A stretch of DNA of 32,000 nucleotides from Rhodocyclaceae bacterium. Lineage in GTDB: Bacteria; Pseudomonadota; Gammaproteobacteria; Burkholderiales; Rhodocyclaceae. Positions 1-32,000 of the stretch are shown in pieces. The position numbers and the translations under genes are program-made. The stretch spans positions 1 through 32,000 of the forward strand of contig JBAYVG010000012.1 in the NCBI GenBank assembly GCA_041674785.1, written 5' to 3'. The notes under the pieces were generated by a model, which had not been told where the DNA came from, did not search any database, and worked only from the letters and a program-made list of their open reading frames with translations. Each line of letters opens with the position of its first letter. The stretch's first letter is position 1.

Positions 1-536
1 GCTGGCAGGCGAAGGAACTCGATATCGAGATTCCCTGCGTCATCTCCAACCACGATACCTTCCGCGGGTTTGTCGAGTGGCACGGCATCCCATTCCACCA
101 TGTGCCGGTGACGCCGGACAACAAGGCCGCCGCCTACGCCGAAGTACAGCGCATCTTCGAGGAAGTGCACGGCGACTGCATGGTGCTGGCGCGCTACATG
201 CAGGTGCTGTCGCCCGATCTGTGTGCCAAGTACCCGGGCCAGATCATCAACATCCACCACTCCTTCCTGCCTTCGTTCGTCGGCGCCAAGCCCTACCACC
301 AGGCCTACGAGCGCGGCGTCAAGCTGATCGGCGCGACCTGCCACTACGTGACGGAAGAGCTGGATCAGGGGCCGATCATCGAGCAGGACGTGATCCGCAT
401 CGACCACTCCGACTCGATCGAGGATATGGTTCGCTACGGCAAGGATATCGAGAAGACTGTGCTCGCACGCGGCTTGCGCTACCACCTGGAAGACCGGGTG
501 CTGGTGCACGGAAACAAGACAGTGGTTTTCCGCTAG
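1..536 (+). CDS. purU: Formyltetrahydrofolate deformylase, C-terminal part (5' end lies outside the window; reading frame starts at nt 3)
   Basis: The frame-3 translation is open from nt 3 (WQAKELDIEIPCVISNHDTFRGFVEWHGIPFHHVPVTPDNK...). It continues through NIHHSFLPSFVGAKPYHQAYERGVKLIGATCHYVTEELDQGPII, the formyltransferase core typical of PurU. Stop codon ends at 536. Confidence 0.85.
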   Translation, partial: WQAKELDIEIPCVISNHDTFRGFVEWHGIPFHHVPVTPDNKAAAYAEVQRIFEEVHGDCMVLARYMQVLSPDLCAKYPGQIINIHHSFLPSFVGAKPYHQAYERGVKLIGATCHYVTEELDQGPIIEQDVIRIDHSDSIEDMVRYGKDIEKTVLARGLRYHLEDRVLVHGNKTVVFR

Positions 537-553
537 GCACCAGGAAAGCAAGC

Positions 554-1096
554 ATGCTCATCCAGCCCAACCAATCGCTGCTGCTCGTCGTCGACATCCA
601 GGAAAAACTGGCGCCGGCAATCCATGAAGGCGCTGCTGCCATCGCCAACAACCGGCGCCTGCTGGCCAGCGCTACTCGGCTTGGCATCCCGGTGTTCGTA
701 TCCGAGCAGTACGTGCGCGGGCTGGGTGGCACCGTTGCCGAGTTATTGCCGCTGCCGGCGGGTGCACAACGCATCGAGAAAATGCATTTTTCGTGCACGC
801 GCGAACCGGGTTTCCTTGAAAAACTGGCGCAGACAGGTCGCCAGCAGATTGTTGTTACCGGCATGGAAACGCATGTCTGCGTGCTGCAAACCGCTCTCGG
901 CCTGCTCGAAGCCGGCTACACGGTCTTTCTCGTCGAAGATGCGTCCTCGTCGCGCACGCCGGCAAATCGGGCCGCCGCCCTTGCGCGCCTGCGTGCAGCC
1001 GGTGCCCACATCGTTACCACCGAAATGGTGGTGTTCGAGTGGCTGCAGAAAGCCGGCACCGACGATTTCCGCGCACTGCTGCCGCTGATCAAGTAA
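554..1096 (+). CDS. Isochorismatase-family (cysteine) hydrolase
   Basis: ATG at 554 gives MLIQPNQSLLLVVDIQEKL... with VVTGMETHVCVLQTALGL (catalytic Cys context) and a length of about 180 aa, as in this family. The 339-aa ORF-track version starting at 77 overlaps purU and is rejected. Confidence 0.8.
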   Translation: MLIQPNQSLLLVVDIQEKLAPAIHEGAAAIANNRRLLASATRLGIPVFVSEQYVRGLGGTVAELLPLPAGAQRIEKMHFSCTREPGFLEKLAQTGRQQIVVTGMETHVCVLQTALGLLEAGYTVFLVEDASSSRTPANRAAALARLRAAGAHIVTTEMVVFEWLQKAGTDDFRALLPLIK

Positions 1097-1687
1097 TCAG
1101 CCGAAATTGCGTCGCCACACAGCGACCGGTATTCCCGACACCGCATACTCTGCCGCCACATAACCCGCCGGCTGTCCTGCTTCCTCGTAGGCACGGGCTG
1201 TCACCAGAATTTCGCCACGCCCGGCCAGATCCTCGCCCAGCTTGGCGGCAATGTTCACGGCGTCGCCGAAAAAATCCGTTTCACGAATCAGCAGGATGTC
1301 GCCACTGTCGATGCCGATGCTGGCCCCCACCGTGCGCCCATCGGCAGTTTCCAGGCCACGGCCGGCCAGCTGCCGTTGAATGTCCTCGGCGGCCTGCAGC
1401 GCCTGTGCGGCATTCGCAAAGACAGCAAAGACGTTGTCGGCGTCATGCTTCACCACTTCACCCCCCGCCAGTTCGATCGGTGACTGGCAAAGCACCTGCA
1501 TGCGTCGGATCAACGCGAGGTGCGCCAGGATGCCGGTGCGCCGTACCGAGATCGAGAAATCGGTCATGTCCAGCACCAGTGCAGTTCGGTGCACCTGGAA
1601 ACTCTTGCGGATCAAGGCCTCGATAGCCGGCCGCTCTTCCGGGGCGGCGGCATTGAGCGTGTCGAGCAGATGGTCGAATGTTTTCAT
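1097..1687 (-). CDS. Stand-alone class III adenylate/guanylate cyclase homology domain protein (196 aa)
   Basis: ATG at 1687 is preceded by GGAGGG. Cyclase-homology motifs are visible: LVLDMTDFS (first metal Asp), KHDADNVFAVF (second Asp), GDAVNIAAKL (catalytic Asn; the usual Arg is Lys). There is no TM or sensor domain. Confidence 0.6.
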   Translation of the reverse strand: MKTFDHLLDTLNAAAPEERPAIEALIRKSFQVHRTALVLDMTDFSISVRRTGILAHLALIRRMQVLCQSPIELAGGEVVKHDADNVFAVFANAAQALQAAEDIQRQLAGRGLETADGRTVGASIGIDSGDILLIRETDFFGDAVNIAAKLGEDLAGRGEILVTARAYEEAGQPAGYVAAEYAVSGIPVAVWRRNFG

Positions 1688-1752
1688 GCTTACCCTCCGC
1701 TTGCCAGCCTAACAAAAATTCACGCCCGCTTGCGCGGTCGGCATGCGCTGAC

Positions 1753-1780
1753 AAAAAAATCGGGCACCCGAAGGTGCCCG
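1753..1780 (-). terminator. Rho-independent terminator downstream of amtB
   Basis: The minus strand reads CGGGCACC-TTCG-GGTGCCCG (8-bp GC-rich stem, 1761-1780) followed by TTTTTTT (1753-1759). It lies 27 nt after the amtB stop. Confidence 0.75.
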
Positions 1781-1806
1781 AAAGGAGGGTGCTGCTAGGA
1801 GAGAAA

Positions 1807-3276
1807 TTAGTGGTGGTAGGCCGATTCACCGTGCGAGGTGATATCCAGGCCTTCGCGCTCTTCTTCTTCCGGAACACGCAGACCGATGACTACATCAACC
1901 AGCTTGAAGGCAATGATCGAGACCACGGCCGACCAGACGATGACGGTACCGACACCCCACAGCTGGCTGATCACCTGCGCCGTCATGTCGTAGTCGCCGA
2001 CCTTGTTGGCCACGTAGTCATAGACCCCGGTACCGCCAAGCGACGGGGCGGCAAAAACACCGGTCAGGACAGCACCGAGGATGCCGCCGACACCATGCAC
2101 GCCAAACACGTCGAGCGAGTCGTCCGCACCGAGCAGGCGCTTCAGGCCATTGACGCCCCACAGACAGATCACGCCGGCGAGGAGGCCGATGACGATGGCA
2201 CCGATGACACCGACAAAGCCGGCAGCCGGGGTGATCGCTACCAGGCCAGCAACAGCACCGGAGGCAGCACCCAGCATCGAGGGCTTGCCCTTGAGCAGCC
2301 ATTCGGCAAGCATCCAGGACAGTGCTGCGCAGGCGGTGGCCAGCCAGGTGGTGACCATGGCGAGGGCTGAGCCGCCGCTGGCTTCGAGTGCCGAACCGGC
2401 GTTGAAGCCAAACCAGCCGAACCACAGCAGCGACGCGCCGATCATGGTGAAGGTCAGGCTGTGCGGGGCCATCGATTCACGGCCGTAGCCAACGCGCTTG
2501 CCGATCAGGAAGGCACCAACCAGGCCGGCAACAGCGGCGTTGATATGCACCACGGTACCGCCGGCGAAGTCGAGCGCCCCCTTCTGGAAGAGGAAACCGG
2601 CCGTCTTGCCTGCAAGCTCGCCCGCAGCCGCATCGGTGTAGGCATCCGGACCCGCCCAATACCAGACCATGTGGGCCATCGGCAGGTAGGAGAGGGTGAA
2701 CCAGATAACCATGAACACCAGCACGGCAGAGAACTTCACGCGTTCAGCAAAGGCACCGACAATCAGGCTGCAGGTGATCGCCGCGAAAGCACCCTGGAAG
2801 ATGATGTAGGCGTACTCCGAAATCACCACGCCCTTGGAGAAGGTGGCCGCCACCGAATCGACGGTCACGCCTTTCAGGAACAGCTTGTCGAGCGTGCCGA
2901 AGAAGCCCCCTCCCTCGGTGAAGGCGATGGAGTAGCCATAGACCACCCAGAGGATGCTGATCAGCGAGAAGGTGACGAAGACCTGCATGAGCACCGAGAG
3001 CATGTTCTTCGAGCGGACAAGACCGCCGTAGAACAGCGCCAGGCCGGGAATGGACATGAGGATGACCAGGGCAGCGCAGACCATGATCCAGGCGTTGTCG
3101 CCCTTGTTCACGACGGGAGCTGCAACCGGTGCGGCGGCAGCCGCATCAACTGCAGCCGCGCCGACTACCGCGACGGCAGCGGGTGTGGCATCCGCTGCCG
3201 ACTTCTCCTCGGCCCAGGCCGGTGTGCCGACAAGCACGGCACCCGCCAGAGCCAGCATTGCAAATAGGCGTTTCAT
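1807..3276 (-). CDS. amtB: Ammonium transporter (Amt family) with N-terminal signal peptide
   Basis: 489 aa. Has an MKRLFAMLALAGAVLVGTPAWA signal and Amt signatures (AWIMVCAALVILMSIPGLALFYGG, FAGGTVVHINAAVAGL, DDSLDVFGVHGVGGILG). AGGAG RBS. Immediately follows glnK. Confidence 0.95.
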   Translation of the reverse strand: MKRLFAMLALAGAVLVGTPAWAEEKSAADATPAAVAVVGAAAVDAAAAAPVAAPVVNKGDNAWIMVCAALVILMSIPGLALFYGGLVRSKNMLSVLMQVFVTFSLISILWVVYGYSIAFTEGGGFFGTLDKLFLKGVTVDSVAATFSKGVVISEYAYIIFQGAFAAITCSLIVGAFAERVKFSAVLVFMVIWFTLSYLPMAHMVWYWAGPDAYTDAAAGELAGKTAGFLFQKGALDFAGGTVVHINAAVAGLVGAFLIGKRVGYGRESMAPHSLTFTMIGASLLWFGWFGFNAGSALEASGGSALAMVTTWLATACAALSWMLAEWLLKGKPSMLGAASGAVAGLVAITPAAGFVGVIGAIVIGLLAGVICLWGVNGLKRLLGADDSLDVFGVHGVGGILGAVLTGVFAAPSLGGTGVYDYVANKVGDYDMTAQVISQLWGVGTVIVWSAVVSIIAFKLVDVVIGLRVPEEEEREGLDITSHGESAYHH

Positions 3277-3288
3277 GATGACAGCTCC

Positions 3289-3645
<357 letters not shown>

Positions 3646-3657
3646 TCAGGGTTGGCG

Positions 3658-4524
3658 TTAAAAGCTGCGAGAAACCGACAGCACGGCGATACCGCGACCG
3701 GAATCCTTGTTGCTGCTGCTCAGATCGAGCGTGCCGTTGTCGTCCTGGATCGACTTGGCAAAGCAGTAGGGCTGATAGGTCGATGCGCCGGAGCAGTCGC
3801 CACTGGCATTCGTACCGACATAAGCCAGGCCGACGACCCAGCCACTGAGGTCCTTGGTCACGCCCACTTTCCAGTCGGTGTAGCTGCCGTTGTGCAGATT
3901 CTTCGCCGACAGATGGCCGACGTGGCCGTTGACGCCCCAGCCATCGCCAAGATCATAGGTGGCTGAAAGATCGAGGTAATGCGTACCCTTGGTGCTCTTG
4001 CCAGTCGTAGTGCCAGCCGAGTCCCAGCCACGCAACGAGAAGTAGTCATCCACCGAGTGGTAGTACTTCAGCGACACGGTCTTCCACGAACCGCCGATAT
4101 ACAGTTCCTTGTTGGTCACGGCGCCCTTGTCGGCACCAGTGCCAAGAGCACGGCCTTCGGAGCCGGGGTAGTAATAGACGATGCCGCCGAGGTCCAGACC
4201 CCAGTCACCCCAGGACTTCTTCCAGCCACCGTAGAAGTCCATTTCCAGGTTGCCGTCCGGGAAACCGGCGCCGGAGCTGACGTTGGAGTTCCAGTTGCCG
4301 GCGTAGAGGCCGCTCTCGTGCGAGTAATCGACACCCCCTTGCAGGGCGGGCTTGCCATAGGTCTGGTCAATGCCGCGGAAACGATAGCTGGAGAAGAGGC
4401 CGATGTTTGCCGTCAGCGTGTGCGGGCTGGCCGGAGCCGCTTCCGCCGCCGGGGCTGCGGTCTGGGCGAAAGCCGGTACCGCAAAGGCTGAAGTCAGCAG
4501 GGAGGCAATGAGCAGTTTTTTCAT
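3658..4524 (-). CDS. Putative outer-membrane beta-barrel porin (TorF-family-like), first gene of the glnK-amtB operon
   Basis: ATG at 4524 with GGAG upstream gives the signal peptide MKKLLIASLLTSAFAVPAFAQ. The protein is Gly/Tyr/Trp-rich with an alternating pattern and ends in ...SVSRSF (C-terminal Phe). From memory it resembles TorF-type putative porins that often precede glnK-amtB. The ORF-track start at 4635 is an unlikely extension. Confidence 0.7.
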   Translation of the reverse strand: MKKLLIASLLTSAFAVPAFAQTAAPAAEAAPASPHTLTANIGLFSSYRFRGIDQTYGKPALQGGVDYSHESGLYAGNWNSNVSSGAGFPDGNLEMDFYGGWKKSWGDWGLDLGGIVYYYPGSEGRALGTGADKGAVTNKELYIGGSWKTVSLKYYHSVDDYFSLRGWDSAGTTTGKSTKGTHYLDLSATYDLGDGWGVNGHVGHLSAKNLHNGSYTDWKVGVTKDLSGWVVGLAYVGTNASGDCSGASTYQPYCFAKSIQDDNGTLDLSSSNKDSGRGIAVLSVSRSF

Positions 4525-4578
4525 AGTGGACTCCAAGAGCGATTGATTATTGAAGGGGAAGCTTTGCAATAAAGCTTT

Positions 4579-4595
4579 AGCATCAGCCGTGCCAG
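4579..4595 (-). promoter_or_regulatory. Sigma54 (-24/-12) promoter for porin-glnK-amtB
   Basis: The minus strand reads CTGGCACGGCTGATGCT. This gives a GG (4593-4592) and GC (4581-4580) pair separated by 10 nt, matching TGGCAC-N5-TTGC in all but one position. It lies about 55 nt upstream of the porin ATG. Confidence 0.6.
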
Positions 4596-4630
4596 ATTTT
4601 TTTCTTCGTAAAATCAATGAATTGCTGTCA

Positions 4631-4672
4631 TGCACAAATCAGCGCACTGATTTTTAGCACCGAAGCGGTGCA
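4631..4672. promoter_or_regulatory. Two NtrC-type enhancer-like palindromes upstream of the sigma54 promoter
   Basis: AGCACC-GAAGC-GGTGCA (4656-4672) is a near-perfect match to TGCACC-N5-GGTGCA. TGCACA-AATCA-GCGCAC (4631-4647) is a weaker second site. Both lie 40-80 nt upstream of the -24 element, in the porin/ubiK divergent region. Confidence 0.5.
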
Positions 4673-4782
4673 TGACGAGCGGCATTCGCGCCAGCACGGT
4701 GCGGCGCCAGGCGGGCCAGCCCGCTGTGCTAAACTCGCCCGCTCCAGACTCGTTGCCAGACAGGGCAGACAGGAAAAGTGCG

Positions 4783-5031
4783 ATGCTCGATCCGAAACTT
4801 TTTGACGAACTCAACAGCCGCCTTTCGGCACTGATCGCCGCCAGCCCGGCACGGGACATAGAAAAGAACGTCAAGGCTCTCCTGGGCAGCGTTTTCGAGA
4901 AAATGGATCTGGTCACCCGCGAAGAATTCGATATCCAGTCACAACTACTGGCGCGTACGCGTGAAAAACTGACGGCACTGGAAGCCCGCGTTGCCGCCCT
5001 CGAAGCGTCGCAAAAGGCCGCGCAAAAGTAA
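4783..5031 (+). CDS. ubiK: UbiK/YqiC (BMFP) family coiled-coil accessory protein
   Basis: ATG at 4783 gives MLDPKLFDELNSRLSALIAASPARDIEKNVKALL...EEFDIQSQLLARTREKLTALEARVAALE (82 aa, coiled coil). Its position immediately upstream of comM/yifB is typical. Confidence 0.7.
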   Translation: MLDPKLFDELNSRLSALIAASPARDIEKNVKALLGSVFEKMDLVTREEFDIQSQLLARTREKLTALEARVAALEASQKAAQK

Positions 5032-5036
5032 GCCCC

Positions 5037-6527
5037 ATGGCACTCGCCATCGTCCGTAGCCGAGGTCTCGACGGCCTCGCCGCACCGGCGGTGGCGGTGG
5101 AAGTACATCTCGCCGGCGGCTTGCCCTCGGTCACCCTGGTCGGACTGCCCGATACCGAAGTCAAGGAAGCGCGTGACCGCGTGCGGGCTGCGCTGATCAA
5201 TTCCGGCTTCGAATTTCCCGCCCGCCGTATCACCATCAACCTCGCGCCGGCTGATTTGCCAAAAGAATCCGGACGCTTCGACCTGCCCATCGCGCTCGGT
5301 ATTCTTGCGGCATCCGGCCAGATACCGGGCGACCGACTCGGCCAGTACGAATTTGCCGGAGAACTCTCGCTTTCCGGCGAATTGCGCCCGGTCCGCGGCG
5401 CACTGGCCATGGTGCTGGCGGCAGACGGCGAAGCACGCAGTTTCGTGCTGCCCGTGGAAAGCGCTGCAGAAGCGGCACTGGTTCGCCCCGAAGGGATTCT
5501 TGCCGCCGGCAGCCTGCTCGCCGTCTGCGCCCACCTGCGCGGCGACGACGTGCTGGCGACTGCAACCGCCGCCGCCAGCGAAGCCCCGACACAATACCCC
5601 GACCTGGCCGAGGTACGCGGCCAGGCGCAGGTCAAGCGCGCGCTTGAAATCGCTGCGGCCGGCAGCCATTCGCTGCTGATGTCCGGCCCCCCGGGCAGCG
5701 GCAAATCCATGCTGGCCGCCCGCTTGCCAGGCCTGCTGCCGGCACTGGAAAATGCGGCGGCACTTGAATCGGCTGCTGTCCTCTCACTGGCGGGGAAATT
5801 TCGGCCGGCGCAGTTCGGCCAGCGGATTTTTCGCAACCCGCACCACACCGCCTCGGCGGCCGCACTGGTTGGCGGCGGCAGCACACCGCGCCCGGGCGAG
5901 ATTTCACTGGCGCACAATGGGGTGCTCTTTCTCGATGAACTGCCGGAGTTCGACCGGCGCGTGCTGGAGTCGCTGCGTGAACCGCTGGAGAGCGGCCACA
6001 TCCACATCTCCCGCGCCGCCCGGCATGCCGAGTTCCCCGCCCGTTTTCAGCTCGTTGCAGCCATGAATCCTTGTCCCTGCGGATGGCACGGCGACCCCTC
6101 CGGACGCTGTCGCTGCACACCCGACCAGGTCACACGCTATCGCGGCAAGCTCTCGGGGCCGCTGCTCGACCGCATCGACCTCAACGTGGAAGTCCCGGCA
6201 GTACCGGCGGAAGCCCTGCAAAAGTCTGCTGACGGGGAGTCATCCGCCAGCGTGCGTCAACGGGTCAGTCGCGCGATGAGCAGGCAACTGCAGCGCCAGG
6301 GCAAGCCCAACGCCCGCCTCGGCACCAAGGAAATCGACCTGCACTGCCAACCGGATGCCGCCGGTGCCGCCTTGCTGAAACAGGCCGCAACACGCCTTGG
6401 CCTGTCGGCGCGCGCCTTTCACCGCGTCCAGAAAGTAGCGCGCACCATCGCTGATCTGGCGGGTGCAGAGCAGATCGGTGCCGCGCACATTGCTGAGGCG
6501 GTACAGCTTCGCCGGCAAGCGAATTGA
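5037..6527 (+). CDS. comM: YifB/ComM family Mg-chelatase-like AAA+ ATPase
   Basis: 496 aa. N-terminal Lon-protease-like domain (VEVHLAGGLPSVTLVGLPDTEVKEARDRV), Walker A MSGPPGSGKSML, Walker B GVLFLDELPEF, a Cys cluster NPCPCGWHGDPSGRCRCTPDQV, and the C-terminal ChlI-like tail. Confidence 0.9.
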   Translation: MALAIVRSRGLDGLAAPAVAVEVHLAGGLPSVTLVGLPDTEVKEARDRVRAALINSGFEFPARRITINLAPADLPKESGRFDLPIALGILAASGQIPGDRLGQYEFAGELSLSGELRPVRGALAMVLAADGEARSFVLPVESAAEAALVRPEGILAAGSLLAVCAHLRGDDVLATATAAASEAPTQYPDLAEVRGQAQVKRALEIAAAGSHSLLMSGPPGSGKSMLAARLPGLLPALENAAALESAAVLSLAGKFRPAQFGQRIFRNPHHTASAAALVGGGSTPRPGEISLAHNGVLFLDELPEFDRRVLESLREPLESGHIHISRAARHAEFPARFQLVAAMNPCPCGWHGDPSGRCRCTPDQVTRYRGKLSGPLLDRIDLNVEVPAVPAEALQKSADGESSASVRQRVSRAMSRQLQRQGKPNARLGTKEIDLHCQPDAAGAALLKQAATRLGLSARAFHRVQKVARTIADLAGAEQIGAAHIAEAVQLRRQAN

Positions 6528-6533
6528 AAAACT

Positions 6534-6885
6534 TTAACCACAGCGGGCACGGTGAAAACATGGCGGCCCTGATCCTTAAAACCTCCATTCAAACCACGAA
6601 GCGCACGAGGAAATTCAGGCGAATACTAGCGATGCCGGCAATCACCGTATTGTTTCGGCCCGGTGAACTCAAAAAGCGCCGTCATACCGGCGAAAGCCGG
6701 TACCCAGTATCTGAGAGGAAGCGCCGACTGGACCCCGGCTTTCGCCGGGGTGACGAATTCATAGCGCTTCGGGCCTCATCAATAGCGGTGAAGGTAAAGG
6801 CTGTTTCAACGTATTGTTTCTCTTCGTGCTCTTCGTGCGCTTCGTGGTTAACAGGTTAATTCTTCACCGTACCGGCCGTGGTTAG
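6534..6885. repeat. Composite nested MITE-like element (outer TTAACCAC-ended element, inner CACGAAG-phased element, innermost palindromic doublet)
   Basis: Outer inverted ends are 6534-6556 and 6863-6885 (19 of 23 complementary). Inner inverted ends are 6587-6614 and 6817-6852, with CTTCGTG at 6822, 6831 and 6840. The inner element aligns with the reverse complement of 24764-24904, apart from an inserted block of about 140 bp at about 6650-6790. Confidence 0.7.
6680..6755. repeat. REP-like palindromic doublet (two inverted GC hairpins)
   Basis: CGTCATACCGGCGAAAGCCGGTACCC (6680-6705; hairpin 6685-6702) pairs in inverted orientation with GACCCCGGCTTTCGCCGGGGTGACG (6730-6754; hairpin 6733-6750). 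The sequence type resembles the widespread GC-hairpin repeats that spuriously translate as ...PAKAG.../...FAGMT...-like peptides. Confidence 0.6.
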
Positions 6886-6909
6886 CTGCTTTTGAAACAA
6901 GCCCCCACC

Positions 6910-8118
6910 ATGAAACCCCCACTTTCCGACCGTGGCTTCGCACTGCTGCTCGCGGCGCTATCGTCTCTGGGGCCGTTCTCGATTGACACTTATCTGCCGT
7001 CATTTCCGGAAATGGCCGAGCGCCTCAGCGCAACGCCACTGGAGGTGCAGCAGACACTTTCCGCCTACCTGATACCGTTTGCCGCCATGGCCTTGTGGCA
7101 CGGCGCCATCTCCGACGCACTCGGCCGTCGCCGCGCCATCCTCTGGGCGCTTGTGCTTTTCGGCATTGCCTCGGCAGGCTGCGCCTTCGCCACGCGCATC
7201 GAGCATCTCTGGTTGCTACGTGCGCTGCAGGGCATCAGCGCCGGTGCCGGCATCGTCATCAGCCGCGCCATCGTGCGCGATCTCTACGACGGGGCCGCAG
7301 CGCAGAAGCTCATGTCGCACGTTGCCATCACCTTCGCGCTGGCACCGGCCATTGCCCCGGTGATCGGTGGCTGGCTGCAATCGTGGTTCGGCTGGCGTTC
7401 GGTCTTCGTTTTCCTGACATTGCTCACCAGCACCCTGTTGCTTGCCTGCTGGCGCTGGTTACCGGAAACGCTGCCGCCAGAAAAACGGCAGTCCCTGCAC
7501 CCGGCTTACCTCGTCCGTACCTACCAGAAAGTGCTCGGCACCCCCAGCTTCCTGGCCGCCACCGCCGCGCTCGCATTCAATTTCTGCGGCTTCTTCGTCT
7601 ACGTACTGTCAGCACCAATGTTTCTGATAACCCACCTCGGCGTCTCCGAACGCGAATTCCTCTGGCTGTTCGGTCCGGCAATGGGCGGGCTGATGCTGGG
7701 CAGCTGGTTCTCCGGCCGCCTTGCCGGCAAATTGACGCCGCTGCAATGCATCGGCCGTGGCTACATTGTCATGGCCATCGCTGTGGTGCTCAATCTGGCC
7801 ATCAGCCAGGGGCTGCCGTCAGGGCTCCCGTGGAGTGTGCTGCCCCTTTTTGTCTACACCACCGGCATGGCGCTGGCGATGTCGGCGCTGACGATTCTCG
7901 CGCTCGACCCCTTCGCCAATGAGCGCGGACTGGCGGCCTCATGCCAGACCTTTCTGCAATCCGGCACCAATGGCCTCGTCGCCGGACTGGTCGTGCCGCT
8001 GCTCTGGAGCAGCACCCAAACGCTGGCTTTTGGCATGGCCGGGTTTGCACTTGTCGGCGCCGCCGCAACCGGGCTTTACCTCAAGGCATCTGTCGGCAGT
8101 GCGTCTCGCGCGCCATAA
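6910..8118 (+). CDS. MFS transporter, Bcr/CflA drug-resistance subfamily
   Basis: FALLLAALSSLGPFSIDTYLPSFPEMAERL and GAISDALGRRRAIL motifs, 12 predicted TM segments. ATG at 6910 is preferred over the TTG at 6892 used by the ORF track. Neither has a clear SD. Confidence 0.8.
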   Translation: MKPPLSDRGFALLLAALSSLGPFSIDTYLPSFPEMAERLSATPLEVQQTLSAYLIPFAAMALWHGAISDALGRRRAILWALVLFGIASAGCAFATRIEHLWLLRALQGISAGAGIVISRAIVRDLYDGAAAQKLMSHVAITFALAPAIAPVIGGWLQSWFGWRSVFVFLTLLTSTLLLACWRWLPETLPPEKRQSLHPAYLVRTYQKVLGTPSFLAATAALAFNFCGFFVYVLSAPMFLITHLGVSEREFLWLFGPAMGGLMLGSWFSGRLAGKLTPLQCIGRGYIVMAIAVVLNLAISQGLPSGLPWSVLPLFVYTTGMALAMSALTILALDPFANERGLAASCQTFLQSGTNGLVAGLVVPLLWSSTQTLAFGMAGFALVGAAATGLYLKASVGSASRAP

Positions 8119-9364
8119 GGATCAGCACCAGCGACAACACCATCGCCGCAAAGATCAGGCTGAAACCGGCCTGATACGCCGCCGCATCGTAGACTCGTGC
8201 GCCGCCAACCGTGCTGCCAAGCCAGTTGCGATCGAGGATCCAGCCGACGCCCGGCTGCAGGAACATGCCGCCCATCAGGGGGCCCATGTTGCAGAACCCT
8301 GAGGCGGTACCCATCAGCCGCGCCGGGACCGACTCCTTGGCGAAGGCAAAACCGATGATCAGGTTGCCACAGGCGAAACCAGTGACGATAAGCAGGCCAA
8401 CCAGCGCCCAGATTGGCAGCGGTGCGAAGATGATGATGCCCCAACCGATCAGTGCCACCACCGTCGTGATCACATAGAGCGGCTTGCGCCGACCCATGCG
8501 CTCCGAAAGCGCACCAAGGATCGGCCCGCCAAGGGCCCAGGCGATCAGCAACGACGAGGTGATCGCCGCAGCTTCCTTGGTCTCCAGTCCATGCACCTGC
8601 TTCAGATAAGGCACACCCCATAGGCCTGCAAACGTCAGAACCGAGCCAGCGACACCGATTGGCACGATGACCAGGATCCAGGTGTTGCGGAAGGAAAGCA
8701 CCTGCATCAGGCCGTGCCACACCGAAGCATGATGCACTCCGTGCACCGGAGGGGCCGGGGCGTAACTGGCATAGCCACGCTCGGCCGGGTCGTCGCGCAC
8801 GAACAGCCAGATGGCAACGCACAACGCGGCGGTAACGATGGCGGTAACCATCATCACCGGCCGCCAGCCAAAGGCCTCGACCAGCAATCGCAGCGGCACA
8901 CCGGCGACGACGCCGCCAACCACGCCGAAGAAGAGGGCAATACCGGATGCCAGCGCAAACTGACTCGGCTTGAACCAGCGTGTTGCCAGTTTAAGCATCG
9001 AGACGAAAGCCACGGCAACTGAAGCGCCGATCAGCAGGCGACCAGCATTGGCCCAGAAGATCGACGGCGCAAAGGCAAACAGGGCGGTGCCCAGTGCCGC
9101 GATACCGGCACCCACCGTCAGCAGGCGACGCGGCCCCCAGCGGTCGGCGATGATGCCGGTGGGGATCTGCATGGCCACGTAGGAGTAAAAATAGAAGGCC
9201 GAGAGGTTGCCAAGCGCCGCCGCACCGAGGGTGAAATCGGCCATCAGCCGGTCAGTGATGACTGCCGGTGCCACCCGCTGGTAGAAACCGATCAGGTATA
9301 GCAGGGCGCCGAGCCCCCAGACGGTCCATGCCAGTGCAGCGGGCGGATAGCCACGCGCAGGCAT
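8081..9364 (-). CDS. MFS transporter (unknown substrate)
   Basis: About 427 aa of hydrophobic 12-TM pattern with the MFS loop motif IADRWGPRRLL. The start is either ATG 9364 (MPARGYPP...) or TTG 9379. Its 3' end overlaps the convergent Bcr-family gene by 38 nt. Confidence 0.8.
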   Translation of the reverse strand: MPARGYPPAALAWTVWGLGALLYLIGFYQRVAPAVITDRLMADFTLGAAALGNLSAFYFYSYVAMQIPTGIIADRWGPRRLLTVGAGIAALGTALFAFAPSIFWANAGRLLIGASVAVAFVSMLKLATRWFKPSQFALASGIALFFGVVGGVVAGVPLRLLVEAFGWRPVMMVTAIVTAALCVAIWLFVRDDPAERGYASYAPAPPVHGVHHASVWHGLMQVLSFRNTWILVIVPIGVAGSVLTFAGLWGVPYLKQVHGLETKEAAAITSSLLIAWALGGPILGALSERMGRRKPLYVITTVVALIGWGIIIFAPLPIWALVGLLIVTGFACGNLIIGFAFAKESVPARLMGTASGFCNMGPLMGGMFLQPGVGWILDRNWLGSTVGGARVYDAAAYQAGFSLIFAAMVLSLVLILMARETHCRQMP

Positions 9365-9375
9365 GCTGCCCGCGC

Positions 9376-9768
9376 TCAACTCTGCTCCCAGGGCAGGCCG
9401 GCTACACGCCAGCCGTTCAGTGTATTGCGGTGCATGTGCTCGTCGCGATCGCCCTCAAACCCGGTCAGCACATTGACCACATCCTTGAATCCGGCGGCCT
9501 CCAGGGCTTCAGCCGCCTCGATTGAACGCCGGCCACTGCGACAGATGATGACGACCGGCCGCATGTGATCGCTGTCGGCAAGCCGTGAAATCTCGGCAAC
9601 AAAGTGCGGGTTCACGTCCCAGTCCTCACCGTCATTCCAGGCGACGTGAATGGCGCCGACGGGGTGGCCGACAAAGTAGTACTCGATCGTGCTACGGCAG
9701 TCGATGAACAGTGCAGAGGGCGTTTGCGCCAGAAAATCGTGGCTCTCGGTCGGGGTCAGGTGTCTCAT
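9376..9768 (-). CDS. Rhodanese-like single-domain sulfurtransferase
   Basis: ATG at 9768 gives MRHLTPTESHDFLAQTPSALFIDCRS...VVIICRSGRRSIEAAEAL (active-site Cys loop CRSGRRS), 130 aa. The longer ORF-track N-terminus is Gly/Ala-rich read-through and is rejected. Confidence 0.8.
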   Translation of the reverse strand: MRHLTPTESHDFLAQTPSALFIDCRSTIEYYFVGHPVGAIHVAWNDGEDWDVNPHFVAEISRLADSDHMRPVVIICRSGRRSIEAAEALEAAGFKDVVNVLTGFEGDRDEHMHRNTLNGWRVAGLPWEQS

Positions 9769-9828
9769 ATGTTTATACTTTGCGTGCGTTCCGTATTTTC
9801 GTTGGACGATTCTACAAGGAAGCTCTTC

Positions 9829-10320
9829 ATGTTCAAGCGCCTCGTCGCCGGCCTCGTATCGATTGCTGCAAGCATCCTGCCCGGGTGTGACGCCATCTTT
9901 CTCGACGAGTTCAAACCCGGCATCAGCACCAGTGCCGAAGTGCACAAGCGCATGGGCACCCCGGCAACCGAATACACCAACGCCGACGGCAGCGTGACCT
10001 GGGAATACAACCGTCAGCCGCAAGGCGTGCATACCCACATGCTGACCTTTGGCCCGGACAGGGTATTGCAGCGAATCGAGCAGGTGCTCACTGACGAAAA
10101 CTACGCCAAACTCGTTCTCGGCATGAGCAAGGAACAGGTACAGCGCATCCTCGGCAAGCCGGGCAGTTCAGTCACTTTCCCGATGAAGAAGGAAGAGGTC
10201 TGGGACTGGCGCGTCGAAGGTACACCGCCCGCCGAGGAATGGCACTTCTACGCCCACTTCAGCGTCGACACCGGTTTGCTGGTCAACACCACCAAGATGA
10301 TGCTGCAGCGAGGGGGTTAG
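9829..10320 (+). CDS. Lipoprotein with SmpA/OmlA (BamE-like) repeats
   Basis: ATG at 9829 gives MFKRLVAGLVSIAASILPGC (lipobox LPGC). The motif LGMSKEQVQRILGKPG is typical of BamE/SmpA_OmlA domains. Confidence 0.65.
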   Translation: MFKRLVAGLVSIAASILPGCDAIFLDEFKPGISTSAEVHKRMGTPATEYTNADGSVTWEYNRQPQGVHTHMLTFGPDRVLQRIEQVLTDENYAKLVLGMSKEQVQRILGKPGSSVTFPMKKEEVWDWRVEGTPPAEEWHFYAHFSVDTGLLVNTTKMMLQRGG

Positions 10321-10339
10321 GGCGTGTTCACACTCACTC

Positions 10340-10566
10340 GGTGGTTGCGCAAGGGGTTGGCGGGGATGCAGCGCGAGGCGCCGGGCGCGTAGCGTAGTCA
10401 TCTACGCAAGCGACCGGCAACGAAGCGATGCGCCCCGCCAACCCCTTGCCCTCCGGGTTGCCCCGGCATGCGGCGTCTGCGTTGTTGCGAGGCTTGGGAA
10501 GGGAACGACCATTCCCTGCGCCTCGCGCCTAGCAGCCGCTCGCATGCCGAGGCAACGCAATCCACC
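10340..10566. other. GC-rich multi-stem structured element (possible ncRNA or composite REP) between convergent 3' ends
   Basis: Closing stem GGTGGTTGCG (10340-10349) / CGCAATCCACC (10556-10566). Module 1 is a perfect 17-bp inverted repeat, 10349-10365 / 10433-10449, enclosing the hairpin GCGTAG-TCAT-CTACGC (10392-10407). Module 2 has GGCATGCG (10465-10472) / CGCATGCC (10541-10548), GCGAGGC (10487-10493) / GCCTCGC (10520-10526), and an apical AGGGAA/TTCCCT. Confidence 0.5.
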
Positions 10567-10585
10567 GGATGAATGTGAATACGCC

Positions 10586-11713
10586 CTAAAACAGGATCAC
10601 CTGCCGCACCGCCTGCCCGGCAGCCAGCCGGTCGAAGCCCTCGTTGATCTGGTCGAGCGACAGGCGGTGCGTGATCAGCTTGTCGACCGGCAGGCGACCG
10701 GCCTGATACAGCGCGATGTAGTTCGGGATATCCCGGGTCGGCACAGCCGAGCCAAGATAGCTGCCCTTCAGCGTGCGCTCCTCGGCCGTCATCTGCACCA
10801 CAGGCACCTGCAGGTGATGCGCCGGATTCGGCAGGCTGCAGGTTACCGTCGTGCCACCGCGCCGCGTCAGCTTCCACGCCAGTTCCAGCGCCGGCACCGC
10901 ACTGGCCGCTTCGATCACGACATCGACACCGCCAGGAATCGCTGCCCGCAGTTGCGCCACGACATCCGGATCATCGGCGCGAAAGGCACGCGTTGCCCCC
11001 AGCGACATCGCCAGTTCGAGTTTCTCCGGCAACACATCGATCGCCACCACTTCACGCGCACCGGCGGCGAGCGCACCAAGCAGGGCCGAAAGACCGACTC
11101 CGCCAAGGCCAACCACAGCCACCGTCTGGCCCAGCCGAATAGCTGCAGAATTGAGTGCCGCACCGACCCCGGTGAGTACCGCACAACCAAAAATCGCCGC
11201 CACTTCCGGCGCCAGATCGGGCACCACCTTGACCAGCGAACCGCGATTGAGCACCGCGTATTCGGCAAAGCAGGAAACACCAACCTGATGGTTCAGCACC
11301 TGCCCATCCGGACGCGTCAGCACCCGATGGCCGCCCACCAGCGTGCCCGCACCGTTGGCCGCAGCGCCCGGCTCGCAGAGCGCCGGACGACCTTCCTGAC
11401 ACGGCAGGCAATGGCCGCAGGAAGGGACGAAAACCAGCGCCACGCTATCGCCACGCACCAGATCATTCACACCCGGCCCGCAGGCCTCGACAACACCGGC
11501 CGCCTCGTGACCGAGCACCATCGGCATCGCCCGCGGCCGGTCACCGTTGATGATGGAAAGGTCGGAATGACACAGGCCGGCGGCAGTGATACGCACCAGC
11601 ACCTCACCCGGACCGGGGCTGCCGAGCTCGATGGTTTCTACCGACACCGGCCGTGATAACGCATAAGGGGATGGCATCTGCATCCGGTCGAGTACTGCCG
11701 CGCGCATCTTCAT
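10586..11713 (-). CDS. Zinc-dependent alcohol dehydrogenase family oxidoreductase
   Basis: ATG at 11713 with a GGAGGAG RBS. Motifs: CHSDLSIINGD, GHEAAGVVEACGPGV (catalytic Zn), CGHCLPCQEGRPALC (structural Zn), VVGLGGVGLSAL (NAD Rossmann). 375 aa. Confidence 0.85.
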   Translation of the reverse strand: MKMRAAVLDRMQMPSPYALSRPVSVETIELGSPGPGEVLVRITAAGLCHSDLSIINGDRPRAMPMVLGHEAAGVVEACGPGVNDLVRGDSVALVFVPSCGHCLPCQEGRPALCEPGAAANGAGTLVGGHRVLTRPDGQVLNHQVGVSCFAEYAVLNRGSLVKVVPDLAPEVAAIFGCAVLTGVGAALNSAAIRLGQTVAVVGLGGVGLSALLGALAAGAREVVAIDVLPEKLELAMSLGATRAFRADDPDVVAQLRAAIPGGVDVVIEAASAVPALELAWKLTRRGGTTVTCSLPNPAHHLQVPVVQMTAEERTLKGSYLGSAVPTRDIPNYIALYQAGRLPVDKLITHRLSLDQINEGFDRLAAGQAVRQVILF

Positions 11714-11801
11714 GCTGAACTCCTCCAGTTTTTTCGTTCTGACGGCAGCATAGCGCAGCTTTGCCGGCGAGTGAAAACCCTGTCGCCGACTGGCGTATTC
11801 A

Positions 11802-11830
11802 TTGACAATCAGCCACTTAGATCGTATCTT
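11802..11830 (+). promoter_or_regulatory. Sigma70-type promoter candidate for metH
   Basis: TTGACA (11802-11807), a 17-nt spacer, then TATCTT (11825-11830). It would produce a leader of about 118 nt. Confidence 0.55.
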
Positions 11831-11902
11831 TCGCACCTTCGCGCCGATTTGAAGTTCAGCTTGCGGGCGCATTACAAATGCGGCTAAAGCGGGCTTCTTC
11901 CG

Positions 11903-11937
11903 AAACCCGTTCGCTTTCCCTGCTGAACGGGTTTTTT
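11903..11937 (+). terminator. Intrinsic terminator/attenuator hairpin inside the metH leader
   Basis: AAACCCGTTC (11903-11912) / GAACGGGTTT (11925-11934) with a 12-nt loop, running into TTTTTT (11932-11937). It ends 19 nt before the metH ATG. Confidence 0.6.
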
Positions 11938-11955
11938 GCTTTCAGAGGTAATGCC

Positions 11956-15639
<3,684 letters not shown>

Positions 15640-15717
15640 CCGGTCACGGCACGAGAATAACGGGGTGGGCGGAACGGCGGCTGCCGGCCAGAAGCGGACG
15701 AACCAAAATACAACTCC

Positions 15718-16275
15718 ATGAGCCAAGAATTTACTTTTGATGGCGAGGTAGGGACCCTTCAGCCACCGAGAGCGGGGTGGTTTTTTAGATTTCCTTCGTG
15801 GGTGGCGCTCGTCTTCGCAATACCGTTTCTTCTGCTGCTTCTAATGTCGCTCGTGATTTACACGAACTTCATTTTTCCCGTGCTTTTTGGCATATCGTCG
15901 GCCTTGTTTATTGGGCTCTGGTCTTTCTCTTCCAAAGTTACGAAAGATGTTGGACTCGTTCGGATTGATAGAAAAGCAAACAAGGTTTCTATCGTTCGGA
16001 GAGACGGTTCTGAATATGAGGTAATGCTGGGAACGTTTAAGCGCATTTCTATTGCAAAGGTGATTGCAATGCACGGCTACACGTGGGGTGCCTTTCTTGA
16101 AGGAGAATCCGGCGAGTTTGTTTTATGCGCCGGATTTACTTTTCGAAAATTGTTGGTATGGCGAATTAGCCGAGCAGCAGAATGGCTAAATATTCCTGTT
16201 ACGATTTCGGACCAAGTTAAAGAGGTGGACTTGGCCGGATCATTTCAGAACAACGAAGTCCAGTTCAAACGGTGA
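15718..16275 (+). CDS. Orphan hypothetical membrane protein (two N-terminal TM helices plus a ~110-aa soluble domain) in a low-GC islet
   Basis: A 185-aa ORF is open across DNA of only about 43% G+C (hand count), where chance ORFs of this length are unlikely. Hydrophobic segments are WVALVFAIPFLLLLLMSLVIY and FPVLFGISSALFIGLWSF. No SD precedes the ATG and I recognise no family. Confidence 0.55.
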   Translation: MSQEFTFDGEVGTLQPPRAGWFFRFPSWVALVFAIPFLLLLLMSLVIYTNFIFPVLFGISSALFIGLWSFSSKVTKDVGLVRIDRKANKVSIVRRDGSEYEVMLGTFKRISIAKVIAMHGYTWGAFLEGESGEFVLCAGFTFRKLLVWRISRAAEWLNIPVTISDQVKEVDLAGSFQNNEVQFKR

Positions 16276-16375
16276 TGCGTTAAACAATCGGACTGCTCTG
16301 ATGTACCAAACATTCACGAATTCGACCGCTTGGGGTCGATAGCAGATATCCGCGTAGAGAAGGCCAAGCGGCCGC

Positions 16376-17584
16376 TCAATACAACAGATAGTCCCGCCGC
16401 CCCCGCGTCCATTCAGCCTCGTCCGGCAGGGCCTGTGCATCGAAATCCCCCGGCGTCGCCGCCGGATCATCCACCCACTCGCGCAGCAGCGGGCCGCCGT
16501 TGATCAGATCAATCGCCAGCCGGTCCCGCTCGTACTCGTACGGGAAGTCGCGCCACAGCGGGTAGTCCGGCTGCAGGCGGCGCAGCGCCTTGAAGGCCAG
16601 CGTCTGCAGGCGCCAGGGGCGGAAGGCGGCGTGGTCGTAATGCTGAGGGTCTTCGACATGGATCTGCACGCCGTTGCACAGTTTGCCGGCGTGCTTGTGG
16701 AAGGTCGGCTCGAACCAGCAGTCGCGCAGGACACAACCTTGTAGCCAGTGCGGGGCCAGCTGGCGCATTTCGGCGATCAGGGCGCGGGCATCGATGTCCG
16801 GTGCGCCAAACAGTTCCAGCGGCCGCGTCGTGCCGCGCCCTTCCGACAGCGTCGTACCTTCGAGCATGACCGTGCCGGCGTAGGCGCGGGCCATCGACAG
16901 GTTGGGGGCGTTCGGACTCGGGTTCACCCAGCTGCGCTCGCCGAGCGGCCAGCCGTAGCCGGGGGCCGCCTCCGGCTGCCATCCGTCCATCGTGATGACC
17001 TGGCAATCGACATCGAGTTTCAGCGTGGCGACAAACCAGCGGGCCAGCTCGCCCATCGTCAAACCATGGCGCATCGGCAGCGGGCCGGCGCCGACAAAGC
17101 TTTCCCAGCCTGCACGCAGCAGCAGGCCTTCGATCGGGCGGCCGGCCGGGTTCGGGCGGTCGAGCACCCACACGGCCTTGCCGTGTTCCGCTGCGGCTTC
17201 GAGCACGTAGCGCAGCGTGGTGATGAAGGTGTAGATGCGGCAGCCGAGATCCTGCAGGTCGACCAGCAGCACGTCGAAGGTGTCCATCATCGCTGCAGTC
17301 GGCCGGCGCACTTCGCCGTAGAGGCTGAACACCGGGATACCGTGCAGCGGGTCGACGTAGTCCAGCGACTCGACCATGTTGTCCTGCTTGTCGCCGCGCA
17401 GGCCGTGCTGCGGGCCGAAGGCCGCCGTCAGTTTGAGGTCGGGCAGTTTGGCCAGCGCATCAAGCGAATGCGTCAGGTCGCGCGTGACCGAAGCCGGGTG
17501 GGCGAGCAGGGCGACGCGCTTGCCGGCCAGCGGGCGGCGCAGCGCGGGATCATCGAGAAGGCGGTCGAGGCCGAAGCGGATCAT
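16376..17584 (-). CDS. DUF1343 family protein (NamZ-like putative exo-beta-N-acetylmuramidase)
   Basis: 402 aa: MIRFGLDRLLDDP...GKRVALLAHPASV...FGPQHGLRGDKQDNM...VLLVDLQDLGCRIYTF...VLDRPNP, the characteristic DUF1343 N-terminal half. Confidence 0.85.
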   Translation of the reverse strand: MIRFGLDRLLDDPALRRPLAGKRVALLAHPASVTRDLTHSLDALAKLPDLKLTAAFGPQHGLRGDKQDNMVESLDYVDPLHGIPVFSLYGEVRRPTAAMMDTFDVLLVDLQDLGCRIYTFITTLRYVLEAAAEHGKAVWVLDRPNPAGRPIEGLLLRAGWESFVGAGPLPMRHGLTMGELARWFVATLKLDVDCQVITMDGWQPEAAPGYGWPLGERSWVNPSPNAPNLSMARAYAGTVMLEGTTLSEGRGTTRPLELFGAPDIDARALIAEMRQLAPHWLQGCVLRDCWFEPTFHKHAGKLCNGVQIHVEDPQHYDHAAFRPWRLQTLAFKALRRLQPDYPLWRDFPYEYERDRLAIDLINGGPLLREWVDDPAATPGDFDAQALPDEAEWTRGRRDYLLY

Positions 17585-17586
17585 GG

Positions 17587-18159
17587 TCAGTCCGTCAGGG
17601 TCAGCGTGAAGCTGTCACGGTGGTGAAAATCGGGTTGGGCAGCGGCATGGGCCAGCCCCCAGTAACTGCGTGTGCCATCAACCAGTTCGATGACAGCACT
17701 CAACCCCAGGCACAGCGGCCGCGATTTTGGCAGCCAGCCTGGCGCCAGTGTCGTCGCCAGCGTCAGCGAACCTTCGCTGCGCAGAAAGGCGACGTTGGGC
17801 ACCGGGCCGAGCGGCAGGGCCGCAGCCTGCCGGTAAGCGGTGAAGGCGTAGGCCGCCCAGGCACCGGACGGCGAAAAATTGAACTCGCGGTAGCCAGTCT
17901 GGCCATCAACCCCGATGAAGACTTCGCAACACGTGTGCTGCCACAGCCCGTCGACGCGTATTGCCGCACACGGCTCGGGCAGCAGAATGCAGTCAAGTTG
18001 GGCAGCTTCTCCGTGTATGACAAAACCGAGATGCAGGCTTCCGTCGGGAAACAGTTCAATGCCGGCATCAATTTTCAGGCCGATCGGAGGAGTGCACGAT
18101 GGATGTGGTTCCAGATCGAGCAGATGGGTCTGAGCGCAGGTGGCAAGCATGGCCGCCAT
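17587..18159 (-). CDS. DOMON-like (murB-associated type) domain protein; start uncertain (18150, 18159 or 18189)
   Basis: The core [33 protein letters not shown]...[20 protein letters not shown] resembles, from memory, the DOMON_murB_like family. Its stop is 2 nt before the DUF1343 start, implying an operon. The Arg/Ser-rich N-terminal 56-66 aa of the track ORF overlap murB and are rejected. Confidence 0.55.
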
Positions 18160-18178
18160 TGTAGACGACGCAGGTAGA

Positions 18179-19228
18179 ATGCCGGCCATGCCGCTCGAAC
18201 TTGTTACAGACGCTGACCTGACGCTGCGCAACACCCTCGCGCTGCCAGCGCGCGCCCGGCAGCTGGTAACGCTGCGCTCCCGGCAGGAAGCCGAAGCGCT
18301 GGCTGCCGACCTGCGCCTGCGCAGCGAGCCTCGCTTCATTCTCGGTGGGGGTAGCAACCTCGTGCTCGGCAGCTACATTGAGGGCCTCGTCATCGCCCCG
18401 CGCCTCAGCGGCCGCCGTCTCGCTGGCGAGGATGCCGAAGCCTGGTTTGTCGCGGCTGCGGCCGGCGAACCCTGGCAAGACTTTGTGCAGTGGACGCTGG
18501 CGCAGGGCTGGCCGGGGCTGGAGAATCTTTCGCTGATTCCCGGCACGGTCGGTGCCGCCCCGATCCAGAATATCGGCGCCTACGGGCTGGAAGTCGCCGA
18601 GCGCCTGGCCTTTGTCGATACCATCGACCTCGCCAGCGGCGAGCCTCTTCGTTTCACTGCCGCCGACTGCCGTTTCGGCTACCGCGACAGCATTTTCAAG
18701 CAGGAGGGCTGGCATCTTTCGGGACGCTTCCTGATCACCGAGGTGACTTTCCGCCTGCCTAAAAAATGGGCGCCACTGACACGCTATGCCGATGTCGAAC
18801 GCGAACTGGCAACCACAGCAATCGCGGCGCCATCGGCAACGGAAATTGCCCGAGCCATCGTTGCCATCCGCCAGCGCAAGCTGCCTGATCCGGTGACGAT
18901 TCCCAATGCCGGCAGCTTCTTTCAGAACCCGCTCGTCGACTCGGTACACGCGGCGCAATTGCTGGCGGCGCACCCCGGCCTGCCGCATTACCCGCAGGCC
19001 GACGGTTGCGTCAAACTGGCCGCCGGCTGGCTGATCGAGCGGGCCGGCTGGAAGGGCCGTACGCTCGGCCCGGTCGGCATGTACGAAAAACAGGCGCTGG
19101 TGCTGGTCAATCATGGTGGCGCCAGCGGCACCGATGTGGCTGCGCTGGCGAAGGCGGTGCAGGCCGATGTGCTGCGGCAGTTCGGCGTCAGCCTGTTACC
19201 GGAGCCGATCTACCTGGGCATTGCGTAG
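18179..19228 (+). CDS. murB: UDP-N-acetylenolpyruvoylglucosamine reductase
   Basis: [11 protein letters not shown]..., GGGSNLVL (FAD binding), [53 protein letters not shown]. The start is ATG 18179 or 18188. Confidence 0.9.
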
Positions 19229-19917
19229 AGACAGGCAGCGACTCCGGTCGCGATGGCGTCGGCCATGCGCGCCATGCGCGCCGGATCGGAAAGCAGCAAT
19301 TCCTCATCGCGGTGCTTGATCACACCCGCTTCGAAGAGCACCGCAGGCAGGGTTGTCCGGTGCAGCACGACCAGGTTGTCGTGCCAGTGTACGGCGTTGT
19401 CCTCATCGGCCCAGGGGTGTTTCGGATAGTGGTGACGCGTCGGCACGAAACCGGCGAGACGCATGCTGGCACCGATTGCCGACGCGCAGCCGCCGCTGAT
19501 ATCCGGCGCCGGGTTCCGCCGCGAAACGTGTAGCGAAAATCCGGAATATTTGTCGCAGTAATCGAGCCGTTTCTCCTGCCACACCCAGGGCGACAACTCG
19601 TAAGCAGGCACCGAGTCGTGGTGCAGCGAAATGAACAGGTCGGCGCCTTGCGCCGCCTCGGGGCGTGCCGAAAGACTCCTGATTTTCCCGTCGTAGTTGA
19701 TCGGCCGCACCGTCACGCCGCGCGCTTCCAGCGCCTGCTGCACGACCGGTGCCAGCGCCCTGTTGAATTCATGCTCACCACGACCGCGCGCACTCATGGC
19801 ACCGACGTCGACGAGACCATGGCCGACATCAAGAGCCACTTCGGCGGCCCCTGCCGGCAAAGGCCCCAGCAAGGCCAGCCCGGACAGGGCGACTACCGTC
19901 GGCAAGGGTAAATGCAT
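19210..19917 (-). CDS. N-acetylmuramoyl-L-alanine amidase (Amidase_3 type) with signal peptide
   Basis: ATG at 19917 gives [25 protein letters not shown]. Motifs: LDVGHG...E (Zn ligands), [19 protein letters not shown]. Its 3' end overlaps murB by 19 nt (convergent). Confidence 0.8.
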
Positions 19918-19950
19918 CGGTTTCACCAAGGCGACCAACCGGGCAGCCAA

Positions 19951-20277
19951 CTATTTGTCGAAGGCCTGTGGAGCCTCCCAGAGGACAAAGCCTTCCTTGT
20001 CGCGCGCCGTCAGTTCGAGAAACTCGATGAAAGGCTGGGCGCGTCGCCCGAGGCTGACGACATTCGAATCCTCGCCATCTTCGCCGCCCTGCTCGGACTG
20101 GCTGCCTTTTTCGGCGCTGACCACGGCACGCAGCCGCTGGACGATCTCCGGAATCTGCTCGAAGGTGATCACCCCGCGCGCGCTGCATTCCTTGCCGGCA
20201 ACCGTCAGCAGCCGTTTGGCGACGTCGGCAAACATCATCAACTCTCCAGCCACGTTGGACGTGAATTTAACCAGCAT
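19951..20277 (-). CDS. DUF1840-like small protein
   Basis: ATG at 20277 gives MLVKFTSNVAGELMMFADVAKRLLTVAGKE... (108 aa), resembling from memory the betaproteobacterial DUF1840 family (MLxKFxSxAxxxxxM). The 267-aa track ORF upstream portion is low-complexity and is rejected. Confidence 0.65.
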   Translation of the reverse strand: MLVKFTSNVAGELMMFADVAKRLLTVAGKECSARGVITFEQIPEIVQRLRAVVSAEKGSQSEQGGEDGEDSNVVSLGRRAQPFIEFLELTARDKEGFVLWEAPQAFDK

Positions 20278-20361
20278 CGCGATCTCCTGAAATATGTCCA
20301 GCCTATTGTGTTCGATGCGGCATTGAAGAACAATGGAATCGTTGGATAGCGGAGGATAGCG

Positions 20362-20973
20362 ATGGCAGGCAAGGGGGGGATTCCGGAGCCAACCTGCGAG
20401 CTTGAACAGTGGGTGCTGGCTGAACTTGCCCGGCGGCAGCGCAGTGGTGAGAGCGTTTCCGCGTTGCTGGTTGGCGCTGGTGCCGAAACGCAGGCGCTGC
20501 GCATGGCTGAGGCCGGTGCGCGGGTATTGCTGCTTTCCGACCGGGAGACGATCTCCCATTGCAATATTTCCCAACTGCCCGTTGCAACCCTCGCCGACGA
20601 GGCCGCCGAATTGCCGTTCGCCCCCTTCGACATCATTCTCAGCCAGCGCAACTTCAGCACACTGCGCTACGACGCAGCCCGAGCGGCATTGCGCCAGGCC
20701 ATCCGGCGTCTGCGGATCGGTGGCAAGCTCTTTATTTCGCTCTATGGCATCCACTCCGATCTGGGCGACAACTATCCCGATGGAGGGAAGCTGGTCAACG
20801 AACGATTGGCACCCGTAGCCCCTGAGGCGGGCAAACGTTATGGCCTGACCGAACCGGTCTGTCTCTACGCCGAGCGCAACCTTTTTTCGCTGCTGATGGA
20901 AGCCGGTGCCGCCGTGCTGAAGACATCAACCAGCGCCCTCGGCCACGTCCGTGGCGTCGCTGCCCGAATCTAA
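20362..20973 (+). CDS. Hypothetical protein, possibly a Rossmann-fold SAM-dependent methyltransferase-like protein
   Basis: 203 aa. The segments LLVGAGAETQALRMAEAGARVLLLSD and LRIGGKLFISLYG loosely resemble methyltransferase motifs I and post-III. The similarity is weak. Confidence 0.4.
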   Translation: MAGKGGIPEPTCELEQWVLAELARRQRSGESVSALLVGAGAETQALRMAEAGARVLLLSDRETISHCNISQLPVATLADEAAELPFAPFDIILSQRNFSTLRYDAARAALRQAIRRLRIGGKLFISLYGIHSDLGDNYPDGGKLVNERLAPVAPEAGKRYGLTEPVCLYAERNLFSLLMEAGAAVLKTSTSALGHVRGVAARI

Positions 20974-21053
20974 CTGCGTCGGGGTAGCAGGGGCAAACGC
21001 CGGCTGCGGTAGAATGCGGCATCGCAACATTTCGGTCTTCCACCCCGCCCATC

Positions 21054-21707
21054 ATGTCTGACCTCCAGCACCTCTTCGAAAAAAATCGTGAATGGTCCAG
21101 CGGTATCCGCAAGGACGACCCGGAGTTTTTCGAGCGCCTTTCCCGCCTGCAGGCCCCTGAATATCTCTGGATCGGCTGCTCCGATTCGCGCGTGCCGGCC
21201 AACCAGATCGCCGGCCTGCTGCCGGGCGAGGTCTTCGTGCACCGCAACATCGCCAATCAGGTTGTGCATAGCGACCTCAACTGCCTGTCGGTGCTTCAAT
21301 ATGGTGTTGATGCCCTGCGCGTCAAACACATCCTGGTCGTCGGCCATTATGGTTGCGGTGGCGTCAAGGCGGCTCACGGCAACCTGCGCCTGGGGCTGGT
21401 CGACAACTGGCTGCGCCACATTCAGGACGTGAAGCAGAAACACGCTGCCAGCCTGGCTGCAATCAGCAGCGAAACCTCGGTAATCGACCGCCTTTGTGAG
21501 CTTAACGTCATCGAACAAGTGCTCAACGTCTGCCAAACAACCGTCGTGCAGGAAGCCTGGAATCGCGGCCAGAACCTGACCATCCACGGCTGGATTTTCG
21601 GACTTACCGATGGTCTGGTGCGCGATCTGGGTATTTCAATCGACGCCCCCGGCAACGTGCAGGCCATCTACGAGAAGGCTTTGCTGGCGCTGGAACCCTC
21701 GGCCTGA
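21054..21707 (+). CDS. can: Beta-class carbonic anhydrase
   Basis: 217 aa: LWIGCSDSRVPANQI (Zn Cys, Asp-Arg dyad), FVHRNIANQV, VVGHYGCGGV (His/Cys Zn ligands). Colinear with E. coli Can. Confidence 0.9.
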   Translation: MSDLQHLFEKNREWSSGIRKDDPEFFERLSRLQAPEYLWIGCSDSRVPANQIAGLLPGEVFVHRNIANQVVHSDLNCLSVLQYGVDALRVKHILVVGHYGCGGVKAAHGNLRLGLVDNWLRHIQDVKQKHAASLAAISSETSVIDRLCELNVIEQVLNVCQTTVVQEAWNRGQNLTIHGWIFGLTDGLVRDLGISIDAPGNVQAIYEKALLALEPSA

Positions 21708-21708
21708 A

Positions 21709-22602
21709 ATGCGCATCGGGGTCGACCTCGGCGGTAGCAAGATCGAAGTTGCGGCCTTCAACGGCCTGAGTGCGCTTGCCCGCCGGCGCATCGCCACCCC
21801 GCAGGGCGATTACCTGGGCACGGTGATGGCCGTCGCCGGGCTGGTGGAAGCCATCGAAAACGAACTCGGCCAACGCGGCACGGTGGGTATCGGTATCCCC
21901 GGTACCGAATCGGCACAGACCGGCCTGATCAAGAACGCCAACTCCACCTGCCTGATCGGCAAGCCGCTGAAACGCGACCTGCAAGCCATGCTCCAGCGTG
22001 AAGTCCGGCTGGCCAACGACGCCAACTGCTTCGCTCTTTCGGAAGCCATCGATGGCGCAGGGCAGGGGGCCGAAACGGTGTTCGGTGTCATCCTCGGTAC
22101 CGGCGTCGGCGGCGGCATCGTTATTCGTGAGCAAGTACTCACCGGTGCCAACGGCATTGCTGGCGAATGGGGGCACAACGCGCTGCCGAACCCGAGTGCA
22201 GCCGAACTGGCCGGCCCCGCCTGCTATTGCGGCCGCAGCGGCTGTGTCGAAACCTGGCTGTCCGGGCCGGGCATGCAGCGCGACCACCTCGCCGTTACCG
22301 GCAATACAGCGGACCCGGCAAGCATCGCCGCCAGCGCGGCGGCGGGCGATGCCGCCTGCCAAGCCACGTTGCAGCGCTACGCAGAACGGCTGGCCCGGGC
22401 GCTGGCCGTGGTCATCAACATCCTCGACCCGCAGGTGATCGTGCTCGGCGGCGGCCTGTCGAACATTGACCACCTCTACGACGCAGTCCCCCGCCTGTGG
22501 CTGCCGCATGTCTTTTCCGACCACATCGCCACCCGCCTGAAGAAGCATCGCCACGGCGATGCATCCGGCGTGCGCGGCGCGGCCTGGCTGTGGGGTGAAT
22601 GA
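21709..22602 (+). CDS. nagK: ROK-family N-acetylglucosamine kinase
   Basis: MRIGVDLGGSKIEV, VGIGIPG, VRLANDANCFALSEA, ILGTGVGGGIV, EWGHN, CYCGRSGCVETWLSG (Zn Cys motif), VLGGGLSN and HGDASGVRGAA are all colinear with E. coli NagK. The start is 1 nt after the can stop. Confidence 0.85.
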   Translation: MRIGVDLGGSKIEVAAFNGLSALARRRIATPQGDYLGTVMAVAGLVEAIENELGQRGTVGIGIPGTESAQTGLIKNANSTCLIGKPLKRDLQAMLQREVRLANDANCFALSEAIDGAGQGAETVFGVILGTGVGGGIVIREQVLTGANGIAGEWGHNALPNPSAAELAGPACYCGRSGCVETWLSGPGMQRDHLAVTGNTADPASIAASAAAGDAACQATLQRYAERLARALAVVINILDPQVIVLGGGLSNIDHLYDAVPRLWLPHVFSDHIATRLKKHRHGDASGVRGAAWLWGE

Positions 22603-22613
22603 TGGAGACCGTT

Positions 22614-22748
22614 TTAACCACGAAGATCTCGAAGGACACGAAGAAAAGACCAAACCTTTTCGATTACCGTCCATTCGTTTGCGAAGAGAATGAACCGGCA
22701 ATTTTTTCTTTGTTTTTCCTTCGTGATCTTCGTGCCCATCGTGGTTAA
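22614..22748. repeat. MITE-like element, cleanest copy (135 bp, TTAACCAC...GTGGTTAA ends, 3 x 9-bp-phased CGAAG units per arm)
   Basis: Left arm is 22614-22648 with CGAAG at 22621, 22630 and 22639. Right arm is 22713-22748 with CTTCGTG at 22719 and 22728 and CATCGTG at 22737. The arms are inverted. The element fills the nagK-MOSC intergenic space and ends 14 nt before the MOSC ATG. Confidence 0.7.
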
Positions 22749-22762
22749 TTGAATTTTAGAAA

Positions 22763-23452
22763 ATGAACAACACCCGCCTCTTTACCGGCACCCCGGTCCG
22801 CATCGACGATGAAGGCCAGTTCAGTGCCATCTGGAAAGAGCCGCTGACCGGGCCGGTGCGCATCACCCGCGAAGGCTTGGCCGGTGACGTGCAGGCCGAC
22901 CGGCGCGTACACGGTGGCCCGGAGAAAGCCGTGCATCACTATGCCGGCGAAAACTACGCCAGGCTGGCGGCGGCTTTCCCGCAGATCGCCGAAACGCTGG
23001 TCGTCGGCAGCATCGGCGAGAACATCTCGACTTTCGGCCTCGACGAGACAAAAGTCTGCATCGGCGACATTTTCCGCATAGGCTCGGCACTGCTGCAGGT
23101 GTCGCAACCGCGCCGGCCATGCTGGAAGATCGACAGCCGCTACGGTCAGAAGGGCATCACTGCGCACATCGTCGAAACCGGCCTGACCGGCTGGTATTAC
23201 CGGGTGCTGGAAGAGGGCGAAGCAGCTCCGGGAGACGACTTCGAACACCTCGAACGACCAGCCGGCGCCGTCTTGCTCGATACCCTGTGGACCACCTGGC
23301 ACTGCCATCGGCCGGATACCGACAAGCTGGCGGCCATTGCCGAGGCCCCCGGCCTGACCCCGGCCTGGGTAAAGAAGATCTGCGACCGACTCGACTGGCT
23401 GGCGGCCAATACCGGCACGATCGCCAGCTCTCCCGGCAGCGGCCAGCGCTGA
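22763..23452 (+). CDS. MOSC domain protein (YiiM-like)
   Basis: 229 aa. GLAGDVQADRRVHGGPEKAVHHY and LLQVSQPRRPCWKI (conserved Cys) are colinear with E. coli YiiM. Confidence 0.85.
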   Translation: MNNTRLFTGTPVRIDDEGQFSAIWKEPLTGPVRITREGLAGDVQADRRVHGGPEKAVHHYAGENYARLAAAFPQIAETLVVGSIGENISTFGLDETKVCIGDIFRIGSALLQVSQPRRPCWKIDSRYGQKGITAHIVETGLTGWYYRVLEEGEAAPGDDFEHLERPAGAVLLDTLWTTWHCHRPDTDKLAAIAEAPGLTPAWVKKICDRLDWLAANTGTIASSPGSGQR

Positions 23453-24678
23453 TGCCGCTGTACAAGCTGTTTTTGCCCTTTGCCGGGGCTTACTTCCTTT
23501 CCTATTTTTTCCGCTCGGCCAATGCCGTCATCGGGCCGGAGCTGGCGCGCGACCTCGGGCTTTCGGCCGGCGACCTCGGCCTCTTGACCAGTACCTACCT
23601 GCTCAGTTTCTGCCTGGCACAACTGCCGCTGGGCATGCTGCTCGACCGCTTTGGCGCCCGTCGCGTCGAATCGGCACTGCTGCTTTTTGCCGCCCTCGGC
23701 GCGCTGCTTTTTGCCCTGGCCGAGAGCATGGCCGGGCTGGCGGCGGCCCGGGCAATTATCGGCCTCGGTGTCTCGGCCTGCCTGATGGCCGCCTTCAAGG
23801 CTTTTTCGCAAGCCTATCCACCCGACCGGCAGGCCTCGCTGACCGGCTGGATGATGACCTCCGGCGGCCTCGGGGCACTGGCCGCCACCGCCCCGCTGGA
23901 AGCGCTGCTGCACTTCGCCGGCTGGCGCGAGATCTTTTTCGTGCTGGCGGCGGCAACGCTGGCATCGGCCGCCTGGCTGTTCTTCGGCATCGCGGACAAA
24001 CCGATGAATTCCGCCCACCCGACCCATCCAGCAGAGGGTTTCGCGGCGCAATGGCGCGGCGTGCGGCAGATCGTCGCCAGCCGCCACTTCTGGCGTTTTG
24101 CTCCGCTTGGACTGACGATGACTGGCGGCTTCATGGCCGTGCAGGGCTTGTGGTCCATGGTCTGGCTGATGCAGGTGAACGGCTATTCGCGCGCCGAAGC
24201 GGCCGATCATCTGGCGGTGATGAGCATCGCCATGCTGTTTACCTACATCGGCATCGGTCTACTCGCCACGCGCCTGGCCCACCGGGGAATCCCACCCGTT
24301 CGGCTATTTGCCGGCGGCGTTGGCCTGTCGATCGTGATGCTCGGGTTGATCGCCGGCGAGGTGCTGCCGGCGACCCGCCTGCTGTGGATCGCCTACGGCC
24401 TGTGTGCCGGCTTTGGCACCCTCGGCTACTCGCAGACTGCTGCTGGTTTTCCGCTGCATCTGGCCGGCCGGGCAACGACCACCTACAACCTGATGGTCTT
24501 TGCCGGTGGCTTCGGTGCCCAGTGGGGCATGGGGCTGCTGATCGACCTGCTGACGGGGCAGGGGATGCTTGAAGCCAACGCCCTGCGGGTGGTTTTCGGC
24601 CTCTTGCTGGCACTGCAGATTGCGGCCTTCGGCTGGTTCATGTTCACCCGACGCCCGACGCCCGCCCCGTCTCCCTGA
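23452..24678 (+). CDS. MFS transporter (unknown substrate)
   Basis: ATG at 23452 overlaps the MOSC stop (TGATG). Begins MPLYKLFLPFAGAYFLSYFFRSANAVIGPELARDLGLS, has the MLLDRFGARRV loop motif, 12 TM segments, 408 aa. Confidence 0.8.
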   Translation: MPLYKLFLPFAGAYFLSYFFRSANAVIGPELARDLGLSAGDLGLLTSTYLLSFCLAQLPLGMLLDRFGARRVESALLLFAALGALLFALAESMAGLAAARAIIGLGVSACLMAAFKAFSQAYPPDRQASLTGWMMTSGGLGALAATAPLEALLHFAGWREIFFVLAAATLASAAWLFFGIADKPMNSAHPTHPAEGFAAQWRGVRQIVASRHFWRFAPLGLTMTGGFMAVQGLWSMVWLMQVNGYSRAEAADHLAVMSIAMLFTYIGIGLLATRLAHRGIPPVRLFAGGVGLSIVMLGLIAGEVLPATRLLWIAYGLCAGFGTLGYSQTAAGFPLHLAGRATTTYNLMVFAGGFGAQWGMGLLIDLLTGQGMLEANALRVVFGLLLALQIAAFGWFMFTRRPTPAPSP

Positions 24679-24740
24679 CCGTTCGCCCCCGCCCAACGGC
24701 GCATCACTGCAGCCGTAAATCTGATGTAATAGCGCGGCCG

Positions 24741-24904
24741 TCAATTGAACCGGGGAAATCCGGTCAACCACGGAGAGCACGAAGTTTACGAAGAGAAACA
24801 ATAGGTTGAAACAGCCATTACCGTCACTTCCTCGGTGATTGCTGACATCTCGTGTATTTGCCTGGATTTCTTCGTGCGCTTCGTGGCCTTCGTGGTTTGA
24901 ATTG
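24741..24904. repeat. MITE-like element, third copy (same family as 6587-6852, opposite orientation)
   Basis: Left arm is 24764-24798 with CACGGAG, CACGAAG and TACGAAG in 9-bp phase (24769, 24778, 24787). Right arm is 24867-24904 with CTTCGTG at 24870, 24879 and 24888, followed by GTTTGAATTG. The interior GGTTGAAACAGCC is the complement of GGCTGTTTCAAC at 6799-6810. Confidence 0.7.
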
Positions 24905-24945
24905 CGGTTTTTTAGTTTGAAACATCCCGGACAGCTATCGATGCC

Positions 24946-26124
24946 TTGCCGAAACTCCCTGCTGAGCGCGCTGTGGAACTGATCAACCCGCGCACCTTCC
25001 TGATCGTTGCCAATCTGCTCGGCCTGCTTTGCGCGCTGGTGCTGTGGGTGCAGGCACGCAGCTTCCCGGCCGACATCGAGGGGCTGCGCGACTGGGCCAA
25101 GGCGGTCGTGCTGATGGGTTGCGCCTCGGGCCTGGCCTCGCTGCGCGGCTTTATTCCCGACGGGGTTTCCATCGTGCTCGCCAGCGGCATGCTGCTGCTC
25201 GGCGAACTGCTGCTGGTCTTTGGCCTTTTGCGCTACACCGGTCGCAAACCGCACTGGCGCCCGGCCATCGATGCCATCATCGGGCTCATCGTCCTGCTCA
25301 CCTGGCTGACCTATGGCAGCCATAGTTATCAGGGCCGCATCTTCATCATGTCGCTGGCCCACATCACCCTCTTCTCGCTCGGTGCGTGGCTGGCCTGGCA
25401 GGTCAAACCGACCGGTTTCGGCAGCCGTTTCCTGACGGCTGCTTTCGTCTTGGGAGTCGCTGCCGCCGTGTGGCGACTGGCGACGCTGTCGATGAACGTA
25501 ACCGAGGCCGATGAAGTTTTTGACCGCAGCCTGATCCAGCAGATCTATCTCGGTGCTTTTTCGCTCGGCATCCTCGGCCTCTCGATCGGCTTCATCATCA
25601 TCGCCAACGAGCGCTTGCGCGAGGAACTGGAGTACCTGGCCACGCGCGACCCAATGACCGGCGCCCTCAACCGGCGCGCCTTCTTCGCCCGCGCCGATGT
25701 CGAGTGGGCGCGCTCGGCCCGTTCGCAGCGACCGCTGGCAGTGATCGCCTCGGATATCGATTTCTTCAAGAAGGTGAACGACACCTTCGGCCACCATGTC
25801 GGCGACCTCGTGATCAAGGACTACGCCAACCGAGCCGGCCACATGCTGCGTCTGCCCGATATCCTGGCCCGTTTCGGCGGCGAGGAATTCGTCATCCTGC
25901 TGCCGGATACGGGCATGAAGGAAGCCTGCCAGGTCGCCGAGCGCATCCGTAAGGAAGCGGAGAAGCGCCAGGACAAAAACCTGCCGCCCTTCACCGTCAG
26001 CCTCGGTGTCGCCGTCGCCAACACCGGTCAGGGCGATTTTCCCGATCTCGCCGCCTTGCTCGCCCATGCCGATGCGGCGCTTTACAAGGCCAAGCAGGGG
26101 GGACGGAATCGGGTGGAGCGTTAA
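24946..26124 (+). CDS. Membrane-anchored GGDEF diguanylate cyclase (6-7 TM N-terminal domain)
   Basis: C-terminal GGDEF domain: DPMTGALNRRAF, DIDFFKKVNDTFGH, RFGGEEF active site with RLPD (RxxD I-site) 5 residues upstream, and ALYKAKQGGRNRV. The start is uncertain (TTG 24946 or GTG 24973). Confidence 0.85.
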   Translation: MPKLPAERAVELINPRTFLIVANLLGLLCALVLWVQARSFPADIEGLRDWAKAVVLMGCASGLASLRGFIPDGVSIVLASGMLLLGELLLVFGLLRYTGRKPHWRPAIDAIIGLIVLLTWLTYGSHSYQGRIFIMSLAHITLFSLGAWLAWQVKPTGFGSRFLTAAFVLGVAAAVWRLATLSMNVTEADEVFDRSLIQQIYLGAFSLGILGLSIGFIIIANERLREELEYLATRDPMTGALNRRAFFARADVEWARSARSQRPLAVIASDIDFFKKVNDTFGHHVGDLVIKDYANRAGHMLRLPDILARFGGEEFVILLPDTGMKEACQVAERIRKEAEKRQDKNLPPFTVSLGVAVANTGQGDFPDLAALLAHADAALYKAKQGGRNRVER

Positions 26125-26249
26125 ACCGGATCAGGCCCTATTTCAGTGGCGCAATTTGCAATGTTTTTACACACCACCAGTATCGGCAAGGATTCTCACC
26201 AAAAATGGTTGGCGTAATTTGCACGATTGTTGCCTGAGCGAGGCTCGAC

Positions 26250-26993
26250 TCAAGGCTGCCGCCGCTGCATATCGGCCAGCGCGGCCATCAGCCAGGAGCG
26301 CATGCCGATTACGATGGTGTAGGGTCGGCGCTGGTTAGCGGGCAATTTCTGGTCGGCAAGATGCTGGTTGGAAAAATCCTGGCCGATACGGGTCAGCCGC
26401 TCGCGGAAAGAGTTGGCCAGTCCGCGCCCGATTTCTCCGTGCACCACCATCAGCATTTCCGACTCGCCATCAAAGCCGCCACCAAAGTAATCGTGCAGCA
26501 CTTCCTTGCGGAAAAAATCCATGACCGGCCCCTGCGGTAGCCAGCGGAATCCCTTGGCCACCTTCAGCCGGTAGCGGTTGCCGGGGCGCAGGTCGATGAT
26601 GCCGAGGCGGTCCAGCTGGGTCAGGCTGCGCACCAGCTCGGCTTCGCTCAGCTCGTAGGTGGCGAGGATTTCCTCGGCCGGCAACTGGCTGAGGACGCAG
26701 ATAGCGACGATCAGCAACTTGCGGTCAGCAACTACCGCCTTCTCCTGCGCCAAGGTCAGTTCGAGCAGCAAGGGCTGCGTATCGGCAACGCGACGAGCGA
26801 GGTCGGCGAAATCCATATTGAGTACACGGCAGATTTCGTCGATACGCGAGACCGGCATGTCACCGCTTTTCGAGAACATGCGCTTGACGCTGGATTCGGC
26901 CATGCCGAGGCGTTCCGCCAGTGCGGCGTAGGTGATGCCGGCGGTTCTGAGTTCGGTCTTGAGCAAGGTGATGAGATCGGCGGTAGTGCTCAT
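26250..26993 (-). CDS. XRE-family helix-turn-helix transcriptional regulator with a ~170-aa C-terminal domain
   Basis: ATG at 26993 gives MSTTADLITLLKTELRTAGITYAALAERLGMAESSVKRMFS (HTH_3-like). Divergent from the yiaAB-like operon. Confidence 0.75.
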   Translation of the reverse strand: MSTTADLITLLKTELRTAGITYAALAERLGMAESSVKRMFSKSGDMPVSRIDEICRVLNMDFADLARRVADTQPLLLELTLAQEKAVVADRKLLIVAICVLSQLPAEEILATYELSEAELVRSLTQLDRLGIIDLRPGNRYRLKVAKGFRWLPQGPVMDFFRKEVLHDYFGGGFDGESEMLMVVHGEIGRGLANSFRERLTRIGQDFSNQHLADQKLPANQRRPYTIVIGMRSWLMAALADMQRRQP

Positions 26994-27014
26994 GGCGCAA
27001 GTTCTCCAGAAAAA

Positions 27015-27033
27015 AGTATCCGCAAACGATACT
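27015..27033. promoter_or_regulatory. Candidate operator palindrome in the regulator/yiaAB divergent region
   Basis: AGTATC-CGCAAAC-GATACT (perfect 6-bp arms) lies 22 nt upstream of the regulator ATG. A second small palindrome, GTGC-AAAA-GCAC, is at 27043-27054. Confidence 0.35.
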
Positions 27034-27136
27034 ACATGGTGCGTGCAAAAGCACATAAGTCACCCTGTTTGTACTGTCGTTTTCCCTTGTCCATGATCAG
27101 GCCGTCGTTCAACAAAACAACCACGGAGCAAACATC

Positions 27137-27598
27137 ATGGAAAACACCGAGCACTCGATTCGCATCGTTCAACGTGACACCCGCGCCTGGCGTTCGCAGG
27201 TCTGGATTTCCTTCGGCCTTGCCGTTTTGATCTGTGGCACCGGGCTGGCCTGGCTGCCCGGCGCCGATCTCGACCGTGCCTTCATGGTCATGGGCTACAT
27301 CTTCTGCCTGTCGTCGGCCTTCGCGCTCTCCAAATACGTGCGCGACAACGCCCTTTCTCCGGCCGACACACCGATGTGGTCGATGGTGGTCTGGGGTGGA
27401 TTTGCGCTGGCCATGGGGCTGACGGCCTGGGGGCTGTGGCGAATGGAGATCAACCCGACCTGGAAGGCTTATCTGGTAGTGAGCTGGCTGTTCCTGATTT
27501 CCTCCGCCTTCACGCTGGCCAAGACGCTGCGTGATGCCTACGAAGCGGACCGCCTCGACCGGGTAGAGCGCATCACGGCCAACGGCGAATCGCACTGA
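27137..27598 (+). CDS. YiaA/YiaB family inner-membrane protein
   Basis: 153 aa with two repeats of the two-helix YiaAB module (MGYIFCLSSAFALSKYVRD and YLVVSWLFLISSAFTLAKTLRD), colinear with E. coli YiaA. Confidence 0.75.
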   Translation: MENTEHSIRIVQRDTRAWRSQVWISFGLAVLICGTGLAWLPGADLDRAFMVMGYIFCLSSAFALSKYVRDNALSPADTPMWSMVVWGGFALAMGLTAWGLWRMEINPTWKAYLVVSWLFLISSAFTLAKTLRDAYEADRLDRVERITANGESH

Positions 27599-27624
27599 GC
27601 TGTCATCCACCTGGGAGATTACTC

Positions 27625-28074
27625 ATGAAACCCCTTGATCTGTCCCGTCGTAGCGCCCTGTTCGGTCTGCTGCTGGCCCCGGCCGCCGCGCTCATGCTGA
27701 CCCCGGCCCGTAGCGAAGCCCATGCCGGCGCCCCGGAAGCCAGCGCGGCCTCCAGCCTCTCGCTGTCCTTGCCGGTGGCGGTGCTGATCGCCGCATCGGT
27801 GATGTTTCTCAGTGCCGGCGCCGTGCTGATCGTCACTGCCGTCGAAGCTTCCGCCACCGGTACGGTCTGGGTTGTCCGCCGCGCCTCCGATGGCGCCACC
27901 GCCAGCCTGCGCTTTTCCGGGGAAGCCATCGGCGCTTCGGCGGTGGTCGCTGGTACGGCGATCTCGGTCACGGCCGCTGCCGCCGGCTGGCTGCTTTCAG
28001 TCGCTGGCGAAGTCCTGTGCCTGGTGCCGAACGCGCTGGGCGAATCGCTGCTCTACAACGAGCGGATCCGCTGA
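27625..28074 (+). CDS. Hypothetical Ala/Ser-rich protein with a Tat-like signal (SRRSALFGLL) and one TM segment
   Basis: GGGAGA RBS. Begins MKPLDLSRRSALFGLLLAPAAALMLTPARSEAHA, then a hydrophobic segment LPVAVLIAASVMFLSAGAVLIVTAV. The stop overlaps the next start (TGATG). High Ala content makes the coding call less certain. Confidence 0.55.
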   Translation: MKPLDLSRRSALFGLLLAPAAALMLTPARSEAHAGAPEASAASSLSLSLPVAVLIAASVMFLSAGAVLIVTAVEASATGTVWVVRRASDGATASLRFSGEAIGASAVVAGTAISVTAAAAGWLLSVAGEVLCLVPNALGESLLYNERIR

Positions 28075-29105
28075 TGCGCGCGCCGGGAAAGTGGCTGCTG
28101 ACGCTGGCGTGTGCGCTGCTGCTCGGCCAGACGGCGCTCGCCGGGCAGAACTGCGAAGCGCGCCGGCCAACGCTGGCGTCGATGGCGCGCGATCTGCAGC
28201 TTGCCGCCAGCGTCGCCGAGCAACTCGACGAAATGGCCGCGCGCGATGGCACCCGAGTGCTGCTGATTGCCCGCGCCGGACAGGATTTGAGCGCCTACGG
28301 GCTGCGTTATTCGCACCTCGGCATCGCCTACCGTGACAGCACTGCGGTAGACGGCCGTGGCGCCTGGCGCGTGGTGCACAAACTCAACCAGTGCGGCAGT
28401 GACCGCAGCCAGCTCTACCGCCAGGGGCTGGCCGAGTTTTTCAGCGAGGGCCTGTTTACACACGAAGCCGGAGTGCTCGTACTTGACCCGTCACTGCAGG
28501 TGCGCATCGTCGACCAACTAAAGGATGACCGGCTGCTCGCTCGCCTGCATGAGCCGCGCTACAACATGCTCGCCTACCCCTGGTCCGGCCACTATCAGCA
28601 GAGCAACCAGTGGGCAATCGAAACGCTGGCGCTGCTGGCCGAACCGGCGGTGGGCAGCCGCGCCCAGGCGCGGGCCTGGCTACGGGCCTTCGACTACCGG
28701 CCGACGACGCTGCACATCCCGACCATGAAGCGCTTGGGGGCGCGCATAGCCACCGCCCACATCGCCTTCGACGATCATCCGTTCGATCGGCGCATGGCCG
28801 GGCAGATCGACACGGTGACCGTCGATTCGGTCTTTGCGTGGCTGCCGCGCGCAAAACTCGGCGGCAGCCCCGTGGTACTGCACGCCCGGCCGCTACGCGG
28901 AGACAGTCGCGGCGGAGGCGGGGGCGGGGGCGACGACAGTGGCGGCCGCCAACGCTTCCCCCTGCGCCACACCGAGGTCGATTTGCTGCAGGGTGCCGGC
29001 GCGCCCGTCCTCGGCAAGGTAAACCCCGGTACGCCAGATCTGCCCGCGCGCGACGTTGTTTTCGTCCTTGAGCGCAAAGGGGCTCCAGGCGCTGGCGAGA
29101 TTTAA
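28074..29105 (+). CDS. DUF2145 domain protein with signal peptide (the C-terminal ~70 aa may be read-through)
   Basis: MRAPGKWLLTLACALLLGQTALAG signal. LIARAGQDLSAYGLRYSHLGIAYRD, WRVVHKLNQCG and YQQSNQWAIETLA resemble DUF2145 from memory. After ...VDSVFAWLPRAKL the sequence becomes Gly/Arg-rich and overlaps the convergent gene by 213 nt. Confidence 0.7.
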   Translation: MRAPGKWLLTLACALLLGQTALAGQNCEARRPTLASMARDLQLAASVAEQLDEMAARDGTRVLLIARAGQDLSAYGLRYSHLGIAYRDSTAVDGRGAWRVVHKLNQCGSDRSQLYRQGLAEFFSEGLFTHEAGVLVLDPSLQVRIVDQLKDDRLLARLHEPRYNMLAYPWSGHYQQSNQWAIETLALLAEPAVGSRAQARAWLRAFDYRPTTLHIPTMKRLGARIATAHIAFDDHPFDRRMAGQIDTVTVDSVFAWLPRAKLGGSPVVLHARPLRGDSRGGGGGGGDDSGGRQRFPLRHTEVDLLQGAGAPVLGKVNPGTPDLPARDVVFVLERKGAPGAGEI

Positions 29106-29978
29106 TGCACCGACGCCGGCCTCTTTCAGCGGCGTTATCTTGCCATCAGGAAACCAGACCCCGAGTGCGGCATAAGCAGGGTCCGCCTCGTCGATCCAGC
29201 CGTTCTGATCGACATCGAAGCGGGCGAGATCGGCGAAACCGTCGCCGGCGTGCGTACCGGTAGCGCCAAATAGTTCGCTGCCGTCCTTGATGCGGCCATC
29301 GCGGTCACCATCGAGCACCAGATAACCGCTACCACGCGCCAGCGTCGGCACGGATTCGGTCACGCCATCGGCGTCCAGATCAAAGCTGAAGCGCGTATCG
29401 GTCAGCTCGGCCGCCTTGCCATCGAAGTTGATCACCAACGGGTCACGGAAAACGATCTTGCCGGTCTCCACAGACTCCCGTGTGCAACTGAAATCGCGGC
29501 ACATCGAAAGGTCGAGATTGAAATCGATCTCACGGCCGTCGGCCGTTTTCACCTGACCACTGGCACTGACAGCGGTTCGTTCGTGCTCCTCGATATGTTC
29601 GATCGTGGTTTTTTCCCACTCGAACTCACGGCGCCCCGACCCCTTTGCGGCAACCGGGCCACCATCGCCACTCGTTGCATCATCACCGGCAAGCGACGGC
29701 AAACCTTTCTTCAGTTCGGCAATATCGTCCACGCCACAGCGGCATTTTTGACCTGACAACACCTCCAGAATGGCTGCGACCAGCTGCTGCAACATGAGCC
29801 GGACACGCGGGATGGCGTCTTCGCTTGTCGCTGTTTCGGCAGCCGCTTTTGGCGGCAACGCGGCGTCGGCAGCCTGCAGCACACCACCAAAGCTTAAGGT
29901 GCCGGTGGTCTCGCTACGAAAGCGATGGTCATAGCTGTGGCTGGCCTCCAGGCCAATTTTTGACGACTCGATCTTCAT
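28893..29978 (-). CDS. Hypothetical protein with a C-terminal EF-hand-like Ca-binding module
   Basis: ATG at 29978 with a GGAGG RBS gives MKIESSKIGLEASHSY... with no signal peptide. The C-terminal half has DLDADGVTE, LDGDRDGRIKDGSELFG, FDVDQNGWIDEADP and GVYLAEDGRAGTLQQIDL. This pattern is seen in Ca-binding modules of large secreted or RTX-type proteins. Confidence 0.6.
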   Translation of the reverse strand: MKIESSKIGLEASHSYDHRFRSETTGTLSFGGVLQAADAALPPKAAAETATSEDAIPRVRLMLQQLVAAILEVLSGQKCRCGVDDIAELKKGLPSLAGDDATSGDGGPVAAKGSGRREFEWEKTTIEHIEEHERTAVSASGQVKTADGREIDFNLDLSMCRDFSCTRESVETGKIVFRDPLVINFDGKAAELTDTRFSFDLDADGVTESVPTLARGSGYLVLDGDRDGRIKDGSELFGATGTHAGDGFADLARFDVDQNGWIDEADPAYAALGVWFPDGKITPLKEAGVGALNLASAWSPFALKDENNVARGQIWRTGVYLAEDGRAGTLQQIDLGVAQGEALAAATVVAPAPASAATVSA

Positions 29979-30158
29979 GGCACACCTCCTCGTGGTTTGG
30001 AGGTGATCTACTGCAAGGGCCGTGCCATCACTGCGGTGGTACTGGGGTGGTTGCTTCACTTAGGCGCTGGTAGTAGCCTGAAATCTTGGGGTTTTGGTAC
30101 AAAGCTGCTGACAAGAATGGCAACCGGCCCCGTTAGTACGACAGAAGAGGGAGGAGGA

Positions 30159-31850
30159 ATGACTTCGCAGACGCTTGGGCAATCGCCCGAAATTGAACAG
30201 CTCGAACTGATCCAGCGACTGGGGCGGATCGGCTACTGGGAATACGAACCGGCCGCGCACAAATTCTGGCTGCCAGCGCCTTCGCTGCAATTGCTGTCGT
30301 CGATGACCGGCAGTTCGCGCGAGGCGGCGCCAAATCTGCGCGACGTGATGTCGGAGGCCGAGCGCAAGCGCTTTCTGGTTGCGCTGGAACAGGCTGTCAG
30401 CGGCCAGTTGCCCTTGCATCTGGAACTGCAGCTGGCCAGCTATCGCGGCCAGCACGCGACCATTGTCGTCAAGGGCACACCGCTCGAAGGGAAGGGCCAT
30501 GCGATCCGCTTTGGCGGCACTTTCCACGATATCACCCGTGAAAAGCGCGTGGAAGCCGAACGCGAGGAAGTCCTCAGCCAGCTCAACGCACTGCTCGGCG
30601 GCCTGCCGGTCGGCGTCACAGTCTTCGACGAAGACCTGCGCCTGATCTTCTGGAACGACCATATCTACGACATCCTCGGCCTGCCGCAGGGCGCCGTTTA
30701 CAAATATGTGCGCTTCGAGGACCTGATCCGCTATCCGGCAGATCGCGGCGAATACGGCCCCGGCGATCCAGCCGAACTGGTGGCCCAGCGCGCCGTGCTG
30801 GCGCGCAAATTCGAGGCGCACCGCTTCGAGCGCGCCGCCCGCGATGGCCGGACGCTGCTGGTCGATGGCTACCCCTTCCGCTTTGGCGGCAAGGTTTCAG
30901 GTTTTGTTACCACCTACACCGACATCACCGACCGCAAGCAGACCGAGGAACAGTTGAAGCGCCAGAACGGCGTTCTCAATACCATCATCGAGAATTTCCC
31001 CGGCGCCATTTCTCTCTTCGACGCCAGCCTGCACATGGTGGCCTGCAACCAGCAGTTCAAAACCCTGCTCGAACTCCCGGATTCACTGTTCGACAAGGAA
31101 GTTGTCTACTTCGAGGATTTCATCCGCTACAACGCCTACCGTGGCGAATACGGGCCCGGAGATCCGGAGGAGCAGATTGCCGGTGCGCTGGAACGTGCAC
31201 GGAATTTCCAGGCGCACAATGTCGAACGGGTCCGCCCGAACGGCAAGGCGCTGGAAATTCGTGGCACACCGCTACCCGGCGGCGGCTTTGTCTCGATCTA
31301 CATCGACATCACAGAACGCAAGCGGGCCGAAGAGCGTATCCGCAGCATGGCCCTGGAAGATTCACTGACCGGCCTGCCCAACCGGCTCAGCCTGAACGAT
31401 CAGATTGAGCAGGCGCTGGAACGCTTCCGCAGTAACAGCCAGCATTTTTCGCTGCTCTTCCTCGATCTCGACGGCTTCAAGAAGGTGAACGATTCCCTCG
31501 GACACGATGCAGGCGACGAGCTGCTGGTCCAGGTCGCCAGGCGGCTGAAGGAGTGTGTGCGGGAAACGGACAGCGTTGCCCGTCTGGGCGGTGACGAGTT
31601 CGTGGTGCTGCTGCGCGATGTGGAAGGCGCCGCCATTCCGGAAAAAATCGCCGGTGAGATCATCGCTCGACTCGCCGAGCCATTTAGCCTGCAGGCCGCC
31701 GAAGCCCGTATCGGCACTTCGATAGGCATTTCGCTGTGCCCCGAGCATGGCGACAACCGCGAAGCGCTGCTCAAGGCAGCCGACCAGTCGATGTATGCCG
31801 CCAAGTCCGCCGGGCGCGGTACCTGGCGAATGGCAGGCACCGCCGACTGA
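30159..31850 (+). CDS. Cytoplasmic multi-PAS GGDEF diguanylate cyclase
   Basis: ATG at 30159 with a GGAGGAGG RBS. One N-terminal PAS-like module is followed by two paralogous PAS modules (each with RGEYGPGDP and ending YTDITDRK / YIDITERK), then GGDEF (DSLTGLPNR, DLDGFKKVNDSLGH, RLGGDEF with RETD I-site, MYAAKSAGR). Confidence 0.9.
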   Translation: MTSQTLGQSPEIEQLELIQRLGRIGYWEYEPAAHKFWLPAPSLQLLSSMTGSSREAAPNLRDVMSEAERKRFLVALEQAVSGQLPLHLELQLASYRGQHATIVVKGTPLEGKGHAIRFGGTFHDITREKRVEAEREEVLSQLNALLGGLPVGVTVFDEDLRLIFWNDHIYDILGLPQGAVYKYVRFEDLIRYPADRGEYGPGDPAELVAQRAVLARKFEAHRFERAARDGRTLLVDGYPFRFGGKVSGFVTTYTDITDRKQTEEQLKRQNGVLNTIIENFPGAISLFDASLHMVACNQQFKTLLELPDSLFDKEVVYFEDFIRYNAYRGEYGPGDPEEQIAGALERARNFQAHNVERVRPNGKALEIRGTPLPGGGFVSIYIDITERKRAEERIRSMALEDSLTGLPNRLSLNDQIEQALERFRSNSQHFSLLFLDLDGFKKVNDSLGHDAGDELLVQVARRLKECVRETDSVARLGGDEFVVLLRDVEGAAIPEKIAGEIIARLAEPFSLQAAEARIGTSIGISLCPEHGDNREALLKAADQSMYAAKSAGRGTWRMAGTAD

Positions 31851-31872
31851 GCACCAGGCGGCACGCTGCTCC

Positions 31873-32000
31873 CTAGAACTCCAGCGGATCGACCTCCAGA
31901 TGCCAGCGCAGGCGGGAAGGTGACTTGATCCCTGCCAGCACTGGCTGCCAGGCGGTGAGGAAGGCCTGCAGCACCGGCCTCGAGGCGCATTCGACCAGCA
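31873..32000 (-). CDS. 3' end of a gene, possibly primosomal helicase PriA (5' part outside the window)
   Basis: The minus-strand frame is open from 31998: LVECASRPVLQAFLTAWQPVLAGIKSPSRLRWHLEVDPLEF*. The ...RW.L.VDP... terminus resembles PriA C-termini from memory. The fragment is too short for certainty. Confidence 0.4.
   Translation of the reverse strand, partial: LVECASRPVLQAFLTAWQPVLAGIKSPSRLRWHLEVDPLEF

Follow-up and report, generated by a model that had tools for sequence, protein, structure and literature searches.

Palindromic intergenic repeats with inverted arrays of phased 9-bp units in a Rhodocyclaceae genome and their distribution across bacteria and phages

REP, BIME, and REPIN elements, small repeats of bacterial genomes, are mobilised by RAYT transposases of the HUH Y1 type (PMC3733652; PMC3116915). 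Among the REPs a CGTC-tagged class has been described (PMC3733652); the same work treats GTAG and CGTC REPs as well as TIRYTs, and the nonamer-arm motif considered here is not among them. For the eukaryotic MITE Emigrant, subterminal repeated motifs are reported to be bound by its pogo-like partner (PMC1636448). The window analysed here, a stretch of 32,000 nucleotides from a Rhodocyclaceae bacterium (contig JBAYVG010000012.1, positions 1 to 32,000), contains three loci that invite comparison with these systems (Table 1). The copies are about 135–280 bp long, non-coding, and intergenic, each between co-directional genes. The arm pattern CACGAAGNNNNCGAAGNNNNCGAAG (up to 2 mismatches, both strands) gave six matches in the window, all within the three loci, whereas the expectation from 100 dinucleotide shuffles was 0.01 and none of the 100 shuffles gave six; the exact heptamer CACGAAG occurs 15 times in the window versus 5.2 expected. 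A profile derived from beta-proteobacterial copies matched the same three loci only, copy 3 with E = 3.5e-42.

Terminal inverted arms of 19–28 nt stand at both ends of all three copies, each composed of two or three CACGAAG-type units in exact 9-bp phase. This agrees with a preliminary description of the DNA, which had placed inverted, strictly 9-bp-phased arms at these loci and had called the loci non-coding, non-autonomous, and hairpin-forming. Other details of that description need correction. Three units per arm, as it had proposed, are present in five arms, but the left arm of copy 2 has two (CACGAAG and CACGAGG, 6595-6610). The left arm of copy 3 reads CACGGAG / CACGAAG / TACGAAG, and copy 1 has CTCGAAG among its left units and CATCGTG among its right ones. 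Exact TTAA flanks occur on either side of copy 1 and on the right of copy 2, but not elsewhere. Alignment of copies 2 and 3 gives 85% identity in stretches of 68 and 54 nt, and copy 1 has its arms in common with them and its interior only in part. The 40-nt arms of copy 1 are 78% complementary, with RNA fold z-scores of -5.2 and -5.6, one per strand; the corresponding values for copy 3 are -5.5 and -2.7. The REP doublet nested in copy 2 (about 100 bp, with 29-nt arms that are 83% complementary and 18 nt between the arms) is unrelated to the arm family, and an alignment gap at its place shows it to be absent in copy 3. Copy 3 is followed by GGTTTGAATTGCGGTTTTTT. As the preliminary description had also held, no transposase lies nearby; among 30 window ORFs, none was found to have a transposase, integrase, or recombinase domain.

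Table 1. Positions of the three repeat copies, their arms, and adjoining features in the window
Feature	Positions	Strand	Sequence or context	Mismatches to pattern
Copy 1, whole element	22614..22748		TTAACC...GGTTAA; between ROK stop 22602 and MOSC ATG 22763	
Copy 1, left arm	22616..22643	+	AAC-CACGAAG-AT-CTCGAAG-GA-CACGAAG	0
Copy 1, right arm	22719..22746	-	minus-strand AAC-CACGATG-GG-CACGAAG-AT-CACGAAG	1
Copy 2, including outer block	6575..6852		outer block CCTTAAAACCTCCATTCAAACC (6575-6595); opposite orientation to copy 3	
Copy 2, neighbouring genes			ComM-like gene (stop 6527) / MFS gene (start ~6892-6911)	
Copy 2, short arm	6592..6610	+	two units, AAC-CACGAAG-CG-CACGAGG	
Copy 2, full arm	6822..6849	-	minus-strand AAC-CACGAAG-CG-CACGAAG-AG-CACGAAG	0
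Nested CGTC-tagged REP doublet	6680..6755		CGTCATACCGGCGAAAGCCGGTA... / ...CCCCGGCTTTCGCCGGGGTGACG; in the loop of copy 2	
Copy 3, including outer block	24741..24915		outer block GGTTTGAATTGCGGTTTTTTAG; between MFS stop 24678 and GGDEF start	
Copy 3, left arm	24766..24793	+	AAC-CACGGAG-AG-CACGAAG-TT-TACGAAG	1
Copy 3, right arm	24870..24897	-	minus-strand AAC-CACGAAG-GC-CACGAAG-CG-CACGAAG	0
GGDEF start 3' of copy 3	24973		gene call in L121	
ROK-family kinase gene	21709..22602	+	PF00480, 1.8e-74; stop moved off MOSC start by copy 1	
MOSC-domain gene	22763..23452	+	PF03473, 1.5e-33; 5' leader = copy 1 right end	

The window copies are insertions, and orthologous sites in relatives are empty. In L124–L127 and L134, whose MOSC protein is 74–77% identical, the ROK stop overlaps the MOSC ATG (ATGA) and there is no element. 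In L123, an 87% relative, copy 1 is present in decayed form and copy 3 is absent; the site orthologous to copy 3 is empty in L124 as well. The preliminary description had named conservation at orthologous positions with compensatory changes as an outcome that would speak against mobile elements; apart from copy 1 in L123, it is empty sites that the relatives display. Orthologous copy 1 is in decay in both lineages, and copies of different age coexist. As the comparison with the uninterrupted junction shows, copy 1 has split a formerly overlapping ROK-stop/MOSC-start pair. It ends, as originally noted, 14 nt 5' of the MOSC ATG with no SD-like sequence between and supplies the 5' leader of that gene; the insertion would have broken ROK–MOSC translational coupling, leaving MOSC with an SD-less leader. 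After insertion, such elements would be transcribed together with the adjacent genes and form a long hairpin. A 5-bp duplication, AATGA, is one possible reading at copy 1, and copy 3 has the flanks TTGAAC/TTGAAAC; the relatives have diverged too far for target duplications at these sites to be read unambiguously.

Further copies, which the preliminary description had suggested seeking, are numerous. The exact 20-base arm pattern was found at more than 120 genome loci among the matches listed, in about 12 phyla. Arm-positive complete genomes include those of Stieleria bergensis (CP036272), Herpetosiphon spp., Thioalkalivibrio denitrificans, and Accumulibacter. Among viral contigs, 39 carried the pattern, at least 120 carried the CACAGAG-variant arm, and 6 matched a permuted control pattern. 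Several copies per MAG or phage occur beyond the window, and 68 inward-facing arm pairs, 52–391 bp apart, were found in other genomes. Tandem arrays resembling BIMEs exist (e.g., L152, L039), with a head-to-tail period of about 84–109 bp. Palindromes flank L105, L115, and L117, although over the elements as a whole the palindrome did not continue into its own flanks any better than in shuffled pairs. Searches of PLSDB plasmids and cultured-phage genomes (blastn) gave chance matches only. An Rfam scan of the window at gathering threshold returned nothing over the arms, and neither did 16 loci of other phyla give a match at that threshold; a scan of 22500-25000 (E<=10) gave weak chance matches only, namely a miRNA model over copy 1 (E=1.4) and, within the MFS gene, a SorX match that fell short of the gathering threshold. 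In three Acidobacteria, an apparent conservation downstream of glyS consists of two coding false positives and one real hairpin. With no Rfam model and no description found in the literature searched, the arm family is very widespread and apparently unnamed; the preliminary description had likewise not recognised it by name.

The conserved part of these loci is the arms only, which follow the formula ACC + n x [C-A/G-C-purines, NN]; arm ends read TTKMAC-CACGAAG. The family is defined by its arms alone: ACC and then two to six 9-bp units, directed inward at either end, each unit with a heptamer (C-A/G-C then purines, CACGAAG in the present copies) and 2 nt of unconstrained spacer; in shorthand, a three-unit arm is (CACGAAGNN)3. 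Within the heptamers, positions that the scan pattern does not specify have 1.4–1.9 bits (C 97%, A 88%) versus 0.2–0.4 bits in the spacers. The constraint is on the heptamers, not the spacers; the units thus behave like recognition sites and not as mere stem filler, in line with the earlier view that they look like protein-binding sites. Complementarity between the spacers of opposite arms is weak (8/24 and 7/24 vs 3.6 and 3.1 expected). Interiors show no relationship from one phylum to another, or even inside a single MAG (L032, L078, L081, L110), and the element interior is arbitrary. Different heptamer types may be paired in one hairpin (L083, L107, L010, L103, L200, L236), and the number of units varies between arms and between orthologous sites (L196 vs L243). 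A single arm is a direct array of purine-rich units that does not fold on itself, whereas two arms together pair, in some hairpins as perfect palindromes (L081, L036, L029). No reading frame is preferred across the arms. Inspection by eye of TTGAAC...CG as a possible sigma-70 or ECF promoter led to rejection, the spacing being unsuitable.

It is tentatively proposed, with less than even confidence, that the loci represent a palindromic, non-autonomous element that is mobilised in trans and has putative multimeric recognition arrays as its arms. The element would be small (about 130–180 bp), non-coding, palindromic, and mobile, and a putative protein supplied in trans would bind the arms as a multimer, one protomer per 9-bp unit; such a protein would also account for the similarity of arms from different phyla. 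A REP/REPIN-like mode, with the element moving as a folded single strand or through a site-specific recombinase, is judged somewhat more likely than DDE cut-and-paste, because there is no target-site duplication, each element forms one long hairpin, elements are nested with other palindromes, and BIME-like tandem arrays occur. Direct repeats at offsets 0-9 and lengths 2-8 were not in excess in 100 non-redundant elements; TTAA, once offered as a candidate target-site duplication, is neither that nor a general flank. In the search for a mobilising gene, no two arms were spaced as the ends of an IS would be, clustering of 1708 ORFs all against all, with Pfam on the recurrent clusters, revealed no gene family that repeatedly adjoins the arms, and solitary arms had no transposase family beside them in the best 25 of 103 families (112 ORFs, Pfam). 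Among ORFs between inward-facing phage arms, Pfam showed no autonomous partner and no outstanding rve-type gene. A crude HUH/Y signature, applied to 2.45 Mb, yielded one unrelated IS200-type gene, 6.6 kb from an arm. The full-length partner with the same ends that the preliminary description had envisaged was not found in 2.45 Mb of arm-bearing loci, and the label “MITE” in its strict IS-derived sense is unproven for this reason.

Alternatively, the arms could be a selected cis-acting signal of bacteria and phages, either a protein-binding DNA array or an RNA leader/hairpin, an explanation regarded as possible and rather doubtful. As an RNA leader or hairpin, the signal would affect transcription end, processing, or translation; duplication or recombination would spread the palindromic copies, which would persist because of their function and without a dedicated transposase. 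Solitary arms, which are unable to transpose in the manner of two-ended elements, are common in phages, including gene leaders, and lie directly between a stop and the next start at terminase, portal, tape measure, and tail fibre genes. At one orthologous phage site, represented by 22 loci that are not identical to one another, the arm does not vary even at its 8 free positions, whereas the flanking coding DNA is 88–93% identical; arm invariance against varying flanks points to a selected function over pure selfishness. The commonest spacers, GA and GG, produce SD-like AAGGA or GAGGA in each unit, and the last unit of an arm often doubles as the SD. A run of at least four T follows about 20% of arms within 5–20 nt, long stable hairpins are formed on both strands, and CACAGAG/CTTTGTG hairpins would pair in RNA through G-U (L236). 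However, the orientation to flanking genes is variable, with copies 2 and 3 opposite and phage arms both sense and antisense to genes, and copy 1 is undergoing decay in each of the two lineages that share it. Relatives with the same genes have no element at the window sites, and therefore the host has no need of it there. No Rfam family corresponds to the arms, and a terminator scan calls none of the window copies. Moreover, many interior families combined with the same arms have the look of trans-mobilised elements.

A broader proposal, considered doubtful to a similar degree, takes the nonamer array (C-A/G-C + purines + NN)n bounded by ACC as a pan-bacterial cis-element served by one conserved putative binding protein or machine. 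It assumes that phages would keep the array in gene leaders under purifying selection and that bacteria would carry it mostly as mobile inverted pairs, the “MITE” being only the selfish face of a new recognition system that would be widely shared. Candidate binders are a new domesticated recombinase family that would form a filament with 9 bp per protomer, or a host factor acting on leaders and hairpins.

A classical MITE derived from a DDE transposon with multi-site ends (in the style of Mu, Tn7, Tn552, or IS21), which an autonomous relative encoded at another place in the genome would mobilise through cut-and-paste or replicative transposition, is thought unlikely. A directly repeated short site, inverted at the two ends, is a hallmark of such ends, and the right end of phage Mu reads TGAAGCGGCG-CACGAAA-AA-CGCGAAA-G, where two heptamers at a 9-nt interval depart from CACGAAG-NN-C[A/G]CGAAG by A/G differences only. 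This resemblance is a lead subject to a look-elsewhere effect, because Mu was singled out before the comparison was made. TGAAC precedes many arms, and the possible AATGA duplication of copy 1 has the length known for Mu and Tn7. Nevertheless, no target duplication at a fixed offset is enriched in the 100 non-redundant elements, and G occupies the “TG” position in only about 30% of unbiased arms. Neither MuA nor MuB homologues were found in any fetched locus (tblastn), and no rve-type gene was outstanding. The ends of the Mu relatives B3 and BcepMu share only TGAAGCG..GCGCGA[AT]A, without the nonamer array, and those of D3112 have neither.

It is highly improbable that the loci are integron attC-like sites, that is, ORF-less cassettes or solo attC recombined by an integron integrase on the folded strand. 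The inverted repeat ends ...AAC/GTT... occur as in attC R boxes, spacers that are often unpaired lie between 7-bp boxes, no target-site duplication arises on insertion, arrays run head to tail with a period of about 84–109 bp, and chromosomal integrons overlap the arm family in phylum range. On the other side, GTTRRRY is mostly absent (the flanks are GTTCAA, GTTTGA, and GTTAAT), many palindromes are perfect and without extrahelical bases, copies are dispersed in both orientations, the window has no intI or other recombinase, and the flanked genes are present in relatives without elements; the flanks, perfect palindromes, orientations, and missing window integrase largely refute this reading. 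Chance low-complexity sequence or coding tri-codon repeats, to which a few pattern matches do belong as coding Lys-rich repeats (e.g., PPDK N-termini in L056 and L098), are of negligible probability and refuted for the window copies by the shuffle expectation of 0.01, the permuted control (6 vs 39 and at least 120), and their position between called genes, with no reading frame dominant across arms.

If the proposal of a trans-mobilised element with recognition arrays is correct, then one arm design would unite hundreds of thousands of small repeats in at least 12 phyla and in phages, and a recognition protein of unusually conserved, hitherto unnamed specificity would be implied. Its mobiliser would extend the short list of movers of palindromic repeats (RAYTs and IS-derived MITE partners). 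Recurrent spurious small ORFs, assembly breaks, and Lys- or Glu-rich N-terminal extensions would be explained, and operons would be seen to be rewired by such insertions, as in the uncoupling of ROK from MOSC here. The phage data open the testable question of the arm as a functional leader or operator signal.

Among known systems, the bacterial MITEs (Correia/NEMIS, MITEAba12, Nezha) resemble the present elements in being small, non-coding, multi-copy, and intergenic with inverted ends, in presence or absence at orthologous sites, in combining one set of ends with several unrelated interiors, and in that they can alter the expression of neighbouring genes. Terminal inverted repeats, small size, non-coding and multi-copy nature, and presence/absence polymorphism were all found here. 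However, neither a cognate IS sharing these ends (2.45 Mb of arm-bearing loci) nor a regularly recurring, fixed-length target-site duplication (100 non-redundant elements) was found, and the arms are arrays of 9-bp units of variable copy number. To our knowledge, the occurrence of the arm sequence across about 12 phyla and phages is far wider than that of any named bacterial MITE. With REP/REPIN elements the family shares palindromic extragenic repeats, lack of target-site duplication, nesting, tandem mosaic arrays (L152, L039), and one short conserved module that persists across distant taxa; that the mobilising gene of REP/REPIN systems is single-copy and located elsewhere is counted as a further likeness. 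A REP, in contrast, is a hairpin alone, whereas the single arm is not self-complementary; the arms are without the GTAG or CGTC tag, CGTC being found only on the unrelated nested doublet, their module is about 27 nt of phased heptamers versus a tetranucleotide in REPs, and no RAYT/TIRYT gene was flanked by arms in the fetched loci, to which the scan was confined.

Mu attL/attR, Tn7, Tn552/Tn5053, and IS21 have, like the arms, several directly repeated sites inverted at the two ends. The sites of Mu are bipartite and 22 bp long, and Mu ends in 5'-TG with a 5-bp target-site duplication. Its R1 site, CACGAAA-AA-CGCGAAA with a TGAAG terminus, is close to TGAAC-CACGAAG-NN-C[A/G]CGAAG, but the array here is a uniform 9-bp one, with neither a consistent TG terminus nor a regular 5-bp duplication, and no linked MuA/MuB homologue in the fetched loci; the ends of other Mu-like phages are without the nonamer array. 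In eukaryotic MITEs and transposons (Emigrant/Lemi1, Ac/Ds, CACTA), subterminal short repeats serve as multimeric transposase-binding sites, which is alike in concept; they belong to another domain of life and have other motifs, and the likeness is an analogy only. Integron attC sites resemble the present elements in that the folded strand is a palindrome limited by AAC...GTT, in their 7-bp boxes, in the arrays of units, and in the lack of target-site duplication, but the elements do not conform to attC in core consensus, extrahelical bases, single orientation, or integrase linkage. The arm family is rated as a variant of the MITE/REP kind, one for which no earlier description was found.

The window is ordinary chromosome of a Rhodocyclaceae/Accumulibacter-like betaproteobacterium, whose genes include isochorismatase, AmtB/P-II, ComM-like, MFS transporters, MetH, NamZ, amidase, carbonic anhydrase, ROK kinase, MOSC, and two GGDEF proteins; the genes of the last two share a stretch of 80% identity (see table), which is ordinary paralogy. 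No transposase, integrase, or recombinase domain was found in its 30 ORFs. According to gene calls, every repeat copy is flanked by co-directional genes. The arm sequence CACGAAGNNNNCGAAGNNNNCGAAG, at up to two mismatches, has six matches in the window, all within the three loci as inward-facing pairs (0.01 expected from dinucleotide shuffling), the bare heptamer occurs 15 times (5.2 expected), and the profile HMM of beta-proteobacterial copies matches these three loci only. The loci claimed in the preliminary description are present as described, with coordinates checked. Its three units per arm hold in general, but the left arm of copy 2 has two; its uniform CACGAAG units include several degenerate ones (CTCGAAG, CATCGTG, CACGGAG, TACGAAG, CACGAGG), and, for its TTAA flank, copy 1 and one end of copy 2 give the only exact matches. 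Copies 2 and 3 represent one element in opposite orientations (85% identity across both halves), with an extra ~100-bp insertion in the copy 2 loop, and copy 1 has the arms and some of the interior in common with them. The REP doublet nested in the copy 2 loop has no counterpart in the sister copy 3, so a second, unrelated palindromic repeat family has been mobile in this genome since the two copies diverged.

Coordinates of the repeat copies and of associated features
Feature	Sequence	Position	Remarks
Copy 1	window	22614-22748	ROK -> MOSC
Copy 2	window	6575-6852	ComM-like -> MFS
Copy 3	window	24741-24915	MFS -> GGDEF
REP doublet, CGTC-tagged	window	6680-6755	inverted pair of 29-nt REPs separated by 18 nt
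Outer block	window	6575-6595
ROK/MOSC junction with shortened ROK C-terminus	window	22590-22770	…AWLWGE*
54-nt stretch of GGDEF-domain genes	window	25753-25806, 31464-31517
Pyruvate phosphate dikinase extension	L056	3909-3945	Acidobacteria
Pyruvate phosphate dikinase extension	L098	4559-4592	Acidobacteria
Group II intron domains	L091	2579-2971	RF02001, RF01998; 1.7 kb from family hairpin
Hairpin array	L152	3903-4342	84 bp x 5.2
Hairpin array	L039	1488-1924	109 bp x 3
Cas2-like ORF	L220	5363-5716	42.6-kb viral contig; PF09827, E = 2.5e-6

Judged by comparison with orthologous sites, taken from metagenome contigs that carry genes for related MOSC proteins, the window copies are insertions. In five relatives (L124-L127 and L134, 74-77% identity), the element is absent and the ROK stop overlaps the MOSC start (ATGA), with an SD-like sequence within the ROK end. 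Copy 1 split this translationally coupled pair and, as first described, supplies the MOSC gene with a leader, GGTTAATTGAATTTTAGAAAATG, that lacks an SD-like sequence. The ROK C-terminus is shortened in the window lineage, unlike in L124, L125, L127, and L134. The closest relative (L123, 87%) has a decayed copy 1 at the same site, with units CACGGGG and CACGGAG and only two units, both CTCCGTG, left in the right arm; the MFS-GGDEF gap, occupied by copy 3 in the window, is empty in L123 and L124. Copy 1 is therefore old and common to two lineages and copy 3 younger, in agreement with its better preserved arms. No arms were found in the remaining relatives within the ~6 kb examined for each. Possible duplications, AATGA (copy 1) and TTGAAC/TTGAAAC (copy 3), are ambiguous readings at this divergence. 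Because the relatives' sites are empty and old copies decay, the window copies look solely selfish.

The family proves much larger and stranger than was apparent at first. The pattern AACCACGAAGNNNNCGAAGNNNNCGAAG (20 specified bases), scanned against one genome per GTDB species (596 Gb), matched at least 120 loci, where we calculate about one by chance. Among the matches listed, the closest loci lie in Accumulibacter and Rhodocyclaceae MAGs (L062, L065); paired arms occur in Pseudomonadota (alpha, beta, gamma), Desulfobacterota and relatives, Acidobacteriota, Planctomycetota, Verrucomicrobiota (including Kiritimatiellia and Lentisphaerae), Chloroflexota, Nitrospinota, Methylomirabilota, Gemmatimonadota, and Binatia, and solitary arms in Nitrospirota, one cyanobacterium, and one leptospire. 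The family was not found in PLSDB plasmids or cultured-phage genomes. A few matches are coding false positives, such as the Lys-rich N-terminal extensions of pyruvate phosphate dikinase in L056 and L098 (TTKVAKRTTKVAK / TTKSTKATKATK), encoded by the same AACCACGAAG nonamer; this extension may represent an arm taken up into a coding region. L091, labelled Salinisphaera sp. G21_0 and also holding intron domains, has a hairpin almost the same as that of an Endozoicomonas MAG (L115).

Among the matches listed are 68 inward-facing pairs whose arms are separated by 52-391 bp; in another set, of 100 non-redundant hairpins, the median length is 89 bp. Conservation is confined to the arms. Units 2 and 3 begin with C (97%), then A (88%) or G (10%), at positions unspecified in the scan pattern (1.4-1.9 bits); the spacer bases, which favour purines (GA, GG, AA, AG), reach 0.2-0.4 bits. 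In arms not chosen by pattern, the block extends outward only as TT[T/G][A/C]AC, beyond which ~10 nt show purine bias on the CACGAAG strand. Spacer complementarity between the two arms is only slightly above chance. Interiors are unrelated from phylum to phylum, with several types within one MAG (L032, L078, L081, L110); betaproteobacterial copies additionally share an outer block, CTAAAAACC..AATTCAAACC, and an inner block, AGAAACAATAG. The heptamer switches over whole arms (CACAGAG, CACGGAG, CACCAAG, CATGAAG, CACAGAT, CACGAAT) and one hairpin may pair arms of unlike type, so arms undergo concerted evolution as tandem arrays of the 9-bp unit. Arms have 2 to 6 units, sometimes in differing number within one element, and one orthologous phage site has three CACAGAG units or six (L196 and L243). 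Two loci carry head-to-tail arrays of whole hairpin units with arms of two heptamer types, and at three others (L105, L115, L117) the element is enclosed by a longer, unrelated palindrome. Hairpins form on both strands (z about -5).

The arms are also present in real phages. The pattern AACCACGAAGNNNNCGAAGNNNNCGAAG matched 39 IMG/VR contigs and its CACAGAG version at least 120, versus 6 for a composition-matched permuted control; these contigs encode terminase, portal, Mu-like head protein, integrase, tape measure, and tail fibre, and one 34-kb phage has at least 10 arms. In L220, the Cas2-like ORF lies between inward-facing CACAGAG arms. An outer block, AATTGAGGTTT (GGTTYCGAAAATTGAGGTTTGAGTC-ATG), joins arms to phage-gene start codons, and an almost identical block (GGTTAATTGAGGTTTTAAGG, GGTTTGAATGGAGGTTTTAAGG) borders beta-proteobacterial copies (loci L150, L153, and L164; L149 and L156; L062; and the window). 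The phage arms make it a serious proposal, as rival or complement to mobility, that arms are a selected cis-acting signal (operator array, leader, processing site, or terminator stem). Solitary arms fill exactly the gap between a stop codon and the next start, in either orientation, the stop often being the TAA or TGA inside T[TA/GA]ACC. Units with the commonest spacers each include an SD-like AAGGA or GAGGA, and the next gene often uses the final unit as its SD; a T-run follows 5-20 nt past about 20% of arms. One orthologous site, represented in 22 non-identical contigs, shows no variation in the arm, even at its 8 unconstrained positions, while the flanking coding DNA has 88-93% identity. 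The empty sites and decaying copies make the window elements, in contrast, look selfish.

The search for a mover gave no arm pairs at IS distance and no recurrent gene family beside arms, whose neighbours are ABC ATPases, epimerases, glycosyltransferases, sulfatases, and sigma factors. No transposase family was found beside solitary arms among the best 25 of 103 families (112 ORFs), no transposase between inward-facing phage arms, and no MuA/MuB homologue in the fetched loci; a crude HUH signature search returned one gene, of unrelated IS200 type. Movement by a DDE enzyme has one attractive lead, the right end of phage Mu, TGAAGCGGCG-CACGAAA-AA-CGCGAAA-G, in which two heptamers 9 nt apart follow the TGAA terminus, nearly identical to CACGAAG-NN-C[A/G]CGAAG. 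However, Mu relatives lack the nonamer array, and the resemblance, being subject to a look-elsewhere effect, is only a lead. In the 100 non-redundant hairpins, no direct repeats (offsets 0-9, lengths 2-8) exceeded shuffled controls; together with both-strand hairpins, nesting, and tandem arrays, this suggests that REP/REPIN-type or site-specific movement fits better than DDE cut-and-paste. Integron attC sites were rejected as an identity for the family.

Phased-nonamer arms are conserved across phyla and phages, with no target-site duplication detected and no known partner. The account we prefer, while giving it slightly less than an even chance, is that multimeric recognition of the arms mobilises the elements in trans, probably with no duplication. 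The arms matched no Rfam family, and the full-text papers searched contain no description of the family; ISfinder, Dfam, and genome papers in subscription journals may hold one. The preliminary reading as non-autonomous mobile repeats was broadly right, and the loci are real. The fixed target-site duplication expected of MITEs was not found, nor was an IS with matching ends in the arm-bearing loci searched. Its arms differ from REPs in having neither self-palindromy nor a tag. The family works in a manner like that of MITEs and REPINs, with membership in either unproven, and its head-to-tail arrays are reminiscent of E. coli BIMEs.
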